Shown: piece after piece, positions 1 to 55,556 of the stretch
Layout: each line of letters begins with the position of its first letter
Position numbering within the stretch: the stretch's first letter is position 1
Source: Prorocentrum cordatum
Taxonomy: Eukaryota
Reading direction: 5' to 3'
Assembly: GCA_963575745.1 (NCBI GenBank)
Contig: CAUYUJ010000152.1
Coordinates: forward strand, 62,001-117,556
Length of the DNA stretch: 55,556 bases
Translations under genes and position numbers: made by a program
Notes under the pieces: generated by a model
What the model saw: only the letters and a program-made list of their open reading frames with translations
Databases searched by the model: none
What the model was told of the DNA's origin: nothing

Positions 1-104
1 GTAGGAGTAGTCGAAGTAGTAGTAGTAGTAGTGGTAGTAGTAGTAGTAGTAGTCGTAGTAATAGCAGTAGTAGTAGTAGCGATAGTAGTAGTAGCAGCAA
101 CAGC

Positions 105-136
<32 letters not shown>

Positions 137-270
137 AAGTAGTCGTAGTAGTAGTAGTAGTAGTAGTAGTAGTCTTACTAGTAGTAGTAGTAGTTGTAGT
201 AGTAGTAGTCGTAGTAGTAGTCGTAGTAGTATTCGTAGTAGCAATAGTATTCGTAGTAGTAGCAGTAGTC

Positions 271-311
<41 letters not shown>

Positions 312-402
312 CGTAGAAGTAGTAGTCGTAGTTTTAGCAATAGTAGCAGTAGTAGTAGTCGAAGTAGTAGTAGTAGTAGTAGTCGTAATAGTAGTAGTAG
401 TC

Positions 403-437
<35 letters not shown>

Positions 438-651
438 CGTAGTAGTAGCAGTAGTAGTAGTGGTAGTAGTAGCGATAGTAGTAGTAGTAGTAATGGTAGT
501 AATCGTATTCGTAGGAGTAGTAGTAGTAGTAGTAGTAGTGGCAGTAGTAGCAGTAGTAGTAGTAGTAGTAGTAGTCGTAGTAGTAGTAGTAGTCGTAAAA
601 TTAGTAGTAGTCGTAGTAGTAGTAGTAGTGGTAGTAGTAGTAGTAGTAGTC

Positions 652-698
<47 letters not shown>

Positions 699-900
699 CG
701 TGGTGCGTAGTAGTCTTAATAGTAGTAGTAGTAGTAGTGGTAGTAGTAGTAGGTAGAAATGATAGTGGTAGTGGTGGTGGTAGTAGTAGTAGTGGTGGTA
801 GTAGTTGCAGTCGTAGTCGTAGTCGTAGGAGTAGTCGAAGTAGTAGTAGCAACAGTAGTAGTAGTAGTAGTCGTAATAGTAGTAGTAGTCGTAGTAGTAG

Positions 901-937
<37 letters not shown>

Positions 938-1200
938 AGTAGTAGTACGTAGTAGTGTCGTCGTCGTAGTAGTAGTAGTAGTAGTTATGAATAGTATTCT
1001 TAGTCGTAGTAGCTGGCAGAGTAGTCGGTGGTTAGATAGTCGCGATAGTAGTAGTAGCAGCAAACCGCAGCGTAGTAGTAGTAGTAGTAGTACTAGTAGT
1101 AGTAAAATAGTGTAGTAGGAGTAGTAGTAGTCGTGTAGTAGTCGTAGCGTAGTAGTAGTAGTGTAGTAGTAGTAGTAGTAGTAGTACTCGTAGTATAGTG

Positions 1201-1233
<33 letters not shown>

Positions 1234-1461
1234 TAGCAGTAGTTAGTAGTAGTAGTAGTAGTAGTAGTAGCGATAGTAGTAGTAGCAGCAGAGTAAGTAG
1301 CAGTAGTAGAGTAGTAGTAGTAGGGTAGTAGTAGTAGTAGTCAGTAGGAGTAGTCGTAATCGTAGTAGTATTAGCGTAGTAGTAGTAGTATAGTAGTGAG
1401 TAGTAGTTGTAGTAGTTAGTAGTAGTAGTTAATAGTAGTTAGTAGTAGTAGTAGTAGTAGT

Positions 1462-1494
<33 letters not shown>

Positions 1495-1524
1495 GTAGTA
1501 GTAATAATAGTAGTGCTAGAAGAA

Positions 1525-1568
<44 letters not shown>

Positions 1569-1625
1569 CGTAGGAGTAGTAGTAGTAGTAGCAGTAGTAG
1601 TAGTCGTAGTCGTAGTCGTAGTAGT
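1..1625. repeat. degenerate (GTA)n/(TAG)n microsatellite field
   Basis: Near-continuous GTA units with GTC/GCA variants; explains the poly-V/S/T/Y/L ORFs. Confidence 0.97.
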
Positions 1626-1965
1626 AAAATCCGCCGGCCCCCTTGTGGGGCCACCAGGCTGTAGGCACGTGATTCGCAGTTTCCTGTACCAGTCGTAGGT
1701 TGTAGTTTCCAGTGTTACAGTTCTGCTTCTTGCTGGTTACTGTAACTAGTTGACTTCTTGCTGGTTGCTGTAACTAGTTGATTGACCGCGCGAGGGGGGG
1801 GGAGGCCCAAACAAGATTTTTAGCCTCACCTGGGCGCGTTGTCTGAATTGCTGAGGGGGCTCGAAATCGCCACCCCTCACGCAGATCCGCGGGGTCAGGG
1901 TCCAACAACACAAGGGATTTGCCACATTTCTGCAATTCGGTGCCACCCCTCACGCAGATCCGCGG

Positions 1966-2065
1966 NNNNNNNNNNNNNNNNNNNNNNNNNNNNNNNNNNN
2001 NNNNNNNNNNNNNNNNNNNNNNNNNNNNNNNNNNNNNNNNNNNNNNNNNNNNNNNNNNNNNNNNN
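1966..2065. other. assembly gap (100 N)
   Basis: Exactly 100 N, typical scaffolding spacer. Confidence 0.99.
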
Positions 2066-2491
2066 CAGTAGCAGCCGTAATCGTCTGCTCCTCCTCTTCC
2101 TCTTCAAGGCGCTATCCTGTTTGACTCGTCGTCGCCGTCGCCGGTGCGTTTGGCCCCCTTTCCCTGGGCCCGTCGCCGCTCCCCCTTTCTACTTGGCCCT
2201 CCTCGAGCGAGGCAGCCAACGCGGAACCAAAGCGAAATTGAGCAACGTCGTACTTGAGTCGTAGGGAAATCCCCTCCCTTTGATCCTGTTCACCCCCGGG
2301 GGGGTAAGAGGGGGAGTCGGGTCCTGGGGGGGGTCCTGGGGCGGGTCGCGTGTCAGAATGCGATCCCCGCCAGGGATCGCGGGACCCCAAGCCCGAGAGC
2401 CCCAAAGACGTCCCAAGAGGGCCTCCTCTTCCTCCTCCTCATCCTCCTCCTCCTTCTCCTCCTCCATTTCTTTTCCTTATAAATAACTTTT

Positions 2492-3090
2492 TCCCTGTCG
2501 CACCCCGAGGCCTGTTTTTAGGGCGGGCCGGGCGTTTCGCATGAGACTACTTCTTCACCATTTCTGATTCTGAAGCTGGAAAAGTGGCAACAGTTTCACA
2601 GATGGAGGGCGGGTGGTTTTCAAAATGCGGCTCTCGCCTCAGCGCGGCGCACATTCGTTTTAAACATTTGTTAGAGCTTCACGGATTGAGGGCGGCTCCT
2701 TTTCAAAATGTGGTTCTCGCCTTAGCGCGGCGCACATTCGTTAAAAAAATCAAGGGTTCCACGGATTCCCATCATCAACGTACCAGGCATGATGTTTTGG
2801 ATAGATTCAGGATTATGCGGGTGCAACAGTTACGTTGCTTCTTTGTGTTGAAGTCCTAAGAATGGTGTTCTGGCACGATTCAGGATCGTCAAGACGCAAC
2901 AGTCAGGTTGATCCCTGGCTTGGAATCCCGAGGGCAATGTTTTGGCATGTTGCAGGGTCTTCAAACGGGTAACTCCCAACGAGGCACTTCCATCAATGGA
3001 AATGAACCGTTGTAGGGGCCTGTGAAGAGGGAGCTTGGAGGGAGGATTCCTCCAACATCGTTGATGACTCTTGGGTTTACACTGGTCCTC
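2492..3090 (+). repeat. dispersed repeat family A, copy 1 (internal ~83-bp subrepeat x2, CCT-rich tail)
   Basis: Colinear with the reverse complement of 45080-45770 (CCCTGTCGCACCCCG...TTTTTAGGGCGGGC...CCAACATCGTTGATGACTCTTGGGTTTACA). Partial third copy at about 52370-52592. Confidence 0.9.
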
Positions 3091-3674
3091 CTCCTCCTCC
3101 TCCTTCTTCTCCTCAGCGAAAACGGCGGCCAAGTCCTCCTCCTCCTCTTCCTCTTCTTCCTCCTGTCCCTCATCATGCTCCTCTTCCTCCTCTTCCACCT
3201 CCTTTCCCTCCTCCTCCTCCTCCTCCTCCTCCTCCTCCCTCTCCTCCTCCTCCTCCTCCTCCTCCTCCTCCTCCTCCTCAGCGAAAACGGCGGCCAAGTC
3301 CTTCGCGTGCGCGGCCGCGCCCCCGCCAGCGTCGACCGCTTTGTTGCCGTCCTCGGAGGCGGGCGCGTCCACCACGGCGGGGGCTGACTGTGTGGAGTCG
3401 ACCTCCGCGCCGCGGGTGGGCGGGCGGGGGAGGGGAGGAGGCGGGGAGAAAAGGGAGGAGAGGGGAAGGAAAGGGGGGGGGGAGGAGGGGGGAGGGAAAA
3501 GCTAGGTGCGCTCGCGTCATATCTGACGTCCTACCCCTCCCTCCCATCCCTTACCATGGCGCTGATTTTCTCTATCCGCGGACGCGTGTGGTAGCGGACC
3601 TGTGGCTCCGCGCGCGCGTGCGTAGTGGGTGGTGGTGCACGTGCGTGCGTGCGTGCGTGTGTGCGTGGTTGTCG

Positions 3675-3830
3675 TGGTGGTGGTGGTGGTGGTGGTGGTA
3701 GCGGTGGTGGTGGTGGTGGTGGTGGTGGTGATGGTGGTGGTGGTGGTGCTGGTGGTGGTGGTGGTGGTGCTGGTGGTGGTGGTGTTGGTACTTGTGCTGG
3801 TGGTGGTGGTGGTGGTGGTGGTGGTGATGG

Positions 3831-3861
<31 letters not shown>

Positions 3862-3960
3862 GGTGGTGTTGGTACTGGTGCTGGTGCTGGTGGTGGTTGT
3901 GGTGCTGGTGGTGGTGGTGGTGGTGCTGGTGGTGGTTGTGGTGGTGGTGGTGGTGGTGGT
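3675..3960. repeat. (GGT)n microsatellite
   Basis: Direct reading. Confidence 0.95.
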
Positions 3961-6276
3961 TGGTGCGGCGCGGTGGTGGCGGGCGGATGGGCGCGCGAGA
4001 AAGAGGCCCGCGCTGGGGCGAGAACGCCATCCTGAACGACGGAGGCCAAACACCGATCCGAAATGAGGCCCACGCTGCAGCGGGAGCACGATTCGGAACG
4101 ATTCGGGAGCAGAAATGAGGCCGGCGCCCCAACGAGAGCAGCATTTTGGGAAAAAATGACGCCGGCGCCTCAGCGAGAGTCGTTTCCCGGGATTTCCCGG
4201 GCATCCTGTGTAAAAAAACAGTACGCGGAGGGTGCGCGGCCATCACCCGGACGCCATCAGGGGAAGAGGGAGAGTATATTCATATTGAGTAATTGTAGAG
4301 GGGGGAGGGAGGCGGGGAGGGGGGAGGGGGGGGGGGGAGGGGGAGGGGGGGGATGGGGGAGGGGGAGGAAAGGGAGGGAGGAGAGGAAAGGGAGGAGGGG
4401 GGAGGGAGGAGAGAGGGACGAGGAGAGGGCCCAGGGGCGCGGAATTCCGATGGAATGGGGCTCGGACGGTCGGCCGAAGCGCCGCCTTGCCGCCGCGGCG
4501 GCTCCCCAAGCTGCTCATAGCTCGAGGCCGAAGGAGCGCGCGAGCACGCCGTGCCCGCGTGCGAGGAAGGACGACGGACCCGAGTACTGGTACTCGGCGG
4601 CGTCGCTCGGCTCCATCCCCATCGCGACGTCGACGGCGATGCAGCCTGGAGCGCCTCCACCGCGGCCTTGCGCCGCGCGAATCCCGGTCGTGCCCGCCGA
4701 ACCCGACTGCCCTGACGGCCTGGTCGAGGCCCTCAAGCAGCGCCGACGGCAACTCCACGCACTCCTGGACCTCAGGAGCTCCAGCGGACGGCACCTCGGG
4801 GCAGCCCATCGACCTAAGCCTCCGACGCCACGACACGGGCCTCGAACGACTCGCCAACCAGCACGTCGGTCTGGGCCTGGCGGGCGGCGCGCGCCGCGAC
4901 CACCCGCGAGGAGGCTTCCTGGTTGGCCCTGATCACGGGGCCGAGGCGCTGATGCAAGCCCAGCTCCTCCTCGCTCTCCGCCAAGCCCTTGCCGACGACC
5001 ACGACATCGTCCAGCAACCGCTCCCCGACGCTGAGGCCGTCCCCGGCCCTGGCCAGGAACACCTCGCTGGAGACAACAGCCTCCTGCTGCGGCGGCCCCG
5101 GCTGGTGTCCCGGCTGGCCCCGGCTCGCACGGAGCCGCCAGCTGCGCGGACGAAATCGTCCATGCAGGAGGGGCCCGCGGCGGCCCCGGCGGCGGCCCCG
5201 GCTGGCCCTCAACTGGCCCCCATCGCGTGCCGGCTCGCACGGAGGCGCCGGGTGCGCGGACGAAATCGTCGAGGAGAGGGGTGAGGAGGAGGGAGAGAAG
5301 GAGGAAGAGGAGGAGGAGGAGGAGGAGGAGGAGGAGGAGGAGGAGGAGGAGGAGGAGGAGGAGGAGGAGGATCTGATCAGATCAGACCACTTGCGAGCAT
5401 TGGTTTCGCGTCTGAAGCCCTGTGGGAAAAAAACGACTGCTCCTGTCAGCAGTCTTGTCATATGGGGTGGCTCTGTGTTGCGCCTTATAACGCCTACCAG
5501 CGGCTTCGCTGGGGAACTCCTCTGGCTTCAAGAGGGACGACCGTTGGGGGAAGCCTCTATAGGCCGTCCTCCAGAAGCAACTGTCCCCAGGCTAGCAATA
5601 GGAAGCGAGTCATGAAATCGCTATTCTACAAATATTTCCCTACTCCGTGGGATCGGGATTCGGGAGGGCAGAGGGGTCCAGGAGCAGGAAGGGCGAGGGG
5701 GAAGCAACGGAGGCGAGGGGGAGATCAGTGGCGAGGGGAACAAAAGGGACAGTATCAGTCTGGAGGAAAAACGAGGAATGAGGGAACGGGCAGCGAGGAG
5801 TGGGCGGAGTCGACCTCTGCCTAGGAGGTGGGGGAGGAGGGAAGAGGAATGGGGGAAAAGGGGGGGGGAAGGGGGGAGAGAGGAAAGGAGAGCGACGACG
5901 GCGACGACGACCCCAGGGGTCGCCCCTGGAGGGTTCTGGCTCTGGAGGCCCAAATCTTCGATCTTCGATCCTCGAGACTCAAGCCCTCGACGCTCGCGAT
6001 GTGAGGAACACGAGGAATCGATCCTCGAGCCCTCCACAAACGATGGCGGCGACAATGCCGCCGACCGGGCCGCCGAAAGGAGGGAGGGAGGGAGGGAGGC
6101 TTGGAGAAAGGGACGAAGGGAGGAGGACGAGGAGCAGGAGCAGGAGGAGGAGGAGGAGGAGCATAACGAAGGATGAAGAGAGGGAGGAGGAGGAGGAGGA
6201 GGAGGAGGAGAAGGAGGAGGGGGAGGAGGAGAAGGAGGAGGGGGAGGGGGGAGGAGGACGACAAGGAGGCGCATGA

Positions 6277-10725
<4,449 letters not shown>

Positions 10726-10968
10726 CAGGCGCGCGCGAAAGGTGGCGACATCGGCCGCGTCGAAAAACTAGACGGCGACTGGTTTTTGAATTCGACACAA
10801 ACCCGAGCGGCCTTAACGCGGGGCCCAACAGAAAATTCAGCGCGCGGACGGAGGCCCGCAGACGGGGGAGGATGGGGGCAAGGGAAGACAGGAAGAGGCA
10901 GGGCAGCGGAGCAAGGAGCCCTCGCGACGGCAAAGTTCGCGGCACGTACCCGACAGGCGCGCGGCACA

Positions 10969-11148
10969 CGAACCACACTGGGTAATCGGACAAGGCAGCC
11001 CTCTCGAACCACTCGTGGCGAACGACCCAGACGGCCCCCTCGAACCACTCGGGGCAGTCGACCCAGACGGCGCCAGCGAACCGCTCGCGGATCTCGACCT
11101 GGACAGCGCCCTCGAACCACGCGTGGTAATCGACCCAGACAACTATCC
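10969..11148. repeat. 36-bp minisatellite, 5 diverged units
   Basis: CGAACC unit starts at 10969, 11005, 11041, 11077 and 11113. Confidence 0.9.
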
Positions 11149-11149
11149 C

Positions 11150-14100
11150 TTCTGCTCGAGCACCTTCTGCCCTCCCAATTCATGATGACCAGCGGGGCGA
11201 GGCCCCGCCGACGCCAACTTCTCCGCGGACTCGATGGCGCCAGCGATGATCCGTTCGAACTTCTCATCCTTCAGCGCCACTGTGAGCCTCTTCTGTCGTG
11301 CATCTTCTCCGTTCGAAACAATCCCGCCACGTGCCGCGCCTCCACTGAACCAGGCTTGAACTTGTCAAGCTACTCTTGGCGAGGCCGCTTGTACTTGTCC
11401 TCGCGCGACTCGAGCACGGCAGGGAACGCGGCCGCCAACTGGAACAAAAAAAAAAAAGAAAAAACAGAACGCGGCCGCCAACTGAGACACATCTGGCGGA
11501 CAGAGACCGCGACCAGTCCGACCCCTAACCCTCGGAAGATGCTCCTCCGAGCGAGCCTTCGCCGTCGAGCGGTGGATTGCACCTTCGGCCAGCATTTCGA
11601 TCTCCGCCGTGCACGCCGCTGCCAAGAGCCTAGACTTCTGGTTCGCAACCACGCCCATCTTCAGCGGAAGGTCTAGCATCTGCCTGTCGCCAGCGACCTC
11701 CGCCCGCCGATGCTTCGCTCCGCGACCTCGAGGCTCAGCAACTGCATCGCCGGGCCCGGCAGATGTGAACTGGCCCGCCCACGCGGCCATCTGAGGGCCC
11801 GACGCGCGGCGAGGAACGCGTAAGTGACCGAAGCCTCGAGGTCAGGACGAGCACCGCGAAACAACTGGAGCTACAACAAACGACGAATTCATGCATGCCC
11901 GCGCCCTCGTGCGGTCACGGTGGCAACTGCACGATCATGTGGGCCCTTGCCACACCGTAGGCAACAAACTCCTTCTCGCGCAGTTCGCATCGATGGGGGG
12001 GCCCACGACGCGGTGATGCTCTGTTGCCGACTTTCTCGGCTTCGGGCATTTTCCACGTTTTAGACCTTAGTCGTGAATTTCCGACGCAAGCCGCTCCGGA
12101 AAATAGAAATTGTTACACCACATGCATTTGTTTGATGCAGTGGGTAATTTGGCGAGTTGCTTTTGTCCATGTCCGTCTGCTTGTGAGTTAGGCTGGCGCA
12201 GGAGATGCTGGCGACGGGTCTCGAAGCCAAGCCCGCGCTCGGGGGCGTCGCGCGAGCGCGGTGCGGGGGCCTGATCTTCAGACGGCTCTGGAAGCAAAAC
12301 AAGCCGAGCCGAGCGCCGAGGTCCGTTCTCCGGTCGCCCTTCTCCGCTTGAACGCAAACCTCGTCTCCCGCCGCGCCCCCCCCCCCCCCCCGCACACACG
12401 CCCACCCACCCATGAAGTGCACCTCCCCCGCCTCCGCCCCCCGCCGAGGTAGCTTGATCCACGGCCCCCTCCTCCTCCTCGATAAGGAACTTGTGTATCT
12501 CCTCATGCGTGCGTAGTCCTCCCCCTTAACCTTCTTAAGGTCATCAATGGGCGCGTTGAGCGTAACCTCTCGTGCCTCGGCTTCGAAAATCAAACGCTCG
12601 ACGCGCAGCTAGCCTCGGGCGAGCGATGGCCGGGCTGTCCGCGCAGGCCGCGACCAGCTGATCCGCTGGGCCCTCAGCGACCGAGGCGGCCCCCCCAGTC
12701 CGAGCAGATGCCTGACTGCCGCGCTGGGCACAGCAACGCAGTGCCGGGCGCGGATGTCCGTCGCTTCAACCTTCAGGCACCCCATCCTCGACGAGCGCGT
12801 CGAGCAAGTTTGGCCCGCGCGCTCTCTTGCCTCTGCAACTCCGCCCTGCAAGCGGGAAAGCGGCCAGCCCAGTACGGGGCGAGGCCTCGACCATACGCTG
12901 AAACATGGCGCCCCTTAACCTCTCGCTGGCGACGGCGCCCCAGAGGCCCCCGAGCGCCGAGAAGGCCCGTCTAGCGCGTTGGGTTCTGTAATCGACCTCG
13001 GGTTTCGATGTTCCTCGGCAGTGGAGCTTTCCTCCGAAGTATTTGGCCGCTCTGTGCACCGCGCCCTCCATCATATCCGCGTCCCTGTGCAACTTCCCCG
13101 CCCCGTGCTGCGAGCCCCCCCTTCCAGCTGCGCCGAAGAAACTTGATTGCCCCCGTGCAGGGCCGCGCCCTCCTCCCAGAGCCCCGCGCCCAGATGCGGA
13201 AACTGGGCCAGAGCGCGCGACCTACAGCCCGCCGCGCACCCCGCTGCCGACGTTCACGCGATGTCGCCCGGGGAGCTCGAGACGGACGCGTCGAACAGAA
13301 AACGAATGATCAACCTGATATAAACGCAGCCTTGTTCCCCCCGGCGGAGCACTGCAATGTCTTGGCAATGATAACTGCGCCTTTATGCCCTGGGCGCCTG
13401 AGCCCCCGCAGCGATCAATCGCCGCGTTGCGCGCCCCCAGGGGCCAGATGCTAGCCGCCGCGCGCCCCTGGTGGCGCGCCCTGGCCGATCCCCGCGTGCA
13501 AATCTCCGTCGACGCCTTCGATCGCGACCTGCGCGAGGTCCAGTCTCTGGCAGGGCACGGCGGCCCCGAACTCATTGCAGCGGTCCGACACATAGTCCTT
13601 CAATTTGCAGCGATGAATGCCATGGAAGGCGCTTGTCGCATCGCACGGCGTCGTGAGACGACCAATCCTGGAGCCGCGCAGCCTGGCAGCGCAGGCAATC
13701 TGACTCGGCGCGCCCCCCCCCCGCGAAGGTAGCCGAAAGCGAATGGCCTGTCGTCGTCAGAGGTGGGCCGCGGGAACTGGCGCCAGAGCCGGGCATTGTA
13801 AACCCTGCCAAACAGGATGAGCGAATTCTCGAACCCCTGGCCTTTGCACTCGCTCATGCCGTTCTGCTTGTCGAGCCTGAACGCTTTACTCCGATGCCAG
13901 AGCAGCGGGGCCTCCGCGCGCCAGCGAATGGCGATGCAAATCCGCGCGGTGCATCTCGTGATGCAAGGAAAAACTACTCCTGGATATCCTCGTATCGTTC
14001 GAGGACCTCGCCCCTCGAATACTTAGATTCGCCGGGGTTCATCGGCAGTCTCCGCGCCCCGACAGGGAAGGGCCGCGCAGGCGGAGTGCTGCGAAGACGC

Positions 14101-15320
14101 GCCAACGTCATCTGTCTGCCAATTCGGATCACGCCCTCGTTCGCCTGATCCATGATCTCGACAGCGAGGGCGGCCCGCGTCGGGCGGGCCGGCGCGCGCG
14201 CTCTCTCCTGCTCATGCAGTGGGGGCTTCGCTGCAGATCCTCCTGGGTGACCCTGCGGGGTCGGGAAGTCCTTCCAAGTACTCATCTCGAGACGCGTCCT
14301 GGGCACGCAAAGGCTTCGTTTCTTCGGCCCTACACAGTTGCTGGCGAGCAGTCTAGAGGGCTTCCAGCACAGCGCCGTGTCTCCATCTGTCCTGGCGGTC
14401 TCGTGCTCGCTGGCCAACGGGCCCGTTCTCCTCGCGCGATCTCTTCGCGCGAGGAGGCGAACTCTCTCGCCGCGCTGCTTGCAACTCGCGACGACGCCCG
14501 CGAGGCAGGCGCTGGGTTCGCACACCTCGCAGCCGGAGCTGGGGGCGCATCGCATTCTGCCCAGAAGCTGTAAAATTTAAGGACCGCGCATCCGGGCCCT
14601 GGAGAGAAAGGGCGGCAACCAGCAGACAAGGGGGAACGGGGGGAGGGAGTCGACTTGGACACAGCGAAGGCCTCTGAAAGTCCCCCGAACTTTAACTCTC
14701 TCCTGCGCAGCTGCTGCAGAGTCGGGCGGTTTGCCCTCTACTCTCGGCTTACTCTTAAAGGGGCCGCGCGCAATATTTTGCACAGCTGCGTGCGCTGATT
14801 CGTGCGCGCGGTCTGAACTCTGCTCGCTAAGCGCCTGCACTTGCGAACGTCCTGCTTCGAGCGCTCGCTCGACTCTGTTAAAAGGCTCTTCCGACCCCCC
14901 GCCGAGCCCCGCCGGCCTCGATATCTCATCGTGGTCCCGAGTTACGGGGCGCCTGCTTGCTTAATTCCAAGCTGGGGCCAGCGGAGAAACGCAACGCCGG
15001 GGGGTAATGACCTCCCCTGGTACGAACGTTGATTCGCTGAAGCTTCTCCCCCGCTGCGTTCCAAACCTCGCGCGGCTAAATCGCGCTTCGAACAACAGCT
15101 GGGGCGCGCCCGTAGTTTATCCTAGAAGCGTGCTGGCCCGACCCATGGTAATGGGTGGTGTCTGTTTCGGCAAAGGTGTTCCGCGCCACAAGCTCATGAC
15201 GCTCTACAAGATCCATCATGCTATCTCGGTTGAAAATATCCTCCCCTTCCTCGCATCCACCAACGTGTTTCGATCCCAATCCCCCGCGGAACTTCGCATT
15301 CGCGCCCATCATCACAATCG
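11150..15320 (-). pseudogene. decayed non-LTR retrotransposon ORF2 (endonuclease C-terminus to post-RT region)
   Basis: Fragments in the expected order: HELVARNTF...THYHG...SRINY (~15100-15200, AP-endonuclease end), QGFENSLILF (~13830, RT motif B-like), KYFGG...YRTQRARRAFSALGGLW (~13000, KYLG/thumb-like). Many frameshifts; ends approximate. Confidence 0.7.
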
Positions 15321-15819
15321 GAATGGTCCTGTCATCTTCACCAGCCCCATCATCATCGGAATCATCACCATCATCGTCAGCATCATCACCATCATCACCA
15401 TCAGCATCACTTGCAGCAGCATCAACAGCACCAGCAGCATCATCATCCCCACATCATCAGCATCATGGTCATCATCTTCGCCAGCAGTATCATCAACATT
15501 ACCATCATCGTCAGCATCGTCACCATCTTCCGCCTCATCATCACCATCAGCATCATCATCAGCATCATCATCATCCTCGTCATCACGCTCATTTGCAGCA
15601 ATAGCATTATCGTGATGCTCCTCCTTCGTCTCCTCTTCCTCCTCCTCGACCTCCTTCTCCTCGTCCTCCTCCCTCCGTTTTCTCCCACCCCTCCTCCCTC
15701 TAGCCCCCTCTGGCCTGAGAGAGCAGATTCGTGGGGCAACCAGAAGCCCCCAGAATGCCACTGCTGCGTTCTCGACACTCCCCCCCCCCCCTGGAGTGTA
15801 GCGCCCGGGCAGCACTGTC

Positions 15820-16260
15820 TGATGAAACGCCTGAGAGTTTGTTCGTGTACTGTGCTTTCGTTAAGGCAGGATGGCAGGTGGCTGGATATCGCCAAGCAGT
15901 TGAAAACATGTCAAGTGATTGGGTTGCAGGATACTCAGTGCTCACCTCATGGTCGCGGGCTCGTGTGTACGCAGGACAGACTGGCTCAATTCCACCGATT
16001 TCGTTGGCCTCGTGCGAGCGGTAATGCGGGCCGCCCGACAGGCCTGGCGCCGCTCCTGGATGCCAAGACCTTTCCGCGCCACACACACCATCCGCCACGT
16101 GTCGAATCCGACAGGCATGGAAGGCAGGCTAGGCGCCGTGAGATGCAGGGGGAAGCTGATTGATATGACCTTCATCGTGGGCTGCGCTCTGACCAAACCC
16201 CACGGCACTACTAAAGAGAAACGCCCAGGAGACCAAATGCAGAGTTATTTTGGAAAAACC
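15820..16260 (+). pseudogene. LINE AP-endonuclease N-terminal fragment
   Basis: LRVCSCTVLSL...CQVIGLQDTQ (xLQET-like), then GRLGAVR...DMTFIVG in a shifted frame. Bounded by CAT/CCT microsatellites. Confidence 0.6.
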
Positions 16261-16289
16261 TGAAGGGCGTTGAGGACACCATCCCCGTC

Positions 16290-16950
16290 GCACCATCACC
16301 ATCAGCATCATCATCATTATCATCAGTATCAGCATCAGCATCATCGTCATCAGCATCCTCCTCCTCCTCCTCCTCCTCATCATCATCACCATCATTCTCA
16401 TGCTGCTCCTCCTGATTATCCCCCTCCTCCTCCTCCTCCTCCTCACCATCATCCTCCCCCTCGTCCTCTTCATCCTCCTCCACCTCCTCCTCCTCATCCG
16501 CCTCATCACCCATCTCCTCATCAGCTTCCTCCCCTCTTCCTCTCCGTCCTCCTCCTCCGTCTCCGCCTCCTCAACAACATCACCCTCCCCATCAGCATCA
16601 CGATCATCATCAGCATCATCAGCTGCTGATGATAACGATGATGATGCTGATGCTGCTGGTGATGATGATGGTGATTCTAATGATGCGGATGATGATGGTA
16701 TGGTGCTGCTGTTGATGCTGATGCGTCTGATGATGGTGATGACGATGCTGATGCTGACGTTGACGTTGACGATGCTGATGCTGATGATGATGACGATGGT
16801 GATGCTGATAGTGCTGGTGCTGATGATGGTGCTGTTGTTGCTGATGATGATGGTGGTGATGGTGAGGAGGAGGAGGAATGTGAGGATGGGGGAGGCGGAG
16901 GATGAGGAGAAGGATGAGGAAGAGGAGGAAGATAACGAGGTGGCGGAGGG
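16290..16950. repeat. (CAT/CCT)n tract abutting a (GAT/GAG)n tract of opposite polarity
   Basis: Strand switch at ATCAGCTGCTGAT, about 16618-16630. Confidence 0.9.
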
Positions 16951-17165
16951 ACGATGATAGAAGGCCACGCACCTGTATAAGTACAGACTGGCGGAGGTCC
17001 GCGCACATTTCTCGGGTCGGCGCCGGGTCCCCTTCCTCGGCGCGCGCAGCGCGCCCGCGGGAACGCACGCCAATCCACGACATCCGCGCGGAACTCCGAT
17101 TTATGCAGTTGCTCCTTCTTTTTTGTTTTCTTAGGGGGAAAACAAACCGACCTCGCTTTTGACCA

Positions 17166-17295
17166 CCCTCGCTTCCAAGAGATACCAAACGATGCCAAAT
17201 TGCAGCCTGTACTGGTCAGGCCGCTTGACGAGGAGGCGCGTGGTATGACTTGGTTTTGTCTGGAAGCGAACGCGGGGGAGGTAATTCACGCTCTG
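17166..17295 (+). repeat. 130-bp dispersed repeat family B, copy 1
   Basis: Ungapped match to 25373-25502, 9 mismatches by hand count. Confidence 0.95.
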
Positions 17296-17777
17296 ATTTC
17301 TTCTTCTTATTCTTCCTCTTGTGCGTCTTCTTTGAGAGGAGGGGGGGGGGGAAGGGATGCTGTGGGCGTTTCGGCCAAGCACGACGAGCAGAGGAGAGGA
17401 GGGGGGAAAGAGACGGCAAGCAAGTGTCGAACCCACAGTGCCTCCAGCCGAGGCTGGAAAGCACCTCCGTCTATGGACACCCTCCGGATGGGGAGGAAAA
17501 GCCGCCGTCGGCTGGGAAGGCGACGAGAAGAAGGAGGGTGGAGGAGGGGGGGCGGATGAGGGAGGAGGAGGAGGAGGAGGAGGAGGAGGAGGAGGAGCGT
17601 CCAGGAGGGAGGGCGGAAGAGGAAAAGGGCTGAGGAGGAGGGGGGGGCGGAGGAGAAGGAGGAGGAGAAGGAAGGGGAGGAAGAGGAGGAGGAGGAGGAG
17701 GAGGAGGAGGAGGAGGAGTTACGGAGTTACGGATATTGCGACCATGTCGGTTACTAATAAGGACCCAAACAGCAAAC

Positions 17778-20429
17778 TTAAACGGGTTTACCCGCAGCGG
17801 CCCGCTTGGCTCGCTCAGCTTTGCTATATTGTTTGGGCCATAAACCCTGTTGAATTCGATTAAGGTAGTCTTGCCGACTACGCTTAGGTTCACACTCCTT
17901 GGACAACTTAGCCAGCTGCTCAGCGGCAAAGCTTCCACATGTAGTACAAAACCATACCCCCAGTCCAGCATGATATTTAAGATGGTGAGACGGATGTGCA
18001 TATCCCCCCCCTACGTGCACCCGCAGCCCTGGAGGGGGTTCCCACACTACACCATCGCCCGTGGAAAGGGAAAAACACGGAGAGTCCAGCCAGGCCTTCT
18101 TCTGGGCCTGAGAGGTCGACCCCTTACAACGATTACAACTAAGACCTGACTCAGACAACTGATGCTGAGAGCTGAACATACTACAAACAGCAGGGGCAGG
18201 CGGCCTAGGTCCTGGGTGCCTCAGACGGGGCCTCGGGCCCTCAGAATTCTGCTCAGACTCTATAGCTTCTAGCGTACTCAGGAGAATTCGCATTCGTACG
18301 AGATAAGCCATGCGCTCGGTACGATATACACGTGCACGCACATCGTCCTGGACACGAAAAGTGCTCGCAGCTACACCAGCAAGCTCGTCGGCTACTGCAT
18401 TCCCTAAAATGAAGGGCACTGGGGTCCGACGCTGGCACATATCGATGGCTTCCTGATGCGAGTGCACAAAGATGACTGTGACCTTCAACTGAGACCCTCT
18501 GGCCTTCAGAACGGTGCCGATCAGAAACCAGAGGTCAGCATTTTCACCTGAGGGGCTGGCGGGGTGGCCGCTGTACCAGCCAGAACATACAGCAGCATTG
18601 TCCGTGACAAATATAACGTGGCCACTGCCGCCGCGCACCGTGAGGTACAGGGCGTATAGCTCACCACGTGCCACCGTCTGAACATCTCCTGGAAGGCCAC
18701 CCCAGATGCCGATCTCGATCATCATATCGGGGGTCAGCTCAGAGTAAACTGCCACCGCCAGGCCGACCCGCCGTAAGGCGGCGTCACTGGTGTCCTTCCC
18801 TCCGCTGGCGTCGCCGAACACGTAGGTGGGGTTGTCCTCTGAACCGTGTGGGAAACACGCCTCGTCGAAGCTGTGGATGCCGTGGCATGTCCAGTCCTCA
18901 CTCTGAATCGGCTTGGGCACCTCCAGCCATGGCTCGGGAATCAAGCCGCGCACCCAGAAGCAAGCCTCGGCCTCACGGCCAGTCTGCGCCCTGGCTGCGA
19001 ACTCATCAGACAATTCGTATATCTCATGAGGCTTGCGGCCTGTACACTCCCAAATCCTGTGAAAAGACGTCTCTTTGCATTCTTTGCACCGTGTACAAAC
19101 TTCTGAAATACTCTGCTTGGACCGCTGCTGCCGTCTAGCTCGGGGCCACGCGGCGCCTGCAGCGGAGGCCAAAAGCAGGCCTGCCAAGCGACGACCGCCT
19201 GGCGCTGCCTCCAGTTGGCGAAGCAGTTGACGATAAGAAGCATTGTGAACTCCTTGCTCCATCCCAGCACCATCGAAATGAGATGAAGCCTCAAACCACA
19301 GCTGTCTTTGGATCGTGCGGGTGAACTCTGTGAAGAACTGCTGGGGAATGTCAATGCAACTGAAACCTGTGAGATTCTCGACCTTAAACTCCCAGCTGTT
19401 GACCATGCCAGTGTTATCAGAAGGAATCTGCCACTCTGACGGACTGATGGGATCCCACCCAGCCTCAAGCAAGTACGTGATGACTGTACCTTGAGGCCCA
19501 CGGATGAAACGATGCCGTCGCTCGGGGGACATACCCCGTAGCTCCTGCGCCAGACGCCGCCACGACTGATTGATTCCAGACCTGATGTGGGGGGCGGACG
19601 TCCAGCATGACAGCCATAGCCGTAGGCAATCCACTGGCATCTTGAAAGCTGGGTCGCGCTGATGAGCGCGAAGGTCGAGCAATGTAGTTAAACACCGCCC
19701 TGACAACCTCGGTGCAACTGCATTCGCAACTTTACGTCGTACTTGCAACATCTGCTGTCCGAATAATCCGTGAATTTGATGACCATATGTGCCTGCAGCT
19801 TGGGCGCCCTGCTGCTCGAGACGGCTCGTCAAGCCGTACCGCCTCGTCGCACGGGCGTACTGCAGAACTTTCCTACTCATCCGATTGTGCTTGGCGGTCC
19901 TGGCGGTCCGAGTGGCCCTAGCATGCCGCTTGCCGCCGCCCATATCACCACCAAGGTAAGCTGTCTGGCCCACCGCGTTGATGTGATACCCCCTGAGCCG
20001 TAGACGTCGGGCGATCACCTTCGCGTCGCACATCCGCGTGCAAAGGATCACGCTCTTCGGGGAGACCTGCAGGCCAGCTGACTGGATGGCCTCGCAAGTA
20101 TCTGACAAACATTGCACCATCTTGGAAACCATGGCTCGTCTCGACGCACGATAGCTCTGGCTCAGGTCGTCAATCCAAAGCCTATGCGCCATGTCCACGT
20201 GCACCGTCGTGATCCGAGCCATGATGTGGTACGTGACGCACTTGGCAAAGCGCGTCCCAGCTCTGAGACCCTGGACGATCGATCTCGTGGGGTCGAAGGG
20301 AGCTGAGTACGCGCCTGCCTGGCGCACACAACGCGAGGCCATGCACTGCAGCAGCTCCAGCCCCAGAATCTCCGCGGGGAAATTGAGCTTGAGCGCCGTC
20401 TGACCAAGCAACAGCCACCCGATGGTGTC

Positions 20430-20506
<77 letters not shown>

Positions 20507-20538
20507 AAAAAAAAAAAAAAAAAAAAAAAAAACAAAAA

Positions 20539-20573
<35 letters not shown>

Positions 20574-23495
20574 AAAAAAAAACAAAAAAAAAAAACAAAA
20601 AAAAAAAAAAAAAAAGGAAATAAAAGCTGGCTAGGTCTATGAGGCCGTGCCCGTACTCGGTAGACAACCGCACTGCCAGCTCCTCGTCGATCGCCCGCAA
20701 GAAGACCTCGCGAATCGCCGAGTTGCCGCGGATGGCAGCATCCCAGTGCGCCTCGCACTGGTCCGTCCAGGTGCGCACGTGCACCTCGCGAGCAGCCGAC
20801 CAGAGCCGCGCCAGGTGAGGAAGCAGCCCTATCACGCGGTCCCCCTTCAGCTTCTTGGGAAGCAGGGTGCCGATGGTCAGCATGAGTTGGTGCGGCCATA
20901 CTTGTCGAGCCTCACACACGTTGAGCAGTGCTGCCAACTCATCGAGAGCTGGGCCAGGAAGGCGAGACGTGTCCAACGGTGTCAGACGATCTACCCCCAT
21001 CGCACCACACTTCATACGATCAGATGCCTCTCGCAGGGTAACACCATCAAGAGGTGGAAGAGCCTCATCTGCAACACGTTGCCGAATCTCCTGAAAAAGC
21101 CCGTGTAGCTCGCTCAACGGCTGGCCAGACGGGCCCCAAAGAGAGACCCAGTGTTTCCTTTTATGATCCATGATGTCCTTGGGGTGCACCACTGATGTGC
21201 CGTCCACCTCCAAGGTGTCGCTGACAAGTGGCTGCTCACGAAGAGCCCTGTGCAGGGTACTCACTGCAGGCGCTGTCTCAGCCCAAGTGCGGAACTCACT
21301 CATTGCCTGGCTGAGAGCACGTCGCTGCGCCCGTCTAGCGACCTTGTCAGCTGCCTCTGAGACAATCTTGAGCTCCTCCAAGGAACTCTCACCGGTACGA
21401 CCGAGAAACTGCAGCCAAAAGTCCCAAGAGTAGCGATCAGCTGGACGAACCACCTGGTGGCCGCGCTCGGGGGCCTCCTCCCTGAGACGTGCCACTGCAT
21501 CCACCAGGAGGAACTGCTGCTTGATGCCTGTATCCTTATCACGATATCTCGCCAGCGCACTAAGCACAGTAGACACACGCGTCCACCAACTGGCAATCTT
21601 ATCCCTGAGTGCAACCTCTCTTGCAGGTTTAGCCTCCTGAACTTCTGTCTCAAGAAACTCGACAGCGTCGCCGCGCGATCTGCCGAGGGCGACCTGACCG
21701 TGATGGGAGTGTACGGTCGACTCCACTGCCTGGAACCAGGCCGCGAACAGGGCTGAAACGAGGCCTGAATCGCTGGAGCAGAGCCTAAAGGCTACGGAGG
21801 AGGCAACAGCAGGAGCAGGAGGGCAGGCAGACGCAGGCAGAAACCCTACATCTTTCCGCTGTTCCGTCCACACACACAGAAACAAACGAAAATAACAAAA
21901 AAGAACAAAGTATACATAGACAAAAGAAAAAAATAATAAACACCCTCACGGAACCAAACAAAAAACAAAACCAAAAAAAAAAAAAAAGAAAAAACCACAC
22001 AAACAGTAAAAAGACATAAAAAGAGAAAAACAAGAGTCCACAGCTGCTCTGAAATCATGAAACTCACAGCTGGAGAAACGGGGGACCCTGAACTCTCCTC
22101 TGGTGGTGCGGACCCTGACTCGACAGGGGCGGTGCACGGGGTGGGGGTTTCATGCTGGACTGAATTCGACTGAGGCTGATCGACCACAGGGAAGGCAGGG
22201 GCGGTCGGGGCAGCCAGTCCGAAGTTGGCCTCGTGGATCCACGGGTCCTCCTCACTGCTGTCGGAGTCGGGGTCCTCACCACCGAAACCTGTTTCCGCCT
22301 CGCTGCCTACTCTACTGATGGGATCATGCGAAACACAACCAGTATGCTCAACCTTGCTACTGCTACAAAGTCCGAGCTGCTCACTAAACCACTCACGCAC
22401 TTTACAATCACGACGCTCGCGTGCAACCTGCTGCGCAACCCTACGCTGAGCCTTGGCCTTACTAGCTTTGGACCCTGGGATCGGCTGCTTGGAAGGCCGA
22501 GCTACAATTGGCAACTGCTTAGGGAGAGCGAGCACACGAGTGAGCATCTGACTGCCTGAGGCGACTATCTCAACGCTAAGACCGATGTGTGGCCTCCAGG
22601 GAACGTCAACAACAGCCGAAACAGATCTCAAATATGGCCTCGCAGCTTCATTGAATACTACAAAGTCAATGTGCGAAGATTTTTGCTTGCCGCCTGGTGT
22701 ACAGGTAAACTCGGCGTCGGAGGTCCAGACAGATCCTCCAACTCGCGAAAGAAAGTCCGACCTTCTAAGGTCGGCTGGGGAAACATTCCAGTCAGCCAGA
22801 ACTAGCCACGGCAAATGGATCGCCGTCAGCACGCTGCCTAGCTTGGCGAAACGATTCACATTCTGATGTGTGAAGCCCATGCCGGAGAGACCGTAGTAAA
22901 TGAACACAGCGAGCGTGAAGCCCTTCATGTCTAAAAGGCATGGAAGAAACCCATCCAGGACTCCTCCACGCTCAGCCTGAAGTTGGGGACTCATGAGGGC
23001 GGCGTCGAGCATGCGAACAGGCCGATGATTGCGTGCCAGCAGCCACTCACCGCCTTCATTGGAATGCTGCTGATCAGCCTTGGCATAGCGAGACTTGGGC
23101 CTGGCACCATTGTGGAGCAGGCGCAGTGATGAACTTTTAGCTTTGCCAATCCATTTCCGAGTATCTTGCTTGCTAACATGCGTCTCGCAGACGCCCAGGT
23201 AGTCGTGCGTGTCGCTGAGCTCGGTCAAGCGCCCCCAGGCCTTGTCGCCCATGCACGTCACGTTACTGAAGAAAATCTTTGCAGTGAGGTCTGGCTGCTG
23301 CTGCGCACCCTGCTCACTGCTCCCCGAAATAGTAGAGGTGGTAGAAGTAGGCGCCGTACTGCTCGAGCCCTCTGAAGCAGTCGTGGCACCCACCTCGCTT
23401 GGTGTGGCCGTAGATGTACTGGTATCAAGCGCTGTAGTGGTGGCGGCGTCCGAGCCCACAGCGGCGCTGGCGCTGGTGAGCTCCGCCGTGGATAG
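17778..23495 (-). CDS. LINE ORF2/pol: AP endonuclease, reverse transcriptase, CCHC zinc finger, RNase H, C-terminal Cys/His motifs (interrupted by two A-rich inserts)
   Basis: APE: FFSNV, GVCETH, LADWN, SHIDF, RPH. RT: LPKK..GDRVIGL, IDLASF/YD, IVQG, WIDD (20166-20177), YLG. Zn finger: CTRC..ETSFHRIWEC. RNase H: FGDAS, QTVARGEL, VTDN, NADLW, HSH, GNAVADELA. Track ORFs 21846-23459, 20182-21885 and 17778-20585 join into 1785 codons after removing 170+190 bp. Confidence 0.93.
20431..20620 (+). other. 190-bp poly(A)-like insert in RT motif A, bounded by TAAAA direct repeats
   Basis: TAAAA at 20431 and 20621; removal yields GAC CTA GCC AGC TTT TAC GAC (DLASFYD) on the minus strand. Confidence 0.9.
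21866..22035 (+). other. 170-bp A-rich insert in the ORF2 linker, bounded by GTCCACA direct repeats
   Basis: GTCCACA at 21866 and 22036; removal yields EQLWTEQRK in frame. Confidence 0.88.
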
Positions 23496-24656
23496 TCACT
23501 CCTTCTTGGCAGCTGCAGGGCCGCCAGCGGCAGCAGCTGTGGGCACAGGATCCGCAGCCGCACCTCCGCCCGCGGGGGCAGCTGAGGCTGCACCTGCGCC
23601 CTTGCCGTCGCTCTTGCCCTTGAGGTCCGCTGCGGCCTGCGCCTTCTGGACCGCCTCGAACTTGGCCTGTGAGAGCCTCGCCGCCTCGCGCCTGATCTCC
23701 TCCGACGGTGGCTCAGCGGCTGGGGCAGGCCCCGCTGTGTCAGCAACTGTAGGCTCCGTCGTCGGCTCCTTGGCCTGTGTGGCCGCGTCCTGGCCCTCTT
23801 GCGTCTTCCTCTTTTTGCCCATGCGCTCCTCCACGTCTTTCTTGACCGAGTCCAGCTTGGCCATGAACGCCTGGAGCTCCGAGTCCTTCGCGGCAAAGGA
23901 CTCCTGCATACCCTGCAGCTCCTTCTTGAGATTGCGGAGGGCGATCTTGTCCGACTCCTCGCACTCCCACTCCTCAAACTTGTCGAAAACCTCGGGGTTC
24001 ATGTGAACCCGAAAGTGCATGCCCTTGCCCTGCTCAGCCGTGTCAACAGCTGCCCTGACGCCCTCTGCTTGAGCAAGGGCACGCGTAGCACTCTTCTTAT
24101 CCGCTTCAGCTTTGGCTAGCGCCAGGGCGGCCTCCTGCTCCTTGGCCTCGGCGCTCAGGAGCTGGCGCCTGAGGCGGAGCACCTGGCTCACCATCTGCTC
24201 GTGCCGATGGCTCGCCTGCCTCCAGGCGCCGTCGGCGCGCTTCACCGACTCCACGGCTGAGAACTCGGCTGCCGCAGCCTGAGTCTTCAGCTTCGTGCGC
24301 TGCTCGGTCAGGACTGCCTTCAGCTCGGGGTCGTTGCTGCACTCGGCAGCCTTGGCCAACAGTCCGTCGAGGTTCTTGGTGGCCTGGTCCTTGGCGCGCC
24401 GCCTCCCTGGGCTGCGATGGCGAGGGCCTTGGCCTGGAGTACCTGCCTCACTCCCCTGGTCGTCGATGTGCTCCACGTCGCCGTCGAAAGAGACGCGCCT
24501 ATCAACGGACGGCGCTCTAGACTGGGACGGGTCGTAGAGCTTCACCTGCTTGCCACAGGTCAGGCACTTCTTGTCGTTGGCCATCAGCTTGGAATTGTAC
24601 TCGCATGTCTTGCAGTGAATGCACCTGCTCCAGGGGTACTTGGATGCACCCCCCAT
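23496..24656 (-). CDS. LINE ORF1 (386 aa; N-terminal CxxC...CxxC, predicted coiled coils, Ala-rich tail)
   Basis: ATG at 24656 (MGGASKYPWSRCIHCKTC...KKCLTCG). Helical A/E/K/Q-rich middle. TGA at 23498-23496 directly upstream of ORF2. Confidence 0.85.
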   Translation of the reverse strand: MGGASKYPWSRCIHCKTCEYNSKLMANDKKCLTCGKQVKLYDPSQSRAPSVDRRVSFDGDVEHIDDQGSEAGTPGQGPRHRSPGRRRAKDQATKNLDGLLAKAAECSNDPELKAVLTEQRTKLKTQAAAAEFSAVESVKRADGAWRQASHRHEQMVSQVLRLRRQLLSAEAKEQEAALALAKAEADKKSATRALAQAEGVRAAVDTAEQGKGMHFRVHMNPEVFDKFEEWECEESDKIALRNLKKELQGMQESFAAKDSELQAFMAKLDSVKKDVEERMGKKRKTQEGQDAATQAKEPTTEPTVADTAGPAPAAEPPSEEIRREAARLSQAKFEAVQKAQAAADLKGKSDGKGAGAASAAPAGGGAAADPVPTAAAAGGPAAAKKE

Positions 24657-25300
24657 CGCGAAATCTCCTGTCTTCGTTGACGCCTCCTGCTGTGGGCCCA
24701 GCAGGGAGCGAAATCCCCCAAGCACTGCGTGGAAGTGCAGGAGAGGCCGAAACACGTGCCCTGCGCACGGGGGCGAGGGGCTTGGTGCTCCAGCCCAAAT
24801 TGCTTGAGGGAGGAGGAGGAGGAGGAGGGTGTGAGGAGGAGGCAGTAGGAGGAGGGAGGAGGGGGATGATGGTGGAGGAAGGAGGGGAGGATGAGGCGGG
24901 GGGCGGGGAGGAGGAGGATGAGCAAGGAGGAGGAGGGGGTGAGGAAGAAGAGAGGTGGGGCGAGGACAGGGCAGAAGCGGAAGCCGATAGGCACCAGGAG
25001 GAGGGCGGAGGGCGAGGGAGGAGGAGGAGGAGGAGGCGTAGGAGGGAGGAAGGAGGAGGAGGTCGAGGAGGGCGGGGGGGTGGCGGGAGGAGGCAGGAAG
25101 GAGCAAGGGGAGGAGGCGGGGAGGGCCAGGGATTGGACGGGAGGACGACACGGCACGCGGAGCCGCGGCGGCGGCCCGCCTGCCGGCCTCGCGGCGCGGG
25201 TGCCAGGGGCGTCGCCGCCGCCCTCGCGGTCACCCGGTGGTGCTGCAGCCGCAGGCGCGGCACGCGGCCCTGCGCGGGAGGCGGCCTCCTCCTCCTCCTG

Positions 25301-25331
<31 letters not shown>

Positions 25332-25372
25332 TCCTCCTCCCCTCCTCCTCCCTCCTCCTCCCTCCTCCTTCT

Positions 25373-25502
25373 CCCTCGCTTCCAAGAGATACCAAACGAT
25401 GCCTAACTGCGGCCTGTACGGGTCAGGCCGCTTGACGAGGAGGCGCGTGGTATGGCTTGGTTTTGCCTGGCAGCGAAAGCGGGGTAGGTAATTCACGCTC
25501 TG
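25373..25502 (+). repeat. 130-bp dispersed repeat family B, copy 2
   Basis: Match to 17166-17295. Confidence 0.95.
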
Positions 25503-26097
25503 GGGTTTGGGGTTCACCCGTCGGTCGGAAGAAGTGGGCAGAAACATGAAGCAGGACGGCGTTGAAATCAGATGGGGCTTCCGCCAGCCCCCTGAGGACG
25601 AGGGCGAAGGGAAGACCACTCGATGCTTGAAGTAGGAAGGCGCCTGAAATAGACTGGGACTCGGACATCCCTAACTGCCTACTTTTAAATACCGACGGGT
25701 AAGGTTCATGGCTGCCCGCGCTGACGCAACACTCCGCCAAACCCCAACTCTAACCCAACTCTCCCGTGATTTCGGTCTGCAAAAAACGCGACGAAAGGTC
25801 GACGAGGGGTCGTTTTCTGCCAAAAGCGGGCCCATTCAAAAAGCGGGCCTCTTTGGAAATCGAGGGTTCACTTTGCCGGATTCCTATGATGCGTCCAGAG
25901 GCGGAGGATCACGATTATGAAGGAGAGGAAGGGCAAGTGTATGGGGAGGCGGGGAGGCGGAGAGGAGGTCCGTAGGGGGAAGAGGTACGCAGGGGAGGAG
26001 AAGGGGAAGGAGGAGGAGGAGGCAGGGGAACCATGGAAGGGAGAAATATGACAGATGAGGATGAAGAGGAGGAGGAATAATGCTGATAACGCAAATG

Positions 26098-26152
<55 letters not shown>

Positions 26153-26391
26153 TGCTGCTGCTACTACTACTACGGATAATACGAATCAGCATAATCATAC
26201 TAAGACTACTGATAAGACGCATAATAACAATAATAGGAACAAACACGTCAAGAGGTGAATGTGTCACAAGACTTCCGAGCGGTAAACTAGAGGATCAAGA
26301 AGCATCAGGAGGGCGACATGGACGGAGAAGAGGGAGGATATGGCGCGGGAGGTGAAACAGCATGGAGAAAGGAAACGGGAGAGGGAAGGGG

Positions 26392-26454
<63 letters not shown>

Positions 26455-27384
26455 CGCGGTGTGTGCACATATATATATATATATATATATATATGTTAGC
26501 CAGCGGCGAACCCAACCAGTATGTCTTTAGCAATGTATGTTGTGCAATATATCTGGTGCGACCGATGTTTTACCAATGATTTGACACATCCCATGCTCTT
26601 GCAAACATCTCACCCACCCACCCGCAGCTTGGTGTGCAAAACCTCTCAAGACCGTGACGGTAGGTAACAAATGGCACTTGGCAGCGACGCCGACGCCGAC
26701 GACGACAGCGACAACGATATCGACGACGACTACGACGACTACGACGACACCGACGACGTCTCCGACGACGTCGACAAACAACGAAGAGGACGACGAAGCC
26801 ATAAAAGGACCCAGGACCACACAACCGAAACACGACCGAACGCGGGCAGCTGGGTGCAGCACGGAGAGGAGGGGAGCGCCCTAAAGGTGGAACCCTGGTG
26901 CGGGAATGGAGCCTCCCAGCTGCAAAATGCCCAGGGAGGACGGAAACAAAACAAGACAGGCCAGGAACGGCCAGGCAGGCACAAGCAGTGCTGGCTGCCA
27001 GGCTGACGACGCCCTGGGCGAAACTACAGAGGCCAACGGGCGAGCAGCCCCGGATGGCCAAGGAGAAAGGCACAGCCTGTATCGTCCCTTCCTCGCCACA
27101 GGCTGAGCCGAGAGGGCTCGCGCGGCCAGTCCAACAGTCAGCAGGCTGAGCGATACTACCCATGGAGACAGCACCATGGGCAGCACGAGGAAATAATTGG
27201 GGACAACAGGAAGACGCATGAGCCTGGCAGAAGCTAGCAAGGCAAGGGCCATGGAGGGAGTCCTCTGGCATGCCAATCAGTGTGCTGCAACGGGCTAACA
27301 AAACACGAAGAGGCATGGCTAATGCGAGCCATCAGTCGCCGAGCAAATTTGAGCACAGCGTACGCGCGAAAGAGGAGAAAAGAG

Positions 27385-27416
<32 letters not shown>

Positions 27417-27892
27417 CACAGAGAAACGGGGGCAACAGCACACATGCAAATCTATACGTGCGTGTATGTACGTTCGCAGATGCATGTGTACATGTGTGCA
27501 TCTCTCTTTTTTCATGCACTTTCTAAACGTACATTGACATACCGTTACATGTGTAAGCATACACATACATTTGCATCTACAAATCTATACATACGTATAA
27601 ATGTGTATGTGTTTATACATGTGTGCACACACCTGTTTAAATGTTTATATGCACATAGACACACGACTCAACTCTTTACATGCACATATTTCTATATCAG
27701 CATATCGTGTCTCCATCAGAGCTTGCCTCTGTAAGGGTCCCAGCGGGTTCTAAAAAATTAAAGATTTGTTCGGCAAAATTTCGGTGGCCGGTGGCCGGGT
27801 GCCTGGGTGCCCGGCCGGGTGCCCGGGGGTGCCCGGGTGCTCGGGGGTGCCCGGAGGTGCCCGGGGGTGCCCGGGTACCCTCTTGCCATCAA

Positions 27893-28190
27893 GCCCTATA
27901 GCCTTCCTTATAGCTCTATAGCCCAATGGCCCATCTAGCCTTACAGCCCAATAACCCAATATAGCTCTATGGCCTTATAGACCTAGAGCCCTAGAGCCCT
28001 ATAGCTCTAGAGCCCTATAGCCCTAAAGCCCTATAACTCTATAGCCCTATAGCCCTATAGCCCTATAGTCCTATAGCCCTATAGCCCTATAGCCCTATAG
28101 TCCTATAGCCCAATAGCCCAATAGTCCTATAGCCATATAGCCCATATAGCCCTATAACCCCAGAGCCCATAGTCCTAGAGCCCCATAGCC
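27893..28190. repeat. (GCCCTATA)n 8-bp tandem repeat, preceded by (GGGTGCCC)-like units
   Basis: Direct reading. Confidence 0.9.
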
Positions 28191-28384
28191 ACAACAAAAA
28201 TCCGCCGACCCCTTGGGGATCATCGGCGTGTAAGATTCTCCCCCCTCCCCAAACCCCTCCCCCGGGAGCCTGGTCCGGTCGATTTGGAGGGGGGGGGGGA
28301 TACCCGGCCAGCCTCCCCGGGCTTCCCCGGCGCAGGCCGGGAGGGGTCATCTGTTCCAGAAAGTCAGCTGGGGGTCCCAAAACG

Positions 28385-28890
28385 AGCCAAGAGGCTTCCA
28401 AGAAGCTCTGAAGACGGTCCAAGAGGGCCCCGAGTCGCCGAAAAATCGTTCGAAGACGGTGCAGATTGCCTTCAGACGGCCCAAGATGCCGCCAAGACGC
28501 CCGAAGAGGCTTCCAAGAGGCCTCCCAAGAGGGCCCCAAGAGGCCAACATCATTGCTTTCATGTTTTTTTTCAAAATTTTTGGCCTTCTCGCTTTTCTCG
28601 GCTTCCGACGCTCCAGGACGGCGCAAGAGTCCCCCAAGAACGCCCCAGGACGACCCAAGAGGCCCCCAAGTGAGCCCCAAGACGGCCCAAGAGGGCCTCA
28701 AGACGGCCCAAAAGGGCCTCAAGACAGCTCAAGAGGACTCCAAAAAAGGCTCCAGACGGGGACCACGAACCTAAAATTCTAGATTTCCGCCCCAAAAGGC
28801 ACCCAGGAGACCCCAAGGGGCCCCCAAGAGCAAGAGGCGCCCAAGAGGCCCCCTAGAAGTCCAAAAGAGGCCCCAAGAGGCCCCAAAACA
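28385..28890 (+). repeat. CCAAGA-core degenerate satellite (~10-11-bp units)
   Basis: Recurrent CCAAGA(C/G)GGCC; related tract at 54510-54980. Confidence 0.8.
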
Positions 28891-29441
28891 GCTCCCCTGA
28901 AGCATCCAACCTCCCTCCCGCAGGCCCCCGAGAGGATTCGCACGACGGCGCCAGTCCGTCGCCGCCCTTGTCTTCCGCGTCGTATTTTCCTGCTCTTTTT
29001 CATCCTCTTTTTCGCCCCCTCTTCCTTCCTTCCCCTTCAGCTCTCTGTGTCATCTTCCCTCCACCAGCACACCTTCCACCTTCTCCGCCTTCTGCTCCCC
29101 CCCCCGTCCTCGCACCTCCACGTCCCCCGCGCCCACAGCGACTGCCCCAACGACAACAACAACAACAGAACAGCAACCCCGAACAACACCAGTACCGCAA
29201 TCACAACCACCAACACCAACACAAGCAGCACCACGCCCAGCCGCACCACAATTGCTGCAAGAGGCCCTCCAGACGCACCAAAAGGCCGTAAAACCACCCC
29301 AAGACACAACCAAGACACATTGGCGAAGAAAGTCCAAAAAACGCCACCGAAAGAGTCTACGAGACGACATAGCCCGCCCCCGAAAAGGCCCCCAAGGGGT
29401 CGGCGGTGTGGCGTAAGCCTAAGAATATGATTGGGGCCTAA

Positions 29442-29850
<409 letters not shown>

Positions 29851-30444
29851 CACAATGAGATAATGATAGAAACATCAAACAATGAAGACACCAGCAGTAT
29901 GCCAGCGCGGTTCCCCTCCCCCCCCGGCCCGAACGAGGGCGAGGATGCGCCCTCTCCTCCTCCTCCTCCTCCGTTCTTTCTTTCTTTCTTTCTTGTTTCG
30001 CTCGCGGAGCCTAAGTCAGGTCACAGACGGCAGAATGCTGACGATAAGATGAACTGCGAGCGCTGCTTCCTCTAAGGCCAAGGCCTCAGCAGTGAACGAA
30101 GAGATCGGATCTTGGATACAAATCCCAACCAATATCACGGGCACCGTCATTATGTAGGATTCGCGGTGCGTCACGGCCTCTCTGCACCAGGCAACTGCGG
30201 AGCACTTGCAGGCCCGTGCGCCACCATCCACATGCACTAGCAGAATTGGCGAAACCAGCTTCCGGCAACGGGCAACGCTCGAACCGCGATTTTTGCTCGT
30301 TTTTTCACAAAATTATCGACGCGCGCGACCCATGCCCGCTTTTGCCAAAAGACGAGGTTCCTCCTCCTCCTCCTCCTTCTCCTCCCCATCCCTCTCCACC
30401 TCCTCCTCCTGAAATAAGCGGCGCGCCCAGGGGGAAGTGATAAA

Positions 30445-30665
30445 GGGCGGCCCTCTGAAAAGGCTCGGAAACCCCTCGGCCTTCTGAAAAGTTTTCGACG
30501 CCTTCCCCGAAGACGCCGTAGACTTTCCAGAAAGCGCGCGGGGGCTTCTGAGAAGCCCCGCCGCCTGCTGAGGGGGCCTCCTCCTTCTCGCTCCCCCCCC
30601 CTCGCTCGCCGCTGATTTTGACCTCGAGGAAATCTAGAACCATCGGAGTGCGCGACGCGGCCCTG
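30445..30665 (+). repeat. dispersed repeat family C (second copy about 52027-52260)
   Basis: Shared GGCTCGGAAACCCC..GGCCTTCTGA...TTCTGAGAAG.CCCGCCGCC...CCCCCTC.CG.TCGCCGC. Confidence 0.75.
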
Positions 30666-32613
30666 GAGCTGCCGGCAGGGAGGGCGGGGGAGCGAGCTCA
30701 GTGCGGGGAGACCCTGCGGGCGGGGCGCTCTGGCCGTGGCCGGCGCCGACGCTGGAGCCCACCTCGCCGCGGGGGCCCGTTGCCAGGACGCGTGTTGATA
30801 CGTAGTCGAGCTCGATTGGAGAGGGCGCGCGAGAGGGCACGAGACCCTTCGGAGGGCCACGTTGCCGTAGGAGCGCAGGGGGCACGGGTCGCGAAACACA
30901 TCGCGCAAGGGCGCCCTTGACTTGGCAGGGTCGGCCCACTAATCAAAGTCGACAGCAGGGCAAACCAGCGGCTGACCCCGCAGGTCACGCGACGACGACG
31001 GCGTTGACGACGACGACGAAGACGTCGATGACCAAGAGCACGTGGGTGGGCGGGACCCCGTGGCCAACAACGTCGGGGATCCACTGACCTGGGTCAATGC
31101 AAAGCCTGGGCCAGTCGGGCATTGCAGGATCCTGCAAAATCCTGCAGGATCCTGCGCAATCCTGCACGCAAGCCTGGGTTCATGCAGCCCCGGCTCTGCA
31201 GGGCCCTGCAAGATCCGGCGCCCTGACTGACCCCCCTTTGCCCTGACCTCCGTCCCTTGAGCCCCGACCGCTCGAAGCGGAGCTGCTCCTCGGTGCTTGC
31301 GCAGTCATGCTTGGGGCGCTTGTCCATGTGCTTGTCGCGCTGGAGCTCGTAGGCCATGTCGGCAGTGCGCTTGAGGCTGCAGCACCACGTTTTTTTTTTT
31401 GAGACCCATAGTGGCTCAGGAGGCTCCAGGGGGTCCCAGTTGAAGGCGGTCGACTCCTTGGTCAAGCAGTCCGAGGATACCGTGGCGAGGGGGGGGGGCC
31501 CACTGTCCGTGGGGAGCGCCTGCTACTGCAGCACCACTTGACGGCTGTGGACCCCAACTGTCCTGGGGCCCCATGGGCGGGACCCAGCCACGGCGGGCCC
31601 CCTCGGTCACGGCACCCTGCCCGCGAGGCGGCGCCCATGCGCGGCCGGACCTCACCGACCAGGCCGAATGCTCCTCACAGGGCGAGCAGGAAGCCCTTCT
31701 GCGCAAGCACCGCGGGGAAGTACAGCAGGAATGCGAGACATAAAAGAGCATGGGCAACTAATGATGAGGATGATGCTGATGATGAGGAGGAGGAGAAGGA
31801 GGAGGAGGAGGAGGAGGAGGAGGAGGGCCGAAGAGGAAACACTTCACGCACCGAGCCGCAATCATAGCCACGATTTCCATCAAGACCGTCGCCCCTGACC
31901 TGCCCCGGAGCCTGCTGTTGACCAAGATCTCGAGGTGATTGGCCGTGGCGACGAGGGCCCCCCCTGAGGCCCCACCCGCCCTGCCCAAAAGGGCAGACAA
32001 AGAACACGCCCGAATCCATCCATCCCCCGACGACTCCGAGGACGACGGCGTGCCCAGACATCTGAAATCAAGGTCCCCGGAGGTCCCCAGGGCCAGCTCC
32101 TCGTCCCAAGCCGTCTTTCTGAGGGCCGCGGGGCCCGGCGACGGCCACCAGCGAGGCCGAAGGCCGAGAGCACTTCCGCCTCGAGCCCCTCGAGACGTTG
32201 GAGGCCCGGGCGGCGCGAGGCCCCCCGGGGGCGCGGCCCGCACTCGCCGTCCTCCCTCACCGACGCCGCGGGGGCGGCGAGGCCGACGATGTTTCGTTTC
32301 GTGTCATTTCGATGCCGTCGTGCAGCAGGTACCACCAGGGCCCGACGGCGCACATGAGGAACTGGGTGCGAGCAGTCCGCTAATGATTAATGATTATCCT
32401 AAATGTCTGCGCCATTCAAGCCATTCTCTCTGTCCGTCTCTCCAGGAAAGGCTATTGTAGGGAACAGCAGGCCAGTTGTGACCATAATGTTCATAAGCAT
32501 CTCGTTCCCACCGCCATATGCTTACAGTGCGGTGGTGAAGTTGGGAGCCCTGCCATCGTTCCATGGCGGACATCCAGGCACGATCATACTATCTTAGCAC
32601 TCGATAAGCGACT

Positions 32614-34030
32614 CTATCTGAAGAGGCCGAGGCTAAGGATTGGAGGTGACCCGCCCACGAGTGCGAGAGGCGGCGACATGTCTGAGGCCACGGTTCGATA
32701 TCGTATCGAATGCGGATGTCCGCGACGGTGGCCATGGCATTTCATATACTCAGCAGCGGTCTCCGCTTTCGGAGGGCCTGTAATACGTCTGAGCATAGTG
32801 TCGTGACACTTAGAGATGCGGTTCATAGCCGAGACTGTGATATGCAAGCTACCTATACAATCAATGAGGGCAGGGCGTACACATCTGTCTAGGGCTCTCA
32901 GGTGCTTAGCTAGGCTAACTATCCGATTTGTCAGGGCATTCTTATGTGCAACAAAAGTGCGCCAGGCTCTCTGGATGCGGTAACGCACTTCAGCCGTGCA
33001 GCTACGATCGAAGGAGACATATGTGCCGAGAACCTTTAGGCCTGCAGCTCTCTTATTGCATGGGGGAGGGGGAGAGGAGGGGAGGGAGGGAGGAAAGGAG
33101 GGTGGACGGGAAGAACGAAGAGGAGGGAGGAGGGAGGAGAAGGAGGAGGAGGAGGAGAAGGAGGAGGAGGAGGAGGAAGGGGGGAGGAGGAGGAGGAGAA
33201 GGAGGAGGAGGAGGAGGAGGAGGAGGAGAAGGAGGGGGAGGAGGAGGAGGAGGAGACCTAACGCGAAGCGTCCCCATGTAAGTGGGATAAGTATGGCACA
33301 ACTCCATTTCGCCTACAAGGACCTCCAAACCGCTCTTACTTAACATCCTCAGCCGCGCTTTCGTCATCGCTTGGACCATCGAGACCGATCGAGCGAGAAT
33401 CCAAACGTTGTCAACAACATTTGAAACACCTAAAACTAAATCCTCTCCCAGAAACGTGAGAATTACAGCCCACCCGTTCTTCTGGCAGAGGTCTTGGAAA
33501 GGTTCGAGACAGATATTGCTTGATTCAGGCGCGGCGGGGTCCTCTCCGATGATTTTTTTCTCGTCGGATCGGATCCGTGAGGGCATTCCCAGGGAGACGG
33601 ATGCAAGCCATCGATTGACGGATCTCGCGGATCCAAAAACCTATGGCTACTCTGGGGAGCTTCTTATTAGTCAGGCGCTGCGCTAGGCGGGGGTGGCGGA
33701 CATTATCATAGAACTTGCGTGTATCTCCGCCCACGACGACGAGGGGCGGCTCCTTATGCTCGCAGAACTTCTCTACCAAGTGCCTCATACTATAGATGAT
33801 CTCCTGGGCTTGACGTCCTCGACGAAACGCGAATCGAAGCTCTGAGCGGTCCTCTTCCAGGGTGGGCCTCTGGGTCTCCATGACCATCATAGACAGGATG
33901 TTCAAGAGCACCGAGACCAGGGCGATGGGGCGAAATTCAGAAAAAACTTGAGGGCCTCAGGCTTTTTCCGAATGAGCTGCACAACAATTTCCTGCCAGGC
34001 TTTACCGAAGTGTTCAGCAACGTGGTTTCG
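32614..34030 (-). pseudogene. decayed non-LTR reverse transcriptase, split by a (GGA)n tract at ~33060-33255
   Basis: WQEIVVQLIRKK; FAFRRGRQAQEII; GDTRKFYDNVRH (motif A); VVDNVWIL (eroded YxDD); YRIQRAWRTF...MLRRITG. Confidence 0.85.
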
Positions 34031-36127
34031 AAGTCGAAGTCGAAAAGCATCCAGGCCGACGACGGCGACGGCGACGGCGACTACGATGACGGCCACGACG
34101 ACGGCCAAGACGACGACGACGACGACGACGACGGCGACGGCGGCGGCGACGACGGCCACGACGACGGCCGCGGCCTCCGATGGCCCGCACTCGCTGTCCG
34201 CCCGCGCCACCGCCGCGGGGAAGCAGCTGCCGCACACGTCTCCGAGGTCCGCCGCCGCCAGGCAGCAGAAGCCCGCCTGCGGCAGACGCCGCCGCCGAGC
34301 GAGATGCGAGGATATGTTATTTTCAATCCTAAGACGAAGCTAAGACGAGGACAACATTTGGCAAAAACAAAACGAGAATCCCTGAGATCCGACGGATCCG
34401 GAGGATGTCTCGGGCGCCGCGGCCCTCCCAGAGCGTTCCGGAACGCTCCGAGAACGTTCCGGAACGCTCTGGAACGGATTTATCCTCGTCCTAGACACGT
34501 CCGAAATCCAGTGTCTTTTCCTGGGTTTCGGCCTCTGGGCACGTGAGCGGCCCCAGGGACCATCAAACATGGCTGCGGGCCGGAGACCACCCCCAGGGAA
34601 GGGGTCGGGGCATCTGGGGCCGCGGATGGAGAAAAAAGCATGTCGGCGGATGTCTGGGGCCGACAGCGGCGGGCATCGACGTCGTGCTCGTCGCCTCGGC
34701 CTTCGTCGTCGCCGCCACCCTCGTCGCACGTCGTGGCCCATGTCCTCGTCCTCGTCCTCGCCGTCGTCGTCGCCGCCGCATTGCAGGAGGAGCCTCTCTC
34801 CACTGCACGCGGTGCGAGCGCATCGGGAACAGGGGACGGAGCATCGAGCCGAGGGCGCCGCTGCACTTGTCCGCGCGCGCAGCGAGAAGAAGGCCGCACT
34901 CTCCCTTCCCAGCCAGCATGCGCTCCACATTTGTCTTGGCCCTCCCAGCCATTGCTCTGGCCGGCTGTTCGAAGCGGCGAAGAGAGTGCTGAGCCTCCCA
35001 CTGAGGACAAACGATACCTGCCTGGGCCCTACAAGATGCGCCGCCGCCAGCGCATCCGCGTCGAGAACGTGCGGCCCGATCTGTGGCTGGCCCCCTCCTC
35101 TTTATTTTGCATGTAATATTGAACGAAATATTGTAAACTAAATGCGAACAATGAAACACACCCTGGCAAGACATCTGGGCTCCCGTGAAGCCTGAGGAAC
35201 ATATATCCTGGCAACACATCTGGGCCCTCGTGAAGCCTGAAGGTGCGGGCAGATTCGTCTGGTGACTGACGCCTTCGAACACCCTCCGCCCCTGCCAACG
35301 ACAGGGGGGAAGTGCGAACGACTGATCTTGTTAGTTGGTAACAAGGGGGGTAAGTTGTGACCAGTGATGACACTAGGCGGCGCCCACAAGGGGTGGCGCG
35401 AGGGGGATGGGCCTCCGAGAAGACGGCGGAGCCTCTCAGAAGGCAGGGTGGTTTCTTAGGCACCCGCCCAGCTCTGGTGCCTTCTGAGGAGGCCCCCTTC
35501 CCCCTGAGGAGGTCCCTGCCATCTGCAACGTCACGACGTCCATCCGGCTTCTGAGAAGACCGCCCCTCTCGCGCCACCCGACCGTGGGCGCGGCCAAGAC
35601 AAGGAGCAGGGGGCGGAGGGGGAGGAGGAGGAGGAGGAGGAGGAGGAGGAGGAGGAGGAGGAGGAGGAGGAGGAGGAGGAGGGAGGAGGAGGAGGAGGGC
35701 GGAGAGGAGGAGGAGGAGGAGGAGGAGGAGGAGAGGAGGAGGAGGAGGGAGGAGGAGGAGGGGGAGGGACGGCGGAACTGGCGGGCGGCGTCGGCTGGAG
35801 GCGGCCCTCGCGTGGCCCCCCGCCGCTCCGCGGGAGAGGGCGGGAACCACCTCGGCGCGCTCGGAGCCTCCCTCCTCGGAGGGGGTCCGAGCGGATGGGG
35901 TCGGAGCATCGCGCTGCATCGCCGACGCGTCGGCGCCGTCGCCATGGATCAAATCGGGCTCCGCATCGAGCCGCATCGCCGTGGCAGCGGCGATGCGGCG
36001 CGATCCTCCGACCCGACCTGCAGGCATCGGGCTACCACGCGGAGGCGCCACGCGAGGCACGAAGGGGGCCTTTTTTTCTGGCCGCTGCGAGCCTCGGCCA
36101 GGAAGAGGCCTCCTTGGCCTGGATTTA

Positions 36128-36283
36128 GGTCGGGCCTGTCCCCCCACAGGGGGGATTTTGGACGAAACTAGAAATTACGGAAAACAGAGTCAAAAGATGC
36201 CCAACAATACTCCACAAAAAATCCTCAGACTGTGCGCTTGACTTTTTTGAATACTCCCCCTCTGTGGAGGGACAGGCCCGACC
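36128..36283. mobile_element. MITE family M1, copy 1 (22-bp TIR)
   Basis: GGTCGGGCCTGTCCCCCCACAG ... CTGTGGAGGGACAGGCCCGACC (1 mismatch). Related copy at 54262-54400. TSD not clean. Confidence 0.8.
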
Positions 36284-36421
36284 GAAACCTGGTAACCTGG
36301 ATCTGGGGAAAGGCCCGGCACCTGGAGCCCCTCCTGGAGCCCCAGACCCGCCGTCGCCCGGACGTCCACTCCCCTCGTCTCTTTTTCCGGCTTCGTGCGC
36401 GCATTCCTCCGAAACGTAAGA

Positions 36422-37329
36422 TCGGGTCGGGCAAAAGGGGGGGATAGCAAAGGGGGGAGAATTCAAGTTTTCCAAAGTGTTAGTTCTTCTTGTTTTTTTT
36501 TTTGTTTTGTTTTTTTTTCTTACCACCTGCCCATCTTGTCGTGTTTTTCTGGGCTCGAGCTTTTTTTTGTTTTTATGCAGTTTTCTTGTCCGCTATTCCA
36601 CACCCCGTATCGCTTGTTTTTTTTTTTTTTTCCTGCCTAACGTTTACCTTTTATAAGGGATATATCATAGCCGTTATTTTTTTTTTGTTCTTTTTTTTAT
36701 TTGTTTTTTTTTTTCGCTTCACGCTCCGTTTTTTTTTTCACCCACTACCCGGTTTTTTACAGATGATTTGTTTAGGTTTTTTTTTTTTTACTTGCCTGTA
36801 TAGACGTTACCAATCACAGCCGTTTTTCGAAAACTGTTTTTTTTTTTTATTGTCCCCTAGTTTTTTTTTTTTGTTTTTTTCTGTTATTGTTTTTCTTCCC
36901 GATATATATTTTGTGAAATTCGAAGTCTTTTGTTTTTATGTCTTTAGAGTTAGAATCCTTTACTTCTGAAGGTATTTTTCTGGTTTTTTCCACCGTTTGT
37001 ACTCTCGTATTTGCTGTTTTTTTGTTTTTTTTTTGTGTGAGGGTCATGCGATGTTTTTTACCTCTACTCTTCAATCTGTGTTTTCCTCGTGGCTCTGATT
37101 TAGTGTGTTTCCGATTTACGTTTTCGGTTGTTTGCTTATCCGCTTGGTCGTTCTTTATGACAGGAACTCGTTTGAGATCAGCTCACGTAGCTGATTTTCC
37201 GGCGCCTCCCGCGCCGGATGGGCGATGTATCGGATCGAGGAATGGGCCCCTCGGTGAGGCCGAAACCAGCTGCATGCAGCAAATTTCGTAACCCCCCCTT
37301 TCCCAATCCCCCCCTTTCGCCCGACCCGA
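36422..37329. mobile_element. 908-bp non-autonomous TIR element M2 with 5-bp TSD TAAGA
   Basis: TIR TCGGGTCGGGC(A/G)AAAGGGGGGGAT. TAAGA at 36417-36421 and 37330-37334. Empty site CGAAACGTAAGACCCCGAA at ~37697. Confidence 0.92.
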
Positions 37330-37525
37330 TAAGACCCCGAATTGCTCCTCGAGGGTCCCTTCCGGCACAGGCTGCGCACGTCCGAGCCATGCCAAGCAAG
37401 AGATCCTTTTTTTTCAGCGCCTGGGGAAAGGCCCGGCACCTGGAGCCCCTCCTGGAGCCCCAGGCCCGCCGGCGCCCGGACGTCCACTCCCCTCGTCTCT
37501 TGTTCCGGCCTCGTGCGCGCATTCC

Positions 37526-37689
37526 TGAAAGGGGCCCCAGGACACACAAAGAAATACACACAAATAAAAATAGTCCCCATATTTTCCCATATTTTCGGCG
37601 TTTTTGTCTTCCCCCCCACTTCCCATATTTTCCCATATTTTCCTTGGAACCGAGGATTAATTGTGCCTGTGTGTTTCTTTCCCTCCTGA
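37526..37689. mobile_element. 164-bp element M3, copy 1, 5-bp TSD ATTCC
   Basis: ATTCC|TGAAAGGGG...CCCTCCTGA|ATTCC. Empty site GCGCATTCCTCCGAAACG at ~36399. Internal CCCATATTTT repeats. Confidence 0.88.
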
Positions 37690-38879
37690 ATTCCTTCGAA
37701 ACGTAAGACCCCGAATGCTCCTCGATGGTCCCTTCTGGCACAAGATGCGCACGTCCGAGCCATGCCAAGCAAGAGATCCTTTTTTTTCAGCGTCATTCCT
37801 CGACTCGGATCGAGGAGGCCTGCGCCACAGCCTGAGGCGGACCGACGAGTCTATTCCCCGCGCCTGAAAAGGAAGGAGTCCAGCGGGAGACACCTCCCCT
37901 GACCCCAGATCCCTCCTCTTCCGTGACTCTCCACGGGACCCCGCACCGCGGGAAAATACAAAGTTGGAAGGTCTGGCCGAACGTACCCGAAAGGAACTCC
38001 ACCCCTGGCTACTGTGGCCGGCGAACCAAGCGGCAGCGGATCGAGGAGGCCTCGAGCTCGGAGCCCTCCTCCTCCTCCGCGGGCGCAGGCCGCGCGAGCG
38101 AGCGCCCACCGCCGGCCCCGAAGGCCGGCCCCACGAGGGCAGCGCGGGCGGGCTGGGGGCTCGGAGAGAGGTCCGAGCCGCGGCGTCGGCGACGTTCATT
38201 CGCTCCTCCTCCTCCTCCTCCTCCTCCTCCTCCTCCTCCTCCTCCTCCTCCTCCTCCTCCCCACCCTCCCCTCCCCTCCCCTGCCCTCCCCTCCTTCCCT
38301 CTCTCCCTCCCTCCCTCCCCTCGACGGCATACTGCTGTGAAAATAAATCGTAGGAGTGGGGGCCAAATCAACCCCCAGGTTGTTTTGGCCCTCTCTCTCG
38401 TTAACGAGGCAGCGGGAGCTGGATTCGGCGGTGGACAAACCTGCCTTTCGTAAGCCACCCTTGAGTGAAAGCGGCCTGGGACCGTGACCGACGGACTTGG
38501 GCCCGCAAAAATGACGGCCGCGACGCCCACTCGCGAACCGAAAACGGCCAATTCGCTAATCGACGTGTCGGGGTAGGAGGTCTGTTCACCCCCGGTGGAT
38601 AGCTGGAGCTGGACGGTAAGTGGAGTCGGAGCCATGCGGCCGTATCCAGGGAGGGCGCGGGAGCAGAGAGCGCAGCCGAGGGCTCATCGACCTCACTCTC
38701 GCGAGCCCGAGCTGCTCATCAGCACAGGGCGTGGAGGTCTCCTTGACCCGCCGAAGGGTGCGCCAGAAGCGCCTCCGGCGCAGCCAGGCAGGCTCGTGCC
38801 CCGCTGTCAGCGGGAGCCTCCTCGTCCTCCTCTTCCTCCCCATCTGGGCGTCGTTGTCGCCACCGTTGTCCGTTGACCG

Positions 38880-38947
38880 CCGTGCGCCGTGGCCGTGGCC
38901 GTCGCCGCCGCCGCCGCCGTCGCCGTCGCCGTTGCCGCCGCCGCCGC

Positions 38948-38979
<32 letters not shown>

Positions 38980-39208
38980 TCCTCGTCATGATCGTCGCCA
39001 TCTCCGTCGCCTCCGATGGCGTCGGTGCCGCCGCCGTCGCCGCCGCCGTCCGTCCGATCGTCCGTCCGTCGACGTCATATTCAGCGTCGTCGTCGTCGCC
39101 GTGGTCGTCGTCCTCGTCGTGCGCCGCCGCCGCCGTCGTGGTCGTCGTCGTCGTCGTCACCGTCGCCGTCGCGGTCGCCGTCACCGTCGTCGTCGCCGTC
39201 GCCGTTGC

Positions 39209-39281
<73 letters not shown>

Positions 39282-39283
39282 CT

Positions 39284-39368
<85 letters not shown>

Positions 39369-39590
39369 CCGTCGTCATCGTCATCGTCGTCGTCGCCGCC
39401 GTCGTCGTCGTCGCCGCCGTCGTCGCCGTCGCCGTCGCCGTCGGCGCCGCTGTCGTCGTCGTCGTCGTCGCCGTCGTCATCGCCGTCGTATTCGTCGTCT
39501 GTCGTCGTAGTCAGCGTCGCCATCCCCGTCGCTTCCGATGGCGTCGGTGCCGCCGCCGTCGCCGCCGTCCGTCGGTCGGTCCGTCCGACG

Positions 39591-39633
<43 letters not shown>

Positions 39634-39689
39634 GCGCCGCCGCCGTCGCCTCCGTCGACGTCGCCGTCGCCGCCGCCGTCGTCGTCGTC

Positions 39690-39722
<33 letters not shown>

Positions 39723-39756
39723 GCCTCCGTCGACGTCGCCGTTGCCGTCGCGGTCG

Positions 39757-39846
<90 letters not shown>

Positions 39847-39900
39847 CCGTCGCCGTCGTCGTCGTCGTCGCTTTTGTCGTGGTTGTCCCCGTCGTCGCCG
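38880..39900. repeat. (CGT)n/(CGCCGT)n microsatellite with an internal ~130-bp duplicated block
   Basis: GCCATC.CCGTCGC.TCCGATGGCGTCGGTGCC block at ~38997 and ~39518. Confidence 0.9.
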
Positions 39901-40229
39901 TGGTCGCCGTCGGAGCGGCGGAGCGCCCACCCGGAGGCCTCGGCGGAGGCGGGGGCGTGCAGGTGGGCCGCTGCCGCCAGCAGCAGGCGGATGCTCCTCG
40001 GGGCGGCGGCGAGCCCACCTCTTCTTCGGCGTGCTGTGGGGCGCGCTTTTCGCGTCAACAGGGTTCTCTTTCCTTCTCCTGGTCCCTCCTCCTCCTCCTC
40101 CTTCTCCTCCTCCTTCTCCTCCTCTTCCTCTCCTCCTCCCCCTCTCCCCTCCCCTCCTCTCGTCTCCTTTCTTGTTCTCTCCTTCCCTCACCTCTCCTCC
40201 TCCGCTCCCCTCCCCCGATCTATGGGCCT

Positions 40230-42480
40230 GCACTTGAGTTGTCCATAACCCAGAGAGCGAATCGACAGAAGCTTCTGGAACTTTTTTCGAAGGAACTTCG
40301 GAAACATCAAACGTGCTTGGGTTGCCGCAAACGTCCGTGCAACAACCTACCTGCCTCACCGGGTTCTCGCGCTTCTGGGGCCGTGGCGGGTCTCCAACCG
40401 ACATTCAACTCGACAACGTCACTGCCGCCACGCACAGATGAGACGGCTCTGAGCAGCGCGTTGCAAGCGTCGCGTCCACGAATGGAAAGACCGCGCGCGG
40501 GCCAAAGGCGGGAGCAAAGCCGCAAGCAAATTGGCCAAGACGGTGGACAGCTCCAGTGCCGTCTACCTCCGTGCTCCCCACGACGCCCCCCCTACCCCCA
40601 CCCCACGCACCGCTATGCACCTGCGGGGGTCCAGGGCGGGAGGACATGCCAGACCAGGACGCTTGCTCCACCACTGCGCCCGGCAACCCTGCTACGGACA
40701 GCGACAGCGCAAGCGACAACACCCAGGCCCACATTGAGCCAAGCGCGATCCTCGCGGCTACCGGCGCCATGGTCAGTTGACGCCTGGGAACCCACCCTTG
40801 GCAAATATCGCGCAGCCGAGGGCCGCGCTCACGAGATCGCGCCCACCTGGGAAGACTTCCAAGCTGAGTGCCGCCTCGAGCTCCGAGGGCAGGCACCAGC
40901 CGAGCCCTCCGCCCGAAGGGGTGACGACCTCACTCAACTTCGCTAGGACGAGACCCGCTGCTGGAGCTGGAGGTCTCGGCGGATGGACCGCCAAAGAAGC
41001 TAGAGCGTTCCCCGGCGGAACTCTGCGCCTCTTCACCGGTGCGTCTAGAGCCATGCAGCGAACTGGGGCTGTTCCTGAGCGTCTGCTGCACGCCCCTGGC
41101 CCTTACCTGCGAAAAGGGAAGGGTGGGCTGCCTGCGGACCAGGGGCTGCTCTCGAGTATGTCTATCTGGGTGCACGCCTAGGAAGCACCACTTACAGCAG
41201 CCTGGCCTCCTGGAGAGCGCTCTGGACTCGCCGACTCGCCCCCCCCCAACTTTGGAACTGTCCCGCGCGCCGTCATTAGCGACGCCAGTACCGCGCTCGC
41301 CCTCCAGGTCGAGTGCGCGCGACGTCACGTGAAGCCGCTGGCTGGGGTAGCACTCGACAAACAGTTATGCCCTGACTTACCGTGTCCTAAACATCTGTCT
41401 CAAGCTGGCTCTGCGCGCTGGGTGCCCTCGGGGCGATGTGCGCGCGAGGCGAAACTTCTGCGACGATCGCCGCCGCTGCATCCGCGCAGGGGGGCCACCC
41501 CCCGTTCGTGTGGCGCGCCAGCGGGCACCTGCAGAGCAGCCCCGTATCCCTCGACGGCATCGAGCTCCTCACGTGCGTCTAGACCAAAAGGCGGCGCGAG
41601 CGCGCCCCGCGATGAGTCAGCTCGACTATTGTCGATGACAGCCAGACATCTCTTGCCCAGACCGTCATCTTTGACAACATGTCAGGCTAGAAAAGTCACC
41701 TGGGCATAATTGCGGGGTGGGCCATCGGGGGGGGGATATTAACCGCCAGGTCGCTTATGTTCACCCGTGCGGACAACCGCTCGAAGCTGACCATCGGGTG
41801 AAGTTGGGGGTTAATTGCATCAACGCGGCGCCAAACTTGGCTCCTCAGGACAAACGACAAAGGCAAATGCACGGAATGGCAACTTGGGCTCCTCTGCAAC
41901 TATCTCCGCGGAGTGGGCCACGCACGACGGAGGAAAATCAAAGCCGGTACCCTGGCCGACCAGTTGATGGGACCAATGGCCTTGGCACCACCCAACTGGC
42001 TGCTGGCAACCGAATTACCTCAGAGCATCGCACCGCTCGGAGAAACGCCCGCACGCAACACCTCAGTGCGGCCAGGGACCAGCGACAAGGACCGCGAGGA
42101 AACTCTCGCTGCCAGCTTTCATGGGCTTAAGTATCGCGCCGATCAACTGGTGACGCCTCTCCAGAAGATCCATGGCCAGTCATCTTCGCTGATTGACAGG
42201 TTCCATCGCGCGCAAGAAGGCTTAGAATGTATTGCAACGGGCTTTCCGCCCTGACGCGGCCAGGGGGTCCTCCCTCCACGAACTTCAAGCCCTCGTCGAC
42301 TTCCCAAACTGCGGCGTACACGTGCTAACCACCTTCCACGCGGGCCGCGCGAGCAGTGGACACCTCGTCCGTTGCCTGCCTATCCTGGGCCGCTGCGGGA
42401 GGTGCCCCAAACCGGCGCCTCTTTTCGCAGGGCACCGTGGCGTGCACGCCAACACACGCTGAAAGCTGGCGCTTTCCTGC
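40230..42480 (-). pseudogene. possible highly decayed LINE ORF2 3' half
   Basis: Complex sequence between microsatellites. Weak motif remnants only: GRVRAESPL (~42250) and CCKWCFLGVHPD (~41180). Confidence 0.35.
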
Positions 42481-42769
42481 ATACGGTGGCGCAGACGGGA
42501 CTCGGTAAGGTCTGATCACCGCCGACCGTCCCCTTTTTCCAGCCGGGGACGTCACCCCTCGGCCTCCGCGCTCTCGCCCCTCGACCTCTCCGCCGTGCAC
42601 GGGGGGGGGGCGGCCGCGAGGAGCGAGGAGGAGGAGGAGCGAGGAGGAGGAGCGAGGAAGAGCGAGGAAGAGCGAGGAGGAGGAGGAGGAGGAGGAGGAG
42701 GAGGAGGAGGAGGAGGAGGAGGAGGAGGAGGAGAGGAGGACAGGAGGCCGCGCCTGAGGGAGGTCACCC

Positions 42770-42880
42770 CACCACCCCTGTTTAGCTTGCGGCGCCTCCC
42801 GCTTCGTGTGGCGTGTCGACTCTGCACCACCCCTGTTTAGCTTGCGGCGCCTCCCGCTTCGTGTGGCGTGTCGACTCTGC
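42770..42880. repeat. perfect 55-bp tandem duplication
   Basis: CACCACCCCTGTTTAGCTTGCGGCGCC...GTCGACTCTG at 42770 and 42825. Confidence 0.95.
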
Positions 42881-43916
42881 GCGTGTAGCCGAGGGGCCCT
42901 GACGGCGACAGTGTTCGGAGTAATGCGCTCTCTCCTTTCCTCTCTTCCCTCTCCTCTCCTCTCCTCTCCTCTCCTCTGACCTCCTCCTGCTCCTCCTCTT
43001 TCTTCCCTCCTCCTCTTCCCCCTGCTTTTGCTCCTCCTCCTCTTCCTCCCTCTTTCATCCCTCCTCCTCCGCCTCCTCCTCCTCCTCCTCCTCCTCCTCC
43101 TCCTCCTCCCCATTCCTCTTCCTCCTCCTAAGCCTCCTCGTCCTCCTGCGGGAGGAAGGAGATGGGGCACAGAGGACGGGGGAGGGGCAAGGAGGACAAG
43201 GCGTACCTCTCTCCTTGTGACCTCGTATGTGTACCTTCAACCTACGAGCTATTATCCCCTGAGCGCTGGCGGAGGGCAGAGGGGGTCGAGGGCATCGGGG
43301 ATTGCTCGAACCTGCCCGCAGCTTCAGCGCAAGGAAGATCAATATCGAAATTCAGGTTCGAGGAAGACGCTTGTGGCTCTCTCGGGAACGTTCTGGAGGC
43401 CCGCGGAAGCTTCGAACAAACCTCCATTGGGCGCGCATTAACGGGGGGGCGAAAACTGGGGGAAAGACAGGTGCTCTTTTCGGGCCTCAAGGGCCTCCTC
43501 GGGGGTCCTAAATGGCCCCTTGGGGCCCCCCTTCATCGCCCCCCCCCCCCCCCCCCCTTACGCGCCCCCCAACTCCAGAGACCTCCAGAGACCTCCAGAA
43601 CTCGCCAAAGGACGTCGTCGTCGCCTCGAGGAGCCGGGCTTTTCAACATTTTGGCCCCTCGAGGGCCTCTGGAGACCGCTGGCCCCTCCCGCCTCCTCAA
43701 AGCACAAGGGGAGGGAACGAGGGACTAGGGAGGTGGGGGGCGGGATGTTAATGGAGGAGGGATGCGGCGGCGGAAGGGGAGGGGGAGGGGAGGGAGGGGT
43801 GCGGAGGAGGAGGGGGGGAGGAGGAGAGGAGGAGAGGAGGAAGGGAGGAGGGGGGGGTGGGGTGAGGAGGAGAGGAGAAGAGGAATAAGAGGAGGAGGCA
43901 GGAGGAGGAGGGGGAT

Positions 43917-44026
<110 letters not shown>

Positions 44027-44183
44027 CGAATGGTCACTCCGCCCAGCGCGCGGCCGCAGCCGCGCCCGCGGGGGGCCTGGACTCCACCTGAGGAGCCCAG
44101 GACCCCCCGACCGCGAGGTCGATGAGGACGACCCCTCAGACCACGACGGCCAACGCGCCGTCGGGCACCACGAACACGAACGG

Positions 44184-44852
44184 CTACCCCGTCTCGCCGC
44201 GCTGGGCCAGCATCTGCTCCAAATGGCCGACCATGGCGTGCAGCTCGACCGGGCCGAGCGACGGGGTCCGCTCGGTGGGCAGGCCCAGGCGCCCAGCCAG
44301 GCCAGCAGCGCGCCAACGGAGCTCCACCACCTCGGAGCTCGCACCCCTGGTCTTGTCCTTGCCTGCGCCGCCCTTGGCCTTGCTCTTGTCCACGCCCTTG
44401 CCCAGGCCCGCGTCGCCCGCAGGGCGGCCGCGCCTCCGCACCAGCGGCAGCTCGTCCGCCCACTCGTCGGACTCCATCGGCTCGGCGACGACGATGGCCC
44501 CCGCGCCCACCACCGCCTCAGCCGCCCCACCACCCGGGGCCTTCTCCTCCACGACTCCGTGCATCTCGTCCTGCACTTCCACCTCTTTCGGGCCGCCGCG
44601 GCCGCGCGGGCGACGGCGCCGGGCCGGCGCCACCGGGGGGCCCACGTCGTCCGTCGAGGCGGGGGGGGCAGGCTGCATGCCGAGATCGGCGATCGCCGTG
44701 CGGATGAGCCCCTCCGCCGCCCGCAGGAGGCGCGCCGACGCGCGCTGACCTCCTGCGGCGGCCAAGCCCGCTGCCGCGTGAACTGCCATCAAGGCCCCTC
44801 GCGAGGCCTCCAGCGGCGCCGCGGCGCGGTCGCACTTCGTCGTACCCGGCAT
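44184..44852 (-). CDS. Ala/Gly-rich ORF (222 aa), probable retroelement ORF1-like or retrocopy
   Basis: ATG 33 nt after an SL-like 16-mer. Amphipathic N-terminus AVHAAAGL...ARLLRAAEGLIRTAIADL. Lies between (CCT)n and (TC)n tracts. Function not recognisable. Confidence 0.45.
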   Translation of the reverse strand: MPGTTKCDRAAAPLEASRGALMAVHAAAGLAAAGGQRASARLLRAAEGLIRTAIADLGMQPAPPASTDDVGPPVAPARRRRPRGRGGPKEVEVQDEMHGVVEEKAPGGGAAEAVVGAGAIVVAEPMESDEWADELPLVRRRGRPAGDAGLGKGVDKSKAKGGAGKDKTRGASSEVVELRWRAAGLAGRLGLPTERTPSLGPVELHAMVGHLEQMLAQRGETG

Positions 44853-45079
44853 CGGAGCGGCGGCGGCGGACCAGCGAGCACACGACCTGAGCCAAGACGG
44901 TACTAGGAGGAGGAGGAGGAGGAGGGGGAGAGGGAGGAGGAGGAGGAGGAGGAGGAGGAGGAGGAGGAGGGAAAGGAGGTGGAGGGAAAGGAGGTGGAGG
45001 AGGAGGAGGAAGAGGAGCATGATGAGGGACAGGAGGAAAAAGAGGAAGAGGAGGAGGAGGAGGAGAAGGAGGAAGAGGA

Positions 45080-45770
45080 GGACCACTGTAAACCCAAGAG
45101 TCATCAACGATGTTGGAATGAATTCTCCCTCCTCCAAGCTCCCTCTTCATAGGCCCCTACTACGGTTCATTTCCACTGAGGGGAACTGCCTCGTCGGAAA
45201 AGAACCGTTTGAAGACTCTGAAACATGCCAAAACATTGTTCTCGGGATTCCAACGCAACAGATCAACTTGACTGTTGCATCTGGACGATCATGCATCGTA
45301 CCAGAACGCCATTCCTGGGACTGCAACACCACGAATCAACGTAACTGTTGCGCCCTCACAATCCGGAATCGTTTCAAAACGCCAGTTCTGATACGTTGAT
45401 CATGGGAATCCACGAAACCGTTGCACATGTTATGAACGACTGTGCGCGGCGCTAATGCGAGAACCTCATTTTGAAAACCATCCGCCCTCAATCACTGAAA
45501 CTGTTGCAAATTTGCAAAGCGAATCTGCGCGGCGTTAAAGCGAGAACCACACTTTGAAAATCATCCGCCATCAATCCGTGAAGCTCTTGCAAATTCTTCA
45601 AACGAATGTGCGCGGCGCCAAGGCGAGAGCCACATTTTGAAAACCAACCGCCCTCCATCTGCGAAGCGGTTGCCAATGTTCCAACTTCAGGGTCATAAAT
45701 GGTGAAGAAATCTCGGGCGAAACGCCCAGCCCGCCCTAAAAACTGGCCGCGGGGTGCGACAGGGGGAAGG
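45080..45770 (-). repeat. dispersed repeat family A, copy 2 (subrepeat x3)
   Basis: Inverted homolog of 2492-3090, followed by the same CCTGTCCCTCATCATGCTCC-containing CCT tail. Confidence 0.9.
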
Positions 45771-46199
45771 TATTTAGAAGAAGAAGGAATGGAGGAGGAG
45801 GAAAAGGAGGAGGATGAGGCGGAGGGGGGATGCCAGCAGGATTCCAACAGGACCTCGTGATGGTGAATGGCTCTGGGAGTTTCACGCCAAACGCCCAGAA
45901 CGGCACCGTCCAAGCTAACCTCGAGTGAAATTAGGTCGGTGCCCAACAAAAAACCAAAGCCGCGTTCGAGGAGCGGGAACCCGCACAAAAGCGCCCTCGA
46001 AGGTCGACCCGAAAAAAACTGCTTCAATCCGAAGAACCCGAGGACACAGACTGGTGATCAGAACGCTCCTCGGCCGCCGCTTCGAGGCGCTGGGCGTTTT
46101 TCACTGCAGTCAGCGCATGGGTTTCCGCCAGCCTGACGTTTGGGGGCTGGGCGGCTTCGGACCAAACGACGCCTGGGCTCATGTGGCGCCTCGTCGGCG

Positions 46200-48271
46200 G
46201 CGGTCCCTAAACAGTGACTCGTCGTGCGTTACTGCTGCGGGTCCGCCGCATCCTGGAAACAGAAAGCGTCCGATGCGTGCAAGGTTCTCCTTCCCCTTCT
46301 TCGAAGGCGAAGAAGGCGGGCAGACAGCAAATGGCGCGGGTCCACCACTGCTTCGCGGCCGCATCGGGCACAGAAGACAAGCGAGTGCCTTGGCCAGAAC
46401 TGCGGCGCATGCGACGGATGAAGTTCCTTCCCCCCAACCCGAACTCCCGACCCCGCCGCCCGAGCCCCATCAACAGTTTCGCGCAAAGCCACTTCTCAAC
46501 CTGCGGGGAGCCCGCACTCCGTGGTACATGCCGTCTTGATCGCAGACTTGGGTATCATCGTGTGACGAGTGCTGCAAAATAACTTCTTCGAGCCATGCAA
46601 GACGAATGAATGCTGGCTGGCTAAAGTCATATCGGCCACCGCGACCCTGCTCCGACGCTCAGCGGACACTGGTTCGCGCGCTCGCACTCTGTCAGATCGA
46701 GTCTCGGCCAGCGCTGCAACAATTTGCCCGCCAATGTACAAACCGCCTTTGACACTCTGACACATACATTGAACAACTATTGCCTTTGTTCCGTGGCTAC
46801 TGGGTGAGGGCCGGCTCCAGCCTTCGCTGCTTTGTCAGCGGAGTCATTGCCTAGCCTACGGCATCTCTCTTGGGGTTATATGTTGACCTCGTTGGGGTCG
46901 AGGTGGGCCTGGACTTTGTAAACCTTTTGAAATACGTTGTGAACCTTGCTGAAACAAGATCATGGAACCAGCGTGGGGGCGCTTATAGGAAAACTGGGGC
47001 TCCCTTGGGGCCTGGGCGTGGTCGATAACGCTTTTACAATCGCTATACACCGAGGGCGGGCCTGTAACTTCTATTCCAGCTCTCGCCATTGCGGTGAATT
47101 CTCCGCGCAGTAGCGTCTGCGGGAAAGGAGCGAAAATAGGTGCGTGAATAGTGCGCTGCACTGTCCCGCCCTCGTCGACCAGACGAAGACCATGCCTGGC
47201 CCTCGAAAGTTCCGAGACAGGATGTTTAAGACAGCGCCTAAGGCGCCTATCCGCAAATATTGAACCGCAGAAACTGCCATCATCAGGGGTGGGAGCGTTC
47301 CAAACAACCTTCGCCTCGAAATCTTGGGACCGAGCCTGGGGCCGAGGGAAAACGTCGCCAGGGTGCAGGAAAACTCCCCTACAAAACAGGCGCTCGGTCA
47401 AGGGGTCCGACGGTTCAGCTGCGGCAGCGGCGTCGATGATGTATTGATCGACCAGGTCGCCTCTGGGCTCATCGTGGCATGGACACTCCCGGTGCCTGTG
47501 AAACTGCGCATCTGACGCCTGGCCGCATTGATCGCAACCATCGTTGTCTAGGACGTAGCCGGCTTGGACGGCGCAGCCTTTTCGTCCGCGGACCGTCGCG
47601 ACGCAGACTGCGAATCCTTCCTTTCTCCACCGGCGACCAGCGTTTCGATCGAAAATGTCCTTTTTTATGATGCCAAAACACAATCGATCGCAAAGGAGGC
47701 TAAGATTGTCGCTGGAGTCTCGCTCAAGCTGACGGAAGACCGCGTCGCGGAGCAGTGTCTTGAGTAACGCTGGTGCCACCGATGTTAGTTGGATGGTTTC
47801 ACCGAAGTCCGAGACAAGGGTCGCGAAATCCGACATGCTCCGGCCTATCCTAGCAACAGGCAAACGCGGCCGTTAAGGGCCCACTGATGTTTCTCCACTT
47901 GGGCATCGGCCCTCGAAAGGCCTCGCTCCGAAACTGCCTCACGGTGGGAAGGGGGAGGGTATGAAGGTACGCGCGGGCATGGGCGGCCCAAACCTCTTTG
48001 CTATATCTGACACTGGGGGCAACAGAACCGATCCAGGCGGGGTCGTCCTGGACAAGAAGGGTGCAAGTAAGGGATCTGCCCCCGCGCGGGGCCTCAAAAC
48101 TCTCCCCGCTTCGCGACTAAGTTTCGCGAGCTCAGAATCCGAAATGCCATGCACTTCGGCTCCGTAAAGAATTCCTGGCAGCGCTCCCGAGTGCGATACC
48201 CAGTGGTTGCAAAAAACTTGGGTCTGTCCTCGGATCGGAGGCCCCCACTTGGTCCACAGGGGACCTGGAGC
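46200..48271 (-). pseudogene. 5'-truncated, frameshifted RNase H-bearing LINE (post-RT, Zn finger, RNase H, C-terminal Zn finger)
   Basis: GALPGILYGAEVHG...RVLRPR (parallels GAQAAGTYGHQIHG...AVAPR of the intact ORF2); CDQCG..DAQFHRHREC; IFAD, PQTLLRGEF, VYSDC, GNDSADKAAK (~46850); FCARCG. Confidence 0.88.
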
Positions 48272-48292
48272 CTTGAGCCAAAATGGCCACGG
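48272..48292 (-). other. relict dinoflagellate spliced leader
   Basis: CCGTGGCCATTTTGGCTCAAG versus DinoSL (D)CCGTAGCCATTTTGGCTCAAG, 20/21. Not followed by a GT SL-RNA intron start. Confidence 0.9.
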
Positions 48293-49199
48293 GGGAGGAG
48301 TAGGATCAGGAGCGTGATGAGGGACAGGAGGAGGAGGAGGAGCATGATGAGGGACAATAGGAGGAGGAGGAGGAGGAGGGGGAGGAGGAGGTGGAGGTGG
48401 AGGATGGATGGATGGACTCGGCATTGCGCTGTGAGTCTGAAGACACCCACCCCACGAGCTCACGAAACGAGAGATCGCTCGGGGACACCTCTGAGCAGTC
48501 GTGCGATCTCCTCGGACCGAACGAGGTCAGGCGTGTGGGCGCGCCGTGCAGCTGTGATCACCTTTGATCAGAGCCGAGCAGGACAGGAAACAGGAAGACG
48601 CCCGCGGGCGGGGGGTGCAACCCCTCTGGCCTCTGGGGGCCGAGCTCGACGGCGCGGAGGGCACCGAGCAGGCCCCCTGGACACCCAGAGGCCCCGGGAA
48701 GGAAAACAACCAAGCCGAAAGAGCCGACGGCGCGCCCTAGAGACCAGGGGCGGCGAGAGCGACTAGAGGGGCCTGGTGCTACAGCGAAGCTACTGGAGGG
48801 ACTCACGACGTCAGGTAGTGTGCTGGTCGCCCATCTCTTTCCGTAGGATCCGCCATCCATGTCAGCCCTTCTGGCCGTAGTGGATCTGGCGGTTCTTGTC
48901 TAGCAGTTTCTGGGCCATCGATTCCAGGTGGCCCAGAGGGGCCGTCCCCATCTTCTGGCGGCCGCCCAGAACGTCGAGGCATGTCTCCCGAGGGCCGTCC
49001 GGGTTGACGCTCTTCAGTGTGATCTGGTCCGCGTTAGCGAACTGCATCCTGGTGTACTGGTCGTTGTGGCGCGTGCGCAGCCTGAGGTGGAGCAGAGCTC
49101 CGAGCCCGTCCCCATGCAAACGAACTGCTGGTAGAAGGTGCGCGGGAGCACGTGCCCCTGCGGGGCCTCCTGCTCCACGGAGGCCGACGGGTACTTGAA

Positions 49200-50388
49200 C
49201 TCGGCGTGAGCGATGTACAAGTGTGGTGAGTTGGGGCTTCGCCTCGGGGACCTGCTCCGCTTCTGCGTACATCTTGCCCGCTTCCCGAGCTGCGACGATC
49301 GAAGTAGCCGTGGGCGGGGTCGCGATGCTGATCCATTCCGAGGCCGCGAGGTCCCTGAGCTGCTGGGCGCGCTGGCGCGCCATCTTGGGGAGGAACGTGG
49401 CCGCCTGCTGCAGGTCGCGCGACTTCAGGGCGCCCTCCAGACGAAGCATGATCGTGTCGTAGTCCCAGGTGTGCAGCGCGTGGGCCTCGAAAATGTCGCC
49501 CGCGTAGACAGAGCGGTGGTCTCGATCGTACAATGTGTTGAGGCGGCGTCCTGCTCCGATGGGGGCCTTGCACTTGCGCGGGGCGTGGAGGAAGTCGATC
49601 CTGCGTGACCGTCCGTGCGCCCCGATGAAGGTGTCCCCGCTGACAAAGAAGGTGTCGTGGTCCGAGAGGAACCGTTGCCAAAGACGTCCAGAAAGGCCTT
49701 CCAGCTCCAGGAAGGGGCCCACGGCGCTGTCGACCTCGCTCCACAAGTCGGGCTCGAGCAGGGACGGGGGGCCGAGAAACGTCTCGTCCACGGAGTCGCC
49801 GAGCTGAGGTCCGCCCCGCTGATGGGCGCGCGTCGACTGCCCACAGACTCCAGCGTGGTGCGTGCCCACGAGATCATAGCCTGGGTCACCTGGCGGTATG
49901 AGTTGCGGCTGGAGCAGGACTCGGATGGCACGGAAAGGTGCCGAACCATGAGGAGCACGTCCGAGGAGCGGCACTGTCGCGCCGCAGCGGCCCGAGAGCG
50001 CCGCGGGCGGAGGGTAGATCCGACGTAGGTGTGCCTGCGGAAACCGCTGATGTAGGAAGCTGCTCCCCCCGCAACTCTTGTTGGTCCAGCCGAAGGAGAG
50101 CTCCCAGTGGTAGTCGTGCTGAAAGAGGCTGTGGCGGCCGACCAGTGTCGGGCGGCGGCTCGTCCCAGGGAAGAGGATCACGCCCATGTAGTGCTCGCAG
50201 ATGATCTCCTGCGCGCGGGTGCTGCCCGTCAGGTAGAGAGGGTTGTACACGTAGAGCCTGGTGTGCTGAGCAGGTTGCGGCTCTCGCTCCTGAGTGCGTC
50301 CAGGGGCGCGGCAAGCGCCTGTCGACATGTAGGCGGCCGCCCGCGGCGAGAAGCCGACGGCCGCGAGCAAGAGGAGAGCCTCCATCAT
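49200..50388 (-). pseudogene. LINE AP-endonuclease domain (5' part of an element; RT missing)
   Basis: RLYVYNP, VILFPGT, NKSCG, SGRCGA, TFIG...RRIDF, DRDHRSV in ORF 48862-50388. Some catalytic motifs eroded. Confidence 0.7.
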
Positions 50389-50620
50389 GGGCCTCTTGGG
50401 TCCCGCGGGCGCGTGGGCATCGCGCGCTGCTCCCCTGGCGGGCGATGAAACAGGGTGGGAGGGCCGCGTGTTCCTCGACCTTCAGCCGTGACGGCGGCTG
50501 GAGGTGGAGGAGGAGGAGGAGCGCGAGGAAGAGGAGGAGGAGGAGGAGGAGGAGGAGGAGGAGGAGGAGGAGGAGGAGGAGGAGGAGGAGGAGGAGGGAG
50601 GGCCGAGGACATGGGGAGGA

Positions 50621-50683
50621 CAAGCGGCATGAACATGAACTTTCGGAGGTCCGCGCGGATCTCCCGGATCGGCGCTGGACCCC
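50621..50683 (+). repeat. 63-bp dispersed repeat family D (second copy 51202-51264; related sequence at ~16992-17031)
   Basis: CAAGCGGCATG.ACATGAACTTTCG.AG.TCCGCGCGGATCTC.CGGATCGGCGCTGGACCCC. Confidence 0.9.
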
Positions 50684-52736
50684 TGCCCTCGGCACACGGA
50701 GCGCACCAGGGACGGCGCCAGGGGCGCCGCCAAGGGGTGGGCCCCCCTGCGGATCTGTTTCTGCCATGTGCTTTTCTCTTCCGAGGCGCACCACAGGGAG
50801 GGGGGAAGCGAAGATAGAGGCGCACAGAAGGCAGGAGGCAATGCGGCGGGATGGCAGATGGAGCACACTCAAGACACTCAGACTCTGGAGCAGCTTGGGC
50901 TCGCGGAGGGGGCTCCTGGGGCCACTCTGCGGCCGCCCCTCTGGCGCTCCTCGTGCAACCGAATGCTCCCAGGGCCCAACGATGGATCGATAACGCCGAG
51001 TCTGTACGACACATCGGCTGCAGAATTGCCGTCGGTTGGAGGCCTATGTCCAGTCCAGAGCACAACAAGTAAAGACAGCTCAGGAAAATAGCGTCCCGGC
51101 TGGCGATTATCTTCCACACGTGCGGGTTACAGCGTTCATCATTTGCGCCATTGAGACACATCGCTCTCCTGAGCAGTCGTTCCTTATTCAGAGGGGAAAA
51201 GCAAGCGGCATGCACATGAACTTTCGTAGCTCCGCGCGGATCTCTCGGATCGGCGCTGGACCCCATGGCGCACTCCGCGCGCCAGGGAGGGGGGGCCGAT
51301 GCAGATCTAGCAAATCCTCGCGGACTGCTAACAGTTTATGCTTCCGTCGTAAATAGTCTCTGCATCCAACGATTGCCATGGTAGTACGATCGGCAAGAAC
51401 ATGAGACCCTCCACCGGCCAAAACACGCCAAGCCATAAGATCACTCGAGGGTACCCCCCCGGATGCACAAGAGCATCCAACAAACACGAAGAGCATTAGG
51501 ATACCCTCCCCGAACCGACCTCGATCTTATACCTCGGTCCGACCGTAGCTTGACTGCATGGGGAGGGGGGGGAGGGGGAAAGCTCCTCCCCCGTCCCCGT
51601 GCGCCGACTGGAGGCAGAGCTGGATAGGCGTCTCTTCATTCCGAGTTTCGACATTTGGCCGAAGGATGGGGGAGGCGGGGGGGGGTCTGGGTCTGGGCCG
51701 GTGCTCAGTCGATCTGCTTCCACCAGCCGCGCCAGCGGATTGGAGAGAAGGTGTCCTGACCAGTCAGCAAAACAGCCAGAATCTGGTCTATGGAGGGGGT
51801 GGGGAGGGGGGAGGCCAAGGGCCCACGCCGATGTGCGAATCAATAGATAAACAACAACGGCGACAAGGAAGATCCGCGCAACGACGTCTTTTTTCTCGAG
51901 CTGCCGCCCGCGGCCCGGCCGCCGGATAGAGAGCACGCCCGTGAGCACAGCCTGCTCAGACAACGGCTCCACGTGTGGTCTGAACAGACAGATTTCGGAG
52001 GCGAGCAAGGGGGCGAAAAGGAGAAGGGGCGGGCCTTTTCATGGGCTCGGAAACCCCCTGGCCTTCTGAGAAATTTTCTAAGCCTTCCACGGAGACGCAG
52101 AACACCTCTCAGAAGTCACGAGGATTTCTGAGAAGTCCCGCCGCCTTTTGAGAAGGCCTTTTCCTTCTCACTTCCCCCTCTCGTTCGCCGCCGAAAATTG
52201 GAGCTCAAAACAATTTCCCTGCCCAGCGCCGTCGGTCCGAAGTCGAGGGCGACGTCCCTAACCCCCATCCTGCTCCCCGTCTTTGACGCCCGTCCCTCGC
52301 CTCCTCCTCCTCCTCCTTCTCCCTCTTTCTTAGAAACAACTCCTCCGTGTAGCACCACCAAACGCGTCCTTAGGGCGGGCTGGGCGTTTCGCCTGATATT
52401 TCCTGACAACTTACTCTTCCGTAGCCTTTGATTTCCAACAGCCGCACATATGGATCATCCACCATTTTCATAATGTGGCACTTCCATGATTGGCAAGCGC
52501 ATGTGCCGCAACCAAGTCCATCAACTTTACGTATGGAGGGGTGGTCGTTGTCAAAACGTGGCTCTCGCCCCAACGGCACGCACATTCGTTTCAAGCAGTT
52601 CCGCCAACCGTTTCACGGATGGATGGCTGGGTTTCCAGACTGATGATCTCGCCCTGGTGAAGCGCGTACTGTCTTCAAGCAGTGTACAATTGCTCGGATG
52701 AAGGCGGGTACGTTCTTGACATGTAGTTCTCGTATG

Positions 52737-52903
52737 TGAAGGGGCCCTGGGACACACAAATAAATACACACACACACACATAGAAATGTTCCCCATATTT
52801 TCACATATTTTCTGGGTTTTTGTTTTCCCGCCCAATTCCCATATTTTCCCATATTTTCCTTGGAATCGACGATTCATTGTGTCTGTGTTTTTTCCCCTCC
52901 TGA
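52737..52903. mobile_element. 167-bp element M3, copy 2, 5-bp TSD GTATG
   Basis: GTATG|TGAAGGGG...CCCCTCCTGA|GTATG, homologous to 37526-37689. Left-truncated third copy ends at 53235. Confidence 0.85.
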
Positions 52904-54261
52904 GTATGGGACTTCCTCAACACGTAAACGGGAGGGGGTATGGACCCTCCAAGACAAGCCATTTCAGACGCCCCCTCGTGAGAGAACCCTCGAAAACATT
53001 GTCCCCAGACCCCCCCAGGCCCTCCAAGATAGCCTGGAAGAGACCCCCCCCGAAATGAGACCCCCCTCCCTTTATTACGAAATCTGGAGTACGTTCTTGA
53101 CATGTAGTTCTCCCTGGAATCCCAATTCCCGCCCCATTCCCATATTTTCCTGTCTTCCCGCCCAATTCCTATATTTTCCCATATTTTCCCTGGAATCGAC
53201 GATTCATTGTGTCTGCGTGTTTCTTCCCCTCCTGAGTACGGCAGGTTCGTGTCGTGTCGACCCCAGCGTTGGTTTTTGACACCGCGGGGATCGTTCAACC
53301 TTGAACGATCGGCCGCTGCCGCAACGTCCGATCGTTCAACATCGATCGATTCTGGGTCGCCAGCGGCGTTCAACCTTGAACGCCCGCGCTGGGGTCGCCG
53401 CTGGTCGACACGACGCAAACCTACCGTACGGGACTCCCTCCACACGTGAACTGGTGCCACAGTGGCACGGACGGAGGGCGGGCTCTCTTTCTTCAAAAAG
53501 GGGGCTCTCGCCCGAGGTCGTGAGATCTTGCGACCAGAATGAAGCTCGTCCTCGCTCGTCCTCCTCGCCAAGGATTGCAAAAAAACCAAGGATTGCAATC
53601 CTTGTTTTTTTTGCAATCCTTCGTTTTTTTTGCAACCCTCCTCCTTCCCTTCGCGGCCGTCCTCCTTCTCCTCCTCCCGTCCTCCCTCCCCCTCCACTTC
53701 CTCGTCGTCCACTCCCTCCCCCGTCCCCCCTCGTCATCTGCTCTTCCTTCTCCTCCTCCTTCTCACCTTCCCGTCTCGTCCTCTTCGTCCCCCTTCTCGA
53801 CCAAGGCGCCGCTGATGCAAGGGAACCAGAACAAAACGGCGACAGGAATCTGTCGCCGGGCGAGCTGGGCAATACCGACCCCAGGACGAAGCCTGTAAGC
53901 CTGGGCGCCGGACCCAGGGGACCTTCGCCACAGCCGGTGTCCGCCGAGGAGCATAGGCGGAGGTGCGGCGGGAGGAGGGGCGCGGGGGAAGGGAAGGGGG
54001 AGGGGCGGAGAGGAGGATGGGGTCAAGGAGGAACAGATGACGGTGGGGAGCAAGAGGGGGAGGAGAAGAAGGGCGAGGGGAGAGTGGGAAGGTGGCCTGG
54101 AGCTGGGATGCGCATGTCTTCGCCACCGTGCTCCTTGGCACACCGAGGCGTGCTGCTGCATGCAAATGAGAGACCTCCCTCGACTAGTGGAGTGCCGCGT
54201 GCACCCCCCCCTCACGAGGCCACGCTCCCTTGTAAGCAACAGTGGGACAGCGCTAGCATCA

Positions 54262-54400
54262 GGTCGGGCATGTCCCCCTACAGAGGATTTTGGACGAAAA
54301 AAATACCCCCACAAATCATCAAAAATGATGAAAAATAGTCCCCGTACTTTTTTTTTTGCCAATTTTTGAATATTCCCCCTGTAGAGGGTCAGGCCCGACT
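54262..54400. mobile_element. MITE family M1, copy 2
   Basis: GGTCGGGCATGTCCCCTACAG...CTGTAGAGGGTCAGGCCCGAC. Shares internal GGATTTTGGACGAAA and TTTTGAATA with copy 1. Confidence 0.75.
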
Positions 54401-54509
54401 TACTGCTACCGGCGCCACGATCCCTCGCAGAACAAAACAAAATTGGGTCCGCGCTCCCGCGCTTCGAAGGCGGCCTGGGCAGGAACCACGGCCGTCAGGA
54501 AGGCCCGAA

Positions 54510-54980
54510 GTGCATCCAAGACGGCCCAAGATGGCTCCAAGGCAGCCCAACGGGACCTCAAGACGGCCCGGTCTGCTTCCAAGAGGGCCACAAGACGACT
54601 CCCAACCATGTCCGAAGAAGCCAAGTTACGGTTTCATGCGGTTTTCGCGTTCTATTGTTTTTCTTGGCATCCGTCAACTCCGAACGGCTCAAGAAGCCTC
54701 CAAGATGGCCTCGAGAAGCCCCCAAAGCGCCCAACATGAAACCATGACGACCCCAGAAACCTCCAAAACGGCCCCAAGACGGCCCAAGAAGGCCTCTGGA
54801 CAGATCCAAGACGGCCTTCGAAGGCCCTTCGACGGCGCCAAGACGGCCCCATGACGGCACCACGACCCCCCGAAGACGGCCGAAGAGGGCCTCAAGGCGG
54901 CCCAGAATGGCCCCACCACGGCCCCAAGGGACCCCCAATACTGCCCCACAGGAGCCCCAGGCAGCCCCAAGACGCCCCAA
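54510..54980 (+). repeat. CCAAGACGGCC degenerate satellite
   Basis: Same core as 28385-28890. Confidence 0.8.
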
Positions 54981-55556
54981 ATGAACTCCATGAGAGCTCT
55001 TTAAGAAACGAGGACGAGAAATGTCACATGTGACGGCCTCTCTCTCCTCGTCTTCCTGCCCCTCCTCTTCCTCCTCCTCATCGTCATCACCATCTTCCCT
55101 CAATGTGCTCATCGCAACTCTCCCAAACCTATAGAAACGAGGTGTCGTGTATGACGGCCTTCCGTGCCCCCTCGAACACTCGTCATCCAGAATGCTCGGC
55201 TGGCACGGTACCGGGAGTTGCCGCTAGCAACTGGGTCTTCATGGATGCGTGTATGAACACGTATACATACTTGTCAATGTATGCGTACACACATGTTTCT
55301 GTGTACGGTTGCCACTGTGAACCCAACGTCATGATAACGTATTGCAGTGCGGACCCTGGAGGTGTAAGCTATGTGGTGCAACCTATGCGGCGCAACACCT
55401 TGCGAAGACATCGCCAACTCTTCTGCTCGTGAACATACCACCCTCCCATCCTCTACTTGTTGGCAACACTCGTGCAGACCGTGAATGCAGTTGCCCATCG
55501 GAACTTGCTCGGGGATGTTAGGCTGCGCAGTGGCGCGCGGACCCTGGTTATGCAGA

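What the first reader, a model, noticed from the sequence alone, without database searches (positions are those of the whole stretch)
23460..23510. LINE ORF1 and ORF2 are in frame across a single TGA in a TGA-CTA readthrough context
Seen: the minus strand reads GCC AAG AAG GAG TGA CTA TCC ACG..., and the frame stays open into the endonuclease. The first ATG after the stop (MGDKAW) lies after the conserved FFSNV motif, so ordinary AUG initiation would give a truncated endonuclease. Established: UGA-CUA is a classic leaky-stop context (alphavirus nsP3/nsP4, several cellular readthrough genes), whereas well-studied LINEs mostly use re-initiation or overlapping stop-start coupling. Inference: this element makes a gag-pol-like ORF1-ORF2 fusion (about 2170 aa after removing the inserts) by programmed readthrough.
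Basis: partly seen in the sequence, partly recalled or inferred. Interest (0 to 1): 0.85.

Follow-up and report, generated by a model that had tools for sequence, protein, structure and literature searches.

The report
LINE with conserved leaky UGA stop
A jumping gene (LINE) of a GC-rich microbial eukaryote has its two genes in one reading frame, separated by a single UGA stop in a virus-like "leaky stop" setting that a distant relative also keeps, so its enzyme is probably made as a rare ORF1-ORF2 fusion, much as retroviruses make Gag-Pol.

Summary
On the minus strand, ORF1 (24656-23499, 386 codons) ends at TGA 23498-23496. The same frame runs on through a 74-codon Ser/Thr linker into an APE-type endonuclease. 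The first ATG (23252-23250) lies after the first beta-strand and its Asn.

The TGA is not a private mutation. A 1323-nt contig from a sequencing run, 98.8% identical, keeps it. One metagenome contig (L001; ORF1 about 60% identical, synonymous sites saturated) has the same layout: one in-frame TGA, then CTA TC, no in-frame ATG before the endonuclease. The flanking codons differ.

About 155 nt after the stop fold into two hairpins in both sequences: 36 pairs, 7 compensatory, 0 broken, 7-nt spacer. Identity is equal at all three codon positions. This matches the type II readthrough signal (UGA-CUA plus 3' stem-loop) of alphaviruses and some plant viruses. More distant relatives are annotated as one fused ORF1-endonuclease protein.

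Best reading: programmed UGA readthrough (about 0.6). Rivals: AUG-independent reinitiation, or splicing out of the stop.

Limits: only two independent DNA sequences and no RNA or protein data. This copy's ORF2 is broken by two T-rich inserts. Readthrough was already proposed, by inference, for Paramecium LINEs.

The parts
23499..24656 (-). ORF1, 386 codons. It has an N-terminal Cys-rich knuckle (CxxCxxC...CxxC), long helices, a KKRK motif, a conserved C-terminal helix (EAARLSQAKFEAV) and a disordered tail that runs up to the stop.
   Evidence: The model (mean pLDDT 69) shows helices at 134-197, 234-286 and 318-347, and pLDDT below 50 for residues 351-386. Against L001, pN is 0.251 and pS 0.652.
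23496..23498 (-). The in-frame TGA that ends ORF1; proposed leaky (readthrough) stop.
   Evidence: L001 has TGA at the same place. The contig called record 6 of run X1 keeps it.
23491..23495 (-). CTA TC directly 3' of the stop. UGA-CUA is the type II readthrough context.
   Evidence: the 8-mer TGACTATC is identical in the window and L001, while the preceding codons differ (AAG AAG GAG versus GAT GGG CTG). CTA makes up 12 of 185 Leu codons in the window element and 3 of 62 in L001. The motif is described in PMC3159437 and PMC13517186 (passages).
23444..23488 (-). Hairpin 1, positions +11 to +55 counted from the U of UGA, leaving a 7-nt spacer after the stop codon.
   Evidence: MFE of the 60-nt stretch is -26.5 kcal/mol (z -1.81) in the window and -29.0 (z -4.80) in L001; 13 pairs, 4 changed on both sides, 0 broken.
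23344..23396 (-). Hairpin 2 of the conserved block of about 155 nt that follows the stop.
   Evidence: over the whole block there are 36 pairs, all 72 cells paired and 7 pairs changed on both sides; 2 of 500 shuffles reach this.
23274..23495 (-). Ser/Thr/Ala-rich linker of 74 codons, open in the ORF1 frame, with no ATG in any frame.
   Evidence: Indels against L001 in the first ~150 nt are 3, 6 and 3 nt.
22542..23285 (-). APE-type (EEP-fold) endonuclease domain of ORF2. Strand 1 is TAKIFFSN (23285-23262).
   Evidence: LINE-1 EN 2v0r/1vyb, TRAS1 1wdu, R1Bm 2ei9. 223 of 258 residues are identical to L001.
23250..23252 (-). First ATG after the stop (MGDKAW), which lies inside the endonuclease fold.
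   Evidence: In relatives this position holds M, L, I or W, so it is not a conserved start.
21859..22067 (-). Insert 1: 209 nt, T/G-rich, begins GTGAGT and ends CAG (looks like an intron). It shifts the frame by 2.
   Evidence: The relative P0024 reads straight across this site.
20620..21858 (-). ORF2 segment 2: 413 codons, from the spacer to RT motif A.
   Evidence: colinear with the intact relative P0086, residues 447-850 (E 2e-30).
20430..20619 (-). Insert 2: 190 nt, of which 180 are T. It has no GT-AG ends and splits RT motif A between ...SFY and DTI....
   Evidence: P0086 residues 850 and 851 are adjacent across this site.
17778..20429 (-). ORF2 segment 3: 883 codons plus the TAA stop. 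It holds the rest of RT, a Cys-rich region, RNase H (about 18821-18360) and a C-terminal Cys/His region.
   Evidence: E 2e-86 to P0086, which scores 34.4 bits for Pfam RNase_H (cut-off 25.8) and 21.2 bits for RVT_1 (cut-off 29.6).
25373..25502 (-). Upstream copy of a 130-nt direct repeat that brackets the element.
   Evidence: 121 of 130 positions identical to 17166-17295.
17166..17295 (-). Downstream copy of the 130-nt direct repeat.

Best explanation
The window holds one copy of a multi-copy non-LTR retrotransposon. Its layout is ORF1, then UGA, then ORF2 (APE endonuclease, RT, RNase H). In this family ORF2 has no start codon of its own. Most ribosomes stop at the ORF1 UGA and release ORF1 protein. 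A small fraction decode the UGA with a near-cognate tRNA. Two things favour this: the 3' context CUA, and an RNA structure that begins 7 nt after the stop (hairpin 1, followed by hairpin 2, within about 155 conserved nt). Those ribosomes continue through a disordered Ser/Thr linker into the endonuclease, RT and RNase H. The result is an ORF1-ORF2 fusion of about 2160 residues in a fixed low ratio to ORF1, as in retroviral Gag and Gag-Pol. Shown here: the layout, its conservation in a diverged family, the conserved motif, the predicted structure with compensatory changes, and the endonuclease fold. Inferred: that readthrough really happens, how efficient it is, and that the fusion assembles with free ORF1 through the ORF1 helices. 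The copy in the window is itself disabled by two T-rich inserts in ORF2, unless they are spliced out.
For: 1. ORF1 and ORF2 share one frame, separated by one TGA, with no in-frame ATG for 81 codons. The first ATG lies inside the endonuclease fold.
2. The stop is not private to this copy. Contig record 6 of run X1 (1323 nt, 16 differences) covers 23235-24557. 15 of its 16 differences are visible in the printed table and none lies at 23491-23498.
3. L001 was the only DNA relative found (1 of 598 pattern matches confirmed). It shares 218 of 358 ORF1 residues and 223 of 258 endonuclease residues, with pS 0.65 and 0.63. Its ORF1 ends ...GAT GGG CTG TGA CTA TCA..., ORF2 is in the same frame, and there is no in-frame ATG in its 108-codon linker.
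4. CTA is a rare Leu codon in both elements: 12 of 185 and 3 of 62.
5. Hairpin 1 has 13 pairs, 4 of them compensatory and none broken. The whole block has 36 pairs with 72 of 72 cells paired and 7 compensatory pairs. 2 of 500 shuffles reach this. Controls with the 3' partners slid by 1-3 columns pair only 27-49% of cells. The L001 hairpin has z -4.80 and is the most stable of 780 windows after correction for GC.
6. In the first 48 aligned codons after the stop, identity is 31, 30 and 31 of 48 at codon positions 1, 2 and 3. In ORF1 it is 258, 273 and 177 of 358. Indels are 3, 6 and 3 nt. This pattern fits an RNA-level constraint on a stretch that is still kept in frame.
7. ORF1-only relatives end shortly after the conserved C-terminal helix (P0002, P0006, P0010, P0014, P0015, P0036, P0023). 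More distant relatives are single fused proteins, with the ORF1-like part running into the endonuclease (P0064, P0051, P0081, P0083, P0128). hhalign against the ORF1 profile gives probabilities of 96.4%, 86.7% and 95.8% for the three tested.
8. UGA-CUA or UGA-CGG followed by a stem-loop after a 7-9-nt spacer, with 100-200 nt of raised conservation, is the published alphavirus and plant-virus signal (PMC3159437 passages; PMC13517186 table rows for SINV, ONNV and PSIV).
9. TGA is not a sense codon here: none of the other 2158 codons is TGA, and ORF2 ends in TAA.
Against: Only two independent DNA sequences carry the junction, and the structure was derived from those same two. The window's own hairpin is unremarkable for such GC-rich sequence: z is -1.81, 10 of 200 shuffles fold at least as well, and its GC-adjusted rank is 180 of 833. 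There are no RNA, ribosome or peptide data. In the read-laying table 379 rows were hidden, so 1 of the 16 differences of record 6 is unaccounted for. Some related families have a Met a few residues upstream of the endonuclease (P0086, P0008, P0009, P0022, P0025), so other ways of expressing ORF2 exist in this clade. The DNA of the fused relatives was not seen and the gene caller that produced them is unknown. The conserved 9-mer G-TGACTATC can also be read as a 5' splice site, GTGACT. A conserved GCAG lies 141 nt (window) or 129 nt (L001) downstream, in phase. SART1 stop-start coupling also needs a downstream structure (PMC5972666 passages). ORF2 of this copy is interrupted.
Confidence: 0.6

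Rival explanations
1. Termination followed by reinitiation without AUG. Ribosomes stop at the UGA, stay on the RNA and restart at a non-AUG codon in the linker or at the stop itself, producing a separate ORF2 protein. This would resemble what has been proposed for mammalian LINE-1 and, with an AUG, for SART1.
For: This is the mechanism documented or proposed for the best-studied LINEs. SART1 coupling needs a structure downstream of the stop (PMC5972666 passages). The linker has no ATG in any frame in the window, and only one, out of frame, in L001, so scanning ribosomes would not be diverted. That L1 ORF2 can start without an AUG is recalled from Alisch et al. 2006; only the review's summary was seen.
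Against: No AUG overlaps or lies near the stop. No near-cognate start codon is conserved in position between the window and L001: ACG is codon 3 and GTG codon 13 in the window, while L001 has GCG and GTT there (read from the alignment). Reinitiation needs neither a shared frame nor an open frame right up to the stop, nor the specific CUA, yet all three are conserved. Fused relatives exist.
Confidence: 0.17
2. The stop sits inside a small intron. GTGACT at the last base of ORF1 would be a 5' splice site, and the conserved GCAG 141 nt (window) or 129 nt (L001) downstream would be the acceptor. Spliced RNA would then encode an ORF1-ORF2 fusion and unspliced RNA would encode ORF1 only.
For: G-TGACTATC and GCAG|TACGGC are both conserved. 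Both candidate introns are in phase. The same copy carries a 209-nt insert with GTGAGT...CAG ends. Identity in this stretch shows no codon periodicity.
Against: There is no pyrimidine tract before the candidate acceptor (50% pyrimidines in the 20 nt upstream in both). An intron need not have a length divisible by 3 or indels of 3, 6 and 3 nt, nor stay open in frame, yet this stretch does all three. The conserved GCAG is explained as the 3' arm of hairpin 2. Retrotransposition of spliced RNA would delete the stretch. No contig that skips exactly this stretch was reported: the one joint nearby skips 23308-23492 and keeps TGACTA.
Confidence: 0.07
3. The TGA is a private nonsense mutation in a decayed copy of a single-ORF element.
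For: The copy does carry two disabling inserts, and distant relatives are single fused ORFs.
Against: The sister contig keeps the TGA. L001 has TGA at the same place. Seven ORF1-only relatives end in the same region. Apart from the inserts, the copy has no stop or frameshift in 2158 codons.
Confidence: 0.02
4. UGA is decoded as an amino acid by design, either through a reassigned genetic code or as selenocysteine.
For: UGA is the codon used for both kinds of recoding, and a hairpin just 3' of a UGA resembles selenocysteine redefinition elements (recalled, not from a call).
Against: None of the other 2158 codons of the element, and none of the other 798 in L001, is TGA, against 45 and 12 TGG codons. 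No Rfam family, SECIS included, reaches its gathering score anywhere in the window.
Confidence: 0.02

Closest known systems
Alphavirus nsP3/nsP4 opal readthrough (Sindbis, VEEV); type II readthrough signals of tobra-, furo- and pecluviruses
   Same: A UGA followed by CUA (SINV reads UGA CUA ACC, ONNV UGA CUA GAC). A stem-loop begins 7-9 nt after the stop. Conservation is raised for 100-200 nt. The polymerase is made as a minor C-terminal extension (PMC3159437, PMC13517186, passages).
   Different: This is a cellular retrotransposon, not an RNA virus. There is no sequence similarity beyond the motif. Two compact hairpins are predicted here, rather than one long-range stem. Efficiency has not been measured.
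Gammaretrovirus Gag-Pol (MuLV): UAG readthrough with a 3' pseudoknot
   Same: The structural protein and the RT are in one frame, separated by one stop. An RNA structure lies about 8 nt downstream. The ratio of the two products is set by readthrough (PMC3159437 passages).
   Different: The stop here is UGA-CUA rather than UAG-G. Hairpins are predicted rather than a pseudoknot. There is no protease to release the enzyme from the fusion. The element has no LTRs.
Paramecium Group 3 non-LTR retrotransposons
   Same: [quoted passage not shown]
   Different: They belong to a different host lineage and RT clade. The passages I saw mention neither a context motif nor a 3' structure. Ciliates use UGA as their only stop codon (recalled). 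The supplements were not opened.
SART1 (UAAUG coupling) and mammalian LINE-1 (unconventional termination-reinitiation)
   Same: They are bicistronic LINE RNAs in which ORF2 is made at a low level by ribosomes that have already translated ORF1. SART1 also needs a structure downstream of the stop (PMC5972666 passages).
   Different: Those elements restart at or near an AUG and make a separate ORF2 protein. Their ORFs need not share a frame. Here there is no AUG and the frame is shared.

Membership tests
APE-type non-LTR retrotransposon (LINE) | An apurinic-endonuclease-like (EEP-fold) domain at the N-terminus of ORF2 | tested here: met
   The model has pLDDT 87. The best Foldseek hits are LINE-1 EN, full-length ORF2p, TRAS1 EN and R1Bm EN at E 1e-12 to 1e-9. 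By sequence alone the evidence is weak: Pfam Exo_endo_phos scores 12.9 bits in relative P0086, and the PDB profile search gave only E 0.34.
APE-type non-LTR retrotransposon (LINE) | A reverse transcriptase domain | tested here: inconclusive
   The window's own segments match no relevant Pfam family, even at E up to 1. They align colinearly with the intact relative P0086 (E 2e-30 and 2e-86). P0086 scores 21.2 bits for RVT_1, below the cut-off of 29.6. The motifs F-Y-D-T-I and W-I-D-D-L were read by eye.
APE-type non-LTR retrotransposon (LINE) | RNase H after RT, as in the I, Tad1, LOA and Ingi clades and some L1 clades (clade list recalled) | tested here: met
   P0086 scores 34.4 bits for RNase_H against a cut-off of 25.8, and P0114 scores 29.0. 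The window stretch VFGDASGG...ADELAG aligns to that part of P0086. The RT clade was not determined because no reference set was at hand.
APE-type non-LTR retrotransposon (LINE) | Many dispersed, diverged copies, with no LTRs and no integrase | tested here: inconclusive
   139 contig pieces of run X1 lie on 2.6 kb of the element, 78 of them less than 90% alike. No second copy is present in the window. A 130-nt direct repeat brackets the element; its meaning is open. No poly(A) tail was seen: (TCC)n follows the ORF2 stop. Target-site duplications were not looked for.
Type II programmed readthrough signal (UGA-CUA or UGA-CGG with a 3' stem-loop) | A UGA stop followed by CUA or CGG, conserved among relatives | tested here: met
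   TGA CTA TC in both the window and L001; kept in the sister contig. This amounts to two independent sequences.
Type II programmed readthrough signal (UGA-CUA or UGA-CGG with a 3' stem-loop) | A downstream ORF in the same frame, open from the stop onward, encoding an essential enzyme that has no start codon of its own | tested here: met
Type II programmed readthrough signal (UGA-CUA or UGA-CGG with a 3' stem-loop) | A conserved stem-loop starting about 7-9 nt after the stop, supported by compensatory changes | tested here: met
   Caveats: there are only two sequences, the structure was derived from them, and the stability of the window's own hairpin is not exceptional.
Type II programmed readthrough signal (UGA-CUA or UGA-CGG with a 3' stem-loop) | Raised conservation at synonymous sites for 100-200 nt 3' of the stop | tested here: inconclusive
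   Third-position identity is 31 of 48 after the stop, against 177 of 358 in ORF1 and 147 of 258 in the endonuclease. pS is 0.41 against 0.63-0.65. The sample is small.
Type II programmed readthrough signal (UGA-CUA or UGA-CGG with a 3' stem-loop) | Measured readthrough above background | not testable with these tools
   This needs a reporter assay, ribosome profiling or mass spectrometry.
Termination-reinitiation coupling (SART1 / calicivirus type) | A restart AUG overlapping the stop or within a few nucleotides of it | tested here: not met
   There is no ATG in any frame in the 222 nt after the stop in the window, and none in frame in the 324 nt of L001.
Selenocysteine recoding | A SECIS element in the transcript | tested here: not met
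   No Rfam family reaches its gathering score anywhere in the window. A divergent SECIS could have been missed.

The most novel reading that the evidence does not exclude
This LINE family may keep spliceosomal introns and use them for expression. Insert 1 (GTGAGT...CAG, phase 0) would be a real intron, shared with a sister family whose predicted protein P0018 ends at the same site. The 141-nt (window) or 129-nt (L001) stretch GTGACT...GCAG that holds the ORF1 stop would be a second, alternatively spliced intron. Splicing rather than the ribosome would then set the ratio of ORF1 to ORF1-ORF2 fusion, and unspliced RNA would be the transposition template. A less radical novel reading is my best explanation itself: a clade of protist LINEs that has converged on the alphavirus-type UGA-CUA-plus-stem-loop cassette and makes its RT only as an ORF1-ORF2 fusion.
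Probability: 0.07. Interest if true: 0.8.

Novelty: new variant of a known kind. Interest (0 to 1): 0.62.

Why it matters
How LINEs translate ORF2 from a bicistronic RNA is a long-standing question, and no general answer has emerged. The documented cases are reinitiation (L1), stop-start coupling (SART1), 2A peptides and frameshifts. This family offers a compact, testable cassette of about 160 nt: UGA-CUA plus two hairpins. The cassette looks like the type II readthrough signals of RNA viruses but sits in a cellular retrotransposon of a microbial eukaryote. Relatives exist in all three states: fused, separated by a stop, and with their own AUG.

If readthrough is confirmed, three things follow:
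- A LINE would be shown to use Gag/Gag-Pol logic, with its RT tethered to ORF1 by a disordered linker of about 110 residues.
- The cassette would be a natural readthrough element for a poorly studied eukaryotic lineage.
- It would be a case of convergence between viruses and retrotransposons.

The practical point for annotation is that ORF2 of such elements has no start codon, so gene callers truncate it at an internal Met. Seven of the 150 listed relatives start exactly there.

Tried and rejected
**Searches that gave nothing or could not be run**
- Whole-genome search: no genome is held for this window.
- Self-comparison of the window: no second copy. Only the 130-nt repeat was found.
- More DNA relatives:
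  - Metagenome contigs gave 1 locus.
  - Viral contigs gave none in 2 scans.
  - Genome contigs gave none in 2 scans.
  - Four alignments were too diverse for the pattern search and were replaced by closer ones.
- Word-indexed protein search: 3 weak hits for linker plus endonuclease and 2 hits for ORF1. Neither added a junction.
The sources and gene callers of the fused relatives therefore stay unknown.
- Earlier findings of this scan: nothing in 3 look-ups.
- RNA evidence: no RNA holder was listed among the sequencing runs.

**Sequencing runs**
- Runs X2, X3 and X5 have no contig across 23491-23498, so they say nothing about the stop.
- Record 5 of X1 lies on 23493-23536 and again on 23160-23307, with a different linker between. 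This hints at a third variant that keeps TGACTA, but its letters were not shown.

**Weak or uninformative results**
- Pfam on the window's own pieces: no relevant hit.
- PDB profile search with the endonuclease alignment: only non-significant EEP-fold hits (E 0.34).
- P0123 and P0033 seemed to span the junction, but they look frameshifted or read on into unrelated sequence and were not used.
- The linker being open in frame is weak evidence on its own, because other frames are also open here in this GC-rich DNA.

**Literature**
- Searches for LINE readthrough were (one search was malformed). Only the Paramecium proposal turned up.
- Zorro3 has multiple stops between its ORFs (PMC7175516 passages).
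- The recoding review covers frameshifting and bypassing for HeT-A, TART and L1 (PMC5009743 passages; only the first 300,000 characters are held).
- Subscription journals are not covered by these searches.

Full report
**1. What is at the coordinates**

The minus strand reads ...GCC AAG AAG GAG TGA CTA TCC ACG GCG GAG..., with the TGA at 23498-23496. The stop-to-stop frame 23496-25229 and the frame 21846-23495 are the same frame and directly adjacent. ORF1 starts at ATG 24656 and has 386 codons.

After the stop come 74 codons rich in Ser, Thr and Ala, followed by KIFFSNVTCMGDKAW. There is no in-frame ATG in those 74 codons, and no ATG in any frame in those 222 nt. The first ATG is at 23252-23250.

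**2. What the element is**

Downstream of the linker, a model built on 23 aligned relatives (pLDDT 87, pTM 0.82) has the EEP/APE fold. Its best PDB matches are the LINE-1 endonuclease, full-length human ORF2p, TRAS1 EN, R1Bm EN and APE1, at E 1e-12 to 1e-9. The first strand of the fold is TAKIFFSN, model residues 21-28, with pLDDT near 97. The Met of MGDKAW comes four residues later. In relatives that position holds M, L, I or W, so it is not a conserved start. Initiation there would remove strand 1 and its terminal Asn. The equivalence of that Asn to L1 EN Asn14 is recalled, not aligned here.

Pfam finds nothing relevant in the window's own pieces. The rest of ORF2 nevertheless aligns colinearly with an intact 1889-residue relative, P0086, at E 2e-30 and 2e-86. 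P0086 scores 34.4 bits for RNase_H (above the cut-off), 21.2 bits for RVT_1 (below the cut-off) and weakly for Exo_endo_phos. The architecture is therefore APE, RT, a Cys-rich region, RNase H and a C-terminal Cys/His region. That is a divergent APE-type non-LTR retrotransposon. I could not assign an RT clade.

ORF1 has an N-terminal Cys knuckle, long helices, a KKRK motif, a conserved C-terminal helix and a disordered tail of 36 residues before the stop.

The family has many diverged copies. 139 contig pieces of run X1 lie on 2.6 kb of the element, and 78 of them are under 90% alike.

**3. State of this copy**

ORF2 is interrupted twice.
- Insert 1 (22067-21859, 209 nt) is T/G-rich, begins GTGAGT and ends CAG.
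- Insert 2 (20619-20430, 190 nt, of which 180 are T) lies between ...SFY and DTI.... These residues are adjacent in P0086 (850 and 851) and lie in RT motif A.

With both inserts left out, the four segments have 386+476+413+883 = 2158 codons and no stop other than the ORF1 TGA. As it stands, this copy cannot make the whole fusion unless the inserts are removed from the RNA.

**4. Is the TGA private to this copy?**

No.
- A 1323-nt contig of run X1 (record 6, depth 15.1) covers 23235-24557 with 16 differences. 15 of the 16 can be located in the printed table and none falls at 23491-23498. 379 table rows were hidden, so one difference is unaccounted for.
- A search of 1.84 billion representative proteins with ORF1-X-endonuclease (P0001) gave 851 hits. 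ORF1-like proteins at 30-62% identity end roughly 27-45 residues after the conserved helix EAxRLSxAKF. These are P0002, P0006, P0010, P0014, P0015, P0036 and P0023. P0019 and P0046 run somewhat further. P0033 runs about 190 residues further, into unrelated sequence. P0016 lacks a clean motif.

A stop at the end of ORF1 is therefore a feature of the whole family.

**5. The one DNA relative**

Only one related locus could be fetched: L001, a 2620-nt metagenome contig. Against the window:

| Region | Identical residues | pS | pN |
|---|---|---|---|
| ORF1 | 218 of 358 | 0.652 | 0.251 |
| Endonuclease | 223 of 258 | 0.632 | 0.081 |

Synonymous sites are essentially saturated.

The L001 junction reads ...GAT GGG CTG TGA CTA TCA GCG TCG.... 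ORF2 follows in the same frame. The 108-codon linker has no in-frame ATG, and the first Met is again that of CMGDKAW. The 8-mer TGACTATC is thus identical while the codons before it are unrelated. CTA is a rare Leu codon in both elements: 12 of 185 and 3 of 62.

**6. RNA structure after the stop**

Both sequences fold into a hairpin that starts after a 7-nt spacer. For the 60-nt stretch the MFE is -26.5 kcal/mol in the window (z -1.81; 10 of 200 shuffles fold as well) and -29.0 in L001 (z -4.80; 0 of 200).

| Region tested | Pairs | Both sides changed | One side changed | Broken | Shuffles reaching it |
|---|---|---|---|---|---|
| 71 columns (hairpin 1) | 13 | 4 | 1 | 0 | 19 of 500 |
| 165 columns (both hairpins) | 36 (72 of 72 cells paired) | 7 | 7 | 0 | 2 of 500 |

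With the 3' partners slid by 1-3 columns, only 27-49% of cells pair and 0-1 pairs are compensatory.

Two caveats apply. The structure was derived from these same two sequences. In a sliding scan the L001 hairpin ranks first of 780 windows after GC correction, but the window's ranks only 180th of 833.

The first 48 aligned codons after the stop are equally conserved at all three codon positions (31, 30 and 31 of 48), unlike ORF1 (258, 273 and 177 of 358) and the endonuclease (221, 243 and 147 of 258). pS is 0.41 there against 0.63-0.65 elsewhere. The indels are 3, 6 and 3 nt. This is the pattern expected of an RNA element overlapping a stretch that must stay in frame. After about 155 nt the alignment breaks down.

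**7. Comparison with known signals**

[quoted passage not shown] A stem begins 7-9 nt after the stop. Conservation at synonymous sites is raised for 100-200 nt. The stem raises readthrough up to about 10-fold.

The table in PMC13517186 lists SINV as UGA CUA ACC, ONNV as UGA CUA GAC and PSIV as UGA CUA UGU.

The junction studied here fits this description point by point.

**8. The wider clade**

More distant relatives are predicted as one protein, with a Cys knuckle and helices running into the endonuclease without a stop. These are P0064, P0051, P0081, P0083 and P0128. The N-terminal parts of the three tested match the ORF1 profile: hhalign probability 96.4% (E 1.1e-9), 86.7% (E 4.3e-6) and 95.8% (E 7.5e-9). 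I could not see their DNA or learn which gene caller produced them.

Other relatives have a Met a few residues before the endonuclease (P0086, P0008, P0009, P0022, P0025).

Seven of the 150 listed hits begin exactly at the MGDKAW Met: P0017, P0020, P0034, P0039, P0080, P0100 and P0138. Four of these were read. This is what a gene caller does when there is no earlier ATG.

The clade thus seems to include fused, stop-separated and AUG-bearing arrangements. A fused ORF1-endonuclease protein is evidently tolerated.

**9. Mechanism and rivals**

- **Programmed UGA readthrough, giving a minor ORF1-ORF2 fusion (about 0.6).** This is the best-supported reading.
- **AUG-independent reinitiation (about 0.17).** This remains possible, and SART1 coupling also uses a downstream structure (PMC5972666 passages). 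But it does not explain the shared frame, the frame being open right up to the stop, or the CUA. No near-cognate start codon is conserved in position.
- **Splicing out of the stop (about 0.07).** G-TGACTATC could be a 5' splice site, and a conserved GCAG lies 141 or 129 nt downstream in phase. Against this, there is no pyrimidine tract, the stretch keeps a length divisible by 3 with in-frame indels, and the GCAG is the 3' arm of hairpin 2.
- **Private mutation, reassigned code or selenocysteine (about 0.02 each).** The evidence against these is.

**10. Novelty**

Seven literature searches found one precedent. [quoted passage not shown] I found no LINE for which a specific readthrough context and a conserved 3' structure were described. 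The library does not cover subscription journals.

I rate this a new variant of a known kind. It is well supported by comparison of only two independent sequences, and no expression data are available.

Noticed in passing
window 21859-22067 (minus strand): A 209-nt T/G-rich insert in ORF2 has canonical intron ends (GTGAGT...CAG) in phase 0. Leaving it out restores the frame exactly. A sister-family protein at 80% identity (P0018) ends at the same site, whereas the more distant P0024 reads straight across it. It could be an intron gained by this LINE subfamily, or an intron-like insertion.
   Followed up: partly
window 20430-20619 (minus strand): A 190-nt run, of which 180 are T (poly-A on the + strand), is inserted exactly between two residues of RT motif A that are adjacent in the intact relative P0086. 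It has no GT-AG ends and no obvious target-site duplication. Apart from this insert and the 209-nt one, the 2158-codon reading frame has no defect.
   Followed up: partly
window 25373-25502 and 17166-17295: A 130-nt direct repeat (121 of 130 identical) brackets the element 8207 nt apart. The upstream copy is followed by (AGG)n. It could be a terminal module of the LINE, the 3' end of a neighbouring truncated copy, or a separate small repeat.
   Followed up: no
window about 24660-24800 versus L001 about 60-220: About 150 nt upstream of the ORF1 ATG are conserved between the window and L001. The conservation is at the DNA level, because the similar translations fall in different frames relative to ORF1. 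A CCT/proline-codon-rich low-complexity stretch lies upstream in both. This is probably a conserved 5' UTR or promoter.
   Followed up: no
window 1-1626, 6306-10725, 38878-39871, 29482-29850, 27909-28190; N gap 1966-2065: The window is packed with long microsatellites: (GTA)n of 1.6 and 4.4 kb (which explains the low-GC, strongly G-skewed blocks), (CGCCGT)n of 1 kb, (AG)n, and 35 copies of TATAGCCC. There is also a 100-N assembly gap.
   Followed up: no
protein P0023 (776 aa, from the representatives search): An ORF1 homologue forms the C-terminal half of a predicted protein whose N-terminal half looks like a multi-pass membrane (ion-channel-like) protein. It is probably a chimeric gene model across a LINE insertion.
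   Followed up: no
L001 1327-1650 versus window 23274-23495: The linker between the stop and the endonuclease differs in length (108 versus 74 codons) and is barely conserved as protein. In both it stays Ser/Thr/Ala-rich and open. Together with the 36-residue disordered ORF1 tail, it would form a flexible tether of about 110 residues or more in the fusion protein.
   Followed up: partly

What the first reader, a model, noticed from the sequence alone, without database searches (positions are those of the whole stretch)
48272..48292. Near-perfect spliced leader fused to the middle of a LINE ORF2
Seen: a 20/21 DinoSL match follows a CCT-rich tract. Within about 100 nt the sequence reads as post-RT ORF2 (GALPGILYGAEVHG), with ORF1, endonuclease and RT core absent. 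Established: relict SLs mark reverse-transcribed mRNAs in dinoflagellate genomes, and ordinary LINE 5' truncations carry no leader. Inference: a LINE transcript was trans-spliced at a cryptic internal acceptor and then retroposed, or the RT template-switched onto SL RNA. Either would be an SL-dependent route to truncated copies, or a subgenomic RNase H transcript.
Basis: partly seen in the sequence, partly recalled or inferred. Interest (0 to 1): 0.8.

Follow-up and report, generated by a model that had tools for sequence, protein, structure and literature searches.

The report
Spliced-leader-tagged dead LINE fragment
A decayed copy of the back third of a jumping-gene (LINE) protein gene in a dinoflagellate genome carries the organism's mRNA spliced leader at its front end, which most likely marks it as a reverse-transcribed copy of a trans-spliced LINE-derived RNA rather than an ordinary truncated insertion.

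Summary
On the minus strand, 48292-48272 reads CCGTGGCCATTTTGGCTCAAG, 20 of 21 DinoSL bases. It is the only such site in the window and appeared in 0 of 100 shuffles. A CCT-rich tract precedes it.

Homology to LINE ORF2 starts 36 nt after it. It runs from 48235 to 46633 and covers post-RT thumb, zinc knuckle and RNase H. At least three frameshifts and several stops break it. No endonuclease or RT core lies within about 4.7 kb upstream or 2.6 kb downstream.

Best reading: a processed, now dead retrocopy of an SL-trans-spliced RNA carrying the 3' part of a LINE.

The 36-nt leader (48271-48236) matches neither the conserved basic linker of relatives nor the SL RNA introns I could fetch. The acceptor may therefore have lain in the flank of an already truncated copy.

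I found no target-site duplication, no poly(A) and no second SL-LINE junction. No listed contig bridges the junction.

DinoSL-tagged retrocopies, including RT-annotated ones, are already in print at the GO-term level. I score this as a new member of a known kind, of moderate interest.

The parts
48272..48292 (-). Relict dinoflagellate spliced leader, 20/21 (A>G at base 5 of the 21-mer)
   Evidence: It is also the only hit of the SL RNA covariance model R1 in the window: 25.4 bits, model positions 2-23.
48236..48271 (-). 36-nt leader of unassigned origin between the SL and the first ORF2 homology. It begins with GC.
   Evidence: It does not match the basic linker of relatives. It does not match SL RNA introns. 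There is no other copy in the window or in the fetched loci. Folding gives no signal, with z from -0.34 to +0.86.
47877..48235 (-). LINE ORF2 post-RT ('thumb') segment including GALPGILYGAEVHG. It is split over two frames, with a shift near 48083/48080.
   Evidence: tblastn HSPs of P0017 from residue 973, P0044 from 1142 and P0141 from 1084.
46856..47872 (-). 338-aa open frame: linker, CCHC zinc knuckle (about 47536-47483) and the N-terminal two thirds of an RNase H-like domain.
   Evidence: Invariant C113, C116, H125 and C130 in alignment A2. It overlaps the Pfam RNase_H regions of P0039 and P0044.
46633..46932 (-). End of the RNase H-like domain (KVQAH..GNDSADKAAK) in another frame, with internal stops.
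   Evidence: tblastn HSPs of P0044, P0080, P0096 and P0120.
48293..48416 (-). CCT-rich low-complexity tract directly 5' of the SL. It is probably target or spacer DNA, not part of the retrocopy.
   Evidence: It resembles other tracts in the window more closely than the next downstream tract.
48862..50390 (-). Upstream neighbour on the same strand: a member of a multicopy family of uncharacterised ~440-aa proteins. Its 3' UTR is about 48861-48417. It is not LINE.
   Evidence: Five relatives at 75-88% identity. No Pfam family. No LINE homology.

Best explanation
I read this as a processed retrocopy (pseudogene) of an SL-trans-spliced RNA whose body was the 3' part of an APE-type LINE: thumb, zinc knuckle, RNase H and 3' region.

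Proposed sequence of events:
1. A LINE-derived pol II transcript received the 22-nt DinoSL at an AG acceptor. The transcript came either from a full element or, as I think somewhat more likely, from an already 5'-truncated copy read through from its flank.
2. The capped RNA was reverse-transcribed to its 5' end.
3. The cDNA integrated next to a CCT-rich tract downstream of an unrelated multicopy gene.
4. The copy has since decayed: 1 change in the SL, at least 3 frameshifts, and stops.

Shown: the SL, the ORF2 identity and extent, the absence of EN/RT, and the decay.

Inferred: trans-splicing and retroposition as the origin, the position of the acceptor, and which enzyme made the copy.
For: - The SL is unique in the window and far beyond chance.
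- It ends exactly at ...CTCAAG and faces the LINE fragment on the same strand, with ORF2 homology from 36 nt downstream.
- The family is a genuine LINE. Pfam finds RVT_1, Exo_endo_phos and RNase_H in relatives. A profile of 12 relatives hits human LINE-1 ORF2p at E=1.6e-9 and exonuclease III at 2.5e-5.
- No EN or RT homology lies upstream. The upstream DNA is a different gene.
- There is no SL RNA or 5S gene context (Rfam: 0 hits). The intron part of the SL RNA model is not matched.
- Relict DinoSLs are the accepted mark of retroposed mRNAs (passages read in PMC5585692, PMC7245778 and PMC3229502).
- Song et al. report the GO term 'RNA-dependent DNA replication' enriched among DinoSL-relict retrogenes (passage). 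SL-tagged RT-type copies are therefore expected.
- X1 contigs identical to the window cover 46641-46791, 47040-47232 and 48094-48260. Diverged contigs (for example 41 differences in 282 nt) show that paralogues exist.
Against: - I found no target-site duplication: no shared 9-mer or longer between the leader and 45000-46700, and no specific match between the 5' flank and the downstream tract.
- There is no poly(A) remnant on the element's strand in 45300-47000, and the 3' end is undefined.
- No parent copy was seen.
- The 36-nt leader is unexplained.
- No listed contig bridges the junction, so the join rests on the assembly alone.
- Only one case was found: 0 LINE next to the SL in 119 viral-collection stretches (about 599 kb, median GC 0.21, so mostly other organisms), and 0 in 21 MAG stretches.
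Confidence: 0.6

Rival explanations
1. The reader's strict version, which is a sub-case of the best explanation: the acceptor was a cryptic AG inside ORF2 of a full-length LINE transcript. Trans-splicing itself would then have created the truncation, possibly at a recurrent site.
For: The frame is open from the SL through the first ORF2 homology. A weak match, IRGQTQVF against the relatives' xxTK[IV]F, brings homology to within 12 codons of the SL.
Against: The 12 codons APGPLWTKWGPP lack the R/K-rich stretch that all 13 aligned relatives covering that stretch have just upstream. There is no recurrence: a metagenome scan for SL + N{80,110} + YGxxVxG gave 1 hit, and it is not LINE. The N-termini of 107 relatives show no peak at the junction, with 5 in the 120-149 bin.
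Confidence: 0.22
2. A chimeric retrocopy made by template switching (or RNA ligation) between a LINE RNA and free SL RNA, like the U6/L1 chimeras of mammals. Under this model, the SL exon plus the 36 nt would be the whole ~58-nt SL RNA.
For: - 21 + 36 nt falls within the 50-60 nt reported for SL RNAs (passages in PMC5029490 and PMC6616646).
- The leader starts with GC, and SL introns in Fugacium are reported to start with GU or GC.
- There is borderline likeness (p=0.04) to the consensus that follows the SL in 7 X1 contigs.
- U6/L1 and fungal LINE chimeras are known (abstracts listed).
Against: - Six SL RNA genes from four contaminant sources all read SL|GTAC..hairpin..T-run.
- The model built from them matches only positions 2-23 in the window.
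- Pairwise tests against the introns gave p>=0.67.
- There is no T-run at the expected place and no fold signal.
Confidence: 0.08
3. Two unrelated events: an ordinary 5'-truncated LINE inserted by chance into the 5' UTR of an older SL-tagged retrogene. The SL and the 36 nt would then belong to another gene.
For: The 36-nt leader is not LINE-like. Both SL relicts and LINE fragments are frequent in such genomes, so by my own rough estimate (not a tool result) some such coincidences are expected genome-wide.
Against: There is no TSD around the LINE part. No recognisable gene continues downstream; the ORFs in 45300-46600 look non-coding, but I did not search them. By the same rough estimate, retrocopies of LINE-derived transcripts should outnumber such coincidences about tenfold.
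Confidence: 0.1
4. An assembly or rearrangement artefact: the SL, a very high-copy 21-mer, joins two unrelated contig ends.
For: Listed X1 contigs stop at 48260 and resume in the SL bin. None of the listed pieces has 31 nt or more on both sides.
Against: Unitigs are expected to break at a high-copy word anyway. One contig carries an insertion after 48262, and depth at 48262 exceeds that contig alone, so some contigs run closer to the SL (table 4). Strand and order are what retroposition predicts.
Confidence: 0.05

Closest known systems
DinoSL-relict retrogenes / processed pseudogenes of dinoflagellates (Slamovits & Keeling 2008, recalled; Song et al. 2017, PMC5585692, passages read)
   Same: A DNA-encoded, slightly decayed SL sits at the 5' edge of an intron-free copy on the same strand. 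Song et al. note RT-related GO terms enriched among such copies.
   Different: The body is a fragment of a mobile element rather than a host gene. No start codon or intact ORF, poly(A), TSD or parent was seen.
Ordinary 5'-truncated LINE insertions (incomplete target-primed reverse transcription)
   Same: Only the 3' part of ORF2 is present, and it is decayed.
   Different: An ordinary truncation carries no leader. Here a complete SL sits 36 nt ahead of the truncation point.
U6/L1 and other LINE chimeric retrocopies (PMC4476161, PMC6789731, PMC2104539; abstracts in a search listing only)
   Same: A small spliceosomal-type RNA sequence lies at the 5' end of a 5'-truncated LINE.
   Different: The part after the SL exon does not match the SL RNA introns available. 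Trans-splicing gives the same exon-body join without any template switch.
SL-gene-specific non-LTR elements (SLACS, CZAR, CRE, NeSL; recalled, not read here)
   Same: A LINE lies next to spliced-leader sequence.
   Different: Those elements insert inside SL RNA gene arrays and split the SL exon, and they use a restriction-like endonuclease. Here the SL is whole and single, there is no SL or 5S array, and relatives carry an APE endonuclease.
L1Tc/ingi of trypanosomatids (PMC1874656, PMC8190864; abstracts in a search listing)
   Same: LINEs living in an organism where mRNAs are SL-trans-spliced.
   Different: Those elements use an internal promoter (Pr77) that gives unspliced transcripts. This copy suggests a trans-spliced LINE-derived RNA.

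Membership tests
Non-LTR retrotransposon (LINE) ORF2, APE type | Reverse transcriptase domain | tested here: not met
   It is absent from this copy: there is no RT homology in 44000-53000 outside 46633-48235. It is present in relatives: RVT_1 in 8 of 14 scanned, and the profile hits L1 ORF2p at 1.6e-9. The locus is therefore a fragment of a member, not a whole member.
Non-LTR retrotransposon (LINE) ORF2, APE type | Apurinic-type endonuclease at the N-terminus | tested here: not met
   Absent here. Present in 5 of 14 relatives, and the profile hits exonuclease III.
Non-LTR retrotransposon (LINE) ORF2, APE type | Post-RT thumb, CCHC knuckle and RNase H collinear with full-length members | tested here: met
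   Collinear tblastn alignments to P0017 973-1372, P0039 991-1416, P0044 1142-1665 and others. Invariant C, C, H, C in alignment A2. Pfam itself finds nothing in the window's frames.
DinoSL-tagged retrocopy | SL sequence encoded in DNA at the 5' edge, same strand as the body | tested here: met
DinoSL-tagged retrocopy | Marks of retroposition at the other end (poly(A) or element tail, target-site duplication) | tested here: not met
   No A-run and no TSD were found. The 3' end is undefined, so this is weak.
DinoSL-tagged retrocopy | Parent copy lacking the SL elsewhere in the genome | not testable with these tools
   No genome is held. Only diverged short contigs in run X1 hint at paralogues.
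snRNA/LINE chimeric retrocopy (U6/L1 type) | Whole small RNA, including its non-exon part, at the 5' end | tested here: inconclusive
   The SL RNA model from other dinoflagellates matches the exon only. The SL RNA of this species was not available (papers not held).
SL-gene-targeting LINE (NeSL/SLACS type) | Insertion within an SL RNA gene array, with the SL exon split | tested here: not met
   One complete SL only. No intron match. No 5S or other RNA gene.

The most novel reading that the evidence does not exclude
In dinoflagellates, LINE RNAs are regular substrates of SL trans-splicing at internal or flank acceptors. The resulting capped, truncated RNAs keep the element's 3' end, so the LINE machinery mobilises them again. 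This would be a SINE-like second life for LINE tails. Part of what is annotated as '5'-truncated LINEs' would then be recycled SL-RNAs rather than aborted reverse transcription.
Probability: 0.15. Interest if true: 0.65.

Novelty: new member of a known kind. Interest (0 to 1): 0.4.

Why it matters
If SL-tagged LINE fragments are common, three things follow.
- Trans-splicing acts on transposon RNA in dinoflagellates.
- The 'retroposition' and 'retrotransposition' that some genome papers treat as independent (preprint 10.1101/783902, passage) share substrates.
- Counts and ages of truncated LINEs in these very large genomes would need re-reading.

A single decayed copy shows only that it happened at least once.

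Tried and rejected
**Genome and window**
- Own genome: not held.
- Pfam on six window frames: nothing usable.
- Self-comparison of the window: only low-complexity matches.

**Protein searches**
- Word-index search, near lengths: 1 hit, P0001.
- Word-index search with the first 110 aa, 'longer' lengths: none.
- tblastn of all 156 stored proteins for homology upstream of 48235: only proline-run noise.
- PDB by single sequence (P0039): 0 hits.

**Sequencing runs**
- No RNA holder is listed.
- The best DNA holder has a share of 0.25.
- The laid contigs do not bridge the junction.
- Depth figures of contigs cannot rank copy number, so I draw nothing from them.

**RNA families and folding**
- Rfam over the whole window: 0 hits.
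- Folding of the SL plus leader: no signal.

**Collection scans**
- Viral contigs SL scan: 119 stretches, none with LINE homology (0 hits at E<=1e-5; best of 7 at E<=1 was 0.09). Median GC is 0.21, so these are mostly other organisms.
- The search for related loci in viral contigs with the 338-aa frame: none.
It gave one chance hit (L120, not LINE). No scan for LINE relatives in metagenomes was therefore possible.
- Genome contigs SL scan: 21 stretches, 0 LINE.

**Junction features**
- TSD searches: none found.
- Leader against the window and loci: nothing.
- The idea that CCT tracts are LINE tails or split targets was dropped. The tracts are too frequent (45 in the window), and the two flanking tracts are not specially alike.

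**Earlier findings**
- Three look-ups: nothing.

**Papers**
- Zhang 2007 and Zhang 2009, which hold SL RNA genes including a Prorocentrum species according to PMC6616646, are not held (mistyped; 51, 52, 54).
- Searches, and passages read, gave no explicit description of an SL relict fused to LINE ORF2. Supplements were not opened and may list such genes.

Full report
**What is there**

The finding is on the minus strand. Bases 48292-48272 read CCGTGGCCATTTTGGCTCAAG, which is 20 of 21 bases of the dinoflagellate spliced leader. It is the only match with up to 3 mismatches in the window, and none occurred in 100 dinucleotide shuffles. No other site reaches 15/21, whereas 20 mononucleotide shuffles gave 0-6 such sites. 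The base ahead of it is C, so the variable first SL base is not kept. A CCT-rich tract (about 48416-48293) lies directly 5' of it. Such tracts are common here, with 29 on this strand and 16 on the other.

**What follows the leader**

Three overlapping minus-strand frames carry coding-like sequence: 48271-47942, 48116-47853 and 47872-46856. Pfam sees nothing in them.

The 338-aa frame finds 300 proteins at E<=1e-3 in the representative library, 89 of them at E<=1e-10. I scanned 14 of these hits:
- 8 carry RVT_1
- 5 carry Exo_endo_phos
- 5 carry RNase_H
- 2 carry zf-RVT
- 3 carry nothing

Several scores are under Pfam's own cut-off. In P0039 the order is endonuclease 98-293, RT 701-913, RNase H 1320-1467.

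A profile of 12 long relatives hits human LINE-1 ORF2p (E=1.6e-9), exonuclease III (2.5e-5), a group II intron RT and a retroviral RNase H. P0039 alone hit nothing in the PDB. The family is therefore an APE-type LINE with a C-terminal zinc knuckle and RNase H.

**Extent and state of the fragment**

tblastn of the relatives of 900 aa or more against 44000-53000 gave HSPs only between 48235 and 46633 on the minus strand. They start about 70 residues after the end of the relatives' RVT_1 match (P0017 residue 973, P0044 1142, P0141 1084). In P0039 numbering that is about 110 residues after the YxDD box.

For single relatives the HSPs fall in four frame segments. For P0044 these are 48223-48083, 48080-47934, 47863-47000 and 46917-46705. 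So there are at least three frameshifts, plus stops at 47939, 47850 and 46856 and inside the RNase H end. The copy is dead.

No endonuclease or RT core lies nearby. The DNA upstream on the same strand is a member of a multicopy family of uncharacterised ~440-aa proteins (48862-50390; relatives at 75-88% identity). A second, much more complete but distant LINE lies at 18261-22940, also on the minus strand. It has no SL.

**The 36 nucleotides in between**

Solid homology begins at 48199-48190 (SGALPGILYGAEV). A weaker gapped extension (IRGQTQVF against xxTK[IV]F) reaches 48235.

The 12 codons between that point and the SL (APGPLWTKWGPP) do not resemble the strongly basic linker that all 13 aligned relatives covering that stretch have there. 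The closest relatives are only about 25-50% identical, so this is suggestive, not proof.

The leader has no other copy in the window or in any fetched locus. It shows no folding signal, with z from -0.34 to +0.86.

**Is it SL RNA intron?**

Its start (GC) and the total length of 21+36 nt fit what reviews say of dinoflagellate SL RNAs: 50-60 nt, with introns starting GU or GC in Fugacium.

To test this I used SL RNA genes that turned up as contaminants in prokaryote MAG contigs. There are six copies from four sources. All read SL|GTAC, then a hairpin, then a T-run, with an intron of about 37 nt. A covariance model built from them finds the window's SL at 25.4 bits but aligns only model positions 2-23 of 68, which is the exon plus one base. 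Pairwise tests of the leader against these introns gave p>=0.67.

The one borderline signal (p=0.04) is a likeness to the consensus that follows the SL in seven contigs of run X1. I could not tell what those contigs are. The SL RNA genes of this species, or of its named relatives, are in papers that are not held. The chimera model is weakened but not excluded.

**Marks of retroposition**

There is no A-run on the element's strand in 45300-47000. The leader and 45000-46700 share no 9-mer or longer. The 5' flank matches other CCT tracts in the window better than the next downstream tract. The 3' end of the insert is therefore undefined.

**Independent sequence support**

No RNA holder was listed; see Tried and rejected. 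X1 contigs identical to the window cover 46641-46791, 47040-47232 and 48094-48260. Other X1 contigs differ by 10-17%, so paralogues exist. None of the listed pieces spans the SL with 31 nt on both sides. X1 may be the sample the window was assembled from.

**Recurrence**

| Test | Result |
|---|---|
| SL 21-mer in viral contigs | 119 stretches (about 599 kb, median GC 0.21), none with LINE homology |
| SL 21-mer in genome contigs | 21 stretches, none with LINE homology |
| Metagenome pattern asking for an SL 80-110 nt ahead of YGxxVxG | one hit, not LINE |
| Predicted N-termini of 107 relatives | spread evenly; 5 fall in the 30-residue bin holding the junction position |

These collections mostly hold other organisms, so the blanks are weak.

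**Reading**

The exact end of the SL at ...CAAG, its strand, the missing front of the element and the unrelated upstream gene fit a retroposed trans-spliced RNA best. Relict SLs are the accepted mark of this (passages). Song et al. already report RT-related GO terms enriched among SL-relict retrogenes. [quoted passage not shown]

Whether the acceptor was inside ORF2 or in the flank of a pre-truncated copy cannot be decided here. The non-LINE look of the leader tips me to the flank. Rivals are a chance nested LINE insertion into an SL-retrogene's 5' UTR, an SL RNA/LINE chimera, and a misjoin.

My prior odds between these rest on rough counts of my own, not on a tool.

**Verdict**

It is a clear single example of an SL-tagged LINE fragment, decayed and apparently not amplified. 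It is a new member of the known class of DinoSL retrocopies.

Noticed in passing
L001-L119 (IMG/VR contigs, mostly GVMAG bins), e.g. L011, L012, L020, L053, L071, L106: The exact DinoSL 21-mer is DNA-encoded at many gene starts in very AT-rich (median GC 0.21) giant-virus-bin contigs. At 46 of 132 unique sites it directly follows one of two conserved AT-rich 25-mers (30 + 16). An ORF usually starts 0-90 nt after it. 6 of 14 such ORFs scanned are DUF4116 repeat proteins. It looks like a promoter-SL-gene cassette, possibly viral mimicry of host mRNA 5' ends. A search for 'DinoSL' + 'giant virus' found 4 papers, 3 of them listed; none of the 3 titles or abstract openings points to this (listing only).
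   Followed up: partly
L126/L141, L127/L128, L133, L140 (contigs filed under prokaryote MAGs): These are genuine dinoflagellate SL RNA genes sitting as contaminants in bacterial MAGs. Their build is conserved: A + SL exon, then GTAC, an 8-bp hairpin ending GGCC/GCCC, then a T-run, with an intron of about 37 nt. In L127 and L133 there are two copies per contig.
   Followed up: partly
window 18261-22940 (-): A much more complete LINE of a distant family. Endonuclease, RT, thumb, zinc knuckle and RNase H are all detectable, with long stretches in one frame. It has no SL.
   Followed up: partly
window 48417-50390 (-) and run X1/X2/X3/X6 contigs: The upstream gene belongs to a multicopy family of uncharacterised ~440-aa proteins, with relatives at 75-88% identity and no Pfam family. 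Part of its 3' UTR (48506-48656) is found without any difference in a contig of a run labelled freshwater metagenome.
   Followed up: no
whole window: There are 45 CT-rich/AG-rich low-complexity tracts of 40-280 nt (29 pyrimidine-rich on the minus strand, 16 on the plus strand), roughly one per 1.2 kb. One sits about 100 nt ahead of the upstream gene's start and one directly ahead of the SL. Their role (spacer, acceptor tract or insertion target) is open.
   Followed up: partly
window 45435-45667: An 83-nt tandem repeat, 2.8 copies, 81% matches, downstream of the LINE fragment on the same locus.
   Followed up: no
window 1966-2065: A run of 100 N (assembly gap).
   Followed up: no
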